Shown piece by piece: positions 1 to 64,000 of a DNA stretch of 64,000 bases; positions within the stretch are counted from its first letter, which is position 1, and each line of letters begins with the position of its first letter. Below the pieces are notes generated by a model. It was given only the letters and a program-made list of their open reading frames with translations. It made no database searches and was not told the origin of the DNA. The DNA comes from Nitrosopumilaceae archaeon (GTDB taxonomy: Archaea; Thermoproteota; Nitrososphaeria; Nitrososphaerales; Nitrosopumilaceae): assembly GCA_965214835.1 (NCBI GenBank), contig CBDCCK010000002.1, positions 672,001 through 736,000 on the forward strand. Direction: 5' to 3'. The position numbers and the translations under genes were made by a program.

Positions 1-118
1 ATCCGAGCAGCTCTTCTATGTCTTCATAGTTGGTAATATGGTTTTTTATCGTTCGCAGACGATTGTTTTCTAGTTGATTTTTTGCATCACAAAAGTACTG
101 CAAATATTCTGATTTCAT
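1..118 (-). CDS. Partial hypothetical protein running off the window edge
   Basis: ATG at 118 (minus strand); frame MKSEYLQYFCDAKNQLENNRLRTIK... stays open to position 1. Confidence 0.35.
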   Translation of the reverse strand, partial: MKSEYLQYFCDAKNQLENNRLRTIKNHITNYEDIEELLG

Positions 119-165
119 AGAGGCTATATAATTTTGCAATCACTGATTAATTAATCTGTAATTAC

Positions 166-285
166 AAATCTTCCCAGTTCCCCATAAAACGGCTCCAAAC
201 TCGAAACAGGTTCAAACTAAGTTGCTTGCAGATCCGCATGTCACAATCTGCACCGCCACGAATCGGGTTATATCTGTGAAGATTG
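166..285. mobile_element. Degenerate ~120-bp MITE with ISH3-like ends
   Basis: Shares ctcgaaaca...cagatccgc...ctgcaccgcc.cga.tcgg core with the copies at 24219-24339 and 26301-26385. Confidence 0.55.
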
Positions 286-384
286 TGCAATCCAAAACAA
301 TTTCAAACAGACGCATCCATATGCAGAGCGAGCGTCTTGATGAGGCCCGAATTTGGCGGGGTTTGATCGCCTGAGAACCGCGAA
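284..384. repeat. ~100-bp dispersed repeat, probable IS6-related MITE (copy 1)
   Basis: tgcaatccaaaacaattt...tcgcctgagaacc also occurs at 2094-2192; ends resemble the IS6 TIR ggttctgtgcaatc. Confidence 0.6.
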
Positions 385-512
385 AACCTGTCTGTCATCC
401 CGTACACTTCAGAATATTTTGACTCGGTAGGAACCTTTGCCTGTCAGTGTGGGAGTCTTGCCTCCCAAACCTTGGTAGCAACATGTCTGTTTTTTTGTTA
501 GATCTAACAAAG

Positions 513-737
513 TCATGCATTTGATGAATCAGCGATTATTTTGATATTGCTAGTCGTGTCTACCAACTGTAAGGCAGACGTTAAACCAGAAGACGTTGAT
601 CTAAGAACTGGCATTGCCTCTTCAGGGTCTATTCCAAAATCATTTGTATCGCCATCATCATACTCGGTCATTTCCCTGTCATTTCTCCACATAATTCGTA
701 TATAAAATAACGCATGTCGGATCTGAACCTTTGTCAA
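513..737 (-). CDS. Small acidic hypothetical protein
   Basis: 74-aa ORF overlapping the stop of the protease gene by 4 bp. Confidence 0.4.
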   Translation of the reverse strand: MTKVQIRHALFYIRIMWRNDREMTEYDDGDTNDFGIDPEEAMPVLRSTSSGLTSALQLVDTTSNIKIIADSSNA

Positions 738-1753
738 ATATCATCATTCTGCATCCACTCTTCTCGAGTTATCGATGAGAGGTATTGTGGGATTTGAGCA
801 CCAGTTTGGGGATTTGTTACAGCAACACGCTTAATCTTAGCCTCCGTGGTAAACGTATGAACAAAATTAGTGCTTTCAACAACGCATCTGTGAAATATGG
901 TGGTCATTTCATCACGCTCGCCTAATGCTGATTCATTGTTGTGAGGTACGTCTAGCTGCATGATTTTGTTATACATGTCATACAGCTTCATGATATCTTT
1001 CATTAGTTCTTCGGGCGTATCTATGATATTCAGCTTTAATTCTTCTTTTGCTTCCTTTCTTCCAATCAGGTAATTATGAGAAAACCTCTCTTCAATCAGC
1101 GTTTTGACAATCCTGTCCGCCTCGTCTTCATCAGAAAGGTGTTGTTTGAGCAATGTTTTTGCTAAAAAGCGAATTTCATTTCTAGATCTGTTTACGGCCC
1201 CTAAAACCAACGGATGTATGCCTCCTGCCAAAGTAGTCAGTATTTTTGTAAACTCCTCCTCAGAATCCGTCTTTGCCTCTTTTTTTGCCAAATCAAAGAA
1301 ACTCATCACGTCCTCGACATTGACAGGGACCTTGACTTGAAGTGACGGGTTTTGAGGGTGTGGAATTCCTGGCCCGAGCGGGTGTTCCATCGATGGATCT
1401 ACGGGTCCTAGCTGCCCCATCTTGGACATTATTACAGTGTTGGCACCCAATGCCATGAGAGTTCCCGTACTGAGGCATTTGAACGGGATTATTATTCCAT
1501 ACTTTTCACAATGTTCTCTTATCATGTTTACAATTCCATACCCTGAAATAGCAATGCCACCGGTAGTGTAGATTAACAGGTTTATTTTTGGAACAGTCCC
1601 AAACTTTTCCAAATGTTTGTAAATAAACGGAATCACGTCAGACGAAATTCTGGTTTCTAACCCCTTCCTATCTCCAGTAAAATACACTAAAACTCTTGAG
1701 TCGGTCTGTTCTTCTATTTTTTTGATCAGTTCAAGTCTGTCTTCTCGAGGCAC
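734..1753 (-). CDS. ClpP/SppA-like serine protease (SDH_sah-type)
   Basis: 339 aa with YTTGG, CLSTGTLMALGA and QLGPVDP motifs typical of the family. Confidence 0.8.
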   Translation of the reverse strand: MPREDRLELIKKIEEQTDSRVLVYFTGDRKGLETRISSDVIPFIYKHLEKFGTVPKINLLIYTTGGIAISGYGIVNMIREHCEKYGIIIPFKCLSTGTLMALGANTVIMSKMGQLGPVDPSMEHPLGPGIPHPQNPSLQVKVPVNVEDVMSFFDLAKKEAKTDSEEEFTKILTTLAGGIHPLVLGAVNRSRNEIRFLAKTLLKQHLSDEDEADRIVKTLIEERFSHNYLIGRKEAKEELKLNIIDTPEELMKDIMKLYDMYNKIMQLDVPHNNESALGERDEMTTIFHRCVVESTNFVHTFTTEAKIKRVAVTNPQTGAQIPQYLSSITREEWMQNDDI

Positions 1754-2093
1754 GTCAAGATGGATATTTGGCGGTTATTATTTTTTCCGAACCATCCATG
1801 TAGCCAACAGCGTACTATGCTGCACGAAAAGTCGTTCATCCATTATCCGGTAACAGGTCGGACCCTGGAAGTTCAGGCACGAATTTTGCCACTAATGAAT
1901 GCCGATCAAAGAGAATTCGTGCATGAAATCAGGAACAGCTTCCAGAACCCTGCCTGTTACTAAATCATCTCAAAACATCAACAAAATACAAGTTATCTGT
2001 GAAATTGAAAAATTTGTATGGCTTCTAATTTCGGATCACCTCTCTGATTGACGACATAACGCATCCTGCGCGCGATCATGGAGGGCCGAATCT

Positions 2094-2192
2094 GCAATCC
2101 AAAACAATTTTAAACAGACGCATCCATACACAGAGCGAGCATCATGATGAAACCCAAATTTGGGTGGGTTTCATCGCCTGAGAACCGTGGAA
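2094..2192. repeat. ~100-bp dispersed repeat, probable IS6-related MITE (copy 2)
   Basis: Closely similar to 284-384; abuts the truncated 3' end of the IS481 remnant. Confidence 0.6.
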
Positions 2193-3065
2193 CTCTCCGT
2201 TCCATATCTCCTCCTCGATGCTCCTGTGGAAGCGCTCCATCTTGTCGTTGGTCTGCGGGCGGTACGGCCTGGATCTTGTCAGCTCGATTCCGCAGCCGGG
2301 CAGCTCCTCCTCAAAGGCAGTGGGCCTCCACACGCCCCTGGGCGGGCCCTTCTTCTTCTTTGAGCTCGAGCGCGCCCCGACAAAGCACCTGCCGTTGTCC
2401 GAAAGGATTGTGGCAGGCGCGCCGAGCCGGGCCACGGCCTGCCGCAGGATCGCCACGACGTTCTCCGAGGTGTCCTCCCTGAACAGTCTCGCGCCCGTCA
2501 CGCACCGGGACGAATCGTCCAGAAACGTGACCGGGCTGGGCCCCGCAAGGCGCGGATCCCTCGTGGCATGCCAGTCCACGTGCCACATGGCGTTGGAGTA
2601 CCTGCGCTAAGCGGACGTATTTTCGGGGTTCGAATTTTGCAGGCGACGGCGTCACCGGCCCGTGCTCACTCATCATCCCGTATGCCTCGCAGCAGCCTGT
2701 ATCGTGTTGTCTTCGCAGCCTCCTGGCCGTATGGACAACGCCTGCCGCACCGGCCCGTGCTCCTCCAGGACGGCACGCACGACACTCGGGAACCGGGGCG
2801 TTCCTCTTTCTTCCCGGCCTGAGCGGCACGTGGTGCGTGCCGCCTGTCTTCCCGAGCCGGGCGCACATCCGCCGGACGTGTATTTTTGTGCCGCCTGTCT
2901 CGGCGGCACCTCCGAGGGCCTTTGTCCCCTGGCACACTGCGTCACTGCGTATCTGATCTGCTTTGCCTCAAGCCTTGCAACCGTCGGTTTTCTTGATCGG
3001 TAAAGCCCAAGGTAATCCCTTGCAATCCTCCTCAAATTAGTGCGACCTAATTTTCGTACAATAGA
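2193..3065 (-). pseudogene. IS481-family transposase remnant with multiple frameshifts
   Basis: MWHVDWH, FLDDSSR, ILSDNG and RPYRPQTN..MERFH motifs homologous to the intact copies at 43025 and 47284; degenerate TIR near 3040-3065. Confidence 0.85.
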
Positions 3066-3077
3066 AACTACGGAATC

Positions 3078-4712
3078 GTATGTGGTCACCTACCCCTAGA
3101 TTATTTTGGCCACCTCATCCATGATGGACTTGCCCTGCAGCTTCCATGTCGACACGCATGTATTGAGCCATCCATGCCTTTCCGTCCAGACCAGGCCTCC
3201 CTTGATCTGGCCGCTTATCTTGAATTGAAGTACGACGGGGCGCAGCGCCCGCTCTGCACCATTGTTGGTCGGCTCGACACCCTCGTATTCCAGAAACGCA
3301 AACATGCACAGCAGGGCCCTGTGCATCCTCTTGAGAAGGGGCTCCAGCGGGCCGCCCCATGCATCAACGTATCCGAACAGCATGTTCTGCATGTTGGTTT
3401 CAAACCGCCGGCGCAGCTCCGGCGAGTGCCGCCCCATCAGTCCGTCGGCACTGCTTATCCCCGTCCTCTCCTCGAGCTCCCGGAGATCCTCCTCGGACAG
3501 CTTGTCCCAGCCCTCAAGACACTCCCTGGCATCCTTGAACAGCTGCTGCATCTGCCGGTACAGGACTCCTGCAAACAGCAGGGCACCCTTTTTCTGCGAG
3601 CCATACAGGAGGAACCGCAGCTCGTGCGCCCAGCACCGCTGGAGCCTTCCCAGCAGCCCGAACCTCTTGTATGCGGGATATCCATCCGATGTGACGACGC
3701 CCCCGTACCCGCCCATGTACTGGTCCAGGATCCGGGCGCTCCTGGTGTCTGCATATATCATGAACACGCCCACCGCCGACAGCATGGCCCACGCCCATCC
3801 CAGCCTGCCTGCCAGGTTGATCCCCGTCTCGTCTATGCAGACCGTCTTTGAGCTTCTTACCTCCTCTGCGATGGCCTCGGCAGGCGCCTTTGCGGCGTCG
3901 CAGACGCGTCCCATGCTGTTGATTGCAGTTGACTTTGACATGTGCACGCCCAGGATATCTGACATTATACCCGGGATCCTGTTGTGTGGGACGCCCTCGC
4001 TGCGCAGCTTTGTGACGGCTGTGACCACGCTCGTGTCATAGCTGCCGCGTCGGGGCAGGCCGTCGGGGGCAGTATGCATGGTGCCGCATTTCGGGCACAC
4101 TGCCCTCTGTGTCTCGTGGCGCGTCTCGGTGTACTTTATCTTGAATCCTATCATGTCGCGCACCTGCGGCTTTTTCATGATCTCTGTGGTGGTGCCGCAC
4201 TTGCACTCCGGCGCCCGTCCACCCGGAAAGCAGTGTTTCTGTACCCTGGTGGGCCGGTGGGTGCGCGATACGCCCTTGTGGCCCTTCTGGCCGCCGGGCT
4301 TTTTTCTGTCCTCCCCGGTGCCGTCATCCCCGGCTGCAGCATCGGACCGGGCCCTCTCCTTTCTCCTCTGCGCCTTTTGCCTCTTCCACTCCAGCGAGTC
4401 TGCCGACGGGGGCGAGTTCTCGTTCTCGTAGTACCGGAGCCGGTTGTCCTGCTCCCTGATGGTCTTGTCGCGCTTTTCAAGTGTCTTGTTTAGCCTTTCA
4501 ATGGTCCTGCCCTGCTCCTCAATGATATTGTCACGCTCCTTGAGGTCCTTTTTTAGATTCCTTATCGTCTCCGTGGGCGATGCTGTAGATGCCTCGATCT
4601 CGTAGCATGCGGAGAGCTGACCTTTCACAATGCCTAGTCTACGCGATCATAGTATAAGGATCAGCACCGTCAGTAATGTTTACCCTATTGTGAGGGGTAG
4701 GTGACCTCATAC
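3078..4712 (-). mobile_element. IS66-family element, single-ORF type, intact (copy A)
   Basis: TIRs GTATGTGGTCACCTACCCC / GGGGTAGGTGACCTCATAC; 8-bp TSD ACGGAATC at 3070-3077 and 4713-4720. Confidence 0.95.
3096..4628 (-). CDS. IS66-family transposase
   Basis: KPGGQKGHKG, zinc ribbon, IDETG, SDGY, QRCWAH and PTNNGAERALR motifs; near-identical to 38897-40429. Confidence 0.93.
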   Translation of the reverse strand: MKGQLSACYEIEASTASPTETIRNLKKDLKERDNIIEEQGRTIERLNKTLEKRDKTIREQDNRLRYYENENSPPSADSLEWKRQKAQRRKERARSDAAAGDDGTGEDRKKPGGQKGHKGVSRTHRPTRVQKHCFPGGRAPECKCGTTTEIMKKPQVRDMIGFKIKYTETRHETQRAVCPKCGTMHTAPDGLPRRGSYDTSVVTAVTKLRSEGVPHNRIPGIMSDILGVHMSKSTAINSMGRVCDAAKAPAEAIAEEVRSSKTVCIDETGINLAGRLGWAWAMLSAVGVFMIYADTRSARILDQYMGGYGGVVTSDGYPAYKRFGLLGRLQRCWAHELRFLLYGSQKKGALLFAGVLYRQMQQLFKDARECLEGWDKLSEEDLRELEERTGISSADGLMGRHSPELRRRFETNMQNMLFGYVDAWGGPLEPLLKRMHRALLCMFAFLEYEGVEPTNNGAERALRPVVLQFKISGQIKGGLVWTERHGWLNTCVSTWKLQGKSIMDEVAKII

Positions 4713-4817
4713 ACGGAATCCGGGCCAACCTTTAAGTGGTACAGTGCCGTAATATTGCCACGGTTCCGCCGGTGTAATGCTGGCTACGAGACTCGAAAGA
4801 GAGCTCAGGAATCGCCC

Positions 4818-5570
4818 TCAAATCTCCACGTTTCCTGCCCTGTACCAGCCGTGATCCAGCCTGAAGTATTTGTCTTTGACTGACTGCCACCGTTCCTCGG
4901 ATCTTTTACCCGTAGTACTTCTTATCCATACCGCATATGCAAAAAAATCCGCAAGCTGTAATATTGGATGTTTCTTTGGATCGCCGTTTATGATGCGGCC
5001 GCTTATGCTGCTCAGTTCCTTGTGGTGCCTGAACCGTAGCACTTCGCGCAGTCCGGCCATGACGCGCTCTGCCTTCTTTCTTGCCTTCTTGTTGAGCCTT
5101 TCATAGACGGCCTCTCCCGTCCCGCCGTGTTCTTCAAGAAAGTCCTGGAACCTCTCCAGCATTATCAGCATCGCATAAGACTGCGGATCAGCCGGAATCG
5201 AATATCTCTTGCAGTGGTGTTTCAAATCTATCGTGACTGACAAAAGCACGCAATCGGATTCCCTGATCATGTCAAAAACGTCGTCTGCGAGCCGCCTTCT
5301 TTGCATGTCTGACAGCCTGTCATAAGGGTAACAACTGTTCCTCAACGGATGGTAGTGAAGCTTGAATCTTTCCGGTAGCTGTATGTCTTTGAAGTATTTG
5401 TCTATTGTAAGCCCGACTGCGTCGTCCAGCGCCTCCTTTTCATTGTCACTTGCGATGATTCCTGCCAGTGTGAAGAAGCGGGAACTGCCATCTATGACCT
5501 GGTAGTTCTCATCGAGATAATCTCCCAAGTCCCCGCTTTCATCAATATACAGGCGATACAACAACAGCAT
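4818..5570 (-). CDS. DUF3800-family protein
   Basis: N-terminal YIDESGD and C-terminal LQLADFFAY motifs. Confidence 0.8.
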   Translation of the reverse strand: MLLLYRLYIDESGDLGDYLDENYQVIDGSSRFFTLAGIIASDNEKEALDDAVGLTIDKYFKDIQLPERFKLHYHPLRNSCYPYDRLSDMQRRRLADDVFDMIRESDCVLLSVTIDLKHHCKRYSIPADPQSYAMLIMLERFQDFLEEHGGTGEAVYERLNKKARKKAERVMAGLREVLRFRHHKELSSISGRIINGDPKKHPILQLADFFAYAVWIRSTTGKRSEERWQSVKDKYFRLDHGWYRAGNVEI

Positions 5571-5639
5571 GTGGCTGTGCTGGGATATAAAATCTGGGGG
5601 CGTCTTAGCCTGTTGAACACATGATAAAAACGCCCCCGC

Positions 5640-5765
5640 CGTAGCCAGGGTGATGGATCAACCCCTCGTTATGCATGTGCTTCGCGCACTACCTGTTGAA
5701 TGGGGATATCCGAGCTGCTGTGTTCCTGTGCTACGCGCACTGATGGATGAATGCAGCTTCTGATC
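5640..5765 (+). ncRNA. Putative IS110 bridge RNA (target-binding and donor-binding loops)
   Basis: Two structurally parallel internal loops; GTTATGCA and CCTGTTG match the target, TGTGTTC and ATGGATG match the circle junction; transcript ends are estimates. Confidence 0.85.
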
Positions 5766-5802
5766 TGTCAAACCATATCCGAAAGGAGGTGAAAGAAAAG
5801 GA

Positions 5803-6878
5803 TTGAGAAGCATAGGAATAGACATTGGAAAGAGAAAATGCGGTGTGCGTCATCGACGCCAAGGGACACGTGCTAGAGGAGGGCTCGTATAACAACACGT
5901 ACAAGGAGGCATCAAAGCTTGCTGCACGACTGAAAAAAGAGTACAAAAAGTGCCAGGCCGCGTGCGAGTCAACGGGCAACATGTGGCTAAAGACGTTCAG
6001 GGCATTCGAGGATCAGCACATCCCCATACTGCTTGCAAACACCCTCAAGATGAAGATAGTATCAGAGACCAGCGTAAAGACTGACCCGATAGACGCAAGG
6101 AAGATAGCCGAAACGCTCAGGGCCGGAATGATACCACGATGCTACGTGGCATCAGCAGAGCTGAGGGATGTCAGGGAGCTGATGAGGTACAGGATACGGA
6201 TGGTGCAGGAGAGGACCGCAGTCATAAACGGGCTGCACAGCTTGGCTTGACAAGTACGACATAGCCATAGATGCATCCACGATGTACTCCAAGAAGGCCA
6301 TACGGAAGATCTCCGATACCAGGCTGAACATGCCAAACGATGACAGGATACTGGCAAGCTGCACCAGGAGGATTGCATCAGTTACAGAGGAGATAGGCCA
6401 GGCAGAGGAGGACATAGGAAGACAGGCAGGATCGAACGAGGATGCCAAGCTGCTGTTGAGCATGACGGGAATAGACGCCTTTGCAGCAATGCTGCTGATA
6501 GCAGAGATCGGTGACATAACCAGGTTTCCATCGCCGAACCAGCTTGTGTCCTGGGCCGGCATGTGTCCCCGGGTGTACCAGTCGGGGGACCGCGAGTACC
6601 ACGGCCGCATGAAAAAGGATGCAAACCGCAGGATCAACTGGCTGATGATCCAGATAGCCAACGTCGCCGTACAGCACGACGACAGGATGAAAGAGTTCTA
6701 CGAGAGGGTCCGCAAAAGGAACGGCAACAACCACGTCATAGCGATAACGCATGTTGCAAACAAGATGCTCAGGATAATCTGGCACATGCTGACGACAAAG
6801 ACTGCGTATTCATCGCGCAATGCTGCCCTGTACGACAAGAAGATCAAGAGGGTGACAGAACTGGCGGGAACGGCATAG
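5803..6878 (+). pseudogene. IS110 DEDD recombinase with two frameshifts (~5840 and ~6245)
   Basis: IGID, CEST, KTDPIDA and YQSG motifs; GGAGGTGA upstream; split across three frames. Confidence 0.88.
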
Positions 6879-7127
6879 GATTACCACCTTCCTCCCCCAC
6901 CCACCCACCCAATGATCCGCCCGCACCCTGGCAGGTGCGACAGGACTGGCTCGTGCGTATTGCTAGCGTTAGCTATAAAGCACAGCCCGGCCGACTAGGC
7001 ACGGATCAGAAGACGAAAGGAACGTTGCCATGTTACTGGCGGGCGTTTTACCATGGATGCATAACCGTGCCTGAACGCGTAAAAACAGCCAGTTTTTCGT
7101 GCCTAAAATCGGGGTTGTGCAACAGGC

Positions 7128-7739
7128 TACCCAGTACCACCGGGCACTCCTATGAAAAGATGGGACGTGGTGGAAATCCCATTGGAGAGAAATCCACAGG
7201 ATACTAGAAACGAAAGTTGGAAAATACAGGGGTCAAAATCAGAATGGGATAAACTACGATTCAAAATAACTGTTCATGAAACATTATCAAGATCAAAATG
7301 GATAGCGTTGTTAAATGACATGCACAAAAAATATGGCGTTGAGTGTATACAAGATCTAAACGATGAGAGATCAAGTCTGGGATTCATAAAGCCTCGTGAA
7401 TTCCAACAGCGTTTTGAAAAAAGAAAAAAACACGAACGTAATGTACAAACCACACTCTTTTCTCAGGAGCCATTTCTAACGATTCACAACTATGATGTAC
7501 AACCAAGAATGACCTATCGATGCTCTGGCTGCAAATCAAAAAATCCTCATGATCAGCAGATTTTGGAGTGGGGAGTTTACGAATGGATTAGAAAAAATCC
7601 CGACAAAATTGAGCAAGTATGGAAAAACCTACACATTGGCGAATCAGGGTACGATACAAGCTTCCTTGTGGGCAACATGTTTCTTCATCGCTCCTCCTTT
7701 ATGATAATCAGCATATTCCGGCACAAAATCGACATTTAG
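7128..7739 (+). pseudogene. 5'-truncated hypothetical protein of a type often found next to DUF488 genes
   Basis: Frame begins at YPVPPG directly at the MITE end; continues WDVVEIPLERNPQDTRNES and LEWG. Confidence 0.55.
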
Positions 7740-8144
7740 AAGATTCGGATTCCTAATGATCTCTTTTAACAGGTGCCTGTGACACGGTGTGCCTTCCGGT
7801 TCATAGCACAGCAAGGTTACGTGGGAATAGTTTGATTTGGCCTTCAATGATTTTATTAAATTGACACTGTTCTGATTTTCTTGCAATTCAAGTTTGAATG
7901 ATGGTATAAAATCCTCCCAATGGATTTGCTCGTTTTTGTATCTGCGTAACAGTTCTTGGCTGGGCGCAAGATCCCTCATCCACCTATCAAAATGGGTTTT
8001 TTTGACGCCTCTGGGGTAGTACCTCGTTATTAGGACTCTTAGGCCATCACCGTACTCCTTTGGTTTGTATATGCTCTTTGTCTTAATCACTTTGGATGCT
8101 TTCAATTTTATTGTAAGCCTCCAATAGTGAAAAATTTCCAGCAA
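7644..8144 (-). CDS. DUF488-family protein (YeaO-like); true start probably at VIKTKSIY
   Basis: DGLRVLITRYYPRGVKK, DLAPSQELL and TLLCYE..CHRHLL motifs. Confidence 0.85.
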   Translation of the reverse strand: MLEIFHYWRLTIKLKASKVIKTKSIYKPKEYGDGLRVLITRYYPRGVKKTHFDRWMRDLAPSQELLRRYKNEQIHWEDFIPSFKLELQENQNSVNLIKSLKAKSNYSHVTLLCYEPEGTPCHRHLLKEIIRNPNLLNVDFVPEYADYHKGGAMKKHVAHKEACIVP

Positions 8145-8205
8145 CAGCTAAAATTCTTCATCAAGTCTAGGCGGATTTGCCTCTTTTTAGCTTTTTCGGT
8201 CACTT

Positions 8206-8630
8206 GTACGAGGCCACCTATGTTTTGACGTGTTTTGACAACCTGTCTAACATACCACGATCATGCCGATCAAATACGATGCCTGCACGACATCAGCATT
8301 ATGAAAGGCCGCCGACCCACATACCGCAAGCTTGAGGCCACAATCGTGTCAGTCACAGACAGAATAAGCACGTTAGAAAGGAGCCTAAAGGCAACGAACA
8401 GAATGCTGGAGGAGAAAGACAAGACAATCGAGGAGCAGGGCAGGCAGCTCCGGTACTACGAGAACGAGAACTCACCGCCGTCTCCCGCAAGATAAGTGGG
8501 CAGATCAAGGGAGGGGAGCTCTGGATGAGGAGGTGGTCGTGGGTTATGACGTGCATACTGACGTGGAGGGCAAGGGGCAGATCCGTAGCAGACGAGGTCA
8601 TGAAACTGGTTTAGGAACGTGACCTCATAC
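8206..8630 (+). mobile_element. Internally deleted IS66 derivative (425 bp)
   Basis: Both TIRs retained; 5' part (KGRRPTYRKLE) joined directly to the 3' part (KISGQIKGGELW) of the element type at 30445-32110. Confidence 0.85.
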
Positions 8631-8639
8631 GATCTATGA

Positions 8640-9767
8640 ATGAATGCAAGAGAACAAAAAGCAAGACAAATCATGGAAACTCCCGGACACGCCACACAGA
8701 TCATCGGCACCGACAACTTTAGGGTCAGATCGCAGTCTGATCCCTCCAAGTTCTACACCGTTACAAGGACGGGCAACGGGTTAGTCTGCGAGTGTCCAGA
8801 CCACCGGAACAGGAGGGCAGACTGCAAGCACATCAAGGTAATACTGGAGCTTGTCCGAAAAAACGTGTTCGGACACGACGGGTTCAGGATCATGGAACGC
8901 TCCAAGCTCAAACTCTGCAAGTATTGTGATTCTGGCAGGATCGTGAGGCGGGGCAAGAGAAAGACCAAGAAGGGTGATGCCCAATTGTTCAAGTGCAACG
9001 ATTGCCAAAGGGCATTTACTGCAAACTTTGGTTTTGAGGGAAAGCAGTACGATGGCAGGATTATCACCGGAGCCCTACAGATGTACTATACGGGAATGTC
9101 GGTACGGGATATCGCGGATCATTACGAGATGATGGGAACCGACGTGTCGTTCAGGACCATATACAACTGGGTTGACGAGTATTCCCGGCTTGCGGCCAAG
9201 TACATCAATTGTATAGTTCCACGTGTTGGTAGTTGGTTCAGGGCAGACGAGGTATGGATCAAGATATCCGGAAAACAGTGCTATCTGTTTGCCTCAATGG
9301 ATGATGATACAAGATACTGGCTGGCCTCCGACCTTGCAGACAACAAGTTCCAGCACAATGCGGATTCATTGCTGGACATGACCAAGAAACAGGCCGGAAA
9401 GAATCCCCGAAACTTCATCACGGACGGCCTGCCAGCCTATGCCAAGTCCTCAAGGAAGGTATTCGGAAAGGGTACGAACCACGTGAAGCACATCCACCTA
9501 GCCGGAAAAAGAGACCGTGACAACAACAACAAGATGGAGAGGCTCAACGGCGAGATCAGGGACCGCGAGAAGGTGTTCCGTGGCCTCAAGAAGACCGACA
9601 CTGCAATCCTTGACGGCATGAGGGTCTACTACAACTATACGAAAAAGCACGGTGCACTGGACGGCCAGACCCCGGCGAAATCGGCCCTGATAAGCGTGGA
9701 CGGTACAAACAAGTGGAAGACGATAATCCAGAACGCCAGTTTGAGAAGGGATGTAAATCAGGTTTGA
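8640..9767 (+). CDS. IS6-family transposase with SWIM and zinc-ribbon N-terminus
   Basis: CECPD..CKH, CKYC..CNDC, RADEVW, ITDG and NNNKMERLN motifs; right TIR gattgcacagaacc at 9793-9806. Confidence 0.85.
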   Translation: MNAREQKARQIMETPGHATQIIGTDNFRVRSQSDPSKFYTVTRTGNGLVCECPDHRNRRADCKHIKVILELVRKNVFGHDGFRIMERSKLKLCKYCDSGRIVRRGKRKTKKGDAQLFKCNDCQRAFTANFGFEGKQYDGRIITGALQMYYTGMSVRDIADHYEMMGTDVSFRTIYNWVDEYSRLAAKYINCIVPRVGSWFRADEVWIKISGKQCYLFASMDDDTRYWLASDLADNKFQHNADSLLDMTKKQAGKNPRNFITDGLPAYAKSSRKVFGKGTNHVKHIHLAGKRDRDNNNKMERLNGEIRDREKVFRGLKKTDTAILDGMRVYYNYTKKHGALDGQTPAKSALISVDGTNKWKTIIQNASLRRDVNQV

Positions 9768-9956
9768 ATCGAGAGAAGTCTCATATCACGAAGATTGCAC
9801 AGAACCGGTCATAGCATACCTTATGTGCTAGATTGACGTAGCTATGCCATGAATACTGCCCCTGTCTGGAGATCAAGGATCTGCTCTGACTGCAAGCGAG
9901 TCCGCTGCCAGCCCGGATGCAACTGCGACTGTCACTGGCAGCGCTGGCGCTAGGAC

Positions 9957-10033
9957 TAGCCTGATACATGACCCTGATTTTGGGCACAAAAAATAGCTGT
10001 CTTGCGCGTTCAGGCACAGTTATGCAAGACTGC
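9957..10033. mobile_element. Degenerate second copy of the TAGCCTG MITE
   Basis: Reverse complement aligns with 7058-7129. Confidence 0.7.
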
Positions 10034-10078
10034 TGGGACTGCAAGCTTTATGAGTGCCTTGGAGTTCCCTCAATCCAT

Positions 10079-10607
10079 ATGAATTTCGTCCATGGAGTAA
10101 TAGCTGCAGTGGGACTGCTGGTGGCTGCCAACTTGGCCATGATTTCGGCTGACCTGGATGGCGGGGGCGCCGCCGATCATGCCAGGGAGCCTGCAGCACT
10201 TGACATGATGGCAGAGTCGGCGGGGATGCCGGCTCCCGTGGCCAAGGATATGCCTGGCGCAGCGGCGTCTGACGTTGTCGGAGAGCCCCCCACGTGAGGG
10301 GTACAGTCAGTTGTACAGCGAATCTGAAAGGATCCCCTATCTTGGCGTAACCTACCGCGAGCTCCGCGACATGGGATATTCTGAGCTGGAGGGCAGAATT
10401 AACGCAAATCTGACTCCATACTTTGACGGCATTGATTTTATGAGCCAGGGGGAGCTTGAGGGCCTTCGGGAGGCAGTAAAGGAGACCCGGAAACAGAAGT
10501 TTCGGTTTACCAACACGGATGACATTGAAAAGGTCAGGGTTCAGCTGGCCTTATCCAAGCTTGCACACCTGTTTAGGCTAGTGGACGACAGGGCAAAGAC
10601 AATCTAG
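10079..10607 (+). CDS. Secreted or membrane-anchored hypothetical protein, probably one gene split by a frameshift at the C-run near 10290
   Basis: Signal-like MNFVHGVIAAVGLLVAANL; overlapping ORFs 9968-10297 and 10275-10607. Confidence 0.45.
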
Positions 10608-10691
10608 TGACACATCTAATTCATGATGCCGTTTTAGTCTGATCTTAATGTCAACAGTTTCGATGTATGAGGCCATGTACCCCTGCTGGGC

Positions 10692-11788
10692 ATGAAAATC
10701 ACAGTTGCATGCAGATTCACGCCTAATTGCCAGGATTGGATGTCAGGACGGCCTAAATTTCTTGGCCTTCTGGATGCCATCATAAAAAACCTGGAAAGGC
10801 TCGGCGTTGAGTGCAAGAAGGTCGTCGTCTACAGGGGACGCATGGGGAACTTTATCCTGAGATTTCCAGTACTAGGAGCGAGGAAAAAAAGAGGCTTTGA
10901 GGAGATTCTCGACGAGTCCAAGCCGGATGCCGTAATACTGGACAACCCAAATGATCTGTGGATGGTTGCCGCCGGCAGAAAAATACCGGTGCTGGCGTAC
11001 TTTTGGGATCAGTGGATACACAGGAAAATATCAAGGGAGGACGGGGGATTCTTGACATCCTGTGTCTGGCGGTACGGGCACGCATTTGGGATCCCTGCCT
11101 GAAAAACGCAGATGCCATACTTGCCTAGACAGACTCCATAGCGGACACCATCAGGAAGCACTATCCAAAAAACAACACAGTGACGTTCCCGTATTCGAGC
11201 ATAGACACGAACAGCTGGAGGGGAGAGGGGCCCGGGGGCGCCATGGAGCTGAGGCACCCGTGCGTGGGCCTGCTACAGAACGCTGGCCGCTGATCCAAGA
11301 CAAGGGAGATGCTCATCCTGCCCAAGGTCGTCGAGGCGCCCCCACACGTAACATTCTACTGGGCCGGTGACGGGCGCTACCGCGACAGGATACTGGAGCC
11401 GCTGGCCGGATACGACAACTTTGAGTGACTGGGGCCGCTGGAGGGCCCCGACAGGATCATGGAGTACCTCTCCTCGATCTACGTCTACGGCCTAGTCAGC
11501 GGCATTGACATGTCGCCGTACTCGCTCAAGCAGGCCATGTCCATGGAGAAGCCTGCCATTGCAACGGATACCGGCGGCGTCTCAGAGACGATGCGGGACG
11601 GAACGACGGGGTTCCTGGTGGGTCTGGGGGACTACCGGGGGTGGACAGAGAAGACCACGATGCTACTGGGAGACGCAGAAAGGGCGCGGGACATGGGAAG
11701 CCAGGGACGCAGGTTCGTGCAGGACAGCTGGGACAGCAGCGTGGCCGCAGACAGGCTTGTTGCGATCCTTGGGGAAATCAAAAAGTGA
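10692..11788 (+). pseudogene. GT4-family glycosyltransferase pseudogene
   Basis: C-terminal SLKQAMSMEKPAIATDTGGVSE..DGTTGFLV motif; frameshifts and an in-frame stop upstream. Confidence 0.8.
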
Positions 11789-11932
11789 CATAGCCGGCGG
11801 GACGGAGCCATGATGGTCCCTGCAGGTCCTCGTGGAGGCGCTACGAGGGGGACGGCTAGATCAAGCTCCACCTTTGGGCTCTGGCCAGCCAGGATGCCAG
11901 CTTTCTGAACAAGTCGTACATGTCAAATTTTT

Positions 11933-12126
11933 GTATGATGCCACGTACCCTTGACAGTCAGTAGACTTTGCCAAAAATGACGCAAAAACTGCCTGATTTT
12001 TTTGATCCGTACAGGTTGCGCATAAAGTCTACTGACAACGATACTGATCCATGTACTATGGGCGCGTATGATGTCACCTGCCCTTAACCAGACAGGTACG
12101 AACTGGCGCGCAACTATGATTTTCAT
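11933..12126. mobile_element. Cluster of MITE fragments (IS66-type ends plus a ~70-bp IS5-type MITE at ~11962-12031)
   Basis: tagacttt...cgcataaagtcta matches the IS5 TIR and the insert at ~16027-16104; gtatgatgtcacc...gattttcatg is the IS66 MITE core. Confidence 0.6.
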
Positions 12127-12278
12127 GTATGGTACTGATTAGAAATTTTCAACAATAGAAGGCATTTCCCTGCGTAGTTCATGCCCATGTGTGTTGAGGA
12201 ACTTTTGCTTTACACAGCAAGCAAGGGGACGTGGCCCCATACAAAACATCAAATATAATACCATAAAATACGCTGATC

Positions 12279-13364
12279 GTGCAGATCATGCCAAGCCCCG
12301 TATCATTGAGGCACCGCCTTTTACGTAGAATAGAAAACAGGGCAAAGGATCTGCTGTTTGTTGATAGCCGATTGCACAACTATCAGATCAAATGTCCGGT
12401 CTGTAGCCGTTCAAGAAACGTTCAAAGAACTGACTTTTGGAGGTCTTTGAGGTACCCAAAGGCATCCACGTTTTTGATGCGGCACCGGTTCAACAGCATC
12501 ACGTCGTTCTTTCGTACCCTGCCGGATTTTCTCATAATAGGCATTGCCAAGTCGGGAACTACGTCGCTGTACGGCCTGATAAGCGCGCATCCACACGTGA
12601 TTCCCGCACAATCCAAGGAGGTGCACTATTTCACCGATTCGCGGAATTATGAGATGGGTACGCTGAGGTATCGTGCTAGGTTTCCAAGCGTGCCGTACAA
12701 GCGCTGTCTTGCCGTACGATACGGCCAAAAAATACTGTCCGGTGAGGCATCCTCCACCTATCTGTTCCATCCAATGGTGCCTAGTAGGGTCAAGGCCCTA
12801 CTTCCGGACGTTAGGCTGATCGTGATACTACGCAACCCCGTTGATCGAGCCTACTCTGAGTATCACATGCAGGTTAGAGAACGATGCGAGTCGCTGACAT
12901 TTGAGGATGCAATAAGGGCAGAAAAAGACAGGACGTCATACGAGATGGAAAGGGCAAGATCTGATCCGCGGTTTTACTGGAGCAACCTGCACCGCTACTC
13001 CTACCTTCAAAAAGGCCACTATGCAGAACAGCTGACTCACTGGTTCAGATACTACAACAAAGACCAGTTTCTCATCCTGACCCTGGAGGAGCTAAAGGTA
13101 GACCGGCGGGGAGTACTTGACAGGGTCTTTGAGTTTCTGGGACTAGAGCCGTTTGATGTGGGCAGCCTTGACCCCATGCCGAGCTATTCCTGGATAAAAC
13201 AGTTCATACACGAGCCCTCCGACGAGACTGACCGCGGGTTGCTAAATGCATACAGTTACCCCGAGATGAATCCCAAGACGCGTGCAATGCTGCTGGATTA
13301 CTTCAAGCCGCACAACGAACGGCTCTCCCGGCTCTTGCAGCGTGACTTTGACTGGAACGGCTGA
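12279..13364 (+). CDS. PAPS-dependent sulfotransferase; true start probably downstream of 12279
   Basis: LPDFLIIGIAKSGTTSLY (5'-PSB), KEVHYF and LRNPVDRAYS (3'-PB) motifs. Confidence 0.9.
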   Translation: MQIMPSPVSLRHRLLRRIENRAKDLLFVDSRLHNYQIKCPVCSRSRNVQRTDFWRSLRYPKASTFLMRHRFNSITSFFRTLPDFLIIGIAKSGTTSLYGLISAHPHVIPAQSKEVHYFTDSRNYEMGTLRYRARFPSVPYKRCLAVRYGQKILSGEASSTYLFHPMVPSRVKALLPDVRLIVILRNPVDRAYSEYHMQVRERCESLTFEDAIRAEKDRTSYEMERARSDPRFYWSNLHRYSYLQKGHYAEQLTHWFRYYNKDQFLILTLEELKVDRRGVLDRVFEFLGLEPFDVGSLDPMPSYSWIKQFIHEPSDETDRGLLNAYSYPEMNPKTRAMLLDYFKPHNERLSRLLQRDFDWNG

Positions 13365-13711
13365 CTTGCGACAGCCTTAGATGACCTGTGATCGGTAGCA
13401 CGGTGCCAGTACCACCATCCAGACTTGGAAACTTCCGATCGTATGAGGCAGTGTCTATCCTAGCCATTCGATCACTTGCATGCTGCCTACCGTAAGTTCT
13501 CAAATGACAAATTTTTCAGACCGAATCATATTTTGATCACCGTGTCTGACACAACGCATGACGGAGACGACATGGGAAGATCTGAAGAAGGCGTGCAAGG
13601 TGGAAAAGGATCCACATGTGATGGCCAAGATACCTGCAACAAACATGCTGTCCGAACCTCCAACGATGCATCACTGAGTTACTTCTGAACACGGGTTAAA
13701 ACGCCCGGGCC

Positions 13712-13825
13712 CGTAGCAGTGGTGACGTGGATCAACCGCTGTCTTCCCATGCGCCCCGCGCGCTGACTTCTGAATGCGGTAATTCCGAGCTGCAGTGTTC
13801 GTGCACCACGGCGTGCTGATAGATG
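13712..13825 (+). ncRNA. Second putative bridge RNA, 3'-truncated
   Basis: Same scaffold as 5640-5765 with guides GTCTTCCCA, ACTTCTG, GTGTTC and ATAGATG. Confidence 0.8.
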
Positions 13826-13840
13826 GTACGAGGTCACCTA

Positions 13841-14932
13841 TACTGATGATCATTGAAAATTTCGCCTGATTACACATCTTGTAAAGGTTTATAGCTCCCC
13901 ACCATGTCACTCCCGGCATGAACAAGACGAAAATCCTCACGGATGCCATGCATGTCGAAAAGGATCTCAAGATTCACACCAGAATCATGGCGGTGCGCTC
14001 CGTGCTGCTTGGCAACACCACCGCACAGACTGCAGAGATTGCCGACGTGACACAGCGTACCGTACAGATGTGGATCGAGAGATTCGAGCTTGACGGCATC
14101 GACGGCCTCCGTGACTCCTAACAGGGACAAAAAACCAAAGGTTCCGGTCGGCAGGATAAAAAAGATCGCCACAAAGTTGCGTAGGATGGAAAAGCTCACC
14201 CCGAAGAAGCTGTGCAACCGGGTGCGCCGCAGGCTGCATGTCACATACAGCGTGGGAAGCATCAGAAGAATCCTGCGCACGATGGGATTCTCGCCAAAGA
14301 CGTCAACCACCAGGCTTGCAGATGCTGCCGACGCAAAGGCGGTAAGACGGTGGCAGGGGGCGGCAAGAACCGCGATCAAGCTTGCAAAAAGGCGCGGATT
14401 TAGGATAGCCGTACAGGACGAGTCGATATTCGTCAGTACGGGAAGGGACGGCAGAAAGTTCTGGTCGCCCGTGGGGGACAGGATCGAGGTGCAACGATCC
14501 GGCAGAAGGGAACGCGTCGCGGTATACGGAACGATTGCAGACGACGGAACCCGGCTGATGCGCACATACGACAAGTTCAACAGCGCAAACTTTGTGCATT
14601 ATCTCAAGCAGGTGCACAAAAAGCGGGGAAAGGTTCTGATTGTGATGGACAACGCAGCACAGCACAAGACCGGAAAGGTCCGCAGGTACCTGAAGAAAAA
14701 TCCAGACGTCGTCCTGCTGTACCTGCCGGTAGCCAGGCCGGAGCTGAGCGTCATAGAGGCAGTCTGGAAGGATGCCAAGTACGGGCCGGTCACGTCGGCA
14801 TTTTACGAGACGGTAGATCACCTCAAAAGGGCCGTCTCGGAATACTTTAGGACGTGTTCCATCAAGGTTGACATCTATAGGTACCTTGAGCGCAGCTTGT
14901 AAGGGAGGCGAAATTTTCAATGGTCATCAGTA
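13841..14932 (+). mobile_element. IS630-family element, copy 1 (transposase split into 13918-14121 and 14090-14902)
   Basis: TIRs TACTGATGATCATTGAAAATTTCGCCT / AGGCGAAATTTTCAATGGTCATCAGTA; TA duplication within CCTAGG; QDES, DNAAQH and PELSVIE motifs. Confidence 0.9.
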
Positions 14933-15064
14933 TAGGCGTGGATCAGAGAGACACAATTTGCCACCGCTAAAGGGCCCGGGCGTTTTAACATAGATGGGAA
15001 GACTGGCCTAGGGTGGCAAACTTTTACAGATGAATTATAAGTATGTTTTTGAAAACATAGCCTG

Positions 15065-15430
15065 TTGAATCTCCAGCGGATCTATGTCTACGTGCGTCAG
15101 GGGTGGCATGTAATATCCCCGATATTTGGATTTAGCAACTTTATCATGCTGATCTATCTTACACTGACGTTTGAGGTTCCACTTTACGTGTTTGCGCCGT
15201 TGGTGACAGCTCCGATCCTGATAGGACTGGTCTTTACAGGCAAGTTATTCAGAGACAAACAGCAGCCAGTAGACGCGAGCATGAACTACTTCCGGTCACT
15301 GGAGGTACTGCGCAGTGAATCCATCCTATGGGAACAGATCGGCAGAATCTGCAAAAACGATGGAATACCCCTGAATGAGGAGTTTGTCAAGCGCCTTGAC
15401 GTGCTGAAAAAGGCGGTAAGGAAGAAATAA
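15065..15430 (+). CDS. Hypothetical membrane protein
   Basis: 121 aa with two hydrophobic segments; AT-rich TATA-like sequence upstream. Confidence 0.6.
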   Translation: MNLQRIYVYVRQGWHVISPIFGFSNFIMLIYLTLTFEVPLYVFAPLVTAPILIGLVFTGKLFRDKQQPVDASMNYFRSLEVLRSESILWEQIGRICKNDGIPLNEEFVKRLDVLKKAVRKK

Positions 15431-15597
15431 AACTCCCGTCAGAGGCCACTGTATGCGCTTGGGACTGTTGCCTAATTCACTTCCATCCCCCCACGCCGGC
15501 TCTTGCGGCGCATTCCAAGGTTCGGATGCCCCTTCTCTCCACATCGTTTCTGCCAGCAACGATGCCGATATTGTCGGTTGCAAGCTTGGTCGATGCG

Positions 15598-15811
15598 TAG
15601 TGTCTATGCGAAATGACCGATCACAATTTTGACACATCGTGTCTATTTTGACACAAAAGCGATTGTAATAGGTTAGCCCCTGCCTAGGCAGCAATCAGGC
15701 ACGAGCCTGTCTACAGTTGTGATTTTCATGCCTGACAGGTAAGGGACGTGACTCCAATTCTAGGCAGGGGCTAACCTGTTACAAGCGATTGCTTTTCAAT
15801 CATATACACTA
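15598..15811. mobile_element. 88-bp TAGTG...CACTA MITE containing a nested 120-bp element
   Basis: Core ttttgacacatcgtg.ctattttga shared with 38518-38605 and 40636-40723. Confidence 0.75.
15664..15783. mobile_element. 120-bp MITE with 24-bp TIRs
   Basis: TGTAATAGGTTAGCCCCTGCCTAG / CTAGGCAGGGGCTAACCTGTTACA; 6-bp TSD AGCGAT. Confidence 0.85.
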
Positions 15812-15965
15812 TGTCATGTCCGGCAAGGCATCTTCATGCGGTCTAGTCTGCCATCCTCCAAGCCATCAGACTGTCGCGTAGCTCCACTTGCTTGATCCAG
15901 CCTGCGCGTTTTTTTTTTTTGAATTTTCGTCCACTTTGCACGCCTTACCCCAAATAGCATCGTAC

Positions 15966-16136
15966 GTACGAGGCCACCTGCCACTGACCAGTCAGGTACG
16001 AGTCTGCATATGCCTGTGATTTTCACTAGACCTCATGCATAATCGGTGCAAATCAAAAATCAGGCAGCTTTTGCGTCATTTTTGGCAAATACGCACAAGA
16101 CCTATCCCTAGGCAACAAGGGGACGTGACCTAGTAC
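15966..16136. mobile_element. IS66-type MITE with a nested IS5-type MITE (~16027-16104)
   Basis: 8-bp TSD CATCGTAC; insert bounded by tagacctcatgcataa...tacgcacaagaccta. Confidence 0.8.
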
Positions 16137-16149
16137 CATCGTACGGCTT

Positions 16150-16569
16150 TCAACAATTCTGACTAAGTGGCAGCCCACTACGATCCTCCTGTATCTGACG
16201 AATCATCTCAAAGCTTTGCCTTGCAGCAGCCAGGAACTTTTCACGCATTGTGGATCCCGAATCCTCCCCCCTGCTGATTTCTCCGAGCAGCTTTACGAAT
16301 TCGGCCTCATCCACATCTAGCCTGTGGGCAAAAACATGCCTGATTCTGGATATCTGGATGAGATCCTGACGCAGGGTATCATCTATTATTCCCACATCGT
16401 TGAGCGCCATCAGTTTAGAGTTCATCCGCTCGGATTCAAACGAGTCGGTTCCAAACTCCTCAAGCATTATTCGGTTTACGTGATACTCAATTCCGGCCTG
16501 AATCAAAGCTACGGTGCTTCTCAGACCCAGATCCAGACCAGAGACCTCATCAAGGATTGACTCATCCAT
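16150..16569 (-). CDS. HEPN/MtlR-like helical protein
   Basis: RIRHVFAH contains an Rx4H motif in a helical context. Confidence 0.55.
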   Translation of the reverse strand: MDESILDEVSGLDLGLRSTVALIQAGIEYHVNRIMLEEFGTDSFESERMNSKLMALNDVGIIDDTLRQDLIQISRIRHVFAHRLDVDEAEFVKLLGEISRGEDSGSTMREKFLAAARQSFEMIRQIQEDRSGLPLSQNC

Positions 16570-16771
16570 TATACCCTACAACCAATCCAGCCCATGTGGC
16601 CGTCAGACCTGCGCGGGTCTTGGCTTGGCGCGCCACATCTGATGAAGCCTTCCCGATCACAGAAGTTACAGCAGTGTGCTTCCACATGGCAGCTACACAC
16701 GTTTGCAAATTAAGCATTTCTGACAGGCGTGTGTCTGAAAATTGCGGGAACTGAAGCTGTCAGGATCTCAT

Positions 16772-16862
16772 GTATGGGGTCACGCCCCCCTGCAGGCCAG
16801 ATGCGAAAATCACAGCCGCATGTGAATCCATGCCTAGCTGTTGAGTGCAGGTGACCTTGTAC
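16772..16862. mobile_element. Degenerate IS66-type MITE
   Basis: gtatggggtcacg...gaaaatcacag...ggtgaccttgtac; no TSD. Confidence 0.65.
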
Positions 16863-17456
16863 GAATATTTTTTATCGAAGCAGGCATGATATGTCCAGAT
16901 TGTGATCCGTTTTTTTGATGTGCATAGCATTCACAGATACTAATTGATTACAAAGAGGACGATTTTTTTCAACCAAAGGATCTAAGACCTGCCAACCCTG
17001 TACAAATACATGAAAGGCAAGAAGCTACAGACGGGAACTGCATTCCTGTGCAAGGCAGTAAGCAGGGACAGACCTTTTCAGATGCACAGATCCGAGAAGA
17101 ACAGCAAGGCAGCCGCTAGGCTCCTGGCTTTATGAGAAAGTGTGGCATGAGCATGTACCAGATTGCCGAGAGGCTGGACAGACCGTATGGAACCATACGG
17201 CACTGGCTGGTGCGCGCACACGAGCACGGCCTGGCGGACAGGTTTGACATAAAGCACGGCGCCCCGTGCAGGCTGGATTCGGGGCAGCTTCAGCTGCGCG
17301 AGGATCTGACTGCGGGCCCGCGTAGCTGCGGCTTGGGCTGCGACGTGGACGGATCCGCTGGCCATCCTCCACGTCAAAAAAAGTTCGGCATCACGTATGC
17401 AAATACGAGCATGTACGACCTGCTACACAAGCTTGGCTTTTCATGCAGAAAGCCAC

Positions 17457-19106
17457 GTACGAGTTTACCCCTCAGGCGACGCTGCCAGTCAGGGTCTTGA
17501 CGAGCATTTCCCTCACGCCGCACCCCCGGGCGCGCCAATTCATCGCGCACGTCATCAATACGGTGAACATCTCCATGCCTTCCATGGTACGGAGTCCTTG
17601 GAATACCTTGCGCGCAATTACGGACGGCCTCAGCATGCGCTCGGCCAGGTTGTTGGTGGGCTCCATGCCTGGATGCAATGTGAACGTGTAGAGAAATTCC
17701 GAGGCGTTCCCAAGCTTTGTGGCAAAGCTCTCGCATCCGGCCTCCCTGCCGAATGCCTCGGCCAGCCCGCGCGTTTCTGCCACCAGCATGTCGTGCCGGG
17801 CGGCGCCCTCCTCCTCCGGCGGCCCCAGCCCCTTGGCATGGATGAACTTTTTCTTGAGTGTACCATACAGCGCGTGGGCCTTCCGGGAGGTCTTGCCGGC
17901 CTCCCTGGCCTCCCGGAGTATGTGTGCCCAGCACCACTGCCTGGTCTTGAATGCGGCGTATACGCCGTACCCGTCGACTGTGACCGGTTTGTCATAATAC
18001 GGAAAGTTCATGTCAACTACGGCCCTGCCCCTACTGGGTGCGGCCAGCGTGTGGACGCCGGCGACGGTGCCGTCCCTGTTCCTGCCCACGACCACCCATA
18101 TGCGGGCCGTCCTGCCGTTGTATGGCATGGCAGTCTCGTCAATATGCAGATAATCAGAATCCCTGATGGCCTGCCTGATGCTCTCTACGCCGGGCTTTAT
18201 CGCATTGGCGCCGGCCCTCAGGCACTGCAGCACGCCTGCCTCTGACACTTCTATGCCTAGGATTTCTGAGCACAGTGTGGCCGTGGCCTGTATGGAGGCA
18301 GGTGCCACGCGTATTGCGGCCATCATCCCCGTGATGTTTGGTCCAAACTCGGTTCCCGGCACGTTCCATGACCTGTCGTCTTCGATGCACATGTTGCCAC
18401 AGTCGGCGCATTTGCGCCTGTATGCGGTGTGCTGTGTCGTGACCGGCTCGGGCCTCTTGGGGGTATCGGTCACAAGCTTGGAGAAGATCTTTTTCGGCTT
18501 CTTCATGTTGGTGCTGCCGCACTTGCCGCACTTTTTGGGGCAGTGCTTTACAAACAAGGTCGGTTTTCTGGCGTGTGAGACCCCCTCGTGTCCCTGTCTG
18601 CGGCCCGGCTTTGCCTTTGCAGGTGCCGGTACATTACCTGATGCCTTTGCCGCGGCGGCCTTTTTCTGCCGGGTAGGAATAGAGTTCTGCGATGAGGGGG
18701 TGTGAGGGTTTTCGTAATATCTGATGTGCTGTCTGAGCTGCTGGTTTTCTGCTTCCAGTGCCGCGGTTTGCGCGTCAGGTGCCGTCCCTCCCCGGGGTTC
18801 GCCCTCTGGCCACCCTGGGGCGGGCCCCTTTTGCTTGAACCAGTTGATCTGTGCTGTCTGCATCAGGATTGTCACCGAGGCCTCGGCCAGCTGTTCGGCA
18901 AGCCCGACTATTGCCCGATCCCTGTCTGCGATGATTCCATCCTTCTTGTCTGATTCGGCTATGACGCGGGCCAGCTCGTCGCGCAGTATCTTGATCTCTG
19001 AATCAGGCAATGAATACAGGTGTGGTCTTGACGTATATGGATCCAGATGGTGATCAAAAGTTGGCCTCGTACTCAACCTAAACTATAGGGAGGGGTAAAC
19101 TCATAC
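17457..19106 (-). mobile_element. IS66-family element, second subfamily, intact
   Basis: TIRs GTACGAGTTTACCCC / GGGGTAAACTCATAC; 9-bp flanking direct repeat GAAAGCCAC. Confidence 0.93.
17472..19076 (-). CDS. IS66-family transposase
   Basis: KPGRRQGHEG, two CxxC pairs, IDET, VDGY, CWAH and PTNNLAER motifs. Confidence 0.92.
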   Translation of the reverse strand: MSTRPTFDHHLDPYTSRPHLYSLPDSEIKILRDELARVIAESDKKDGIIADRDRAIVGLAEQLAEASVTILMQTAQINWFKQKGPAPGWPEGEPRGGTAPDAQTAALEAENQQLRQHIRYYENPHTPSSQNSIPTRQKKAAAAKASGNVPAPAKAKPGRRQGHEGVSHARKPTLFVKHCPKKCGKCGSTNMKKPKKIFSKLVTDTPKRPEPVTTQHTAYRRKCADCGNMCIEDDRSWNVPGTEFGPNITGMMAAIRVAPASIQATATLCSEILGIEVSEAGVLQCLRAGANAIKPGVESIRQAIRDSDYLHIDETAMPYNGRTARIWVVVGRNRDGTVAGVHTLAAPSRGRAVVDMNFPYYDKPVTVDGYGVYAAFKTRQWCWAHILREAREAGKTSRKAHALYGTLKKKFIHAKGLGPPEEEGAARHDMLVAETRGLAEAFGREAGCESFATKLGNASEFLYTFTLHPGMEPTNNLAERMLRPSVIARKVFQGLRTMEGMEMFTVLMTCAMNWRARGCGVREMLVKTLTGSVA

Positions 19107-19581
19107 GAAAGCCACACCCGAAACACACAAAACCGGCCACAAAACCCGAGAAAAAAATCCAAAAAAAAGCCAGGCGGTACGCGAGGCACTAGTCAAAGGA
19201 ATACGCGGTAGTGGGAGGGGACGAGGCCTTGCACGCCATGGGATGAAACGCCAAGAACGACTGGCATCTAGGTAGATATGCCGGCGTACATTCCGTGTAG
19301 CCTGTCGCGCGCGGGGCTTTGCTCTGGGGCCCCTGTCTGCAAGCGGCTTTGCTGCGAATGCAGGCAAGCACTCGTTTACCGACTTGGTGAAGTACGGCAG
19401 GGTGCCGCCGCTTGCCGACAACGCCTCGTACCATGAGGCCGGGCTGGTCAATGAAAGGCTGGCAGAATGAAAAGGCGGCGTGGCGATCAAGGTTCTGGCC
19501 GGCAATGCAGTCTAGGGGCAAACTCTTACGAGCCGGCAGCTGCATGGATTTATTATACAATGCGCAAGGAGGTTTGGTTGA

Positions 19582-20388
19582 TTGAAGGCGATAATTACCT
19601 GTGCTGGCAGGGGGAGCAGGCTGCTGCCCTACACCAAGGAGCTGCCCAAGGAGATGGCCCCGGTATTCATGAGGGATCCCGATCTGGCAGTAAAGCCGGT
19701 ACTGCAGCAGATCTACGAGGATCTCTACATGCACGGGATCCGAGACTTTTGCTTTATCACCGGCAGGACAAAGCGCCCCATAGAGGATCACTTTACGCCT
19801 GACGTCCATGCGCCCGTCGAGCCAGCACTGAAGGCCTTCCATGACATGCTAGTCGACTCCTCGATCCTGTGGGCAAACCAGGCCACGCCCAAGGGATTCG
19901 GGCACGCGGTCCTGACTGGCAGGCCGGCCGTCTCAGGCGCGGGGGTACTAGTCCATGCCGGCGACTCTTACATAATCCCCCGGGAAAGGCACCCTGTAGG
20001 ACACCTCATCCGCGCCTCGGAGGATCCCGACATCGAGGCGGCCTTTCTGATCAGGAGGGTCTCCGATCCCCGGAGGCACGGGATAGTCGAGATAGCAGAG
20101 GAGGACGGCAGCTGCCGGGTTACCGGCGCCGAGGAAAAGCCGGCCGATCCAAAGTCGCCGTGGGGGATTGTCCCGGTATACTTTTTCAGGAAAAGCATCT
20201 TTGATGCGCTGGAGGCCACCCCGCCTGGCGCAAACGACGAGATCCAGCTGACCGACGCCATACGTAGGATCATAGGTATGCGCAAAAACGTCATAGCCTT
20301 CAAGGTCGACGGCGATACGGTCGTCGACGTCGGCACGCCCTCCTCCTATCTGGAGTCCATCCGGCTCCACCTCCAAGGGGGGCCCTGA
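19582..20388 (+). CDS. Sugar-phosphate nucleotidyltransferase (UTP-glucose-1-phosphate uridylyltransferase-like)
   Basis: KAIITCAGRGSRLLPYTKELPKEM, EEKP and EIQLTDAI motifs. Confidence 0.88.
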   Translation: MKAIITCAGRGSRLLPYTKELPKEMAPVFMRDPDLAVKPVLQQIYEDLYMHGIRDFCFITGRTKRPIEDHFTPDVHAPVEPALKAFHDMLVDSSILWANQATPKGFGHAVLTGRPAVSGAGVLVHAGDSYIIPRERHPVGHLIRASEDPDIEAAFLIRRVSDPRRHGIVEIAEEDGSCRVTGAEEKPADPKSPWGIVPVYFFRKSIFDALEATPPGANDEIQLTDAIRRIIGMRKNVIAFKVDGDTVVDVGTPSSYLESIRLHLQGGP

Positions 20389-21752
20389 TGGGCCTCAAGA
20401 TCGCCGTCGTCGGGATGGGTCTTGTCGGGCTGACCCTGGCAGCCTTTCTTGCCTCAAAGGGAAGCACCGTGTACGGTATAGAGAGCGACGCCAAAAAGAT
20501 GTCGCACCTGCGCGGCGGCAGGCCGTACTTTTTTGAGCCAAAGCTGGATGCGCTCATACGCAGGTGCACTGCAGGCGGGAACCTAGAGTTCCTGCCGGAC
20601 ATGGATGGGATATGGGACTCGCTTGACCATGTCTTTGTTGCGGTGGGGACCCAGACGGTCAACGGCAAGACCGTGCTGACCCACGTCAAGAGGTCTGTAA
20701 GGCAGATCGCCTGGCACCTTGACAGGTCAGACAACTCCCCGACGGTTGTCATCAAGAGTACGCTGCCCCCCCGCACAACCGGCGGCGTGATCCTGCCCAT
20801 GCTGGAGGGACGGCGCCCACGGCGGAGGCTTGGCTCGGGACTCTTTCTGGCGACCAACCCCGAGTTCCTGAGGGAGGGCACTGCAGTGGACGACCAGTTT
20901 CACCCCCATGTACTGGTCGTCGGAACCCAGGATGCCGGCAGCCTTGAGAGGATGAGGGGGCTCGTCGACTGCACCTATCCCGGGAAGATCCCGAGGTTCT
21001 TTACGAACTTTCCGACCTCCGAGCTGATAAAGTACTCCAACAACGCGTTCCTGGCAACGAAGATCAGCTTTATCAACAGCGTGGCAAACCTGTGCCAGAA
21101 GATCCCGGGCTCAAACGTGGACGATATAGCAAGGATTATCGGGATGGATCCCCGGATAGGGCCGCTGTTCCTGAGGGCGGGCCCCGGATACGGCGGATCC
21201 TGCCTGCCCAAGGATCTGTCCTCGATGATTGCAGTCCTTCGAAAAAACCGGATCGATCCGGGCCTCTTTGTCGGCGTCGAGGGCGTAAACGACGGCCAGG
21301 TGGGACAGATCCTAAGGGTCACAAGGGACAGCATCGGCCGGCTGAGGGGAAAAACGCTGACCGTACTGGGGCTATCCTTCAAGGAGGACTCTGGTGACAT
21401 ACGCGAGTCCGCATCCATACGGCTGATCGGCACGCTGCTGGGAAGGTGCCGCAGCGTCAGGGTTCATGATCCTGCGGCAATAGAGGCCACGCGTGGGGTC
21501 TTTGGTGACAGGATAGAGTACTTTGCCGAGGTAGGCGAGGCCCTGAGCGGGTCTGACTGCGCCATAATAATGACGCCCTGGAGGCAGTATGCGGAGCTGT
21601 CTGACTTTTCGATGATGTCTGCGCCCATAGTCATCGACACCCGCCGGATAATGAAGAACACCGGCAGGATCCGCTATGTTCCCTACGGCTCTGCCCCGCA
21701 TGCAGAGTCCCCGCCACAGGGGAGAGCCGATACTGCAAAGGGGACGTCCTGA
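20388..21752 (+). CDS. UDP-glucose/GDP-mannose dehydrogenase family protein
   Basis: GMGLVG, NPEFLREG, ELIKYSNNAF and GYGGSCLPKD motifs. Confidence 0.92.
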   Translation: MGLKIAVVGMGLVGLTLAAFLASKGSTVYGIESDAKKMSHLRGGRPYFFEPKLDALIRRCTAGGNLEFLPDMDGIWDSLDHVFVAVGTQTVNGKTVLTHVKRSVRQIAWHLDRSDNSPTVVIKSTLPPRTTGGVILPMLEGRRPRRRLGSGLFLATNPEFLREGTAVDDQFHPHVLVVGTQDAGSLERMRGLVDCTYPGKIPRFFTNFPTSELIKYSNNAFLATKISFINSVANLCQKIPGSNVDDIARIIGMDPRIGPLFLRAGPGYGGSCLPKDLSSMIAVLRKNRIDPGLFVGVEGVNDGQVGQILRVTRDSIGRLRGKTLTVLGLSFKEDSGDIRESASIRLIGTLLGRCRSVRVHDPAAIEATRGVFGDRIEYFAEVGEALSGSDCAIIMTPWRQYAELSDFSMMSAPIVIDTRRIMKNTGRIRYVPYGSAPHAESPPQGRADTAKGTS

Positions 21753-21873
21753 GAGGTGGAGTGGACCCCTGTAAGTAGGAACGCTTTTGTTCGCACACTT
21801 AGTGAGGCCGAGTCACAAACATGGCCAGAATAAGTGTCACAACAATGTTACAGAGTTTGGATTAAAACTATTC

Positions 21874-23050
21874 CAGTCTTCCCAGAAGTAACTCAGGGAG
21901 GCACCGGTGGAGGGGGTTGGGGCAGCGTCCTACAGTCCGATATACCGCGCTTGATCACGTCATTGAGGCACTGCTGGGTGATCAGGGGATCCTCGGCAAT
22001 GATCCCCGTCACGCTCCCAATCATCGCGTCTGCCATGGCCCACGCGTTGAAGACCGCAGCCGAGTACACAAAGTACAGCATCCTTGCGACCGGGCTCTTA
22101 CTGTGGATCCTGACCCTTGCGTTCTCTATCATCCTGTATCCGGTCTCGATCCCCCACCTGCGGCTGTACTCGTCCGGATCTATTCCGGGCACGTTGGTCG
22201 CAAATCCGATGAGCCGCTCGTGTGCCGGCAGCTTTTCCACGTTTGTCTTGCCCGACCGCTTCTTCCTTCTCTTTGTGATGACCATCGTGTACCGCGCTGA
22301 CTTGGAGGTGCCGGATACGACCGACTCGACCTCCACTCTTCTTTTTATGCCATCATGTTCGCTGAGGGTCGCAACGACGGCATCCGTGTTCTTGCACGGT
22401 ATGATGTACCCGACTCCCGCCGCATCCAGCTCGGAGATGACTGCGGCCGAGAAGAACTCGCGGCCCAGCATCACGACCCCGGGCTCGGCCCCCGCGCGGC
22501 GTGCAGAATCGATGGTCCTACGCACGAAATCGGCCGTATCCTCAAGCGCCGGCATGTGCAGTACGCCCAGTACAAGGCGGCAGTGCTTTACCAGGCACTG
22601 TATGGTCATATAGCGCTCAAAGACTGCCGTCCCGCTCTTCTTCCTAGAGCGGACAAGCTCCCCGCCGTGCTTTTTGTCGTAACGCGGTATCAGGTGCATG
22701 TCTATTGCCGCATCCAGCCTCTGGCCCCCGGTGATCAGCCCCGTCTCCCTCAGCTGTTCAAGCTGCCGGCCAACGGTTCCTGCAAGGCAGTCCAGGATCT
22801 AGTCGGGCTCGGACCTTATTGCGACGCTACGGATTCACTCGTCGGTGGGATTGCGGAGCAGTCCCGGGGCCGTCGGCACCTCGCGTGCAGACATTATACA
22901 GCCGGCCACCTGCCCGTTGGAATGGACGCGCGCGTCCGGAACCTGAAAGTCGCCTGCAGTATAGATGGCGTTGTGCCTGTCCGAGGCCCCGACGCACGGG
23001 GCCATGCCTTCGCCGACGGTCTCCAGGGGGTTGTCCAAAAAATTTCCGCA
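21874..23050 (-). pseudogene. ISH3-family transposase remnant
   Basis: YSRRWGIETGYR motif; TIR CAGTCTTCCCAGAAGTAAC at 21874; 5' part fragmented. Confidence 0.8.
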
Positions 23051-23123
23051 AAATGACCGCCAGGCTTATGGATTACGGGCGCACGGCACCGAAGGCGATC
23101 TTGATCAGCCGATCCCGGACATC

Positions 23124-24036
23124 ATGATGAGCAACGACAAAAAGAATGCGGAATACTACCGACTCTACGAGCAGAAGCGCAGGCAGGAGAGCCCCCGCAA
23201 GAAGAGGGCAAGGAAGAGCCTGAGAGGGATCGTGCGCAGGGCGGCTGGGAGGATGGCGGCCGAGACGGGAATCGACGCCCGTCTTGCGTGGTCTGCCATA
23301 CGCATCGCGATCCCCGGGATCGAAAACGGCCTGTCCTGCAGGATCATGGCCACGCACCCGGATGCAAACCTGGACGATCTCAGGAGGTGCGGCCTGGACC
23401 GCGCGCTCGCAGTCCACCCTGCACAGCAGGATGACCATGTTCTGGGACATGGGCAAGGACTTCATGGACGAGGTCGTGCCGGCCGTGTCAGACGGTAGGC
23501 GCACAGCTGACCTGCATGGCGGCCCGGCGGGGTTCGGCCTACGCAGGCACAGGAGCTGGCACCACGCAAGATACGGCGAAATGACCGGGCACGACTTTGC
23601 AAAGCTGTACGTGATAGGCGCAATCGGGGGCAGGATACTGTCATTCGAGGCCACATCGGGCACGTCAGGCGACTCGCCGGAGTTTGCCCGTATGTTCGGC
23701 CGCATCCCCCGAGGAGGATGCGGCATCGTGGCGCTGGATTCTGCATACGACTCGTACAAAAACTGCGAGCTGATTGCGAAGAGTGGCCGCGGATCTGTCA
23801 TAAAGCCGGCAAAGGGGCATAAGAAGCCACGCGGGTTCAGTGCAAGGGCCAGGATGCTGCGGTGGCTGCGTGACAGGCCAGACGAGTTCTGGCGCGCACA
23901 TCACCAGAGGAGCTAGGCAGAGTCCTTGTTCTTGGTAATGAAGGAAAGGACTGGATCCGTCCTGCGTTCAAAGCTGGACGGAACCATCACTGTAGAGCTG
24001 TTCGCTCGCGTGTTGTGCTACAACCTTACGGTATAA
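23124..24036 (+). pseudogene. IS5-family transposase pseudogene
   Basis: FAKLY, GDSPEF and LDSAYD motifs; HHQRS*AES.F...K with an in-frame stop; one frameshift. Confidence 0.75.
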
Positions 24037-24104
24037 TTTTTTAACACAATCCCGTACTGTTGGACCGCAACACTACCGTAAGGTATGGCCCGTATGGATA
24101 TTTG

Positions 24105-24196
24105 GTATGTGGTCACGTCCCCTTGTTAGCTAGGCACGAAAATCACAACCATGCATCTAATTCGTGCCTGACTGATGGGGGTAGGTGACCTCGTAC
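24105..24196. mobile_element. 92-bp IS66-type MITE
   Basis: GTATGTGGTCACGTCCCC...GGGGTAGGTGACCTCGTAC; 8-bp TSD GATATTTG. Confidence 0.92.
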
Positions 24197-24218
24197 GATA
24201 TTTGTGTTGCCTTTTGTG

Positions 24219-24339
24219 CAGTCTTCCCAGAAGTACCACGTCAAATTATCCCAAGCTCGAAACAATTCAAATGAGGCTGCCTGTAGATCCGCTTGCCACC
24301 TCCTGCACCGCCGCGAGTCGGTTGCTTCTGGGAGGACTA
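24219..24339. mobile_element. 121-bp MITE with ISH3-type TIRs
   Basis: CAGTCTTCCCAGAAGTA...TGCTTCTGGGAGGACTA. Confidence 0.8.
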
Positions 24340-24410
24340 GGCGGCACTGCTGGTTGGGCCTTTATGACCATGCCACCAGCGCCGTATCCCCGGAGGCGGG
24401 CAAACTCCGG

Positions 24411-24560
24411 GTACAAAGCCACCTAGCCTTAAACAGCTAGGGACAAGCTTTTGTGCGGTTGTGATTCTCATGCCTGTCCAGCAAGGGGGACATGATCTTG
24501 TATACCTACAGATCTATACATCGCCTCCACCGCCACGGGTCGGGTACATTTGGGAAGACA
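24411..24560. mobile_element. Degenerate IS66-type MITE followed by an ISH3-type MITE fragment
   Basis: gttgtgattctcatgcc..gcaagggggacatga; ccaccgccacgggtcggg..tgggaagac. Confidence 0.5.
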
Positions 24561-24677
24561 AAAGACTAGTATGTATTCAATAGGAGAAGGACTTTTTAGA
24601 AAATGATAAAAAGAAGATATTTAAAGAAATGAAAAAAGCGGAACAAAATTAAAAAAGTAGATTTTGGGAAAAAAATA

Positions 24678-25328
24678 TTGGAAAAGGATCCTAAAATTAT
24701 TGAGGCTAAGACCGCTTTAAAAAAACACTTTGTGAATAAGAAAAACGATCCTGTAAAGACACCATATTATCATCACCAGCTGCAGGTATTGTATGAAAAT
24801 GATTTTTTTGAGTGGATAATAACTGATGCCTTGAAGGAGTTAGAAAACGAGGGATACATCACAAGTCTAGACAAAACCGACATTCCAGAACTAGGAAATT
24901 TGAGAAAAATCTCAAGGATAAAATTTTATGCAAACTCTGAAGCTGTAAAAACCTCTCGGGGACTCAAAATGATGAAAACACATGCGCTCAACACTGCCAA
25001 GCTAATTGAAAAATACAGCAGTGACAAAAATGCAAAGGTGTTAGGGAAGCAGTTAGAGAGTCTTGTAGAAAACCAATTACAAATTTCTCAATTTGAAATA
25101 AAAGGAAAGCACACCAATGAATATGGTGGGAAAAAATGGACAACAACACATCACAATTTGGATTTTATAGCCAAGAAAAAAGACAAGGAATTTGTAATAG
25201 GAGTTGAAGTAAAAAACACACTGGACATAATTCCTCCAGATGAAATTGATATTAAAATAGATATTTGTGATCACTTGGGTATTGTACCGGTTTTTGCAGT
25301 AAGATGGATCAAACCCTATATCGATTAG
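24678..25328 (+). pseudogene. AT-rich PD-(D/E)XK nuclease-like protein, 3'-truncated by IS5
   Basis: LDFIAK...GVEVKN motif; the stop codon is the TAG of the IS end at 25326. Confidence 0.6.
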
Positions 25329-26300
25329 ACCTTATGCGTAATCGACCGGATCGAAATATTCCGACGGTGGCCGGCCACACATGCAAGGCTGACGGCATCA
25401 CATGACGTGTATGAGGGCGGCAGAGTCCGTATATAGTGCAGCTACGAGCCATTACAGCTGGTAAAAACTACAGTATAGTGCGGCATCGTGTGGCGCCGCA
25501 ATGCGCTCCGTATCGTGGTATCAGAACCCATGCATGAGCTTCTTGTTCCGCTTGTCCCACAGCAGCCTAAAGTTGGCAAGCCCGGCCGTCACCTGGAACT
25601 CCCTGTCGAACTCCTCGGCGGTCCCGTCGTACGGATCACGCATCCGCTTGTACTGCTTTATCCGTCCTATGGCGTGCTCTACTGTCACCCTCTTGCTGCT
25701 TATCCTCCTGTTCTGCGCTTTCTGTTTCTTTGTAAGCTTGCCCCCCTTGGCTTCTTGTGGGGCTGCATGGATATGACCACCGGGTACAGATTCTTGATTC
25801 CCACGTATCCCATGTCCGAGAACAGCTTTACCTTCTCGTCCTCGGGGTGCTTTCTGTTGCTGCGCATCCTGGCAGTCAGGGTTCCCAGATCCGAGGGGTT
25901 GTTCTTTATCATGGTGAGGTCGTGCGCGCTTCCGGGCGCCGACTCGCTTGCATATGTCGCCAGTCCCTTCTTGTCTGCAATCACCCGTGGGTGTTGCGCG
26001 TAAAGTCCTTCTTCTTGCCCGAGTACGCCCCCCTTTCTTGGTTCCTTGTCCAAGGGGCGCTGTATGTCGATGTGCGTGCCGTCTACAATCACGGTCAGAT
26101 CCGGGACGATCTCCTTGACCCACTCGATCGTGCGGGCGTTTCGTATCCTACGGGATACGGTGTCCGGCGTGGGCAGTATCTTGAGAAATATCATGTCGCA
26201 ATACTTGAGGTACCTGCATACCGTACTCTGGTCTATGCCAAAGAATGCCGCAAGCTGCTCCTGTGTCGGGTTTCCGTACTTGCGCATCAGCGACATCAGC
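25326..26300 (-). mobile_element. IS5-family (DDE_Tnp_4-type) element, 5'-truncated and frameshifted
   Basis: End TAGACCTTATGCGTAA and the following ~400 bp match 33027 onward. Confidence 0.88.
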
Positions 26301-26385
26301 AGGCTCGAAACAATCCAAATGAGGCTACTGCAGATCCGCTTGCTACCTCCTGCACCTCCACGAGTCGGTTACTTCTGGGAAGATG
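26301..26385. mobile_element. Partial ISH3-type MITE
   Basis: Aligns with 24255-24339. Confidence 0.7.
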
Positions 26386-26472
26386 TGGGCCCGCACCGGG
26401 TTCATGTCTGATATGAGACTACATGGACGGCAGAGGCGATCGGGACGCCTACGATATCCCTACAATTATTTT

Positions 26473-26571
26473 GTATGTGGCCACGTCCCCTTGCTATCTA
26501 GGCACGAAAATCACAATCATGCATCTAATTCGTGCCTGACTGATGGGGGTAGGTGAGGGGTAAACTCACAC
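26473..26571. mobile_element. IS66-type MITE with a chimeric right end
   Basis: Standard body, then GGGGTAAACTCACAC, the TIR of the second IS66 subfamily. Confidence 0.75.
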
Positions 26572-26618
26572 TGCATCCCATGAAAAACTATTATACGCCT
26601 CGCCTGCCCTGACTGGCA

Positions 26619-27188
26619 TTGCCGTTCTCCTTTATGCCATCAGAGATCCCCGGCGTGATCCTCATAGACGCCAAGCCCTTTCCCGATGACCGGGGATTCT
26701 TTTTGGAAAGCTACAAAGAGTCCGAATTCACACAAAACGGGGTTCGGGCAAGGTTCGTCCAGGACAACCACTCCCGCTCTGCCGGGGGTGCGCTGAGGGG
26801 ACTGCACTACCAAAAGGATCCCCGGGCGCAGGCAAAGCTCGTGATGGTCGTCAGGGGGGAGATCTTTGACGTCGCAGTGGATATCCGCAGGGGCTCGCCC
26901 ACATATGGAAGGTGGGTGGGGGAGACGCTCTCCGAGGCAAACCACAGGCTCCTCTATGTTCCCGAAGGATTCGCCCACGGCTTTTGCGTGCTCAGCGAGG
27001 AGGCAGACGTCACCTACAAGGTAAGCAGCGAGTACTCCCCCGAGGATGATCGCGGAATACTGTGGAATGATCCAGACATCGGCATCGACTGGCCGGTCAC
27101 AGAGCCGACACTGTCTGAGAAGGACTCCCGGCAGCCCTCCCTTGAGGATGCCGACAACGACTTTGTCTTCTCAGATCATGCCAATTAA
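26619..27188 (+). CDS. rfbC: dTDP-4-dehydrorhamnose 3,5-epimerase
   Basis: DDRGFFLESY, QDNHSRS, LRGLHYQ and VPEGFAHGF motifs. Confidence 0.95.
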   Translation: MPFSFMPSEIPGVILIDAKPFPDDRGFFLESYKESEFTQNGVRARFVQDNHSRSAGGALRGLHYQKDPRAQAKLVMVVRGEIFDVAVDIRRGSPTYGRWVGETLSEANHRLLYVPEGFAHGFCVLSEEADVTYKVSSEYSPEDDRGILWNDPDIGIDWPVTEPTLSEKDSRQPSLEDADNDFVFSDHAN

Positions 27189-27212
27189 ATACAGACCTCC
27201 CCTTGATGTATC

Positions 27213-28232
27213 ATGCGGGTTTTGGTGACAGGTGGGGGCGGCTATATCGGATCCGTGCTTGTTCCAAGGCTGCTTGAGGAAGGGTACGGCGTCACCGTAC
27301 TTGACAGGTTCTACTTTGGCAGGGACAAGCTAAAGCACGTCTCCAAAAACCCAAGGCTCAAGCTCGTGCAGGACGACACGAGGTACTTTGATGAGAAGAT
27401 CCTCGACGGCATAGACGCGGTGATGGATCTGGCCGCGCTCTCAAACGATCCCAGCGGGGAGCTGGATCCCAAAAGAACGATGGACATCAACTTTAGGGGA
27501 CGCGCAAGGGTGGCAAGACTGGCCAAGCAGCGGGGCGTGGGCAGGTACATCCTGGCATCAAGCTGCAGCATCTACGGGTTCAGGGACGGGCAGCTGGACG
27601 AAAGGTCCCCGATCAACCCGCTGACCACCTATGCCAGGGCCAACAGGAAGGCAGAGATTGCCGCCAAAAGGCTTGCCGACGAGGAGTTTACGGCAACCAT
27701 GCTGAGGTTTGCCACGGTCTTTGGACTCTCCCCCAGGATGAGGTTTGACCTGGCGGTAAACGGGATGGTGCTGGGATTCTTCAAGAACAGGCAGATTCCG
27801 ATCATGCGCGACGGCAGGCAGTGGAGGCCGTTTATCCACGTAAGGGATGTGGCCGAGGCCTACGTCGCCGTAATCAGGTCACCAAAGGAGAGCGTCGGCG
27901 GCCAGATATTCAACGTCGGCTCTGATGCCCAAAACTATCAGATACTGCCGCTGGCCAAGGAGGTGGCAGGCGCAATCAGGATTCCCTTCAAGAAGCGCTG
28001 GTACGGTGATCCGGACTCGCGCTCCTACAGGATCAGCTTTGACAAGATCCGCGATACGCTCGGATACGGGACAAGGTGGACCGTGGCAGACGGCGCAAGG
28101 GAGATCTATGCGGCACTAAAGTCCGGGGAAACGACCGACTCTATGCAGACGAGGACCGTCGAGTGGTACAAGTACCTGCTTGATGCAAAGGAGGCCTGCG
28201 ACGCAGTATCAATGGACGGCCAGATACTCTGA
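27213..28232 (+). CDS. NAD-dependent sugar epimerase/dehydratase (extended SDR)
   Basis: TGGGGYIG, SSCSIYG and RPFIHVRD motifs; YARAN in place of YxxxK. Confidence 0.88.
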   Translation: MRVLVTGGGGYIGSVLVPRLLEEGYGVTVLDRFYFGRDKLKHVSKNPRLKLVQDDTRYFDEKILDGIDAVMDLAALSNDPSGELDPKRTMDINFRGRARVARLAKQRGVGRYILASSCSIYGFRDGQLDERSPINPLTTYARANRKAEIAAKRLADEEFTATMLRFATVFGLSPRMRFDLAVNGMVLGFFKNRQIPIMRDGRQWRPFIHVRDVAEAYVAVIRSPKESVGGQIFNVGSDAQNYQILPLAKEVAGAIRIPFKKRWYGDPDSRSYRISFDKIRDTLGYGTRWTVADGAREIYAALKSGETTDSMQTRTVEWYKYLLDAKEACDAVSMDGQIL

Positions 28233-28584
28233 TTCTGCCGGGCCAAAACTCCTGCAAAAGCCACACTTGTCAGATTATCTGGCAGGCTGGTGGAAGAATC
28301 CGGATGTCCGTGGTTTTTGGTCATGAATCACTTTGGGCCCAGTCATGGCATTCATCAAAAGACGGCCCATGATCCTGGCACATCGTGCCCATTCTGATAA
28401 AGAGGATCGGCTTTTAGCTGACGCGCTAGGGCGGGAGTCGGGAGGCACCCGGGGGCGATCAGGAAAAGCGACCCGAAATGGATGAAGGACGCCAGTGCTA
28501 GGAGGAGCTGGCATGAGACGATCACCTGGGTTGCAGGGCCATGCCTGGCTGATTTTATATTAAGGAGCCCCGCACAGCCAAGGG

Positions 28585-29658
28585 ATGAAGGGGATCATAC
28601 TTCACGGGGGACATGGGACGAGGCTGAGGCCCCTGACGCATACGGGCCCCAAGCAGCTGCTCCCCATTGCAAACAAGCCGATGTCCCAGTATGCCCTAGA
28701 GGATCTCAAGCAGGCCGGGGTGCGCGAAGTAGGCATAGTCACCGGGGGCACGCACCCACAAAAGGTCGAGGAGTACTATGGCGACGGACAGAGGTTCGGA
28801 GTCAGCATAACCTACATTGCCCAGGACCGGCCCAGGGGGATCTCACATGCCATAGGGCTGTGCAGGGACTTTGTCGGAGATGACAGGTTCATCGTCTACT
28901 TGGGGGATAACGTCCTGAGGAGGAGCCTTGGGGACTATACCCGGAGGTTCTCCGGCTCGGAGCTGGACGCGATGGTCCTTCTATGCGAGGTCGACGATCC
29001 GAGGCGGTTCGGAATCGCCGAGCTGGACGGCGGCAGCCCGGGTACGATCAAAAGGATCACCGAAAAGCCAAAGGATCCAGCCTCCAACCTTGCCGTCATC
29101 GGGATCTACTTTCTGTCGCCCAAGATCTTTGGGGTCATCGATGACCTCAAGCCCTCCTGGCGCGGGGAGCTGGAGATCACCGACGCACTGGACCTGTCGC
29201 TGCGGCGGGGCCAAAGGATCGGGTACGATACGGTCACGGGGTGGTGGAAGGATACGGGAACCCCGGAGGACATAATACACGCAAACAGGCTGGTCCTGGA
29301 CTCGATAGGCACGGAGAACCAGTTCCTGATTGACCCTGATGCCGCAGTAAACGATAATGTCGTCCTTGGCAGGGGCACGGCAGTCTCCAGGGACTCGCTT
29401 GTCATCGGGCCCGTAATCGTCGGCAGGAACTGTCACATCGGGCCCGCTGCCCGCATAGGTCCCTATGTCTCAATCGGGGACAACTGCACGATAAAAAACT
29501 GTGAGATAAAAAACTCCATCGTGATGTCAGAGTGCGCCGTCGAGTCTAGAATCGAGATCGATTCTAGCATAATTGCACACGGCTCGGCAGTCGAGCCGGC
29601 AAAGCCTGGCGGCCCGCACAGGTTCCTGCTCGGCGAGCGCTCCCACCTGCAGCTATAG
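28585..29658 (+). CDS. Glucose-1-phosphate thymidylyltransferase, long form
   Basis: GGHGTRLRPLT, PKQLLP, SWRGELEITDA motifs and a C-terminal left-handed beta-helix. Confidence 0.92.
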   Translation: MKGIILHGGHGTRLRPLTHTGPKQLLPIANKPMSQYALEDLKQAGVREVGIVTGGTHPQKVEEYYGDGQRFGVSITYIAQDRPRGISHAIGLCRDFVGDDRFIVYLGDNVLRRSLGDYTRRFSGSELDAMVLLCEVDDPRRFGIAELDGGSPGTIKRITEKPKDPASNLAVIGIYFLSPKIFGVIDDLKPSWRGELEITDALDLSLRRGQRIGYDTVTGWWKDTGTPEDIIHANRLVLDSIGTENQFLIDPDAAVNDNVVLGRGTAVSRDSLVIGPVIVGRNCHIGPAARIGPYVSIGDNCTIKNCEIKNSIVMSECAVESRIEIDSSIIAHGSAVEPAKPGGPHRFLLGERSHLQL

Positions 29659-29746
29659 CCGCCGGATCCGGGGCGGCCCTGCGGGATATGCGGACAAGGC
29701 CTGTGATCGACGCGCCTGCAGGCGTGCATGACTTGCCTGATTCAAG

Positions 29747-30056
29747 GTACGAGGCCAATGGTGATGAGCATGACGGGAATAGACGCCTTTGCTGCAATGA
29801 AGGTCCGCAGGTACCTGAAGAAAAATCCCGACGTTGTCCTGCTGTACCTGCCGGTAGCCAGGCCGGAGCTGAGCGCCATGGAGGCAGTCGAAGGATGCCA
29901 AGTACGGGCCGGTCACGTCGGCCTTTTATGACACGGTAGATCACCTCAAAAGGGCCGTCTCGGAATACTTTAGGACGTGCTCCATCAAGATTGACATCTA
30001 CAAGTATCTTGAGCGCAGCGTGTAAGGGAGGCGAAATTTTCAATGATCATCAGTAT
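29747..30056 (+). mobile_element. Chimeric remnant: IS66 end + IS110 fragment + IS630 3' end
   Basis: gtacgaggcca; gagcatgacgggaatagacgcctttgc (as at ~6458); IS630 C-terminus and TIR. Confidence 0.75.
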
Positions 30057-30243
30057 AGTCCCCGGTCTCCACCAGTATGCCGCGCTTCGACATCTTGAAC
30101 GTTATCTGATCCGGCTGTGACAACTCTTCTAGAATGGGCTTTGGTATTATTGCTATGCATCCCCTCCTTTCATCATGATTCAGCCGGACAGTGTATTGGG
30201 TCTCATCCTTTTTCCATCGTCCCATGGAACGAAACAGGAACAC
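30040..30243 (-). CDS. AbrB/SpoVT-like small DNA-binding protein; C-terminus clipped by the IS630 end
   Basis: CIAIIPKPILEEL..PDQITF....GILVE pattern. Confidence 0.7.
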   Translation of the reverse strand: MFLFRSMGRWKKDETQYTVRLNHDERRGCIAIIPKPILEELSQPDQITFKMSKRGILVETGDYTDDH

Positions 30244-30263
30244 TCATAATTTAAGAATTGTTA

Positions 30264-30306
30264 TTTCCTTAAGGAAAGTTATACATTCATATAATCCTTA
30301 AGGATT
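30264..30306. promoter_or_regulatory. Two 14-bp palindromic operator-like sites in a divergent promoter region
   Basis: TTTCCTTAAGGAAA (30264-30277) and AATCCTTAAGGATT (30293-30306). Confidence 0.6.
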
Positions 30307-30317
30307 CTATAATACAT

Positions 30318-30405
30318 GGTGCGTTTACCTAGCACGGTAAGGTGTCGCCCTGAAAGGCGATTGTTCTCGGAAGGAACATCGTGGGTTCGACTCCCACACT
30401 CACCG
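30318..30405 (+). tRNA. tRNA-Ser(TGA)-like gene or pseudo-tRNA with a 6-nt anticodon loop
   Basis: Acceptor GGTGCGT/ACTCACC with G discriminator; D arm; TCGCC-CTGAAA-GGCGA; long variable arm; GTGGG-TTCGACT-CCCAC; T-rich tract follows. Confidence 0.7.
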
Positions 30406-30444
30406 CTTCTTTTTATCATATATTAATTTTCGAGGTGGGCCACG

Positions 30445-32110
30445 GTACGAGGTCACGTTCCTAAACCAGTTTCATGACCTCGTCTGCTACGGATCTGCCC
30501 CTTGCCCTCCATGTCAGTATGCACGTCATAAACCACGACCACCTCCTCATCCAGAGTTCCCCTCCCTTGATCTGCCCGCTTATCTTGCGGAAGACGACGG
30601 CGTAACGGAGGGCACGCTCTGCGGCGTTGTTTGTGGGATGCACGCCGTCGTGCTCCAGGAACGTAAACAGGTGCGGCAGCGAGCTTGTCAGTCTGCGCAG
30701 TACCGGGCCCAGGACGGGGTCGTCCGTGCTTTCCCGGTACCCGAACAGTATGTTGCGCAGCCAGGACTCGAACCTTCTGCGCAGATCCTTGCCCCTGTCC
30801 TTCCTCCTCGCTGCCCTGACGGCGCTGCGGTACAGCTGCCGAAGCTGCTCGTACAGTATTCCCGCAAACAGCGGGGCGCCCTGCTTTTGCGCCGCGTATT
30901 TTGATACGCGCAGCTCGTGCGACCAGCACAGCTGGTGCCTGTCCTCCCCGTTGAACCTGTCATACACCGAATATTTGTCAGATGTCACTATTCTGCCATA
31001 CTTGTCCATGTGCCTGTCCAGGAACAGTGCGCCCCTGCTCGTATTGTACTTGACAAACACGCCGTTGTCCGTCTCGGCAGTCCATGTCCATATGCGGCTG
31101 CCGTTCATGTTGGCCGCAGTCTCGTCTATTCTGACGTTGGATGATCTCTTGATGCCGCCCAGGATCGCGCCTGACGGCTTTTGCATAGAGTCGCATACCC
31201 CTCCGATCATGTTGATTACGGTCGATTTGGCGATGCTCCTGCCGGTAAAATCCTTGAGCGTGTCTGCCACGGACTGTAGCGGCATGTGCCTTGCGCGCAA
31301 GGCAGACACAAGGGAGATCATGTGCTTGCCGTACCTGCCCCTCCTTGGGAGTCCGTCGTCTGCTGATATCGTAATGCCGCACAGTCTGCATGTGGCACGC
31401 TCGGTTATGTGTCGCGTCTCTGTCATCCGGACCGGTTCAAAGTCGATGATGTCCCGTATCAGGGCAGTTATGTCCATGGCCCTCCCGCACATGCACACCG
31501 GCGAGCACGTCCCGTCGTTGTCCTGGAACGTGTGAAGCACCGTCTTCTGTGGGTCGTGTCTTCTGGATGTCCCCTTGTGGCCCCTCTGGCCTCCCGGCTT
31601 TTTGCCGGTGCCACTATTGCTGCCGTTGCCACGGTTACTGGCCCTCTCCCTTTTCCGCTGCGCCTTTTGCCTCTTGTACTCTAGTGATTCTGCAGACGGT
31701 GGCGAGTTCTCGTGTATGTGGTCACGTCCCTTTGCCAGCTAGGCACGAAAATCATAATTGTACATGCCGATTCATGCCTGACTGGTGGGGGTAGGTGACC
31801 ACATACGTTCTCGTTCTCGTAGTACCGGAGCCGCCTGTTCTGCTCCTCGATTGTCCTGTCCTTCTCCTTCATCATCCTGTTCTGCTCCTCGATTGTCCTG
31901 TCCTTCTCCTTCATCATCCTGCACATTGCCTTTTGGTTATTTTCTAGCGTGCTTATTCTGTCTGTGAATGATACGATTGTGGCCTCTAGTTCGCGGTATG
32001 TGGGTCGACGGCCTTTCATGTTGATGCTATACAGGCATCGTATTTGATCAGCATGATCGCAATATGTTAAGCAGGTTGTCAAAACACGTCAAAACTAGGT
32101 GACCTCGTAC
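30445..32110 (-). mobile_element. IS66-family element whose transposase is disrupted by a MITE
   Basis: TIRs GTACGAGGTCAC / GTGACCTCGTAC; ORF pieces 30461-31540 and 31681-32082; no TSD. Confidence 0.9.
31714..31806. mobile_element. 93-bp IS66-type MITE
   Basis: 8-bp TSD GTTCTCGT. Confidence 0.93.
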
Positions 32111-32948
32111 CAGAAGCTTGACGTCGACATTGCAGAGAACATAATTACGGTGCGCGACAAGACCCGTAACCTGGTCATGATAGCCGATGCCACGGGCCTC
32201 GCAGCACAACCGGGGCGAGTGGATACGCAAGAAATGGAAGGTAAGGCGCGGATTTGTCAAGATGCACCTGATGGTCGACGCAGACACCAAGCAGGTGCTG
32301 GCAGTAGCCGTCACAGACGAGGCAGTCGGCGACAGCACGGAGCTGAAGGAACTGCTTGATGAGGCGTCCAGGAACATCAAGGAAGAGGAGAAAAATTGCA
32401 CCGACAGCGCAGACGCAGTCAAGAATATCAAGGAAGAGGAGAAAAATTGCACCGACAGCGCAGACGCAGTCAAGATCCCCAACATGCTTGCAGACGGGAC
32501 ATCGCCGCTGGCGCGGCTCGGCACCGGCGAGAACCAGGACATGCCGGGCAAGATCCTGCTTGCAGACGGCGGATACGGTTCAAGGAAAAACATAGCCGAG
32601 TGCCACAAGCGAGGCATAAGGCCACTCATACGGCTCTTGACAAGCTGCAATGCAAAGGGCAGGGGCAGCGGCGACAAGTGGGGCCTGCTGGTGCGATGGC
32701 AGCTCGGGGGCGGCCCCGAGGAGCCGGTGGGCAGCCTATCAAAGGAGGAGAGGCAGGAGAACCTGCGGTACTGGAAGAGCACGATCGGCTTTGGCATCAG
32801 ATGGATCGTCGAGATCGTGATATCGGCCATAAAGCGCATGTTTGGCGAGGACGTAAAGGCCCTCAAGTGGTCCAATATAGTGCAGGAGGTAAAGTTGAGG
32901 ATATGGCTGTACAACAAGTGGATCGCAGAGGCGGTGGCTGCCGTGTAG
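32111..32948 (+). pseudogene. IS5-family transposase, 5'-truncated, with a 51-bp tandem duplication
   Basis: IADATG, FVKMHL, LADGGY and RWIVE...S.IK motifs; NIKEEEKNCTDSADAVK twice (32372-32473). Confidence 0.8.
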
Positions 32949-33026
32949 GAACCGAGCGCCGGTAGTAATCCGGAAGAATTGGCTGGGCTCTAGTCGGAGT
33001 TATGCAACAAGCTACTACGTGAAGAA

Positions 33027-34740
33027 TAGACCTTATGCGTAATCGACCGGATCGAAATATTCCGACGGTGGCCGGCCACACATGCAAGGCTGACGGCATC
33101 ACATGACGTGTATGAGGGCGGCAGAGTCCGTATATAGTGCAGCTACGAGCCATTACAGCTGGTAAAAACTACAGTATAGTGCGGCATCGTGTGGCGCCGC
33201 AATGCGCTCCGTATCGTGGTATCAGAACCCATGCATGAGCTTCTTGTTCCGCTTGTCCCACAGCAGCCTAAAGTTGGCAAGCCCGGCCGTCACCTGGAAC
33301 TCCCTGTCGAACTCCTCGGCGGTCCCGTCGTACGGATCACGCATCCGCTTGTACTGCTTTATCCGTCCTATGGCGTGCTCTACTGTCACCCTCTTGCTGC
33401 TTATCCTCCTGTTCTGCGCTTTCTGTTTCTTTGTAAGCTTGCCTTTCCTTGGCTTCTTGTCGGGCTGCACGGATGTGGCCCCGGGATACACCTCCTCGAT
33501 TCCCATGTATCCCAGGTCAGAGAACATCTTTACCTTCTCGTCCTCGGGGTGCTTTCTGTTGCTGCGCATCCTGGCAGTCAGGATTCCCAGATCCGGTGGG
33601 TTGTTCTTTATCATGGTGAGGTCGTGCGTGCTTCCGGGCGCCGACTTGCTTGCATACATCGCCAGTCCCTTCTTGTCGGCAATCACCTGGGTGTTGCGCG
33701 TAAAGCTCTTCTTCTTGCCAGAGTATGCCTCCTTTCTTGGCTCCTTGTCTGTGGGGCGCTGTATGTCGATGTGCGTGCCGTCTACAATCACGGTCAGATC
33801 CGGGACGATCTTCTTGACTTCCTTGATCGTGCGGGCGTTTCGTATCTTTCGCGATACGGCGTCCGGCGTGGGCAGTATCTTGGTGAATATCATGTCGCAA
33901 TACCTGAGGTACCTGCATACGGTGCTCTGGTCTATGCCAAAGAATGCCGCAAGCTGCTCCTGTGTCGGGTTTCCGTACTTGCGCATCAGCGACATCAGCA
34001 GGGCGTGGCGGTAGGACAGCTTGCACCGGTTTCCGGGCAAGTTGTCCTCGTCTTCTGAGAACAGGGGGCCTTCTGTGTGCTTTTTGGCAAGCTTCGTAAA
34101 CCGGTCATATATGTAGTCAAACTGGCGGAGGTTCATCGACGTGGTGGGCTGCAGGGACCCGCCACCGATTATGTCATCGAGCACCTCGAGCCTGTGCATG
34201 AGGGCGGCGTTGTCCGCGGAGCGCCTGTCGTCATCCCAGGTTGCGGGCCACATCCGGCGCTCGGCGTCCAGCTGCTGTTCCAGCTGCCCTATCCTCTCCT
34301 GATCCCACTCCTGCCTCCTGCCGTCCTGCCTGCTCTTCTTCTCGTACTCTCTGATCTCCTTCCTGTACTGCATCCTCTCCGTCCTGTCCCGCGCCTTCTT
34401 CCTGTCCTGCCTGCTCTTCTTCTCGTGCCTCTTGATCCTCTTCTCATACTTCTTGATCTTCTTTTTGTCCCGCGCCTTCTCCTTCCTGTCCTGTACCTTC
34501 TTCTCGTACTGCTCGATTCTCTTCTTCAGCAGTCGTATCTGCTCGGTCTCGGACTTTGCCATTACTCTTATGCGAGAATGGATCCCGGATCTAAATCAAT
34601 CGTCTGAAAATAGTTGTGGTTTTGATCAAATATTTTCAACGTTGTAAGGTACAGTCGCGCGTGCGCCGGCCCTGACTTGCCTCATTTGTAGCCCGTGCGC
34701 CAGGGGCATCGCCGCTAATTTCGTTTACGCATAAGGTCTA
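33027..34740 (-). mobile_element. IS5-family (DDE_Tnp_4-type) element, intact
   Basis: TIRs TAGACCTTATGCGTAA / TTACGCATAAGGTCTA. Confidence 0.92.
33222..34562 (-). CDS. DDE_Tnp_4 transposase with a charged, repetitive coiled-coil N-terminus
   Basis: IVDGT, YSGKKK, HD, SDLGY and RVTVEHAIGRIK motifs. Confidence 0.9.
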   Translation of the reverse strand: MAKSETEQIRLLKKRIEQYEKKVQDRKEKARDKKKIKKYEKRIKRHEKKSRQDRKKARDRTERMQYRKEIREYEKKSRQDGRRQEWDQERIGQLEQQLDAERRMWPATWDDDRRSADNAALMHRLEVLDDIIGGGSLQPTTSMNLRQFDYIYDRFTKLAKKHTEGPLFSEDEDNLPGNRCKLSYRHALLMSLMRKYGNPTQEQLAAFFGIDQSTVCRYLRYCDMIFTKILPTPDAVSRKIRNARTIKEVKKIVPDLTVIVDGTHIDIQRPTDKEPRKEAYSGKKKSFTRNTQVIADKKGLAMYASKSAPGSTHDLTMIKNNPPDLGILTARMRSNRKHPEDEKVKMFSDLGYMGIEEVYPGATSVQPDKKPRKGKLTKKQKAQNRRISSKRVTVEHAIGRIKQYKRMRDPYDGTAEEFDREFQVTAGLANFRLLWDKRNKKLMHGF

Positions 34741-35271
34741 TTATTCCCTGATGAAGTTAGAAGAATAATGGTACATGAGAAAATTCACATGAAAAAATAC
34801 GATGATGCCCTCAAAGAACTGCAGGGAGAAGATTGCCAGGCATATCTTAATGGTGAACCTTTGCAGTTTCGAACCAAAAGCGATTTTTGTAAATTCAAAA
34901 GCAAGTACATGCCCAAATCTTTTAGAGATGTACTGTATGATGAAGAACGTAAAGCAGGAATTGACAGACTTTATGAAAAACTAAGCAACAGCTCACATGC
35001 CAATATAACACGTAATACCACGGCAGTAGGCTATGAGCCCAGAAATACTGAGATATTTTTTGAGTTTCTAAAGATCCTGTCTTACTTTAACATAGAGGCC
35101 TACTTGGAAAGCAACTTTGGTTTGTTGCATCGCTTGAATCTAATCCAAAAGTCAAAAGATTTTCTAAACATGACGGCTGAAAAGTTTGGAACCATAATGT
35201 CTGATGTGTACTTTATTCCAAACAATGGTGATTTGTCTTCAAGATTAAAATTAAAACCTATTTCAAGATAG
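34741..35271 (+). pseudogene. C-terminal part of an AT-rich HEPN/DUF5677-like protein
   Basis: Frame open from the IS end; LYEKLSNSSHAN motif. Confidence 0.45.
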
Positions 35272-35354
35272 ATTCCTTCTTTGTTACGTCTATAGTATTG
35301 CCATATCTTGACAAATCAGGCCATACTGCCTCGATCCCGTGCACATCAACGTCA

Positions 35355-36250
35355 TCACACCGAAGACGGACGTGCAACTGCGTCAATCCCCATATCCCGT
35401 ATGGCCTTTGCCAGCCTTTGTCCCTGCCCTCCGCGTACGGAGTCTGTCACAACGTGCTTTGGCCCTGCCTTTTTCACATATTCGATTATCGACGCATAGT
35501 CCGCATGATCCATGAACTCTATCTTATAGTCGCCGTTCTTTTTGATGGTGGTACCCGCTCCCAGAAACCTCCCACCCAGGTTGAAGACGGCCGTCCGCAG
35601 TCCCTTGAGGTCCGGCGCCACCAGGATGCATACCACCCTGCACCGGAACAGGCCCGAGTGGTTCTGCCTCATCGACGTCTCTGCGCGCTCTAATTTTTCG
35701 TACTCGGCTGCTGCAGACTTTGAGCGCAGCGAGGACTCGTAGACCAGCTCCTTTCTCTTGCGTATGCCCTCGAGCGCGTCCTGGTGCCGCACGGGCTCTA
35801 TCCAGATGTCCACCTCGTGGCATGCGGGAAATATCCCCGTCGCAATCCACCCCCACGCAATTTCGTAGGGGAGGCGGCGCAGCGTAAAGCACTTTGCCAC
35901 CGCGGCCGCCCCGTCGCCGACATCCACGTCCATGTGGCGCCAGCCCTCGCGCAGTATCCTGATCTGCCCGTGCCCGCCGATATCGGCGGTATACTCGTAG
36001 CGCAGCGCATCAAATATCCGGTTGAGCGGCTCGCCGCTTGAGACATACAGCTGCAGTATGGGCATCCCCACCATCTGCCCGTCCACGGGATTGTCAGCAT
36101 CTTTCTTGCCAGCCTTATCCGAATCGGCTTGGATATCACGCGCAGCAGATCAAAGAACTCGCCCAGATTCTTGCGCTGCTTTTGCTCGGGAAGCGTGACA
36201 AAGTTTGTCGGCGTTACGGTATAGTGGTACGAGAACCTCACACCAGACAA
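35355..36250 (-). pseudogene. Fusion remnant: N-terminus of a putative conjugation (VirB4-like) protein joined to the C-terminus of an MBL-fold nuclease
   Basis: PTNFVTLPEQKQ N-terminus, frameshift near 36085, then abrupt switch to FMDHADYASIIEYVKKAGPKHVVTD. Confidence 0.45.
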
Positions 36251-36280
36251 GCGGGCCCGGCCTTAAAAGGGCGGCACCGC

Positions 36281-37774
36281 TTGACGCGTGTGGAGCACCA
36301 TGCCGGGGAGTTCAGCATAGCGCGGTTTGAGACCAGCGATCCGGGAGACGTTATAGGGTCATACGGGGTAAACGGTGCTACCGTACACATAACGCGTGAC
36401 GGCAGGTACCTCGTGTCCGAGCCCGCACTGAGCGCCAGGGCGGAGAGGGTGTGGCGGGGACTGATGGAGAACCTGTACTATTCGTTTGCGGACACGCACG
36501 TGGGGGATGCCGTGCAGGCGGTAAAGGACAGGCTCGAGGAGGAGGCAAGGCAGACGGCGGTGCTCGACATATACGGGGCAGAAAAGGAGGCAATCGAGTA
36601 CTATCTGATACGCGACATCGCCGGATACAGGGAGCTTGACGTGCTGATGAGGGATCCGGGCATAGAGGATATAATATGCACCAGGTTTGACAGGGAGGTG
36701 GCAGTCATCCACCGCGACCACCCGGAGGCCGAGATGCTCAAGACCAACATCAGGTTTGCAACGCAGGAATCCCTTGACGGCCTGCTGCAGATAATGGCCC
36801 AGCGCAACGGCACGGCCCCCACGATATCCAAGCCCATATCGTACTGTTCCACCCACGACAACGACAGGATAACCATAACGTGGAAGGACGAGGTCTCAAG
36901 GCCCGGATCCACGCTTGCGATCAGAAAGTTTCCAAGGGAGCCGTATACGATAACGCACCTGCTGGAATCCGGCGTGCTCAGCCCCCTGCTTGCCGCATAC
37001 GTCTGGGTGATGAACGACGCAAGATCGTTCTCCTTCATAGTAGGCGAGACGGGCTCGGGCAAGACGACCATGATAAACGCCCTTGCCTGCATGATGCACC
37101 CCCGGTGGCACGTGCTGACCATCGAGGAGACGCGGGAGCTGAGCATACCGCACTACTGGAACGAGTACATGGTCACGCGGGCCAGCCCGCACCTTGCCAA
37201 GTCGGATTACGACATTGATATAATGGGCCTCGGCATGGCCGCGCTGAGAAAAAAGCCGCACTATGTCATAGTCGGCGAGGTCCGCGGAAGGGAGGCGCAG
37301 CAGCTGTTCCAGGTCGCGCTCACCGGGCACGGGTGCGTATCCAGCATACATGCGCCCGGCGCAGGCGACCTGATGGTCAGGCTGGGCGGCGACGAGATGG
37401 GAGTCACGCAGACCCAGCAGGCAAGCATAGACTATCTTATCCAGATACAGAAGGTGAAGACGGGCAGGGAAACCGTGGCAAGGAGGGTCACAAGTGTAAC
37501 GGAGGTGGCCGGGGGAGCCGTCCCGGAGCTGCACGAGCTGTTCTCGTATGATCCGGCAGCGGAGTCGTTCCTGCCGGGCGACATAGATGACGTGGTATCT
37601 AACAGCGTAAAGATAAGGGATGCCACCAAATTTCTCGGCATAGATGACATCGGGAAAGACATAGGGAGGCGCATCTCGCTTCTTGACGAGTGCGTGAGGA
37701 GCAGGGCGCACAGCGTGCGCGACGTGTTTGGGATAACCTCCAGATACTACGGCGTGGCATCGCCTGGCTCCTGA
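36281..37774 (+). CDS. Type II/IV secretion ATPase (VirB11/TadA/FlaI family)
   Basis: TLAIRKF, GETGSGKTT, TIEETREL, VIVGEVRG and TGH..SSIHA motifs; in-frame TTG at 36281. Confidence 0.92.
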   Translation: MTRVEHHAGEFSIARFETSDPGDVIGSYGVNGATVHITRDGRYLVSEPALSARAERVWRGLMENLYYSFADTHVGDAVQAVKDRLEEEARQTAVLDIYGAEKEAIEYYLIRDIAGYRELDVLMRDPGIEDIICTRFDREVAVIHRDHPEAEMLKTNIRFATQESLDGLLQIMAQRNGTAPTISKPISYCSTHDNDRITITWKDEVSRPGSTLAIRKFPREPYTITHLLESGVLSPLLAAYVWVMNDARSFSFIVGETGSGKTTMINALACMMHPRWHVLTIEETRELSIPHYWNEYMVTRASPHLAKSDYDIDIMGLGMAALRKKPHYVIVGEVRGREAQQLFQVALTGHGCVSSIHAPGAGDLMVRLGGDEMGVTQTQQASIDYLIQIQKVKTGRETVARRVTSVTEVAGGAVPELHELFSYDPAAESFLPGDIDDVVSNSVKIRDATKFLGIDDIGKDIGRRISLLDECVRSRAHSVRDVFGITSRYYGVASPGS

Positions 37775-37779
37775 GTATA

Positions 37780-38181
37780 TCAGTTACTGTTTGATTCTAG
37801 GAACCTCTCGTTTGAGAGTATCGCAGTACCGTGAAGCGCGGCAAACATGTACGCTACTGCCATGCTTGCACCCGGGTCAAACTCATGCGTGACGATGACG
37901 GGCAGCGATGCAACGCATGCCGTCTCAACTACTGCGGTTATCAGCCAAGAGATTCTGATTGAGAATTTCCTGTATACCGCGGACAGTATGATGCTCTGCT
38001 CGTGTCCTGGTATGCGGAAGCTGTTCGCAAACGTGATGCGCAGATCCAGATACATGGCAGATGCCCACATCCCGAGTATTGCCGGTATGGAGGCCCAGTC
38101 TATATCGGGCCTTGTAAAAAAATACAAAAAGAGTATGGAGGCCGAGGATATGATCCCGGCACGGTCAGGGGCGCGGAACAA
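37780..38181 (-). CDS. Hypothetical membrane protein
   Basis: About four hydrophobic segments. Confidence 0.55.
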   Translation of the reverse strand: MFRAPDRAGIISSASILFLYFFTRPDIDWASIPAILGMWASAMYLDLRITFANSFRIPGHEQSIILSAVYRKFSIRISWLITAVVETACVASLPVIVTHEFDPGASMAVAYMFAALHGTAILSNERFLESNSN

Positions 38182-38470
38182 ACCTGTACTGGATGCCCTT
38201 TATCCCAAAGGCAACTATGATCACCACGGCCCCACCTATCCGTATCGCGTTGAGGGCTATGCTTATCAGGCCCGTGACGTCCTCTGAGAATATCGCGTTC
38301 TCCTGACACTGCTCGTCCTCGCCCACCGCACAGAACGTGTTGATGTCGACCCCCATGAGGGGCGCTATGATTGTAGGTGCGGCAATGATGAATATCATCG
38401 CGACGAAGGCCTTCTTTCCGAACCTGACAAGGTCTCCCTTGCTCTTTCCCTCGTCATCGTCTCCGAACAT
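38165..38470 (-). CDS. Pilin/VirB2-like membrane protein, possibly 5'-truncated
   Basis: Hydrophobic helices (KKAFVAMIFIIAAPTII; IGGAVVIIVAFGI) and a Cys pair; near the secretion ATPase. Confidence 0.45.
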   Translation of the reverse strand: MFGDDDEGKSKGDLVRFGKKAFVAMIFIIAAPTIIAPLMGVDINTFCAVGEDEQCQENAIFSEDVTGLISIALNAIRIGGAVVIIVAFGIKGIQYRFVPRP

Positions 38471-38517
38471 GGTGTGTATGATGCCGTTTGATTTAAGGGG
38501 CAAAAGATGACGTAGCG

Positions 38518-38605
38518 TAGTGTCTGCACCAAATAATTGATCATGTTTTTGACACATCGTGCCTATTTTGATACAAAACTGCTTGGTTTTCAATCGTAGA
38601 CACTA
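38518..38605. mobile_element. 88-bp TAGTG...CACTA MITE
   Basis: Same length and core as 40636-40723. Confidence 0.8.
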
Positions 38606-38812
38606 CGTATTTCTAACTACTGAACCAATAGCTCGATTGTACCGACGACTAGCTTCCACTTCATCTATTATTTTGTAAAACTTTTCACCATCTGTGCCAA
38701 TACTTGCTTCTCCTATAATTTTTTCATCTTCAAGCTTTTTCCTTACCTCCTCTACAGTGTTAGGTGACGATACTTGAGGCAAATTCTGTATCATTTGCTT
38801 GTCTGAAAATTC

Positions 38813-40447
38813 GTATGAGGTCACCTACCCCTCACAATAGGGTAAACATTACTGACGGTGCTGATCCTTATACTATGATCGCGTAGACTAGGCATTGTGA
38901 AAGGTCAGCTCTCCGCATGCTACGAGATCAAGGCATCTACAGCATCGCCCACGGAGACGATAAAGAATCTAAAAAAGGACCTCAAGGAGCGTGACAATAT
39001 CATTGAGGAGCAGGGCAGGACCATTGAAAGGCTAAACAAGACACTTGAAAAGCGCGACAAGACCATCAGGGAGCAGGACAACCGGCTCCGGTACTACGAG
39101 AACGAGAACTCGCCCCCGTCGGCAGACTCGCTGGAGTGGAAGAGGCAAAAGGCGCAGAGGAGAAAGGAGAGGGCCCGGCCCGATGCTGCAGCCGGGGATG
39201 ACGGCACCGGGGAGGACAGAAAAAAGCCCGGCGGCCAGAAGGGCCACAAGGGCGTATCGCGCACCCACCGGCCCACCAGGGTACAGAAACACTGCTTTCC
39301 GGGTGGACGGGCGCCGGAGTGCAAGTGCGGCACCACCACAGAGATCATGAAAAAGCCGCAGGTGCGCGACATGATAGGATTCAAGATAAAGTACACCGAG
39401 ACGCGCCACGAGACACAGAGGGCAGTGTGCCCGAAATGCGGCACCATGCATACTGCCCCCGACGGCCTGCCCCGACGCGGCAGCTATGACACGAGCGTGG
39501 TCACAGCCGTCACAAAGCTGCGCAGCGAGGGCGTCCCACACAACAGGATCCCGGGTATAATGTCAGATATCCTGGGCGTGCACATGTCAAAGTCAACTGC
39601 AATCAACAGCATAGGACGCGTCTGCGACGCCGCAAAGGCGCCTGCCGAGGCCATCGCAGAGGAGGTAAGAAGCTCAAAGACGGTCTGCATAGACGAGACG
39701 GGGATCAACCTGGCAGGCAGGCTGGGATGGGCGTGGGCCATGCTGTCGGCGGTGGGCGTGTTCATGATATATGCAGACACCAGGAGCGCCCGGATCCTGG
39801 ACCAGTACATGGGCGGGTACGGGGGCGTCGTCACATCGGATGGATATCCCGCATACAAGAGGTTCGGGCTGCTGGGAAGGCTCCAGCGGTGCCGGGCGCA
39901 CGAGCTGCGGTTCCTCCTGTATGGCTCGCAGAAAAAGGGCGCCCTGCTGTTTGCAGGAGTCCTGTACCGGCAGATGCAGCAGCTGTTCAAGGATGCCAGG
40001 GAGTGTCTTGAGGGCTGGGACAAGCTGTCCGGGGAGGATCTCCGGGAGCTCGAGGAGAGGACGGGGATAAGCAGTGCCGACGGACTGATGGGGCGGCACT
40101 CGCCGGAGCTGCGCCGGCGGTTTGAGACCAACATGCAGAACATGCTGTTCGGATACGTTGATGCATGGGGCGGCCCGCTGGAGCCCCTTCTCAAGAGGAT
40201 GCACAGGGCCCTGCCGTGCATGTTTGCGTTTCTGGAATACGAGGGTGTCGAGCCGACCAACAATGGTGCAGAGCGGGCGCTGCGCCCCGTCGTACTTCAA
40301 TTCAAGATAAGCGGCCAGATCAAGGGCGGCCTGGTCTGGACGGAGAGGCATGGATGGCTCAATACATGCGTGTCGACATGGAAGCTGCAGGGCAAGTCCA
40401 TCATGGATGAGGTGGCCAAAATAATCTAGGGGTAGGTGACCACATAC
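38813..40447 (+). mobile_element. IS66-family element, intact (copy B)
   Basis: Same TIRs as copy A; 8-bp TSD GAAAATTC. Confidence 0.95.
38897..40429 (+). CDS. IS66-family transposase
   Basis: 510 aa, only a few substitutions relative to 3096-4628. Confidence 0.93.
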   Translation: MKGQLSACYEIKASTASPTETIKNLKKDLKERDNIIEEQGRTIERLNKTLEKRDKTIREQDNRLRYYENENSPPSADSLEWKRQKAQRRKERARPDAAAGDDGTGEDRKKPGGQKGHKGVSRTHRPTRVQKHCFPGGRAPECKCGTTTEIMKKPQVRDMIGFKIKYTETRHETQRAVCPKCGTMHTAPDGLPRRGSYDTSVVTAVTKLRSEGVPHNRIPGIMSDILGVHMSKSTAINSIGRVCDAAKAPAEAIAEEVRSSKTVCIDETGINLAGRLGWAWAMLSAVGVFMIYADTRSARILDQYMGGYGGVVTSDGYPAYKRFGLLGRLQRCRAHELRFLLYGSQKKGALLFAGVLYRQMQQLFKDARECLEGWDKLSGEDLRELEERTGISSADGLMGRHSPELRRRFETNMQNMLFGYVDAWGGPLEPLLKRMHRALPCMFAFLEYEGVEPTNNGAERALRPVVLQFKISGQIKGGLVWTERHGWLNTCVSTWKLQGKSIMDEVAKII

Positions 40448-40635
40448 GAAAATTCTCTTAGAATGTTGTCTTTACCCAAAAGAATCAATTCTAAAAAATC
40501 TTTTGCAGCCTTGTCTTTTTCTGACTTGTCTCGTTCTGGTTTACCAGCTTCGTTTTCCAACAATATGTGGAGATATTTGCTAATATAATACCATGACGAT
40601 AAAACCTAGGTGTGAAGTCACCGCCCCATAGTGCA

Positions 40636-40723
40636 TAGTGCGCACATCAAAAAAATGGACCGTAATTTTGACATATCGTGCCTATTTTGATAAAAAATGT
40701 CCGGATTTCAACTGTGCGCACTA
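40636..40723. mobile_element. 88-bp TAGTG...CACTA MITE
   Basis: TIRs TAGTGCGCAC / GTGCGCACTA. Confidence 0.8.
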
Positions 40724-40899
40724 CAGATCAAAAGATCTTGGACACATGTGAATATGAGCTACGCAGGAAGATGCTTTTCGATGATCAGAGACTTTCAATC
40801 GCCACTATGCTTTATTTATCACTACATCTTTTCCTTGCTATGGCGAAGAGTGTTTTTACTGTGGCCGAATCATGCGCCAGTAGCAAAAACCATGTAAAC

Positions 40900-41467
40900 G
40901 TGAATGCAGTAATTCTGTTGGGATTTTTTTTATTGCTCTCAAGTATGGCGGTCATTGACTCTGTGTATGCAGAACAAGAGACACAGATTCTCATAACAGG
41001 TGAGACAAACCCAAAAGTCAGTTTGACGAGCAATCCATACGAATACAGAGTCGAAATTATTGGGGACATACAAAATAGTGGCAAGCTTGAACGTTGTTTT
41101 GGAGGCAACCCTGATTTTTGTGTTTTATCAAGAATTCTGGAGGGTGGCGATGATCGTGTTTTTTATCATCATTTTGACGGAGCTTGGCTTCTATCTAACG
41201 ATTTTTTACAATCGAAGGAAACCATAATGTACAAGAACGGCAAGGCTGTAGGATCATTGGATATTTTCCCTGTAGTCATATCTCAAAGCGTTAGAGTTGA
41301 CCCAGACTTGAGGGAAAAGCTGTCAAACTCATCTATCGATATTTTAGAATACCATGAACAATATGATTCCTCATATGTTGTACTTTTTGAACTATGTCCT
41401 GGCTCTCAAAGCGTTACTTCTCCAGAAATTTTTATAAAATCTGATCGTGGAGTTCAGTCATATACAC
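40900..41467 (+). pseudogene. Secreted protein, 3'-truncated by IS5
   Basis: GTG start with signal peptide NAVILLGFFLLLSSMAVIDSVYA; frame runs into the IS end. Confidence 0.65.
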
Positions 41468-42959
41468 TAGACTTTATGCGTAATCGACCGTGATTAAAAA
41501 TTCCGTAGGCTTTTCCAAACGCAAATGCGCTGATCGGATCAAATTACCGCATGCATCTCGTGTCATGACGCACGCAAAAGTCAGTTGCGCCAAAAGAACG
41601 TGCGCAACCATGCAGCACGGCAATGTGCCCCGCTGACAAGTCAGAAAGAATGGCGGTCCGTACCGCCGTATGTCATGTGTCTGGCAGCAGATGCAGCTGC
41701 TGCAGCAGCTGGCCGTAGTGTTTTTTCCTTTTCAGCATAGTCTTGAGGTTCTCAAGACCCGTGATTATCTGCATGAAATAATTGAGATCCTTGGCAGTTC
41801 CGCCAAACGGCATGGTAAGAATGCCATATCTTTTGAGCCGCCCTATGTGGTGCTCCACTCTGACGCGAACCCTGCTTGTCTGCCTGCGGCGCCTCTTTTG
41901 CGTTGCAGTAAGATCCCCGTCCCTGGGCTTCTTTGGGGGCTGCCTGTGTATGGCGCCCGGAAGCATCTTTTGAATGCCCTCAAATCCCAGGTCGCTGAAA
42001 ACGACAAACGCCTCTTCCGGATCGTCTGCGTTTTTTGCATTCCTCATTGATCCGGTGTGCCTTCCAAAGTCCGGGCCGCCCCCTGCGTTCATCACGCCCT
42101 TGTCGTTGACGCTTCCGTCCACAGTCTTGCCGCAGTGCAGTATGAGGCCGTCCAGGTTCGAGGTAATTATCGTGTTGAACATGTGCCGCTTTCTTCTTCC
42201 CGAGTATCTGGTCTTTCTTGCGGTCCTGTCCCCGGGCCTGTCTACCGGAGTCAGGGTGCCGTCAATCAGGAGCGTCTTTTTTGGGATCAGCACCTCCTCC
42301 AGCTTGCCTGCCGGGGTCTTGCAGATGATGCTTGTTAGCTTTTCGGAGGCAGGCAGGAGCTGGCGCAGTAACACGGCACCGTACCGGAGGTACCTGGACA
42401 TTGTGGACTGGTCAATATCAAATGTCGTAGCCAGATGATGCTGCGTTGCCTTGGTCCTTATGCTCATGAGTACTGCAAGCAGCGCGTGCCTGATGTACAG
42501 CTTGCACCGGTTTCCGGCATCGCCGCCTCTTACGTCGTCCTCCCAGAACAGGGGCCTGTCCTCGTCGTCCATGACCGTATCTGTAAAGCGCTCCAGTATG
42601 ATCCCAAACGACTCCCTTGTGCATCCCGTGACGCCGCAGAGGCGCGCCGGGTCGCCGATCATGCCGTCTACAAGCTCGATTGCGTGCATCCGCAGCGTGC
42701 CGCCGCCGACGCCGCGCGCGGCCCTTTCCCCCTGTTCTCCTCGGACTGCCACAACGAGTCCTCGAACGCAAGCCGGTTCCTCAGGCGCTCGTTCTGCTCG
42801 ACTAGCCCCCTGTTCTGTTCCTGCAGCTCATGGAGAAGCCTGTCATCCGGGCCCATACCGTCACAGGGTCATTGCTGATCTTTAGGTTTGCAGGTATGCA
42901 GGCCATGATCTGCCGCGTCATATTTTTAGATCAGATGGGCCAATTACGCATAAAGTCTA
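41468..42959 (-). mobile_element. IS5-family (DDE_Tnp_4-type) element; frameshift in a G-run
   Basis: TIRs TAGACTTTATGCGTAAT / ATTACGCATAAAGTCTA; G5 here versus G6 in the copy at 50256. Confidence 0.9.
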
Positions 42960-42991
42960 CTTGCTATTTTAAATAACGAAGTTTTAGAAAG

Positions 42992-44044
42992 TGTCTTATA
43001 TGGAAATTAGGTTCGCCTAAGATTTTGAGAAAAGCCAAGGAATACTTTACCCTTTACCGATCAAGAAAAACGACGAAAAAGAAAGCACTGACAGAGCGAC
43101 AGATAAGATACGCCACAAGACAGCGTAAGAAGGGCAGGACGCTCAAGGCAATAGCAGAGGAGCTGAAGGTGACGCCCCAGTACGTGGGCAGACTGTGCGC
43201 CGAGTTCGAAAGAACCGGCGTAATACACGTGCAAAAGAGTCCCGGCAGGCCAGCATCGCCGCCGCCCTCAAGCGATGAGGTTCGGACGGTACTTCGCCTG
43301 TACGCCGAGCAGGACATCGGTGTGGTGCGCACGGCCAGGCGTGCAAGGGAGGAATTGAATATAAGCTACAACTCTGTATACAGGATAATGAGTGAGAACA
43401 AGCTGGTCTCAAAGTCTGCTGCAAGATCCGGACAGCGCAAGTGGCTACGCTATGAGCGCAAGTACTCCAACGCAATGTGGCACGTGGACTGGCACGATAT
43501 GAAGGATCCACGCCTGAGAGGGCTCAAATTAGTCACGTTTTTGGACGATTCATCCAGATGTATCATGGCGGCACGGACGTTTGCCGAGGCCACATCAGAA
43601 AACGTGGTGATAACACTCAGGGATGCCATAGACAGATTTGGCACGCCGGCTACCATACTGTCTGACAACGGCAGGTGCTTCAACGGCGGCCGTAGCAAGA
43701 AGAACATGCCAAAGGGGACGTGGAAGCCGACTGCATTTGAGGCCGAGCTGCTGGACCGGGGCATCGGGCTGATAAACTCCAGGCCGTACCATCCGGAGAC
43801 CAACGGCAAGCTGGAACGGTTGCACGGCAGCATAGAGAAGGAAATCCACCACTATGAGAGCCTGGCTGCATACGTGGAGTACTATAACGAGCGCAGGCTG
43901 CACTTTGCACTGGATATCGACAAGTGTGAGACGCCACTGCAGGCCTTTTTGGCAAGGGAGGCTACAGAAGCGATCAGAAAAAAAGACCCAAAATGGATGG
44001 AGAGGGACATCAATGACTAACGAACCTAATTTTCATATAACACA
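42992..44044 (+). mobile_element. IS481-family element, intact
   Basis: TGTCTTATATGGAAATTAGGTTCG / CGAACCTAATTTTCATATAACACA; 15-bp TSD CGAAGTTTTAGAAAG. Confidence 0.93.
43025..44020 (+). CDS. IS481-family transposase (rve integrase core)
   Basis: WHVD, DDSSR, SDNG, NGKLER and YNERRLH motifs. Confidence 0.92.
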   Translation: MRKAKEYFTLYRSRKTTKKKALTERQIRYATRQRKKGRTLKAIAEELKVTPQYVGRLCAEFERTGVIHVQKSPGRPASPPPSSDEVRTVLRLYAEQDIGVVRTARRAREELNISYNSVYRIMSENKLVSKSAARSGQRKWLRYERKYSNAMWHVDWHDMKDPRLRGLKLVTFLDDSSRCIMAARTFAEATSENVVITLRDAIDRFGTPATILSDNGRCFNGGRSKKNMPKGTWKPTAFEAELLDRGIGLINSRPYHPETNGKLERLHGSIEKEIHHYESLAAYVEYYNERRLHFALDIDKCETPLQAFLAREATEAIRKKDPKWMERDIND

Positions 44045-44216
44045 CGAAGTTTTAGAAAGATATAAGGTTTAATACATGAACAGTATCCATGTGAATTCTT
44101 TTTAAGCATTTTCCCGGATTTCGTGACATGGTGCATGGCTTTCGCTAGGGTTGATCCACTTCCAAAGGATGGGCGGACATGTATCCATTCGGGGCTTTCC
44201 CCCAGTACCATCTTCA

Positions 44217-44556
44217 TCCATTTGTTAGGCGATCCCGCAGTTAGTTCCCCGAGGCATTATCCTCATACTGATAACGCGGTAAATTCCTAACCATGATATC
44301 CATTTGAAACGTTTCATGCCGTCGGGTGCAAGCATATCCTATAAGATCATTGGGTGGGTGGGTGGGGGCTAGGGGGTGGACACCCCTACCACGACCGCAC
44401 CATGCAGCCTTGTGAACGTCCAGTCCCACGTATATCATGCCCTTACTACGTCGATGGGTAATGAATTTGTTTGCCTTCCCTGACGCCTTCCTGGGCTTTG
44501 GCGTATCAGCGGAGGTACCACCTGATCGCCGCATTTTCGATGTCTTCACATATGGT
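44217..44556 (-). mobile_element. Internally deleted IS110 remnant
   Basis: MIYVGLDVHK start; ccccacccacccacccaatgatc shared with ~6895; putative right end ATGGA+TG. Confidence 0.55.
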
Positions 44557-45870
44557 TAGTTCCGATTGTAACCCCGCAGCCTGCCTCAGTCCGGATCAGG
44601 GGGCTTTTTGATCCGTACGCTTGTGAGCTGCCTGATGATGCGGGCAAGCAGCACCTTGAGCTTGACTGCTTTTTTCTTGCTCCCAAATCTTGCGATCATC
44701 CAGATGTTCGACATGGCAAGTGCCAGGTAGAACAGCATGAGCCTTATGGAGTCGTTCCGGCTGCAGGTGAGCGGCTTGGATCTCTTGGCGTCGCGGTATC
44801 CGGTCTCTATGCCCCACCTCTTGCGGTACTCCTCGGGAAGCTCCAGCAGGTCCTCGCGGGTGCAGCCGGTCATGTTGGTAAGAAAGGCGATGTGGAACTT
44901 TTTCTTCTTCTTGTCCTCCCTTTCCAGTATTATCATGTTGCATGTTATCTTGTCGCTGCCCGATGATACCGTATACCTGCTGACTGCATCCCTCCTGCCA
45001 TCGACGTACTCCTCTATGGCCCTCTTCACTGCCTCGGTGAGCCTGGCAGGAGTCACGAACTTCATCCGGGCACCCCTGACGGCCTTGAACACGCCGACGG
45101 AGTAAAACTCCCTGTCCATCAGAACCAGCCACGGCCTGATGCCCGCTCCCCTGGTAGTCTGCAGCAGTTTACGCACGAATTCGGGGTTGAATCCGTCCCT
45201 GGTGACCTGAAGGCACGCAAGGTGCACCTGGTGCTCCTCTCCGACGGTCCTTGCCGTAATGTAGGCCTCGGCCGTGTTGGTGCCCGGCCCCCTGTACTTT
45301 ATCTTGTGGGTCATGTCCGGCTTGTGGTCGTACCTGGGAATCTTGGTCTTGTCGATGGCGATTATCGGGTTCCTGCTGATCAGGCCGCCATCTATAGAGT
45401 CCCTGACCGTCCTGCCTAGGATCCGGTCTGCCTTCCTGTGCATCGTCTCGTACCGTATCTGACCCAGCTTGCCAAGCAGCCAGTCGGCGCCGGGGCTGCG
45501 GCCCGTAGAATCCCGGAGCGACTCCGAGATCCTCGTGGCCTAACGTGTAAGGATATACCGCAGAGGGGCTGCGGCCCGTAGAATCCCGGAGCGACTCCGA
45601 GGCCTGCTCGGCGCACATGCGCTCCTTGGACATCGTTGCCAGAAGAGCCGCGGCATCCACCTCGTTGTATATCGCGTTGGGCCTGTCAGAGAACCTCATG
45701 CCTATGGATGAGACGGCTGCTTGGTACATTTTGCGCTCCCTGTGTCCGCACAGCTGAACAACCTTGTCCCGTTTTGGCATGCAGGTACTGCCTGGCCCCC
45801 GTCTATAGATCTGGTTGATCAGAAAAACCTGTCATTTTACTGTATTTTCAGGCCACAATCGGAACTACTG
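44554..45870 (-). mobile_element. ISH3-family element; transposase broken by a short internal duplication near 45490-45600
   Basis: TIRs TAGTTCCGATTGT / ACAATCGGAACTACTG; IAID, MDREF and YRKRWGIETGYR motifs. Confidence 0.85.
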
Positions 45871-45875
45871 ATGAA

Positions 45876-48307
45876 CAGTAGTTGAAAATGTACCCCACAA
45901 ATCCCGCTAGCCGGGATCGTGCCGCCGTCCTGCTCTTGCCCGGCATGCATCCTGGGCACAAAAGGCCATTGCATAAACGGCCACCAGAGTCACCAGCGCC
46001 TGCAGCGTCATGCTGCGGATCCTGGGATCATCCGAATCCCTCATTGTCAGCCATATGTTGCATACTGCAAGCGATACGTAGAACAAAAACATCCGCAGTG
46101 CCGGGTTCTTGCTGGTGGTCCGCGGCCTGATGCTCTTGGCACAGCGGTATCCGGTCTCTATGCCCCACCTGTCCCGGTACTCCTCTGTCACATAGTCTAT
46201 CAGCTCCGCATAGCCGCGACAGCGCTGCGTGGTCGCAAACACGTGGTACCGATCAAAGATGTTCTTTGCCTTGGATTTGGGGATCTTCTTGATGACCAGC
46301 GTGAACGTGAACCTCTTGCCGTCAGATGATTCCAGTGTATACCTTGATACTGCCGGCCTCCTGCCGCGGGCATGCTGTACTATGGCCTTCTTTATCCCGG
46401 GCGTCTTGACTGCGGGCATGATGAACGCAAACCCCATCTGCGATATCACAGACATCACGGCCACCGAAAAGAACCCCCTGTCAAGCAGGACGACGCTGCG
46501 CCTTGACCAGAGCCTGGCCTTGATGCCCAGGGCGATGCATTTTCGGAGCATATCACGCACCAAATCGGCCTTTTCGTCGCCCCGCCTCGCCGGGCTACAG
46601 GCCGTATGCACGTCGGGGCCGGCCTTGGATGTCAGCTTGCACGTCATGTACTCCTAAGTTGACGGTGCCCCTGTCGTGCTTTGACTTTACCAGGTGCTTC
46701 ATGTCGGGGTTCTTGTCGTACCTGGGCATCTTGGTCTCGTCTATGGCAACGACTGCCGCCCTGCGGCTTCTTCGGAGGGCGCGCAGCTGTGTACTCACCG
46801 CCTCGACTGCCGTGCAGTGCAGCATCGCGTCGCATCTTTTCCTCATCGTGTACGGTTTCATGGATTTCAGCTTCCCGAGAAGCCAGGCCGAGGTGGGCAC
46901 CGCGACCTTGGCACCCTCCATCTTGAGGTACAGGCGGTTTTGAACGGTCTCGTTTGCACATTTGGAGTGCTCACACATGGCCACGACCAGGTGGGCGGCG
47001 TCGGCCAGGCCCCACATGGCGTTGTGCCTTGAGGAGAACTTGATCTGCAGCAGGCCCATTGCGGCGACCAGCAGCTTGAACTTGCTCTGTCCGTAGCTTG
47101 TCCGGTGTTTCTGTTTGCCCTGCTTGCCCATCAGGGTAGACTGGAACGGCGTTGTTTATAGATCGACTGGCCAAAAAATCATGTCAGTCAGTTCAAAACA
47201 ATTGTCTTATACAGAAATTAGGTCCGCCTAAGATAAGGCGTACGATCGCTGACTATTTCAGGCTGTACCGATCAGATAAAGACATGACAAGAAAGATGTC
47301 GGACAAAGAGATCAGGTATATCGTCAAGGGACGTAATGCCGGAAAGAGCGCCACGTCGCTGGCCCGTGACATGAAGGTGACGCCACGGCACGTGAGGAGG
47401 ATTTACGCCAGGTACCGCCGGACCGGAAAGATGCATGTGCAACAAAAGGCTGGAAGAAAGGCCGCACCGCAGCCCGCGGCAGGCCAGGTGCAGGCAGTCT
47501 TGGACATGCACTGTATAGAGCACGTGGGCGTGATGCGCACTGCCATGCGCCTGCAGGATGCAGGTCACATTATAAGCTACAACAGCGTATATCGGATAAT
47601 GAAGGAGCAAAGACTCGTTACTGCATCAGATACCAAGTCGGGCCAAAAGAAATGGCTGCGCTATGAGCGCAAGTACTCCAACGCAATGTGGCACGTGGAC
47701 TGGCACGAAATGAAGGATCCACGCCTGAGAGGGCTCAAATTAGTCACGTTTTTGGACGATTCCTCCCGGTGTGTCACGGCGGCACGGACGTTTGCAGATG
47801 CCACATCAGAAAACGTGGTGATAACACTCAGGGAGGCCATAGGCAGGTTTGGCAAGCCGGCCACCATACTGTCTGACAACGGCAGGTGCTTCAACGGCGG
47901 CCGCAGCAAGAAGAACATGCCACGCGGGACGTGGACGCCGACTGCCTTTGAGGCCGAGCTGCTGGATCGGGGCATCGGGCTGATAAACTCCAGGCCGTAC
48001 CATCCGGAGACCAACGGCAAGTTGGAACGGCTCCACGGCAGCATAGAGGCTGAGATCCGCCACTATGAGAGCTTGGATGCATACATCAAGTATTACAACG
48101 AGCGCAGGCTACACTTTGGGCTGGACATAGCCCACCGCCAGACACCCATCATGGCGTTCTCGGACAAAACTGCCACAGAAGCGATCAGGAAATCCGACCC
48201 AAAATGGATGGAGAGGGACATCAATGAATAGCGGACATTATTTCCATATAACACAGTCAGTTCAAAACAATCAGACACTTAAAAAGGGGGTACATTTTCA
48301 ACTACTG
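45876..48307 (-). mobile_element. ISH3-family element (transposase 45907-47131, frameshifted) carrying an IS481 insertion
   Basis: 21-bp perfect TIRs CAGTAGTTGAAAATGTACCCC; 5-bp TSD ATGAA. Confidence 0.92.
47203..48255 (+). mobile_element. IS481-family element, intact (transposase ~47284-48231)
   Basis: TGT...ACA ends; 16-bp direct repeat GTCAGTTCAAAACAAT. Confidence 0.92.
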
Positions 48308-48622
48308 ATGAACATAATCGGCAGAATTTTTTCTTTTATTTTAAGAAGCAGGCTACCTTCTATGACAAAAGGTCCGTTGATTAACATAGTAGATCATAAC
48401 CGGATAGAAAACGCTAATGATTTTTATCTTAAGGCTGATGTTGGCATCAACAGATATTTTGCTACGCTAATCTGTCCCAAATGTCAAGATATGATCCCCC
48501 TCACCTCCAATCATACGAAAATCATCGGCAGAGATGGCAAAATCACTTTAGATCCAAGTGTATTACATGAAGATTGTGGAGCCCATTTCTTCATCAAAGA
48601 TAACATAATCTATTTCGTCTAA
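48308..48622 (+). CDS. DUF6527-like metal-binding protein
   Basis: LICPKCQD...GKITLDPSVL..DCGAHFFIKDN pattern, recognised by eye. Confidence 0.7.
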   Translation: MNIIGRIFSFILRSRLPSMTKGPLINIVDHNRIENANDFYLKADVGINRYFATLICPKCQDMIPLTSNHTKIIGRDGKITLDPSVLHEDCGAHFFIKDNIIYFV

Positions 48623-48707
48623 TCAAATTGTTTGAATTTAGATCGCAGTGTTTTTAGTTTATATTAGGACTTGATCAACATGAAATTTGAAAACAGTGAG
48701 AGGTTAA

Positions 48708-49142
48708 ATGATGAGTGAAAGTAAAGATGGTTTCAATGTCAAAGTTTATGGTTGCATCCAAAAAGAATTAAAGATTAACCAGCCAAAAATTACTTTACAA
48801 AAAATATCAAAAATATTAGAAATTGATGAAAAAACATCTTATGTTGTTGATGGCAAAGTACTTGATCCTAATGAAGAAATACAATTACATGATGGCATAG
48901 AATTGGAATGTAGATTAATTAGTAAAGTAGAACCAATCTATCATGTCAAGGTATTTGGATGTACCCAAAAAGAATTAGAATTTGATAAACAAATCGTTAC
49001 TCTAAGTGAAGTATCTAAAAAGGCCGGACTGTCAGAAGATACTTTATACATTATAGATGGTAAGAGTGAAAGTGCATCTACTGAAATAACATTAACTGAT
49101 GGTATTGAATTGGAATGCAAAAAGCTTGGCAGGGATAGTTAG
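48708..49142 (+). CDS. Tandem ubiquitin-like (beta-grasp) protein with two ~70-aa repeats
   Basis: VKVYGCIQKEL...VDGK...EEIQLHDGIELEC and VKVFGCTQKEL...IDGK...TEITLTDGIELEC; context next to E2-like and E1 genes. Confidence 0.7.
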   Translation: MMSESKDGFNVKVYGCIQKELKINQPKITLQKISKILEIDEKTSYVVDGKVLDPNEEIQLHDGIELECRLISKVEPIYHVKVFGCTQKELEFDKQIVTLSEVSKKAGLSEDTLYIIDGKSESASTEITLTDGIELECKKLGRDS

Positions 49143-49506
49143 TCCCATAATTGCTCAGTATATTGAAAAATTACAAGAGTTAGGATACAATGCACGATAT
49201 TTTGATTCCAAAAATATTTTACTGGTAGGTTATGGCTTGCCTCCCGGTTGGCATCAAACCATTACTGATTTGCTAATGAACATTCCTCCAGATCTTAACA
49301 ATGGCATACATGGTATTCAGATACCAGCCACACTAAAACACGATATAGATAAGAAATTATCGATACAAAGAAGACCAAATCACTATGTTCAAGGATGGGA
49401 CTTGTTATCTTGTATGTTAGATCAATCTCTTTGTGATGAAAATATTCTAAGAAATCACATGATACTTGTTAACAGAATATTATCTTTTCAGGAGCATAAA
49501 GCATAA
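49126..49506 (+). CDS. Prokaryotic E2/UBC-like protein; start probably TTG 49126 (ORF open from 49099)
   Basis: LLVGYGLPPGW....TDLLMNIPPD resembles the Prok-E2 family E signature. Confidence 0.65.
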   Translation: MAGIVSPIIAQYIEKLQELGYNARYFDSKNILLVGYGLPPGWHQTITDLLMNIPPDLNNGIHGIQIPATLKHDIDKKLSIQRRPNHYVQGWDLLSCMLDQSLCDENILRNHMILVNRILSFQEHKA

Positions 49507-50255
49507 TGATAGATTATGATTCATACTTGCTTACAGACAAACTCTATGAATTATTACCAAATATCTCTGTGTCAATTGTGGGTTTAGGAGGAGCAGGTTC
49601 TGTATTATGTCAAAGCCTGGCTCATATTGGAATACGCAAATTTGTTCTAGTTGATGATGACGATGTTGAGATGGACAATCTCAAAAAGCTAATAGGTAGT
49701 ACTCCTCAAGATACATTCAAACCAAAACATTATGTGATGGAACGTCTAATCAACAGCATTACTGGAAATGATGCCAAAGTCGAAATTATTCCATCTAAAT
49801 TTAATCGAGATAGTACTGATGAAATAAAAAACAAACTACTTGAAACCAATTTTATTTTTTTATGTGTAGATGATCCATCAGATAGTGAAGACATTAATAA
49901 TTTTTGTGTAAAAAATAAAAAACCTTTCGTGTATTTGGGTGTTGGAATGGAGAAAGAAGAATCAAACATTACATCTCTTGTTGGAAACGTGATATTGGTA
50001 CGGCCAGGAGATCCTTGTTTAGACTGCTACAATGTAAATAGCAAGTTACCGTATCTGAATAATAAAATTCCATATACGTATATTCATTCAATTGTTTCAA
50101 ATTTGGCCGTCTGGGAATTTTTAAAATTTATCACTGGTTTTGGTGACCTCTCTCATATGGTTTTTTATGACGCACTACAACAAACTGTTGAAAAATCCAT
50201 GATAAGTTCCACACTTTGTCGCTGTAATGTATGCAAAGATATTGGATATTCTTAA
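49506..50255 (+). CDS. ThiF/E1-like adenylyltransferase
   Basis: IVGLGGAGS, LVDDDDVEMDNL, FLCVD, PCLDC and CNVC motifs. Confidence 0.9.
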   Translation: MIDYDSYLLTDKLYELLPNISVSIVGLGGAGSVLCQSLAHIGIRKFVLVDDDDVEMDNLKKLIGSTPQDTFKPKHYVMERLINSITGNDAKVEIIPSKFNRDSTDEIKNKLLETNFIFLCVDDPSDSEDINNFCVKNKKPFVYLGVGMEKEESNITSLVGNVILVRPGDPCLDCYNVNSKLPYLNNKIPYTYIHSIVSNLAVWEFLKFITGFGDLSHMVFYDALQQTVEKSMISSTLCRCNVCKDIGYS

Positions 50256-51751
50256 TAGACTTTATGCGTAATTGGCCCATCTGATCTAAAAATATGACGC
50301 GGCAGATCATGGCCTGCATACCTGCAAACCTAAAGATCAGCAATGACCCTGTGACGGTATGGGCCCGGATGACAGGCTTCTCCATGAGCTGCAGGAACAG
50401 AACAGGGGGCTAGTCGAGCAGAACGAGCGCCTGAGGAACCGGCTTGCGTTCGAGGACTCGTTGTGGCAGTCCGAGGAGAACAGGGGGGAAAGGGCCGCGC
50501 GCGGCGTCGGCGGCGGCACGCTGCGGATGCACGCAATCGAGCTTGTAGACGGCATGATCGGCGACCCGGCGCGCCTTTGCGGCATCACGGGATGCACAAG
50601 GGAGTCGTTTGGGATCATACTGGAGCGCTTTACAGATACGGTCATGGACGACGAGGACAGGCCCCTGTTCTGGGAGGACGACGCGAGGAGCAGGGACGCG
50701 AGAAACCGGCGCAGGCTGCACGTCAGGCACGCGCTGTTTGCGGTACTCATGAGCCTGAGGACCGGCGCGACGCAGCAGCACCTGGCGGCAACGCTCGATG
50801 TCGACCAGTCCACCATGTCCAGGTACCTCCGGTACTGCATCGTAATACTCCATCAGATACTGCCTATTGCCGAAAAGATGACAGACGTGATCCGCAGAAC
50901 CCCGGCAGACAGGATAGAGGAGAAGCTGATCCCGAAAAGGACGATCCTGATCGACGGCACCCTGACTCCCGCAGGCAGGCCGTGGGACAGAACCGCAAGA
51001 AAGACCCGGTACGCGGGAAGAAGAAAGCGGCACACGTACGACACGCCGGTCACCGTGAACCTGGATGGCCTACTCATACTGCACTGCGACGATACCGCGA
51101 ACGGCAGCGTCAACGACAAGGGCGTGATGAACGCAGGGGGCGGCCCGGACTTTGGAAGGCACACCGGATCAATGAGGAATGCAAAAAACGCAGACGATCC
51201 GGAAGAGGCGTTTGTCGTTTACAGCGACCTGGGATTTGAGGGCATTCAAAAGATGCTTCCGGGCGCCATACACAGGCAGCCCCCAAAGAAGCCCAGGGAC
51301 GGGGATCTTACTGCAACGCAAAAGAGGCGCCGCAGGCAGATAAGCAGGGTTCGCGTCAGAGTGGAGCACCACATAGGGCGGCTCAAAAGATATGGCATTC
51401 TTACCATGCCGTTTGGCGGAACTGCCAAGGATCTCAATTATTTCATGCAGATAATCACGGGTCTTGAGAACCTCAAGACTATGCTGAAAAGGAAAAAACA
51501 CTACGGCCAGCTGCTGCAGCAGCTGCATCTGCTGCCAGACACATGACATACGGCGGTACGGACCGCCATTCTTTCTGACTTGTCAGCGGGGCACATTGCT
51601 GTGCTGCATGGTTGCGCACGTTCTTTTGGCGCAACTGACTTTTACGTGCGTCATGACACGAGATGCATGCGGTAATTTGATCCGATCAGCGCGTTTGCGT
51701 TTGGAAAAGCCTACGGAATTTTTAATCACGGTCGATTACGCATAAAGTCTA
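50256..51751 (+). mobile_element. IS5-family (DDE_Tnp_4-type) element, intact (transposase 50359-51546)
   Basis: Same TIRs as 41468-42959, in inverted orientation. Confidence 0.92.
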
Positions 51752-51757
51752 GTATGT

Positions 51758-52777
51758 ATGGCAAAAGAAACAGACATCCTGTCAGAGGCCATGCGCAAAG
51801 AAAAGGATGCCAAAGTCTACAAGAAGATCATGGCGCTGATGTTTGTGCTAGAAGACGACATGGGCGTACCCGAGACTGCAAGAAAGATCCGGTGCAGTGA
51901 GAATTCCGTGCGTAACTGGCTGGCGAGGTTTTCGGAGGGCGGCATAGACGGTCTCCGGGATCTTCCCCGTTCCGGATGCAGGCCAAAGGTGGACAGGAAA
52001 AGTATTGCAGCCATAATGGATCTGTCTACTGCATGCAAAAGTACCGATGTCATGACGGTACGCGATGACATAAGGGATGCCACCGGCATACAATACAGTA
52101 TAGAGCATGTCCGGAGAATGATGCGCCAGCATGGCCTGTCGCGCCGCAAGGTGCAAAACATACATGTCAACCATGCCACCCCAAGCTCGGTATACTCGTG
52201 GCAGTGGTATCTTGAAAACGTGCGTATTCCGTGCCTGAAAAACGACGGTTTTACGCTGGTGTCATCTGATGAGGCGTTCTTCGTGCAGGGCGCATATGAC
52301 AGATACGTGTGGGATCCGGTCGGCACCAGAAGCGTGGCATCGTACTCTGGAGACCACACAAAGGTGGCCGTGTTTGGAAGCATCGCAGAAGACGGCAGAA
52401 GGCTGTTCAGGACGTTTACGGGATCCTTTACGTCGGTGCAGTTCATAGAATGTCTGGAGGCGCTGCGCGCCAAGTTTGGTAAGGTTGCCGTCTTTTGCGA
52501 CAGGTGGAGTGTGCACAGATCTACTGATGTCGCAGAATATCTGGTCGACCATCCCTATGTCAAACTGATAATGATCCCGAAAGGATCGCCGTACCTCAAT
52601 ATCGTGGAAGAATGCTGGAACTTGGGCAAGCCTGTCGTTTTCAGGGGGATAGTGTACAGGAAAATCAGCGAGCTACGGCATGCCATATCCGAGTACTACA
52701 GGACGGTGTCGTTTGCCCACCTTAGCATGTACAAGTACATTTACAGATCGCCGGTCAAAGCCCTCAATTACTTGTGA
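51758..52777 (+). CDS. IS630-family transposase
   Basis: GIDGLRDLPRSG, SDEA, CDRWSVH and SPYLNIVE motifs. Confidence 0.88.
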   Translation: MAKETDILSEAMRKEKDAKVYKKIMALMFVLEDDMGVPETARKIRCSENSVRNWLARFSEGGIDGLRDLPRSGCRPKVDRKSIAAIMDLSTACKSTDVMTVRDDIRDATGIQYSIEHVRRMMRQHGLSRRKVQNIHVNHATPSSVYSWQWYLENVRIPCLKNDGFTLVSSDEAFFVQGAYDRYVWDPVGTRSVASYSGDHTKVAVFGSIAEDGRRLFRTFTGSFTSVQFIECLEALRAKFGKVAVFCDRWSVHRSTDVAEYLVDHPYVKLIMIPKGSPYLNIVEECWNLGKPVVFRGIVYRKISELRHAISEYYRTVSFAHLSMYKYIYRSPVKALNYL

Positions 52778-52787
52778 CCGTTGCTAT

Positions 52788-53766
52788 AAGATAAGGCGTA
52801 CGATCGCTGACTATTTCAGGCTGTACCGATCAGATAAAGATATGACAAGAAAGATGTCGGACAAAGAGATCAGGCATATCGTCAAGGGACGTAATGCCGG
52901 AAAGAGCGCCACGTCGCTGGCCCGTAACATGAAGGTGACGCCACGGCACGTGAGGAGGATTTACGCCAGGTACTGCCGGACCGGAAAGATGCACGTGCAG
53001 CAAAAGGCTGGAAGAAAGGCCGCACCGCAGCCTACGGCAGGCCAGGTGCAGACAGTCTTGGACATGCACTGTATAGAGCACGTGGGCGTGATGCGCACTG
53101 CCATGCGCCTGCAGGATGCAGGTCACATTATAAGCTACAACAGCGTATATCGGATAATGAAGGAGCAAAGACTCGTTACTGCATCAGATGCCAAGTCGGG
53201 CCAAAAGAAGTGGCTGCGCTATGAACGCAAGTACTCCAACGCAATGTGGCACGTGGACTGGCACGATATGAAGGATCCACGCCTGAGAGGGCTCAAATTA
53301 GTCACGTTTTTGGACGATTCATCCAGGTGTGTCACGGCAGCACGGACGTTTGCAGATGCCACATCAGAAAACGTGGTGATAACCCTCAGGGAGGCCATAG
53401 GCAGGTTTGGTACGCCGGCCACCATACTGTCTGACAACGGCAGGTGCTTCAACGGCGGCCGCAGCAAGAAGAACATACCCAAGGGGACATGGAAGCCGAC
53501 GGCATTTGAGGCCGAGCTGCTGGAGAGGGGCATCGGGCTGATAAACTCTAGGCCCTACCACCGAGACCAACGGCAAGCTGGAGAGAGCTTGTCTGCATAC
53601 ATAGGCTACTGCAACGAGGACAGGCTGCGCCGGTCGCCGGATACATACAACTGCCAGACGCCTCCGGGCATTTTGCGACAGGAAGGCCACGGATGCGATC
53701 AGGAAAGGCAACCCGAAATGGATGGAGGATACCGGTGATGGTGCGACATAATTTTCATGCAATACA
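52788..53766 (+). pseudogene. IS481 copy lacking its left TIR, 3' end degenerate
   Basis: Near-identical to 47229 onward until RPYH, then frameshift and deletion. Confidence 0.85.
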
Positions 53767-54191
53767 ATGACAGCTAAGTGAAATGTAAACTGGATTGTTG
53801 CTTTTGTCTTGCTGCTGAGGCGTTGCGCCTCATGCCCAGTTTTTGTTTTTGCTCGATTTCATGGTACTTTTCACTTAGCTGAATGAAGGATAAGAATAAT
53901 GTGACAGATAAAACAAGGCGGCTTGTGACGCCAGACATCAGAAAGTGAAGCATACCCAATATCTGACGTTAAGATGGGCGCAGCCGCTACACGGTAAATA
54001 CCCTTTCAGTCCGGAGAAGATCCAGGTTTCATGTCCCGAAGATTGCACAGAACCCTATGACCGGTTCTGTGTAAAATTGGGGATGTGGGTCCCCTAAAAA
54101 ATCACTCCGTGGCTCTGTCGAGGCTGGCGTTCTGGATTATCGTCTTCCACTTGTTTATACCATCCACGCTTACCAAGGCCAATTCTGCCTA

Positions 54192-55382
54192 TACTGATGA
54201 TCATTGAAAATTTCGCCTCCCTTACACGCTGCGCTCAAGATACTTGTAGATGCCAATCTTGATGGAGCACGTCCTAAAGTATTCCGAGACGGCCCTTTTG
54301 AGGTGATCTACCGTGTCATAAAAGGCCGACGTGACCGGCCCGTACTTGGCATCCTTCCAGACTGCCTCCATGGCGCTCAGCTCCGGCCTGGCTACCGGCA
54401 GGTACAGCAGGACAACGTCGGGATTTTTCTTCAGGTACCTGCGGACCTTGCTGGTCTTGTGCTGTATTGCGTTGTCCATCACCATCAGGATCCTTCCCCA
54501 CTTTTTGCGTGCCTGTTCGAGATACTTTACAAAGTTTGCGCGTGTGTGGTCACGTCCCCTTGTTAGCTAGGCACGAAAATCACAATCATGCATCTAATTC
54601 GTGCCTGACTGATGGGGGTAGGTGACCTCGTACGTTTGCGCTGTTGAATTTGTCGTACGTGCGCATCAGCCTGGTTCCGTCGTCTACAATCGTTCCGTAT
54701 ACCACGACGCGCTCCCTTCTGCCGGATCGTTGCACCTCGATCCTGTCCCCCACGGGCGACCAGAACCTCTTGCCGTCCCTTCCCGCACTGGCGAACATCG
54801 ACTCGTCCTGTACGGTTATCCTAAATCCGCGCCTTTTTGCAAGCTTGATTGCAGCTTTTGCCTCCCTTTGCCACCGTCTTACCGCCTTTGCGTCGGCAGC
54901 ATCTGCCAGCCTAGTGGTTGACGTCTTTAGCGAGAATCCCATCGCGTGCAGGATTCTCCTGATGCTTCCCACGCTGTATGTGACGTGTAGCCTGCGGCGC
55001 ACCCAGTTGCACAGCTTCTTCGGAGTGAGCTTTTCCATCCTGCGCAGCCTCGTGGCGATCTTTTTTATCCTGCCGACTGGAACCTTTGGTTTTTTGTCCC
55101 TGTTAGGAGTCACGGAGGCCGTCGATGCCGTCAAGCTCAAACCTCTCGATCCACATCTGTACGGTACGCTGTGTCACGTCGGCAATCTCTGCGGTCTGTG
55201 CAGTGGTGTTGCCAAGCAGCACGGAGCGCACCGCCAGGATTCTGGTGTGAATCTTGAGATCCTTTTCGACATGCATGGCATTCGTGAGGATTTTCGTCTT
55301 GTTCATACCGGGAGTGACATAGTGGAGAGCTATAAACCTTACAAGATGTGTAATCAGGCGAAATTTTCAATGATCATCAGTA
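54192..55382 (-). mobile_element. IS630-family element, copy 2, disrupted by a MITE
   Basis: Same TIRs as 13841-14932; TA duplication within CCTAGG. Confidence 0.9.
54542..54633. mobile_element. 92-bp IS66-type MITE
   Basis: 8-bp TSD GTTTGCGC. Confidence 0.93.
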
Positions 55383-55444
55383 TAGGTACAGACTTTCAAC
55401 CTCGAGAAGATCCATGCCTCGAGTGGCTAAGATTACACAGAACC

Positions 55445-55615
55445 CTATGATCTTGGGCTGTGATCTTGCACAGTCCACATTTTTCCGATCTTAAACATCC
55501 ATGTGCCGCAGGCAGGACGCATGTCCCTTATGGCCGGTCTGCCGTTTTTCATGTAGGTCTGCTCCGGGCTTGCCATGTCTTGCCTGTAGTGGCACTTGAT
55601 ACAGTAGCCATTCAT
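55445..55615 (-). CDS. 56-aa DUF5679-like zinc-finger ORF (degenerate duplicate), not in the ORF track
   Basis: MNGYCIKCHYRQDMASPEQTYMKNGRPAIRDMRPACGTWMFKIG parallels AYCVRCKAKRSMSDPEETTMKNGRPATRGTCSACGTKMFRIG. Confidence 0.6.
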   Translation of the reverse strand: MNGYCIKCHYRQDMASPEQTYMKNGRPAIRDMRPACGTWMFKIGKMWTVQDHSPRS

Positions 55616-55621
55616 GGCTGT

Positions 55622-57841
55622 TTACGATCTTTTGTTCTCCAGATCGGCTATCTGCCTCTCCAGCTCTGCGACCCTGTCCAGCTGCTCCTGGGTAGGTGCG
55701 TCATCTCTTGGTTTTGACTTGCCGCTGCCAATCCTGAACATCTTGGTGCCGCAGGCAGAGCATGTCCCCCTCGTGGCAGGTCTGCCGTTTTTCATCGTGG
55801 TCTCCTCAGGATCAGACATGCTGCGCTTTGCCTTGCACCTTACACAGTAGGCTATGACATCGGATGCGGCCTCTGCCCGTTTTTGCTTCTCCTCTAGCTC
55901 CGCGATCTGCCTCTCAAGTGCTGTTGCCCGGTCGATTTGTTCCTGTGTCGGCTCCTGCGAGCTGGCAATTCTTTGCTCTATTGCATCTAGTCTGTCCACC
56001 TGCCTGCGTAGTTTTGCAAGCAGTGTTGATTCGATATCGGCATCCTCAATCTGGCCGATTTGCTCCTCTAGTTTTTCAAGCTGCTCGAGCTGCTCGTCTG
56101 AGGCCTCATCAAACCTCTCAATCATTCCCTCAACCGTTTCAGGCTCGGGTTCCAAGGCAGGCTCCGTCTTTGGGGCACTGGCTAGGGCAGACTCAAGCTC
56201 CCTGATTTTATCAGACAGGATCGAGATCTGCTCGTACTGCTCTGCAATGGATTGGCCTTCGGGTATCGGTTCGGTCTCCGGCCTAGCGGCGGGTTCTGGC
56301 TCTGCCTGCTCTGGCTGAGTTTCCTCAAATGGAACCGCCACCTCACCGTCTGCAGGCAGTGCCCCATGCGGGGATTCCGCAGGCTCGTCCGGCTCGGCCT
56401 CTGCTTGGGCTTTGAGCGATTCTAGCTCTGCAACTTTTTTTTCAAGATCCTCCAGTTTTGCCAGGTCCTCATCAGTTGCCTCGTCTTCAGATCCGGCCTC
56501 GACCTGCTCGCTTTGTTGTATGGCCTCCTCTAGCTGCTTTTCAAGCTCCTCAAATCTCTGGAGCTGTTCAGGGGTTGGATCCTTGTCTTCATCGTCGTCA
56601 TCAAAGTCCATCTCCTGGCCCTCGGGCTGTCCGATTTTACCCCCGGCTACCTCAGGGGGTTCGGGCCGGGGAGTCGTCCCAGCTACAATCCGCTTGAATT
56701 CCTCCTCAGAGATTCCAACTGCCCGGTAGATTGTATGGTCTGGGTAATTTTGATTAAACCATTCCTTGTATCCGGGCTCATTCAAAAAGCGCCTGACATA
56801 ATGCTCAGGCTCCTTTGCAGGATCTACAAAATTCAAGACTCCTTCCTCCGGCTCAGCTGCAGGTTCTGGCTTTGCCTGTTCTGGCTGCAAGTCCTCAAAC
56901 GGAATGCCTATCTCGCCTGCGGCGGGCAGTGAGCCGCGGATAGAGCCTGCGGTTTCTGCGGGTCTTGCCTCAGCTTTGCGTTTTTGTCTTTGCACCTCCT
57001 CACGCTCTAGTCTGACCTGTCTTTGGGCCTCCTCCTGTTTTTCTTGCTCTGCCCTTGCCTGGTCTGCAAGCTCCTCTTCCCGTTTTTTCTGCTCCTCTAG
57101 CCTTCTAAGATAACCTTGCTCATAGTCTAGAAACTCCTGATCGGCTCTTCTCTTTGGCCTTTCTTCAACCCCGGAAGGTTCCTGCTCTTGCTGTGCGACA
57201 GAATCCTCTGCAACTGGATCAGGCTGCAAGTCCTCAAACGGAACGCCTACCTCGCCTGCGGCGGGCAGTGAGCCGCGAGGCGATGCCGGTATTTCTTCTG
57301 CAGGCTCCAGCTGTGTGACAGAATCCTCTGCAACTGGATCAGGCTGCAAGTCCTCAAACGGAACGCCTACCTCGCCTGCGGCGGGCAGTGAGCCGCGAGG
57401 CGATGCCGGTATTTCTTCTGCAGGCTCTGGCTCAGGTCTGGCTCTGGCCTCCGGTTTTGGCTTTTCTGCCGGCTTTGGTGGATCTGGCCTGTCACCGGTA
57501 GGGGCTGTGTAGGTCAGGGGGGGATCTTTTTTTTTACTGTAATCAATCTCTGGAACGTCCCCAAGGTTGTCCAGACTGACCTTGTTTTTGTCGATTCGAA
57601 GATACGGGCTCCCGCCAACCGAAAACATGTGAACTCGCTCCCCCCGCCTCCAGGAGTTCAGCGTCTTGAAGATTGTCATGTATGTCTTCCCCTTTTGCAT
57701 GTTGTGCGATATGGTAAGCTTGTCAACTATCTCGGCAGGGCCCATTTTGCCGTCAAGGTCTTCGTGTACCTCGGCCTCGACGATCTCCCTGTTCGAGTCG
57801 TACGATGCGGCAGCTACTAGATAGTCAGCCCATTTTGCCAT
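55622..57841 (-). CDS. Large acidic repeat protein: DUF3892-like N-terminus, coiled coils, DUF5679-like C-terminal zinc finger
   Basis: MAKWADYL...YLRID....DNLGDVPE; RGSLPAAGE repeats; PTxEQ repeats. Confidence 0.75.
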   Translation of the reverse strand: MAKWADYLVAAASYDSNREIVEAEVHEDLDGKMGPAEIVDKLTISHNMQKGKTYMTIFKTLNSWRRGERVHMFSVGGSPYLRIDKNKVSLDNLGDVPEIDYSKKKDPPLTYTAPTGDRPDPPKPAEKPKPEARARPEPEPAEEIPASPRGSLPAAGEVGVPFEDLQPDPVAEDSVTQLEPAEEIPASPRGSLPAAGEVGVPFEDLQPDPVAEDSVAQQEQEPSGVEERPKRRADQEFLDYEQGYLRRLEEQKKREEELADQARAEQEKQEEAQRQVRLEREEVQRQKRKAEARPAETAGSIRGSLPAAGEIGIPFEDLQPEQAKPEPAAEPEEGVLNFVDPAKEPEHYVRRFLNEPGYKEWFNQNYPDHTIYRAVGISEEEFKRIVAGTTPRPEPPEVAGGKIGQPEGQEMDFDDDDEDKDPTPEQLQRFEELEKQLEEAIQQSEQVEAGSEDEATDEDLAKLEDLEKKVAELESLKAQAEAEPDEPAESPHGALPADGEVAVPFEETQPEQAEPEPAARPETEPIPEGQSIAEQYEQISILSDKIRELESALASAPKTEPALEPEPETVEGMIERFDEASDEQLEQLEKLEEQIGQIEDADIESTLLAKLRRQVDRLDAIEQRIASSQEPTQEQIDRATALERQIAELEEKQKRAEAASDVIAYCVRCKAKRSMSDPEETTMKNGRPATRGTCSACGTKMFRIGSGKSKPRDDAPTQEQLDRVAELERQIADLENKRS
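57190..57427. repeat. 120-bp in-frame tandem duplication
   Basis: EPAEEIPASPRGSLPAAGEVGVPFEDLQPDPVAEDSV twice; diverged copies near 56880-56940 and 56310-56380. Confidence 0.9.
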
Positions 57842-58389
57842 TTAAAAATACGTCAATAAAGTAGTAAATAAGCAGTGATGCCTTCAGGCGTGCACGCAGT
57901 GGAGTTTTCACCGTTTTTAGTCCCAAATTTTAGAGTTGCCTGAAAAAACCAGGCGATCCGCAAGGTGGTTTTTTTGAAGACGGCCTGCTGTTTTACGGAG
58001 GCGTGCGAGTCACCAAGGGGAAAGCTTCCAGTCTAATTGATTCACCAGATGTGTCCCAGTCCCGCTCAGTTTTGACTCATGAATGGAGGGCCATGATTTT
58101 GCAATGCCGGCTTTGCCATGGAATTTCGAATGCACAAGATGGCCTAGAGTTTGCATGCATTATCCAGATCAAAAATGAGGAGAGTCGCAGTCCCACTCGT
58201 GGATTGCCGGATCCCCGTCACCGGACCAGTCCGAGTACGGCGATCCCGGATCCCGGCGCATGCCGGGGACTAGGTTTTTGTCAGGCGAGTCGACGATCGC
58301 TGTCGCCTCCCCCGAACACGAGCTCCGGGCGGTCGGCCCCCGGTTCCTGATGCAAAGCTATAATTTTACAGTCCGCCTCAGAGTCCCCA

Positions 58390-58755
58390 TTGGAGATCAA
58401 GATCGAGCCATGGAAGGCGCTGGTAATTCACGAGGTCATAGAATACAGGTTCGATGAATGGGTAAACCAGATAGCGTTTAACGCAAAGTCATCGGGGGGA
58501 GGAATCCCGACAATGCAGTGGGCAGACGGAATAGTCTTCTCGCCTGCAAATTTTCCCTCGACTAACTCGGTGGTAAAAGAGCAGATGGACGGGACGCTCC
58601 ACTGGTCGTCGGTGTCGTTTGCCATCAAGGAAAGGTTCGAAAAGCAGATCGTACAGGACAACGCGACGATCAACCTGATGGACGTAAGCGTAAACGAGAT
58701 CTTTAGGAGCCTTGCAAAAAAGCTAAAGAAAGGCTCAAAGTACAGGGCAGGGTAG
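58390..58755 (+). CDS. Conserved archaeal hypothetical protein
   Basis: IEPWKALVIHEVIEY and MQWADGIVF; translationally adjacent to the PAS gene. Confidence 0.75.
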   Translation: MEIKIEPWKALVIHEVIEYRFDEWVNQIAFNAKSSGGGIPTMQWADGIVFSPANFPSTNSVVKEQMDGTLHWSSVSFAIKERFEKQIVQDNATINLMDVSVNEIFRSLAKKLKKGSKYRAG

Positions 58756-58758
58756 GAG

Positions 58759-59259
58759 ATGTCACGGGAACTCCTCAGTGTAATCTATGATGCGCCGATC
58801 ATGTGGAGGAGGATCAACTCCATTGGCATCATACTTGACTGCAATGCGGCATATTCGCAGAGGCTGGGCTATACCAAGGGGGAGATAGTCGGCAGGACGG
58901 TCTTTGAGCACGTCCCGGCACGGGAGCGGGAGGCGATGAACGAGTCGCTCAAGGCATGGTTTGAGACCGGGGAGGTTCACGGGAAAAGGCTGACGTTCAG
59001 GAGGCGGGACGGCACGGAGTTTGAGGTGACGCTTGATGCGACCAGCCTGTTTGACTCGGAGGGAAACCTGCTGGGAAGCAATACGGTAATCTTTGAGGCT
59101 GCAGACATTGACAGTGAAAAGATCAGTGGATTCCTGGCAGGCGCAAGGGACAGGCTTGATGCGCTTGCAGGATCATATGGCTCGATGGACGAGAGTGCAA
59201 AAAGAGAGTTTGACGGGATGAAAAAGATGATAGAGAAGCTCCTTGCCAGGGATCTCTGA
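58759..59259 (+). CDS. PAS-domain protein
   Basis: CNAAYSQRLGYTKGEIVG and FRRRDGTEFEV motifs. Confidence 0.88.
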   Translation: MSRELLSVIYDAPIMWRRINSIGIILDCNAAYSQRLGYTKGEIVGRTVFEHVPAREREAMNESLKAWFETGEVHGKRLTFRRRDGTEFEVTLDATSLFDSEGNLLGSNTVIFEAADIDSEKISGFLAGARDRLDALAGSYGSMDESAKREFDGMKKMIEKLLARDL

Positions 59260-59264
59260 TCCTG

Positions 59265-59669
59265 CTACTTGCGTGGCCACATGTCGTTCCATGTTTCGGC
59301 GAATTTTTTCATCATGTCCCCGTAGGCCCTCATCTGTTCAAGGCCGCCGTCGGAGATTGACTTCTGCCACGACTCTGCAAACTGCATGAACCCGCCGTCT
59401 GGCTGGCCCATTGCCTTTTGCCAATAGTCGCCGAACTCCCTAGCAGACCTTACGCCGGCATCGCCCATTGCCTTTTGCCAGTTTTCTCCAAACCGTCTCA
59501 TGGTATCCATGTTGGATTCCTTTGAGGCCTTTTCCATTACGGCGTTGAATTTTGCCTGCATCTCGGAGCTTGCCTTTAGAACCTCATCGAAGGCCTTTCG
59601 CCAGATCTCAAGCGAGCTGCCATAGTCCCTCCACAGCCTGTCCCACTCGCTTTGGTCGTCATTTGACAT
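59265..59669 (-). CDS. Hypothetical Trp/Met-rich helical repeat protein
   Basis: Repeated F(G/A)(E/D)xW(Q)K pattern; start at MSNDD. Confidence 0.7.
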   Translation of the reverse strand: MSNDDQSEWDRLWRDYGSSLEIWRKAFDEVLKASSEMQAKFNAVMEKASKESNMDTMRRFGENWQKAMGDAGVRSAREFGDYWQKAMGQPDGGFMQFAESWQKSISDGGLEQMRAYGDMMKKFAETWNDMWPRK

Positions 59670-59879
59670 GCCGTACTTGTGACATGCTGCCAATTAAAAT
59701 GATCTGCAGGTTTTCGGGCCAGGGGGCCGCTTTTGGGTTTTTTTGGGCCGGATTTTCAGGGCATGTCTCCCCGGCCGGTGAGCCGGCGAGATCAGCGGTG
59801 GCATTACCGGTTCAGGCCTCCGCAGTCCCCGGTCGCCTTGCATGGCATGAACGGAATCCAAAAATGAGGTGCTATGCAG

Positions 59880-59972
59880 GTACGAGGTCACCGCCACTTT
59901 AACCAGTTAAGCATGGATCTGCATATGCCTGTGATTTTCATGCCCTGCCAACAAGAGGACGTGACCTCGTAC
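59880..59972. mobile_element. 93-bp IS66-type MITE
   Basis: TIRs GTACGAGGTCAC; TSD (C/T)TATGCAG. Confidence 0.85.
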
Positions 59973-60018
59973 TTATGCAGTCCCCAGGCAAAGGCCTGGC
60001 AGGCTGCCACATCCCACA

Positions 60019-60450
60019 TCAGACCTTCTTGAGGATCTCCTTTTTCTTGTCTTGAAACTCCTTGTTGCTGATTATCCCCTTCTTGTTGAGGGCTGCCAGC
60101 TTTTCTAAAAGCTCCAGGCTCTTTTCTGGGGAGTATGCCATCTTTTTGGCGGTACTAACCCCGGATGACAGGGTGTCAGATGCCTGCCTTATTAGTCTGG
60201 AGCTGATCTCGCCCCCCTTTGAGGTGGCGATCTTTCGCAGGACGTCGGACTGTTGCTTTGCAATCTCGGTCTGGACCCGCAGCTTGTCGATTACCTTCTT
60301 GGAGTTTTGCGCATTGAACCTCTTCTGGTACTCATTCATGATGAGAACCGGAAACGCGGTCCATTCCAGATCCTTGTAGTATTTTCTTACCTGGCTGTCA
60401 CTCATGTCCTTGAGCAGCTTCCTAAATGACGCCTCGGATTTTTCTACCAA
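60019..60450 (-). CDS. SHOCT-domain protein
   Basis: LEKLAALNKKGIISNKEFQDKKKEIL. Confidence 0.85.
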   Translation of the reverse strand: MVEKSEASFRKLLKDMSDSQVRKYYKDLEWTAFPVLIMNEYQKRFNAQNSKKVIDKLRVQTEIAKQQSDVLRKIATSKGGEISSRLIRQASDTLSSGVSTAKKMAYSPEKSLELLEKLAALNKKGIISNKEFQDKKKEILKKV

Positions 60451-60471
60451 TGATCTGTGTAGGATCTACTC

Positions 60472-61803
60472 CTATTTGAAATAATCCCCGAGCTCGTACC
60501 TGTCCTGTCTTGGGATTTTTGCCAGCTCAAACCCCCCGGGCCTTTTGTCCAGGGGCCTGGTCGCGTCGATTCCCATCTTGGCAGTCCTCAGGTTCCTCTG
60601 GTCGCTGGACGGATCCAGGCTTGAGCCGCGCACGTCTTTGACGGTTACAAGGTCCCTGTCGGCTTGGAACCGGGTTGCCATCGCATACTCGACGGCCTCT
60701 GCACTACCCGGGTCAATGTCCTCGTCCACCACGGTCACCTGCTTGAGGGAGCGGTGCGTCTCAAGTGCCTTCCTGATTATATCCTTGCCGTCAGATGGGG
60801 ACCTCTTTTTGATCTGCACCACCGCATGCAGCCAGTTGCAGCCGCCGCTGCTCATCGATACCGCCCGCGTCTGTGGATAGGCCCTCTTGATCTCGCCGTA
60901 AAGCTTTGACTCTATTGGCATGCCCATCAGCAGGCGGTGTTCCGCATATCCGGACAGGATGTCATGAAATATCGGATTACTGCGGTGGTACAAGTCCTCC
61001 AGCTCAAAGACGGGCTGCTCCCTTGGGTGGTCATACGTCCGAAGCATCTCGACCATCCACTCGGGATGCGTCCTGTCCTGCAGGATTCGTCCCTCCATCA
61101 CGATCTCGGCCCCCGACGGGACGCTCATCCCGGAGTACGGCGTCCTGGCAAGCGTCAGCTCCCCGCCAAGCAGGGAGTTTGCAATGTCCAGCTCGTCCTT
61201 TCCCCAGTCATATTGGTATGCACCGGCAATCGATACTGCGGGATGGACTCCTACCGTGATGGCGACCCTGAGATCCTGGCCGTGATCCCCTGCATCTACA
61301 AAGCACCGATGCAGGTGGCGTCCTTCCACCATGCGGATTGAGAAATGGGTCCTGTCAATCGGCATGAGCCTGTGAAACGAGGAGTTTTGCCTGCCGGTTT
61401 CCGGATTCTTGGCATATACGATTGATGATGTGATAAACGGGCCGGATTCCTTTTCAAAGTGGGTGACTACCGGAAGCTCCCCGATATTCCTAGAGTGGTT
61501 TTCTGTGAATTTTGCCTCCGATATTACTCTGGGCTTTCTTGCACCGCGGATTGCCTTGAGGATCCTTTGATGTATGGCAGGCTCGTCTGCTCCTATGGCC
61601 CGGGCAAAACGCGCCCGTGTGCCGACTAGGTTGGCGGCAAGGCGGAATTTGCTCCCCTTGACGTTCTCAAAGAGTACCGCGTATAGGCCGTCGGTCTTGG
61701 CGGTGACTGCTGCAATCTCATACTTTGTCGAGACCGGCTTTTTGACGGTCTTGAGCTCCCTGTTTTTCCTAATGAGTGAAATGTAGCCTCTAAGGTCAGA
61801 CAT
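60472..61803 (-). CDS. UbiD-family prFMN-dependent decarboxylase, possibly the anhydromevalonate-phosphate decarboxylase
   Basis: AEIVMEG, VDEDID, RFQADRD, GSSLDPS and KMGIDAT motifs. Confidence 0.9.
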   Translation of the reverse strand: MSDLRGYISLIRKNRELKTVKKPVSTKYEIAAVTAKTDGLYAVLFENVKGSKFRLAANLVGTRARFARAIGADEPAIHQRILKAIRGARKPRVISEAKFTENHSRNIGELPVVTHFEKESGPFITSSIVYAKNPETGRQNSSFHRLMPIDRTHFSIRMVEGRHLHRCFVDAGDHGQDLRVAITVGVHPAVSIAGAYQYDWGKDELDIANSLLGGELTLARTPYSGMSVPSGAEIVMEGRILQDRTHPEWMVEMLRTYDHPREQPVFELEDLYHRSNPIFHDILSGYAEHRLLMGMPIESKLYGEIKRAYPQTRAVSMSSGGCNWLHAVVQIKKRSPSDGKDIIRKALETHRSLKQVTVVDEDIDPGSAEAVEYAMATRFQADRDLVTVKDVRGSSLDPSSDQRNLRTAKMGIDATRPLDKRPGGFELAKIPRQDRYELGDYFK

Positions 61804-62137
61804 TGCGTATCATCTCTGTGATCTCACGCATTATAGCCTTTGCAGAGCTGACATCGATCTCCCTTTGCACGCTGACTGAGACTATGGCTATGCCCCAGAT
61901 CGCGGAGCTGATTTTTTCTGCTGCCAGTTTAATAAAAAAGGATTCGCTCCTAGCCGGAATCACCGTGGTGGTGACAGGCTTTGGCCCTGTTGCCAGTGAG
62001 ACGACCATGGATCCTATTTTCTCATTGCCCTCGGTTACGGACACAAAGTTTCCATTTTCGAATCTGAGCACCTGAACCTGAAACGTTCGACCTTCCACAT
62101 CGACGGTCTTTTTCAAAAACGCGGACGTGGAGGTCAT
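61796..62137 (-). CDS. Conserved archaeal protein (proteasome-assembly-chaperone-like)
   Basis: RFENGNFVSVTEG..KIGSMVVS; overlaps the UbiD start. Confidence 0.6.
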   Translation of the reverse strand: MTSTSAFLKKTVDVEGRTFQVQVLRFENGNFVSVTEGNEKIGSMVVSLATGPKPVTTTVIPARSESFFIKLAAEKISSAIWGIAIVSVSVQREIDVSSAKAIMREITEMIRNV

Positions 62138-62152
62138 TGCATTGAATTTCTT

Positions 62153-62392
62153 CTATGCATCGACGGTCATTGCTTCTTCCTTGGAGTCGGCCTCGACTCT
62201 TGCACGGAGTTTGGCCTTGTACTTCAAGTTTCTTGGCTTTGTTCGGAGTCTGTATCCACAGCACGGACACCAGAGACCCTCCCATTTGATGAAGATCTCA
62301 CAAATCTGACATCTTCTTTGGCCAGAAGCATATCTGCCGGTTCCAACGGGTTTTTGAGCTTTGTATCTTACGCAAATTCCTTTACATGTCAT
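62153..62392 (-). CDS. Small Cys-rich zinc-finger protein typical of Nitrososphaerota
   Basis: MTCKGIC...RY..GQRRCQIC...CPCCG.RLRTKPR. Confidence 0.85.
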   Translation of the reverse strand: MTCKGICVRYKAQKPVGTGRYASGQRRCQICEIFIKWEGLWCPCCGYRLRTKPRNLKYKAKLRARVEADSKEEAMTVDA

Positions 62393-62913
62393 ATCAAATC
62401 ACTCTTGTAGGGTATTGTAGAAAATTTAACTATATAAGCATGGATCGATAATTTTTGTAAAATTTTATAGAAAATATTATAAGATTTCCAATCCAGATTG
62501 TGATTAAGGAAAATAAATTCTCTGAAAACGGCCAAATGTTGTATAAATATCTATAGCTGATTTTGGCATGTCTGCTGTTGAAATTCGTGACTGACCACAT
62601 ATAGTTCTTTGAACAGTTTTTACACTTTTTTTCAAAAAAGTTAGAAAACATCCAATAAAGACAGGGTAAACGTGAATTTGGGAGGCAAAGATGCGTTAGC
62701 TGTCCTGCAAGGCCCCCCACCAGCAGACATGACGTATGGGATCGCCTTACCTTGATCAGTTAGGCGCACATCTGCCTGCAGTTGGTAACAACTCGGACTC
62801 TGGAAATTCAGGCGTGAGTTTTGCTACTAGTGGATGCCGATCAAAACAGAATTTGTGCCTGAAATCGTAAATCACTTCGAGCCCGATCAGTTACCAAAAA
62901 CAATAAAAAATTC

Positions 62914-63004
62914 GTACGAGGTCACCTACCCCACAAATCAGGCACGAATTGGCATGTACAATTGTGATTTCCATGCCTAGCCAGCAAGGGACGTGACCAC
63001 ATAC
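62914..63004. mobile_element. 91-bp IS66-type MITE
   Basis: 8-bp TSD AAAAATTC. Confidence 0.92.
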
Positions 63005-63169
63005 AAAAATTCTATTCGTATTTTGCTTAGCTGTACACGGATCTTGGCTCTAGGTCTGGCGACAAGCTTGCTGGGGCGGCCCCGAGCCTGTTTTGAGTTC
63101 ATGGGGTTAGGGGATGCATCTCGCCGTCAGCAACAACTCCACAAAACGGAGAATTTTTGTGTCGTGAGT

Positions 63170-63718
63170 CTAACATTCGATAATATTTTCAAGTGACACC
63201 ATGGAATCCGCGAAATAAACCGTTTTGTGCCCCTTGAGGTGGTTCTTGAAATCATCCATGGATGCCCGATCCCGCGTCGCCACGATCAGTCCCCAGTCAG
63301 ATCCCGGGCTACCGCGCAGAACCGTCTCGGTCAAATCAAGGAACTTTTCATCCCCTCTGTCGCGCATCCGGCGGCGTCCATCCCCGCCGCCGGCATCGGT
63401 TTTTTTTATTGACAGGTGGATGTTGTCAAGGCCCGGCAGAGGAATCTTGTGTGTTAACATCTTGTCGATAAGAAAATCGATCTGGTTTGCTGTTCCCTTG
63501 AGGCGTTTTTTTGAAAGGCCCGTTTTGTAATCATGTATAACCGGACGGCTGATCCACAGCCTGACCATTTTGCCTTGAGGGGCATCCTTTGTGCGCTCCA
63601 ACACACCTCCAATCCATCCGAGTAGTACGGATTTCAGGTCTTTTTCCGAGCTATTCTTGGCAATGTCTATCAGAATATTAGTGTCAACGACTAGACCCAC
63701 ATTCTTTTTCGTTATCAT
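63170..63718 (-). CDS. PIN-domain protein
   Basis: VVDTNILI, D..DEKF and VATRD motifs. Confidence 0.65.
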   Translation of the reverse strand: MITKKNVGLVVDTNILIDIAKNSSEKDLKSVLLGWIGGVLERTKDAPQGKMVRLWISRPVIHDYKTGLSKKRLKGTANQIDFLIDKMLTHKIPLPGLDNIHLSIKKTDAGGGDGRRRMRDRGDEKFLDLTETVLRGSPGSDWGLIVATRDRASMDDFKNHLKGHKTVYFADSMVSLENIIEC

Positions 63719-63719
63719 G

Positions 63720-64000
63720 TTATGCGGAAAACTCCCCTATCAGCGTGTCAAGGGCATCCTGAAAGAGCGGCTGCTCAGCCTCGCCCGATTCATCTGCATT
63801 GATCCGCCTTATCGTAGTAAGGCCAGAATCAGCGCGATCAAAATAGTACAGTCCCAGATCCGTGCGCCTGATTTTTTTCTTCCATACTAGGGCCAGCAGT
63901 TTTTTCACCACATAGTCGCTGTGTGTGGTAAAGATCAGATTGGCATTCTTTGCGCACGCGGCATTTTGCACCCATTCGATCATTTTTATCTGTTTTGACG
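63720..64000 (-). CDS. C-terminus of an ABC-type/AAA_21 ATPase (DUF3696-like), partial
   Basis: LIFTTHSDYVV H-loop; LYYF...I..D.SG pattern. Confidence 0.7.
   Translation of the reverse strand, partial: SKQIKMIEWVQNAACAKNANLIFTTHSDYVVKKLLALVWKKKIRRTDLGLYYFDRADSGLTTIRRINADESGEAEQPLFQDALDTLIGEFSA

What the first reader, a model, noticed from the sequence alone, without database searches (positions are those of the whole stretch)
5614..14994. Two IS110 elements with one bridge-RNA scaffold reprogrammed to different targets
Seen: 5640-5760 and 13712-13825 share the scaffold ggatcaacc-[G1]-hairpin-[G2]-aatg.gg..tccgagctgc-[G3]-hairpin-[G4]. In element 1, G1 GTTATGCA (5668-5675) is the reverse complement of the right flank TGCATAAC, G2 CCTGTTG (5692-5698) equals left flank plus TG core, and G3 TGTGTTC and G4 ATGGATG match the circle junction ATGGA-TG-AACACA. 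In element 2, G1 GTCTTCCCA (13741-13749) is the reverse complement of the right flank TGGGAAGAC (9/9), G2 ACTTCTG equals left flank plus core, and G4 ATAGATG co-varies with its own right end ATAGA-TG. Known: this is the target-loop/donor-loop logic of IS110 bridge RNAs such as IS621. Inference: an archaeal RNA-guided recombinase lineage with a TG/CA core, compact parallel loops, a 5'-located RNA and IS1111-like sub-terminal repeats, showing natural guide reprogramming within one genome.
Basis: partly seen in the sequence, partly recalled or inferred. Interest (0 to 1): 0.9.

Follow-up and report, generated by a model that had tools for sequence, protein, structure and literature searches.

The report
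Archaeal IS110 elements with reprogrammed bridge RNAs
Two mobile elements in an archaeal genome carry a small guide ("bridge") RNA gene whose loops match their own insertion sites, a real natural example of the RNA-guided recombination described in bacteria in 2024, although the second element is only a broken, non-autonomous remnant.

Summary
The sequence matches are real and at the stated coordinates. Element 1 (window 5616-7057) is an IS110-family insertion sequence. It has a ~118-nt two-loop RNA gene (5652-5769) upstream of a transposase broken twice. Element 2 (13688-14994) holds no IS110 transposase. It is a 209-nt remnant (left end plus last 59 nt) with a 1,098-bp IS630-like element inside, and its RNA gene stops right after G4.

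The guide logic holds well beyond these two copies. The fold is supported by compensatory changes in 22 of 28 pairs across 44 sequences. Among 58 distinct left-target guides from the window's genome, related genomes of its family and public archaeal assemblies, 38 match the cognate left junction at 6-7 of 7 positions. Non-cognate pairs do so in about 8% of cases (0 of 20,000 permutations as good). Right guides behave alike, with exceptions. In this genome the guides aim at the ends of other repeats.

The mechanism is the known bridge/seek-RNA one. The architecture is a hybrid: long sub-terminal repeats and IS1111-type guide order, but the RNA lies upstream of the transposase as in IS110. Relatives at 35% identity or more are nearly all archaeal.

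It is a well-supported new variant of a known kind, of moderate interest.

The parts
5609..5615 (+). Left target half CCTGT plus core TG of element 1; it is the end of a small repeat whose other part follows the element.
5616..7057 (+). Element 1: IS110-family insertion sequence, 1,442 bp, guide class A.
   Evidence: Ten further full-length family-1 copies in the genome.
5627..5640 (+). Left sub-terminal inverted repeat AAAACGCCCCCGCC, preceded by a 10-11 nt terminal extension (AACACATGAT, 5616-5625/6). The A/T-rich box ATGATAAAAA lies about 25 nt before the RNA stem; reading it as a promoter is inference.
   Evidence: Read. Its partner lies at 7038-7049. The repeat covaries in related genomes.
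5652..5769 (+). Bridge RNA gene of element 1. Closing stem 5652-5660 with 5761-5769. Target loop: stem 5662-5665/5702-5705, G1 5668-5675, hairpin 5677-5689, G2 5692-5698. Donor loop: stem 5712-5718/5753-5759, G3 5719-5725, hairpin 5728-5740, G4 5743-5749.
   Evidence: Fold, pair counts, model score 146.4 bits.
5803..6878 (+). IS110 transposase gene, broken twice: a 2-nt deletion behind 5842 that only some copies have, and an extra G at about 6244-45 shared by 10 of 11 family-1 copies. Open pieces are 5825-6250 (PF01548) and 6282-6878 (PF02371).
   Evidence: table 4.
6879..7057 (+). 3' non-coding region. It holds a conserved box CTAGCGTTAGCTATAAAG (6963-6980), the right sub-terminal repeat GGCGGGCGTTTT (7038-7049) and the terminal extension ACCATGGA.
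   Evidence: The region is kept in the transposase-less derivatives.
7058..7135 (+). Core TG plus right target half CATAAC, and the rest of the ~85-bp inverted-repeat element that served as target. Its other end, TTGTGCAACAGGCTA, lies at about 7119-7133.
13681..13687 (+). Left target half ACTTC plus core TG of element 2.
   Evidence: 71 uninterrupted sites of this target in the genome.
13688..13825 (+). Element 2 left end (family 2). Sub-terminal repeat GTTAAAACGCCCGGGCCC at 13695-13712. Bridge RNA gene from about 13726 with G1 13741-13749, G2 13766-13772, G3 13794-13800, G4 13819-13825. The gene ends here: the 3' strands of the donor-loop stem and of the closing stem are missing.
   Evidence: 69.5 bits against 114-120 bits for the three full-length family-2 RNAs.
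13826..13837 (+). Twelve nt (GTACGAGGTCAC) foreign to family 2. The same motif follows a second left end that is cut right after G4 (C2:504218).
   Evidence: Origin unexplained.
13838..14935 (+). IS630-like element (HTH plus DDE_3, own terminal inverted repeats) inserted inside element 2.
14936..14994 (+). Element 2 right end: the last 59 nt of family 2, with sub-terminal repeat GGGCCCGGGCGTTTTAAC (14972-14989, a perfect 18-bp partner of 13695-13712) and terminus ATAGA.
14995..15003 (+). Core TG plus right target half GGAAGAC of element 2.

Best explanation
These are members of an archaeal clade of IS110-family, RNA-guided (bridge/seek-RNA) insertion sequences. The clade is centred on Nitrosopumilaceae.

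A ~118-nt RNA is encoded in the left end, on the transposase strand. It folds into two internal-loop stem-loops closed by a common stem.
[quoted passage not shown] - The second loop reads the junction of the element's own right and left ends in the same way.

A DEDD/serine recombinase then exchanges strands at the TG core between a circular form of the element and the target.

Guide changes retarget the element. In this genome the different guide sets aim at the termini of other repeats. Element 1 is a class-A copy with a broken transposase. Element 2 is a 209-nt non-autonomous family-2 remnant with a truncated RNA gene that carries an IS630-like element.

Shown here: the complementarities, their covariation, the covariation of the fold, and the family of the protein. 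Inferred: transcription, RNA-protein complex, circular intermediate, and the chemistry.
For: (1) Exact matches at the stated coordinates.

(2) Protein. PF01548 plus PF02371. The intact sister copy P0001 (378 aa) scores 234 bits on NF033542 'IS110 family RNA-guided transposase', cut-off 140. It matches the solved bridge recombinases ISCro4 (4e-9) and IS621 (9e-9), with the IGIDIGK, TDPIDARK and YQSGD motifs aligned. D26, E75, D114, D117 and S280 are invariant in a four-lineage alignment.

(3) Fold.
- 16 sequences: 95.8% of cells paired, 6 pairs with compensatory change.
- 44 sequences: 95.2% paired, 22 of 28 pairs compensatory, 0 of 500 shuffles as good; slid partners pair at only 33-45%.
- Many G-U pairs (for example 36 GU at one pair and 18 UG at another) fit only the transposase strand.

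(4) Within this genome.
- Class A: all 8 full copies carry right flank TGCATAAC. The left flank matches at 5 of 5 in 5 copies, 4 of 5 in 2 and 3 of 5 in 1.
- Class B: guides CATTTTCA and GTAGTTG sit in GTAGT|TG|AAAATG (C2:514647).
- Element 1 against class B differs at 9 of 15 target-guide columns and at 2 of 103 others.

(5) Across genomes.
- Left side: 58 distinct guides. Cognate matches were 7/7 in 20, 6/7 in 18, 5/7 in 14 and 4 or fewer in 6. Non-cognate pairs reached 7/7 in 0.42% and 6/7 in 7.7% of 3,306 pairs. Permutations as good: 0 of 20,000.
- Right side: 28 distinct guides. Cognate mean 4.21 of 6 against 1.59; 15 of 28 at 5/6 or better against 1.7% of 756 non-cognate pairs. Permutations as good: 0 of 20,000.
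- Donor guide G3 against the left terminus: 35 distinct guides, mean 4.71 against 3.96, 0 of 20,000.

(6) The RNA model hits directly upstream of the transposase, on the same strand, in 58 matches over 69 loci. There were no hits in the 11 bacterial loci given. It was found in 27 of 151 genomes and 11 of 27 genera of the family. That tally includes the unpublished G094; without it, 26 of 150.

(7) Uninterrupted target sites are abundant repeat ends: 16, 23 and 71 sites for the three guide sets.
Against: - No expression data. No RNA run was listed for this organism, so transcription and the ends of the RNA are inferred.
- Right-flank agreement is imperfect. 10 of 40 distinct guide/site rows match at 3 of 6 or fewer. 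These include C2:1519219, 639991, 2665851 and 3124520 in this genome. One class-A-like copy (C2:1835893) has guide TTTGT in flank CCTGT.
- Only 1 of 11 family-1 copies and 0 of 3 family-2 copies have an uninterrupted transposase ORF, so the system may be largely inactive here.
- The right end could be located in only 51 of 102 rows. The right-side test therefore rests on the better preserved elements.
- The alignments used for the larger pair count were fitted to the model.
- The related genomes are kin, so the permutation figures overstate independence.
- Rfam holds no matching family, so membership of a curated RNA family could not be tested.
Confidence: 0.88

Rival explanations
1. One reading: two autonomous IS110 elements, each with a transposase (merely frameshifted) and a working bridge RNA.
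For: Both have matching ends, sub-terminal repeats and guide/flank matches.
Against: - Element 2 contains no IS110 transposase sequence. Its ORFs are HTH plus DDE_3 of an IS630-like element with 18 genomic copies longer than 1,000 bp.
- Homology to full-length family-2 copies covers only 138-140 nt on the left and 60 nt on the right.
- The RNA gene lacks its 3' stem strands and scores 69.5 bits against 114-120.
Confidence: 0.03
2. Target choice is made by the protein (or by DNA-DNA contacts), and the internal matches to flanks are DNA-level features such as copies of recombination sites. No guide RNA is involved.
For: No transcript has been shown. All targets are repeated sequences, which a site-specific protein could also recognise. 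DNA encoding G4 is identical to the right end plus core, and two left ends are cut exactly there.
Against: - Strand-specific G-U pairs and 22 of 28 compensatory pairs point to a folded RNA.
- In one related genome (G004) the guide's core positions can meet the TG core only through G-T/U-G wobble.
- More than 50 guide variants accompany nearly constant protein-binding scaffolds.
- The protein is homologous to recombinases solved with their bridge RNA.
- Experiments on IS621, ISEc11 and ISEc21 show that the RNA is essential (passages read).
Confidence: 0.04
3. The guide logic is real, but in this genome the system is a fossil. Copies spread in the past, and today both families are immobile because their transposases are broken.
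For: 10 of 11 family-1 copies share a frameshift. All three family-2 copies are broken. Several left ends are truncated or decayed. No empty-site or circle joint appeared in the contigs of four runs (weak evidence).
Against: - Class-A copies are 97.6-98.4% identical over full length, with identical RNA genes in several, which suggests recent spread.
- One copy (C2:513380-514516) is intact.
- Between two frameshifted copies about 7% apart, both halves stay open, and synonymous and non-synonymous codon differences are about equal: 34 against 40. That is fewer non-synonymous changes than neutral decay would give.
Confidence: 0.3

Closest known systems
IS621 and other IS110-group bridge-RNA elements (Durrant et al. 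2024, PMC11208160; passages read)
   Same: - DEDD plus Tnp-domain recombinase.
- RNA gene in the left end, upstream of the transposase.
- Two internal loops, one for the target and one for the donor junction.
- Both strands of each loop include the core dinucleotide.
- Guides are reprogrammable.
   Different: - The layout is mirrored. [quoted passage not shown] - The sub-terminal repeats are 12-18 bp rather than 2-3 bp.
- The core is TG. My memory that the IS621 core is CT comes from no call.
- The RNA is shorter (~118 nt; 177 nt for IS621 is recalled), and both loops are closed by one common stem.
- Protein similarity is distant (E about 1e-8).
IS1111-family seekRNA elements: ISEc11, ISKpn4, ISPa11 (Siddiquee et al. 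2024, PMC11187229; passages read)
   Same: - Sub-terminal inverted repeats of 11-13 bp.
- The top-strand complement lies 5' of the bottom-strand match.
- Targets are repeated sequences.
- Natural reprogramming between close relatives.
   Different: - The RNA gene is upstream, not downstream, of the transposase.
- The terminal extensions are about 10 and 8 nt, not 7 and 3.
- Long non-coding regions lie on both sides (about 190 and 180 nt).
- The paper names exceptions without describing their RNAs: ISMtsp17 has the non-coding region upstream, and ISHvo10 and ISAcp5 have one on both sides. I could not compare sequences with them.
[quoted passage not shown]
   Same: The insertion site is the terminal inverted repeat of another mobile element.
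   Different: The hosts here are archaea. The targeted elements differ: an ~85-bp inverted-repeat element, a ~1.36-kb repeat with a weak DDE_Tnp_1 match, and a further repeat family.
ISPpu9 and its ssr9 small-RNA module in Pseudomonas putida (PMC12288879; abstract read)
   Same: An IS110-family element of which RNA-bearing modules without a transposase are scattered in the genome and presumably use the transposase in trans.
   Different: In ISPpu9 the RNA lies downstream and was not required for transposition. Here the transposase-less derivatives (~367-371 bp) keep the bridge RNA gene, both non-coding regions and their own matching donor guide.

Membership tests
IS110 family in the wide sense (DEDD bridge/seek-RNA recombinases) | Transposase with DEDD_Tnp_IS110 (PF01548) followed by Transposase_20 (PF02371) | tested here: met
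   83.4 and 95.1 bits on the two pieces of element 1. NF033542, 234 bits against cut-off 140, on the intact sister copy.
IS110 family in the wide sense (DEDD bridge/seek-RNA recombinases) | Catalytic D-E-D-D and serine conserved | tested here: met
   Motifs align with ISCro4. D26, E75, D114, D117 and S280 are invariant in alignment A3. That these are the catalytic residues is recalled from the IS621 literature, not tested.
IS110 family in the wide sense (DEDD bridge/seek-RNA recombinases) | Structured non-coding RNA in a non-coding end, with loop strands complementary to target and to donor junction, covarying with them | tested here: met
IS110 family in the wide sense (DEDD bridge/seek-RNA recombinases) | RNA transcribed and bound by the transposase; circular intermediate | not testable with these tools
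   No RNA run listed. Contigs of four runs show no joint.
IS110 group (IS621-like) | Bridge RNA in the left end, upstream of the transposase | tested here: met
IS110 group (IS621-like) | Sub-terminal repeats absent or 2-3 bp | tested here: not met
   12-18 bp repeats that covary between lineages.
IS110 group (IS621-like) | [quoted passage not shown] | tested here: not met
   The opposite order holds in all four guides (against the passages).
IS1111 group | Sub-terminal inverted repeats of 7-17 bp | tested here: met
   Element 1: 12/14 nt. Element 2: 18 bp, perfect.
IS1111 group | The top-strand complement lies 5' of the bottom-strand match in the RNA | tested here: met
   G1 lies before G2 and G3 before G4 (definition).
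IS1111 group | Guide RNA encoded downstream of the transposase | tested here: not met
   The RNA model hits only upstream of the transposase. A 180-nt downstream non-coding region exists, but it has no match to the model.
IS1111 group | Terminal extensions of 7 bp (left) and 3 bp (right) beyond the repeats | tested here: not met
   About 10 and 8 nt, not counting the core (definition).
IS630 family (the insert in element 2) | HTH plus DDE_3 transposase and terminal inverted repeats; multi-copy | tested here: met

The most novel reading that the evidence does not exclude
A Nitrososphaerota-centred clade descends from IS1111-like ancestors, and its bridge RNA gene has moved to the 5' side. The RNA plus the two ends has become a self-sufficient targeting module. 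Transposase-less elements of about 370 bp carry their own target and donor guides and programme their own insertion into the ends of rival mobile elements, using a transposase supplied in trans. In most copies that transposase is made only through +1 recoding at GCU UGA C.
Probability: 0.25. Interest if true: 0.55.

Novelty: new variant of a known kind. Interest (0 to 1): 0.4.

Why it matters
The locus gives a clean natural example of bridge-RNA retargeting in archaea. Nearly identical scaffolds carry swapped guides within one genome, and dozens of guide variants occur in related genomes. It also shows that the features used to separate the IS110 and IS1111 groups (RNA position, guide order, length of the sub-terminal repeats) can be recombined.

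For engineering, it offers a compact ~118-nt RNA and a ~378-aa recombinase from mesophilic archaea as a possible further orthologue.

For genome biology, it shows RNA-guided elements that use the ends of other mobile elements as landing sites in IS-rich Nitrosopumilaceae genomes.

It does not change the known mechanism.

Tried and rejected
- Rfam. No family matched 5000-15500 at E up to 1. The whole window gave only a tRNA.
- Single-sequence folding was not significant. The z-score was -1.56 for element 1 and 0.07 for element 2. The fold rests on covariation instead.
- Expression. No RNA holder was listed.
- Laying contigs of the four listed runs on 5300-7400 gave no joint, neither an empty site nor a circle. 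It showed only loose ends from other copies and from uninterrupted target sites.
- The first genome-contig scan, with one protein, found nothing. The second, with an alignment, worked.
- I considered that the RNA might be read from the opposite strand. I rejected this because the many G-U pairs would become A-C mismatches, and because no orientation of the reverse strand gives a known guide layout.
- I considered that GTACGAGGTCAC after G4 belongs to the IS630-like element. I rejected this because homology among the 18 copies starts at 13838.
- Automated location of the right end failed for 51 of 102 rows. These include most elements of one genus (g18), whose right ends were not found within 1,500 nt. 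Those rows were left out of the right-side test.
- The comparison of frameshifted copies with the intact copy was out of register by one codon and is not used.
- Placement of the transposase among named IS1111/IS110 references (ISHvo10, ISAcp5, ISMtsp17) could not be done, because no such sequences were at hand.
Durrant's supplementary tables, and the cluster lists of the 2026 preprint 10.64898/2026.10.21.760802 (passages read), may already hold this lineage.
- Literature searches for an earlier description found none: 'bridge RNA'+IS110+archaea, seekRNA+IS1111, 'bridge RNA'/MITE/non-autonomous, and IS110+Nitrosopumil. The library is incomplete.

Full report
**What is in the window**

Element 1 runs from 5616 to 7057, with TG on both sides (5614-15 and 7058-59). 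Its two open pieces, 5825-6250 and 6282-6878, match DEDD_Tnp_IS110 and Transposase_20.
- G1 (5668-5675) is the reverse complement of TG+CATAAC on the right.
- G2 (5692-5698) equals CCTGT+TG on the left.
- G3 and G4 match the junction that the two ends would form in a circle.

Element 2 runs from 13688 to 14994 and shows the same logic, including a 9 of 9 match of G1 to the right flank. It is not a second IS110, however.
- Its ORFs are HTH plus DDE_3. They belong to an IS630-like element (13838-14935) with 18 copies longer than 1,000 bp in the genome.
- What remains of the IS110-type element is 138 nt of left end, 12 foreign nt and 59 nt of right end.
- Full-length members of this second family sit at C2:2665851, 2137437 and 1315096.
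- Compared with them, element 2 loses homology immediately after G4+TG. The 3' strands of the donor-loop stem and of the closing stem are therefore absent.
- The RNA model scores it at 69.5 bits, against 114-120 bits for the intact family-2 genes.

**The RNA**

The element-1 sequence folds into a closing stem (5652-5660 with 5761-5769) around two stem-loops. Each stem-loop has a large internal loop and a short terminal hairpin, and G1/G2 and G3/G4 are the loop strands. Single-sequence energies are not significant, but covariation is strong.
- In 16 sequences from three genomes, 95.8% of cells pair and 6 pairs show compensatory change.
- In 44 sequences, 95.2% pair and 22 of 28 pairs show compensatory change. 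No shuffle of 500 reached this, and slid partners pair at 33-45%. This alignment was fitted to the model.
- Frequent G-U pairs fit only the strand of the transposase.
- Rfam has no matching family.

**Do guides track flanks?**

The genome (3.22 Mb, two contigs) holds 30 left ends and 29 right ends of these elements.
- Class A, which includes element 1, has 8 full-length copies. All 8 have right flank TGCATAAC. The left flank matches G2 at 5 of 5 in five copies, 4 of 5 in two and 3 of 5 in one.
- Class B has guides CATTTTCA and GTAGTTG, and C2:514647 sits in GTAGT|TG|AAAATG.
- Element 1 and this class-B copy differ at 9 of 15 target-guide columns but at only 2 of 103 other RNA columns. This is the clearest reprogramming event.
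- Further guide sets occur in transposase-less derivatives.

I then built a covariance model. It found the RNA in 27 of 151 genomes and 11 of 27 genera of the host's family. The model also hit directly upstream of the transposase in 58 matches over 69 public loci.

The test that does not depend on calling element boundaries asked for the best match of each G2 7-mer in a 40-nt window upstream of the RNA. It gave the following for 58 distinct guides.
- Cognate pairs: 7/7 in 20, 6/7 in 18, 5/7 in 14, and 4 or fewer in 6.
- Non-cognate pairs: 7/7 in 0.42% and 6/7 in 7.7%.
- Permutations as good as observed: 0 of 20,000.

For the right side, the element end was located from G4 and the sub-terminal repeat, independently of G1. 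This succeeded in 51 of 102 rows.
- Of 40 distinct guide/site rows, 8 match 6/6, 12 match 5/6, 10 match 4/6 and 10 match 3/6 or fewer.
- Over 28 distinct guides the cognate mean is 4.21 of 6, against 1.59 for non-cognate pairs (0 of 20,000 permutations).
- G3 also tracks the left terminus (0 of 20,000).

**Results against the reading**

- A quarter of right flanks do not match. In this genome these include C2:1519219, 639991, 2665851 and 3124520.
- Several of these mismatching flanks share one repeat (CGCCTAATTCGCC...). The affected elements look chimeric, so recombination between copies is a plausible cause, but it is unproven.
- The genomes compared are kin, so the permutation figures overstate independence.

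**Targets**

The three main guide sets aim at repeated sequences.
- C[CT]TGTTGCATAAC has 16 uninterrupted sites. It is the end of an ~85-bp inverted-repeat element and of other repeats sharing that end.
- GTAGTTGAAAATG has 23 sites, often in inverted pairs 1,363 bp apart. They are the two ends of another element, whose ORF gives a weak DDE_Tnp_1 match below Pfam's cut-off.
- ACTT[CT]TGGGAA[GA]AC has 71 sites at the end of a further repeat family.

**Protein and host**

- The intact sister copy (P0001, 378 aa) scores 234 bits on NF033542 'IS110 family RNA-guided transposase'.
- It matches ISCro4 and IS621 at about 1e-8, with the catalytic motifs aligned.
- The host's SSU rRNA fits the archaeal model better than the bacterial one: 1452.6 against 1089.2 bits.
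- Relatives at 35% identity or more are Nitrosopumilus, Cenarchaeum, other Nitrososphaerota, Bathyarchaeota and Methanosarcinales records, plus one MAG labelled Kaiserbacteria.
- Bacterial hits are at 23-29% identity and have no match to the RNA model.

**Comparison with what is known**

- Durrant et al. [quoted passage not shown] They also state that IS110-group elements have the RNA in the left end with 2-3-bp sub-terminal repeats, and IS1111-group elements have it in the right end with 7-17-bp repeats.
- Siddiquee et al. 2024 (passages read) state that IS1111 seekRNAs have the top-strand complement 5' of the bottom-strand match, and IS110 the reverse. They give repeats of 11-13 bp with extensions of 7 and 3 bp. 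They note a few exceptions in the position of the non-coding region: ISMtsp17, ISHvo10 and ISAcp5.
- The elements here have the IS1111 order and long repeats (18 bp and perfect in element 2). However, the RNA is upstream, the extensions are about 10 and 8 nt, and long non-coding regions lie on both sides. They therefore fail one or more defining features of each subgroup while clearly belonging to the wider family.
- Large surveys of IS110-adjacent RNAs exist. Archaeal IS110 recombinases are catalogued (662 homologues). I found no description of this RNA in four literature searches. The supplements, which I could not open, may list it.

**Verdict**

The mechanism is the known one. The architecture is a hybrid variant in an archaeal clade. 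Interest is moderate.

Noticed in passing
window 6240-6250; same site in C2:1098261, 1835893, 1942410, 2128809, 2178172, 2580232, 2951779, 1519219, 1302397: Ten of 11 family-1 copies share one extra G. It puts a TGA in frame (AGC TTG GCT TGA C, against AGC CTG CTT GAC in the one intact copy). Both halves stay open in copies about 7% apart, and synonymous and non-synonymous codon differences are about equal (34 against 40). This may be a programmed +1 shift at GCU UGA C, or mobilisation in trans by the intact copy.
   Followed up: partly
G000 C2:639991-640361, 2139579-2139945, 2955618-2955986, 3124156-3124520 (also left ends at 10110, 655670, 2928844): There are transposase-less derivatives of about 367-371 bp. 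They keep the left end with an intact bridge RNA gene (106-147 bits) and the whole 3' non-coding region. In two of them the donor guide G4 matches or nearly matches their own right end ATAGA (ATAGATG at C2:2955986, GTAGATG at C2:2139579), which differs from the full-length elements (ATGGA).
   Followed up: partly
window 6963-6980: A conserved box CTAGCGTTAGCTATAAAG lies about 80-95 nt from the right end. It is shared by most of 12 diverse elements aligned and looks like an archaeal BRE/TATA element. If it points outward, it would read across the circle junction into the RNA gene. Untested.
   Followed up: no
window 13826-13837 and G000 C2:504218 (minus strand): Two left ends are cut exactly after G4+TG, that is, at DNA identical to a right end plus core. 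Both are followed by the same foreign motif GTACGAG... This suggests recombination at the pseudo-site encoded by the donor guide. The origin of the motif is unresolved.
   Followed up: partly
L029 and L051 (genome G010): Two copies lack the first 8 nt of the left end (AACACATG). G2 (TTCATTTG) matches the sequence that abuts the shortened end. This looks like a deletion between the two TGs of TG-AACACA-TG. The two loci share flanks, so they may be one duplicated segment.
   Followed up: no
window 45878-48311: An element is bounded by inverted CAGTAGTTGAAAATGTACCCC ends, which are the class-B target. Here it is 2.4 kb instead of the usual 1.36 kb. It holds a weak DDE_Tnp_1 ORF and a second ORF with an rve integrase domain, so it is probably a nested insertion.
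   Followed up: partly
window 13838-14935 and 17 other places in G000: The IS630-like element (HTH plus DDE_3 in two overlapping frames around an A-run, GGGACAAAAAACC) has 18 copies longer than 1,000 bp at 89-100% identity. Further fragments lie in the window at about 29800-30058 and 54187-55387.
   Followed up: partly
right flanks of C2:1517779, 640361, 635702, 3124156, and downstream of C2:10110 and 2928844: Most elements whose right flank does not match G1 abut the same repeat (..CGCCTAATTCGCCAGAATTCC..). This repeat resembles the target of yet another guide class (G1 TACGCGACA). It points to chimeras formed between copies.
   Followed up: no

Follow-up and report, generated by a model that had tools for sequence, protein, structure and literature searches.

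The stretch analysed here (the window; 64,000 nucleotides from a Nitrosopumilaceae archaeon) holds two insertions with IS110-type ends, each lying within the terminal inverted repeat (TIR) of another transposable element. The features of element 1 and of the DNA that it interrupts are:

5616..7059, + strand: element 1, IS110 family, family A, 1444 bp
5606..5615, + strand: left half-site, TAGCCTGTTG, the outer 10 bp of the end repeat of an ~84-bp IS5-type MITE
7060..7129, + strand: remainder of the split MITE, CATAACC... up to the intact partner end repeat at 7113-7129
5825..6250, + strand: ORF for the N-terminal DEDD domain of the IS110 recombinase (PF01548)
6282..6878, + strand: recombinase C terminus (Transposase_20, PF02371), read in the +1 frame
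5654..5767, + strand: predicted bridge RNA core (sequence reading, structure counts, guide-flank matches)
5654-5660 / 5761-5767, + strand: predicted outer stem of this RNA
5662-5665 / 5702-5705, + strand: predicted target loop stem
5667-5676, + strand: predicted right-target guide, CGTTATGCAT
5677-5689, + strand: predicted target loop hairpin
5690-5700, + strand: predicted left-target guide, TACCTGTTGAA
5712-5718 / 5752-5759, + strand: predicted donor loop stem
5719-5726, + strand: predicted first arm of the donor loop, TGTGTTCC
5728-5740, + strand: predicted donor loop hairpin
5741-5751, + strand: predicted second arm of the donor loop, TGATGGATGAA

Element 1 belongs to the IS110 family of DEDD recombinase insertion sequences, as both PF01548 (83.4 bits; cut-off 29) and PF02371 (95.1 bits; cut-off 21.3) are present. 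Its transposase is split by a frameshift: the DEDD ORF ends at a stop made by a 1-nt insertion near 6242-6246, and the two fragments scored singly reach 90.1 and 128.9 bits with NF033542, 'IS110 family RNA-guided transposase' (cut-off 140). The same frameshift recurs in nine of its ten full-length A/A2 relatives, and the single intact paralogue (L007:184-1320) scores 233.9 bits with this model. Seven more full-length family A copies, 97.9-98.4% identical to element 1, lie elsewhere in the genome. At the junctions, TAGCCTGTTG (5606-5615), which ends in the shared core, TG, is followed by element 1 and then by CATAACC (7060-7066), such that the MITE end repeat is split 10 bp from the MITE tip. 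The proposal of the earlier note that this empty site rebuilds a MITE TIR with its partner at 7113-7129 is borne out: the MITE measures ~84 bp and its 17-nt end repeat has its partner there, on the minus strand, with one mismatch. The 17-mer was found four times at up to 3 mismatches against 0.10 expected by chance, and the rebuilt MITE yields 41 BLAST hits. IS5-type end repeats occur as eight inverted pairs of 80-89 bp and as six longer pairs (1240-1504 bp) with IS5-family transposases between them. The split target of element 1 is a MITE, being small, non-coding and multi-copy, with TIRs common to autonomous insertion sequences.

The second insertion has a more eroded anatomy:

13688..14996, + strand: element 2, with the ends only of IS110 family B
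13676..13687, + strand: left half-site, GAGTTACTTCTG, the inner part of the end repeat of the ISH3-like element and 121-bp MITE, ending in the TG core
13688..13825, + strand: left end of IS110 family B, 138 nt
13826..13840, + strand: 15-nt fragment, GTACGAGGTCACCTA, from the end repeat of a ~93-bp MITE family that is abundant (by comparison with the MITE at 24105-24200)
13841..14933, + strand: IS630-family element inside element 2 (PF13358, NF033545, end repeats read)
14936..14996, + strand: right end of IS110 family B, ~61 nt
14997..15005, + strand: right half-site, GGAAGACTG, the outer 9 bp of the ISH3-like end repeat

The left end of element 2 is 99.3% identical over 137 nt to that of a full-length family B copy, and retains an intact target loop (GTCTTCCCAT at 13741-13750; TGACTTCTGAA at 13764-13774), with a donor loop cut after ...GATAGATG; the fold z-score of this end is 0.08. 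Its right end contains GGGCCCGGGCGTTTTAAC as its subterminal repeat and finishes in ...ATAGATG. The interior is an IS630-family element (PF13358, 81.5 bits; NF033545, 141.7 bits with a cut-off of 100) flanked by TA on both sides (13839-13840 and 14934-14935), and there is no IS110 transposase. Against the earlier note, element 2 is not an intact IS110 but a dead relic that later decayed and not a live one, and it cannot act because it has no transposase and a broken donor loop. IS630 elements lie inside IS110 right ends at three places in this genome, which is dense with nested elements.

Element 2 divides TTACTTCTG/GGAAGACTG, which is the end repeat of an ISH3-like insertion sequence and of its 121-bp MITEs. 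Relatives of this target lie downstream in the window:

21874..23026, - strand: truncated ISH3-like insertion sequence, whose intact terminus, 21874-21892, is an unoccupied family B target
24219..24339, unstranded: 121-bp MITE with end repeats as in the ISH3-like element
26300..26386, + strand: partial 121-bp MITE, whose end at 26368-26386 is a near-match with 3 mismatches

The 21-mer rebuilt from the flanks of element 2 recurs exactly at 21874 on the minus strand, just as the earlier note had it for the TIR of the ISH3-like element and the 121-bp MITEs. That element does have ISH3 as its best family, but the copy is truncated and its 103.2 bits fall below the NCBI cut-off of 225; a full-length copy of 1284 bp is found in L019. 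The note's statements on the sequence all proved correct. At its two free targets the 14-mer core is exact (21876 and 24221), and the 19-mer GTTACTTCTGGGAAGACTG has no mismatch at 21874 and one at 24219. The predicted near-matches are where they were placed, with 3 mismatches each at 24321 and 26368. These four occurrences of the 19-mer in the window compare with 0.01 expected, and none of 100 shuffles reached four. The 121-bp MITE carries one unoccupied target (24219-24237) and one degenerate one (24321-24339).

Across the genome, 28 of 33 IS110 left termini fall in four types of end repeat, namely those of the IS5-family elements with their ~84-bp MITEs, the ISH3-like elements with their 121-bp MITEs, a 1368-bp ISH3-like element and a ~130-bp MITE; these repeats are genuine ends of the transposable elements named. 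The claim that these IS110s sit in the TIRs of other elements hence holds well beyond the window. Far from lying mostly in non-repeat DNA, 17 of the 18 two-ended copies are bordered by repeat DNA on one side or both; for 13 of the 18 there are junction-spanning empty-site paralogues (3-25 each), whose repeats begin about 10 nt to the left of the junction, and in 5 the left and right half-sites are mismatched. All eight full-length family A copies lie at TAGNCTGTTG/CATAAC with differing outer flanks, and TG is common to the left flank and right end in 14 of 14 two-ended A/A2/B copies. As the rebuilt insertion sites exist as uninterrupted paralogues, insertion is site-specific around a short shared core and without target duplication, as in the IS110 family. 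The proposed count of remaining empty sites gave 57 exact copies of ACTTCTGGGAAGAC genome-wide but only 4 of CCTGTTGCATAAC. The host families had also been called expanding, which stands only for the 1368-bp element, with seven full copies at ≥99.27% identity. In two other genomes (G010 and G004) the IS110 flanks are likewise multi-copy repeats that end or start at the junction. Contigs of four public runs held no joint across element 1 or 2, and so give no sign of excision or empty alleles; no RNA run was found to contain this stretch.

The left ends of both elements are predicted to encode an RNA that folds much as a bridge RNA does, into an outer stem and a pair of internal loops with a GNGC-N5-GCNC hairpin capping each. 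Of the two arms of the first loop, the 5' one is the complement of the core TG and the right flank, and the 3' one reads as the left flank and TG in sense orientation; the guides read CCTGTTG / CATAAC in element 1 and ACTTCTG / GGAAGAC in element 2. The arms of the second loop correspond in the same way to the right and left ends of the element itself: by reading, the donor arm TGATGGATG(AA) is identical to the right end, ...ATGGATG, followed by the first left-end bases, the arm TGTGTTC is the complement of G+AACACA, and in family B the donor arms and element ends change together. This guide-bearing region lies upstream of the transposase gene (tnp), and the right-flank complement comes first in both loops. 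In support of the fold, 96.8% of 442 cells are paired as opposed to 24-56% in slid controls, 8 of 26 pairs show compensatory changes, and the G-U pairs agree with the plus strand, pair 101-149 being G-U in 17 of 17 sequences. No Rfam 15 family matched 5500-15100 at E≤1, although Rfam may hold no bridge-RNA family. The family B subterminal inverted repeats are 18 nt long, 100% complementary and 7 nt from each end; those of family A, found by reading and not in the tool's listing, measure ~14 nt and include a 2-nt indel.

The guides covary with the flanks across five genomes (this one and four others). Among 31 unique guide/flank pairs from these genomes, the left guide matches its flank at 110 of 155 positions, as against 65.4 (sd 5.8) when shuffled, a value reached in 0 of 10000 shuffles, and the right guide, whose matches are weaker, at 76 of 147 as against 48.7 (1 of 10000), though these tests overstate independence because the sequences are related. 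The five bases before the core equal the element's own left flank at 5/5 in 12 of 23 readable G000 elements, and in 8 of the 23 the left flank agrees more closely with the guide of a co-resident element than with that of its own.

We therefore hold it very probable that these are bridge-RNA-guided IS110 insertions into the end repeats of resident insertion sequence and MITE families. Site choice by these DEDD elements would be set by a bridge-RNA-like transcript from the left end, with guides, in at least four variants here, directed to a position 7-10 bp inside the TIRs of the residents. Element 1 would have entered an IS5-type MITE, and element 2 an ISH3-like end repeat before decaying. By analogy with IS621, the RNA is likely made and guides recombination. 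The insertion physically splits the TIR and may disable that end of the host element, and the multi-copy end repeats would serve as low-cost landing sites, a 'safe harbour'.

It is conceivable that the recombinase instead reads the end repeats through protein-DNA contacts or DNA shape, with the arm matches being copies of the target acquired at insertion. The eight of 23 elements whose flank is fitted better by another guide would agree with this. Yet four target sequences pair with four arm pairs on otherwise similar left ends, the covariation reaches four other genomes, the arms sit within a conserved two-loop fold with compensatory changes, and the match of the second loop to the element ends follows the same geometry; with the RNA-guided mechanism experimentally established for the family, we consider this explanation very improbable.

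Even less credible is that composite blocks of IS110 and MITE were copied by duplication or by transposition of the host element rather than by repeated targeting. Three family A copies (in the window, at 2178172 and at 2580232) do share the same type of right-flank MITE, but the sequence beyond the 10-bp tip differs among all eight family A copies, their right flanks come from at least four repeat bodies (including IS5 bodies at 1099698, 1940965 and 2130253), intact empty sites are present, and a host transposase should not mobilise a split end repeat. The least probable reading has the order reversed, with the IS5/ISH3-type elements and MITEs inserting beside or around IS110 ends, as the dense nesting and the three IS630 insertions in IS110 right ends might suggest. 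However, the cut in the end repeat leaves a tip of 7-10 bp at one junction and all the remaining element at the other, the halves rebuild sequences found uninterrupted 4-57 times or more, and DDE elements do not enter a site in two separate parts.

These elements are a new archaeal member of a known mechanism and a known habit, the habit being known from bacteria and here showing several guide variants at once. The bridge-RNA mechanism was published in 2024 (Durrant 2024, PMC11208160; Hiraizumi 2024, PMC11208158), and the insertion of IS4321/IS5075 into Tn21 end repeats in 2003. Those bacterial IS110-family elements also take one position and orientation inside another transposable element's end repeat, but their guide RNA lies downstream of tnp rather than upstream as in this archaeon, the targets here are IS5-type and ISH3-like elements and their MITEs, and several guide variants co-occur in one genome. 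IS621, like the predicted RNA here, has a left-end RNA with target and donor loops, each loop, core included, pairing to the left with the bottom strand and to the right with the top strand; it too targets multi-copy repeats (REP), and a base 3' of the right guide here matches the donor, resembling a handshake guide. In contrast, its order (Hiraizumi 2024) is left guide, stem loop, right guide, as opposed to right guide first in both loops here; its core is CT and not TG; and its protein shows little similarity (8wt6, C-terminal part, E 9.3e-09). Likewise, the 14-18-nt subterminal inverted repeats differ from the 2-3 bp reported for the IS110 group. They agree with the subterminal inverted repeats of 7-17 bp that mark the IS1111 group, whose seekRNA elements ISEc11, ISKpn4 and ISPa11 also have long subterminal inverted repeats and show natural retargeting among close relatives (Siddiquee 2024, PMC11187229), but carry the RNA downstream of tnp in the right end rather than upstream in the left. 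ISPpu9 of Pseudomonas putida (Pares-Guillen 2025, PMC12288879) is another IS110-family element in repeats; there its small non-autonomous derivative MITEPpu9, thought to be moved by transposase in trans, has an Ssr9 sRNA gene between IS-like ends, while the comparable ~370-bp derivatives here lack the transposase and keep the whole bridge-RNA region with their own guides. What is unusual here is the right-guide-first order, the 14-18-nt subterminal repeats, the common frameshift and these guide-bearing derivatives.

The best match in the plasmid collection is an IS110-family element on a plasmid of Haloarcula sp. GH36 (NZ_CP142029.1, L054; 34.6% amino-acid identity over 88% of the query), present there as a single copy. 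By reading it has the same layout, with a 15-nt subterminal repeat CTATGAAAATCCTGC, an arm after the hairpin, GAGATTGA, equal to the left flank, and a second arm, ATAGGTG, equal to the right end. This leads us to a speculative further reading, which we regard as rather unlikely: an archaeal IS110 lineage with a layout between the two known groups, acting as a guild in this genome. Such a lineage, also in the Haloarcula plasmid, may combine an RNA upstream of tnp as in IS110 with a right-guide-first order and 14-18-nt subterminal repeats as in IS1111. The intact recombinase gene G000:C2:513238-514647 may serve ten frameshifted full-length copies and several of the ~370-bp ones, all with one donor code but individual guides; new guide variants may be tried cheaply, tracking whichever resident transposon family offers end repeats, and the eight flanks better fitted by a neighbour's guide may be traces of guiding in trans.

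While these findings leave the known mechanism unchanged, they offer a natural case of RNA-programmed recombinases retargeted several times in one genome, with another resident transposon's end repeat as the new target on every occasion. The right-guide-first layout and long subterminal repeats bear on the relationship of the IS110 and IS1111 groups, and the small guide-bearing derivatives point to a choice of target that can move independently of the enzyme. The evolution of bridge-RNA guides could be traced in such a genome, as could the ways in which mobile elements rival and disable each other.

Both IS110 elements of the window interrupt an end repeat of another mobile element. The features of the first, a member of family A (other copies belong to families A2 and B), are:

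Element 1 (window positions)
5616-7059: element 1, 1444 bp
5825-6250: PF01548
6282-6878: PF02371, in a different frame from PF01548

These two domains place element 1 in the IS110 family, and their lying in different frames shows that its recombinase gene is broken. Its left flank, TAGCCTGTTG, and its right flank, CATAACC, fuse into a 17-mer that recurs inverted at 7113-7129 with one mismatch; element 1 therefore lies 10 bp within one end of a MITE of ~84 bp, which, once rebuilt, has 41 BLAST matches in the host genome (G000). Element 2 (13688-14996), a relic of family B, retains 137-138 nt of its left end, 99.3% identical to the full-length 1443-bp paralogue at G000:C2:2665851-2667293, and ~61 nt of its right end. 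It lacks the IS110 recombinase gene; its two ends enclose 15 nt from the end repeat of another MITE and an entire IS630 (13841-14933, TA on each side), and its second RNA loop is broken off after ...GATAGATG. The flanks GAGTTACTTCTG and GGAAGACTG fuse into a 21-mer present exactly at 21874. Thus, the claims of the earlier note that the empty site of element 1 rebuilds a MITE end and that of element 2 the end repeat at 21874 both stand, and all the related sites it named were found. Over 5300-15300, the contigs from 4 of the 18 listed sequencing runs (X1, X2, X7 and X8) end at repeats, with none bridging or spanning either element, and are uninformative on excision; the listed runs include no RNA run that contains this stretch.

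Two unrelated left ends are cut identically, at 13825/13826 in the window and in locus L013 (G000:C2:504085-504218, minus strand). The donor-loop arm imitates the right end, and the shared cut point falls directly behind its ...GATG; both cuts are followed by a GTACGAG... terminus of another repeat family. In both cases the DNA of this arm may have served as a spurious right end. Three IS110 copies from families A and B (window 14934-14936; near G000:C2 662130 and 1849605) have an IS630-type end repeat directly against the CTA/GGC point of their right end; in full-length copies this point lies within CTAG.

Across the genome, four classes of end repeat are hit by IS110 elements:

End-repeat classes in the host genome (a slash marks the insertion point)
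T1: TAGNNTGTTG/CATAAC; IS5-family IS and ~84-bp MITEs; insertion 10 bp from the tip
T2: CAGTCTTCC/CAGAAGTAAC (from the tip); ISH3-like IS and 121-bp MITEs; insertion 9 bp from the tip
T_A2: CAGTAGTTG/AAAATG; 1368-bp ISH3-like IS; insertion 9 bp from the tip
T3: GGGGTTG/YCGCCTAATTC; ~130-bp MITE; insertion 7-8 bp from the tip

T1 occurs at 88 sites at ≤3 mismatches, with inverted pairs of 80-89 bp (8) and 1240-1504 bp (6), the long pairs carrying IS5-family transposases (NF033579, 166.7 and 174.6 bits; cut-off 140). At the same tolerance T2 has 129 sites; its inverted pairs 110-129 bp long number 33, and a single IS measures 1284 bp, with a transposase whose top match is ISH3, under the cut-off. 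T_A2 has 28 sites with 7 pairs, each exactly 1368 bp long; identity among the seven full copies is at least 99.27%, and their top match is ISH3 (111 bits, under the cut-off). T3 has at least 70 sites. Unoccupied termini of the 1368-bp ISH3-like family (CAGTAGTTGAAAATGTACCCC) also stand in the window at 45876 (+) and 48307 (-); the sole IS110 copy whose recombinase frame is open has termini of this type as its target. Other elements of the window include a ~93-bp MITE at 24105-24200 and 26465-26560 (ends GTATGTGGTCAC... and ...GGTGACCTCGTAC), which exists in dozens of copies, at least 40 of them among the best 70 BLAST matches listed, and shows an apparent 8-bp flanking duplication, GATATTTG, at the copy at 24105. 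A 375-codon ORF at 8640-9767 combines an N-terminal zinc-binding region with an IS6-type DDE domain (NF033587, 115.6 bits, slightly below the cut-off of 125).

IS110 termini were listed by BLAST with the ends of both elements and their flanks classed by reading; a loose regular expression for left ends was discarded in favor of this list, as it gave 81 mostly false matches and missed family B. The 33 left termini in G000 comprise 15 of type T1, 6 of T_A2, 6 of T2 (two being variants), 1 of T3 and 5 unclassified (G000:C2 10110, 225882, 504218, 2105748 and 2928844); eight orphan right ends add 2 T1, 4 T2 and 2 unclassified. The proposal that these IS110s sit in the end repeats of other elements is therefore supported in its main point genome-wide, with 28 of 33 left termini falling in the four classes. 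Moreover, 13 of the 18 two-ended copies (8/8 in family A, 1/3 in A2, 2/3 in B and 2/4 of the short derivatives) rebuild a site found uninterrupted 3-25 times elsewhere in G000, the paralogy beginning ~10 nt left of the junction. Among the other five, four abut repeats of unlike types on one or both flanks and only that at 1302397 does not. No two of the eight family A copies share an outer flank, and on the right they adjoin four or more kinds of body, three being IS5 bodies; these copies are therefore separate insertions.

Occupied and empty sites were counted for both families. The exact 13-mer of family A (CCTGTTGCATAAC) is left empty at 4 sites (30 at ≤1 mismatch), with 6 full-length copies in exact half-sites. 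For the 14-mer of family B (ACTTCTGGGAAGAC), 57 exact empty sites are left (106 at ≤1 mismatch) and about 10 half-sites are occupied. As none of the three family B copies of full-length size has an open recombinase frame, the family looks extinct, with its targets still open.

The left ends carry sequences that match these sites. In module 1 of the predicted bridge RNA, one right-end base, TG and the right flank appear reverse-complemented in the 5' arm (CGTTATGCAT for ATG/CATAAC in family A; GTCTTCCCAT for ATG/GGAAGAC in family B), while the 3' arm equals the left flank, TG and AA (ACCTGTTGAA in family A; GACTTCTGAA in family B). The arms of module 2 match the element's own ends likewise (family A, TGTGTTC and TGATGGATGAA). 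We read arms and flanks in 43 elements, 26 in G000 and 17 in four other genomes (G002, G004, G010 and G019); six of the 23 loci found in relatives (L027, L028, L038, L042, L043 and L049) were left out. Four elements whose loop was not parsed (A2f_2772763, Bf_1751860, D_2928844 and L048) were dropped; the 39 that remained yield 31 unique guide/left-flank pairs. With significance inflated by the kinship of the sequences, the five bases before the core on the left matched at 110 of 155 positions versus 65.4 (sd 5.8) for shuffled flanks, 110 being reached in 0 of 10000 shuffles; counting each of the 21 distinct guides once gave 72/105 versus 43.7 (0/10000), and the right side 76/147 versus 48.7, with 76 reached in 1 of 10000. 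Guide/target pairs also vary between genomes: one G004 copy has GGTCGTG with CGTCGTG flanks and another TTTTGTG with ATTTGTG. In 8 of 23 G000 elements (e.g. G000:C2:1835893, 655667 and 3124520), the left flank is better fitted by the guide of a co-resident element than by its own, which would fit either guiding in trans or a later change of guide.

The aligned left ends read as an outer stem plus two modules, each composed of a stem, an arm, a GNGC-N5-GCNC hairpin, an arm and a stem. Tested on left ends from five genomes (n = 17), this structure pairs 96.8% of 442 cells, with changes on both sides in 8 of 26 pairs; slid controls, with partners moved 1-3 columns, pair only 24-56% of cells, a comparison that somewhat flatters the fold because it was derived from these same, related sequences. 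Seventeen left ends from G000 alone likewise gave 96.8% pairing, with 3 compensatory pairs. Conserved G-U pairs agree with the + strand, e.g. 101-149, which is G-U in 17/17 sequences. Folded singly, the RNA region of element 1 takes a two-loop shape (z -2.29), whereas the cut donor loop of element 2 prevents this shape there (z 0.08). From the first alignment, RNAalifold recovered the two hairpins together with other pairs, and not the full two-module structure; the structure scored by pairing counts is thus the one read from the alignment. An Rfam scan of 5500-15100 at E ≤1 matched nothing. Taken together, the left ends probably encode a bridge-RNA-like fold. The 3' strand of the outer stem is also complementary to a 12-nt stretch of the right end (window 5757-5768 with 7001-7012, 92%; L005 176-187 with 1415-1426, 100%), and the right end thus bears a copy of the RNA's GGATCAG start.

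The recombinase genes are mostly disrupted, and some guide-bearing copies have none:

Shared insertion and short derivatives
window 6233-6250: 1-nt insertion, also in L017, L006, L008, L009 and other full-length copies
L002:31-403: short derivative
L011:57-427, minus strand: short derivative
L012:55-421, minus strand: short derivative
L003:31-399: short derivative

The extra base (AGCTTGGCTTGAC versus AGCCT-GCTTGAC) splits the gene in 10 of 11 full-length A/A2 copies, the sole open copy being G000:C2:513238-514647 (L007), with a 379-codon frame. In the copies from G010 and G004 the gene is one uninterrupted frame (377 and 366 codons), which marks the split as a mutation rather than the normal form. 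All eight family A copies, 97.9-100% identical, bear the split gene; either a protein acting in trans moved them or the gene is functional despite the split. The C-terminal part of the recombinase (window 6282-6878; L007:184-1320) weakly matches NF052498, a model of the TIGR-Tas RNA-guided endonuclease, at 27 and 28.5 bits where the cut-off is 100. The four short derivatives, of 367-373 bp, lack the recombinase gene, and each retains the entire bridge-RNA region, a 3' untranslated piece and the right end; their guides are unlike those of the full-length copies.

The host genome (3.22 Mb, 52.6% G+C), in which the window occupies G000:C2:672001-736000, is taken as archaeal because its SSU rRNA locus scores higher on the archaeal Rfam model (1452.6 bits) than on the bacterial one (1089.2 bits). 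Homologous left ends were found in 6 of 40 other genomes searched. In G010, 100 nt of left flank of one copy have 7 other matches, all stopping at the junction, and in G004, 100 nt of right flank of one copy have at least 40, many beginning at the junction (the G004 left and G010 right flanks have one other match each); sitting at the edges of multi-copy repeats is therefore not confined to G000.

IS621 resembles these elements in its base pairing, its left guide being directed to the bottom strand and its right guide to the top, in each case together with the core (Durrant 2024, PMC11208160). Its left guide comes first, however, followed by the stem loop and then the right guide (Hiraizumi 2024, PMC11208158), whereas the G000 elements have the right guide first. 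The top-strand complement comes first in the IS1111 group and the reverse holds in the IS110 group (Siddiquee 2024, PMC11187229); by this assignment, the guide order in G000 is IS1111-like, though the RNA lies upstream of the transposase gene. The subterminal inverted repeats are long: family B has 18 nt at 100%, and family A, by reading, ~14 nt including an indel. The best match in a plasmid collection, a Haloarcula plasmid element at 34.6% identity, has the same layout by reading.

Within the IS110 family, IS4321/IS5075 are reported to target the end repeat of another transposon (Partridge and Hall 2003, PMC219399); the targeting of multi-copy repeats (REP, attC) and the RNA-guided mechanism are likewise known (PMC11208160, PMC11208158, PMC11187229), and ISPpu9 has a MITE-like derivative (PMC12288879). 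Within the accessible parts of the literature on IS110, bridge RNAs, MITEs and archaea, we found no archaeal IS110 aimed at IS or MITE end repeats, and the supplementary catalogues of Durrant 2024 and Siddiquee 2024 may list elements that share the layout or the kind of target. Given these precedents, the finding is a well-documented archaeal case of a known phenomenon. What may be new is the layout, with the right guide first, long subterminal repeats and the RNA upstream of the transposase gene, the number of guide classes that one genome directs at different transposon families, and the guide-bearing copies without a transposase.
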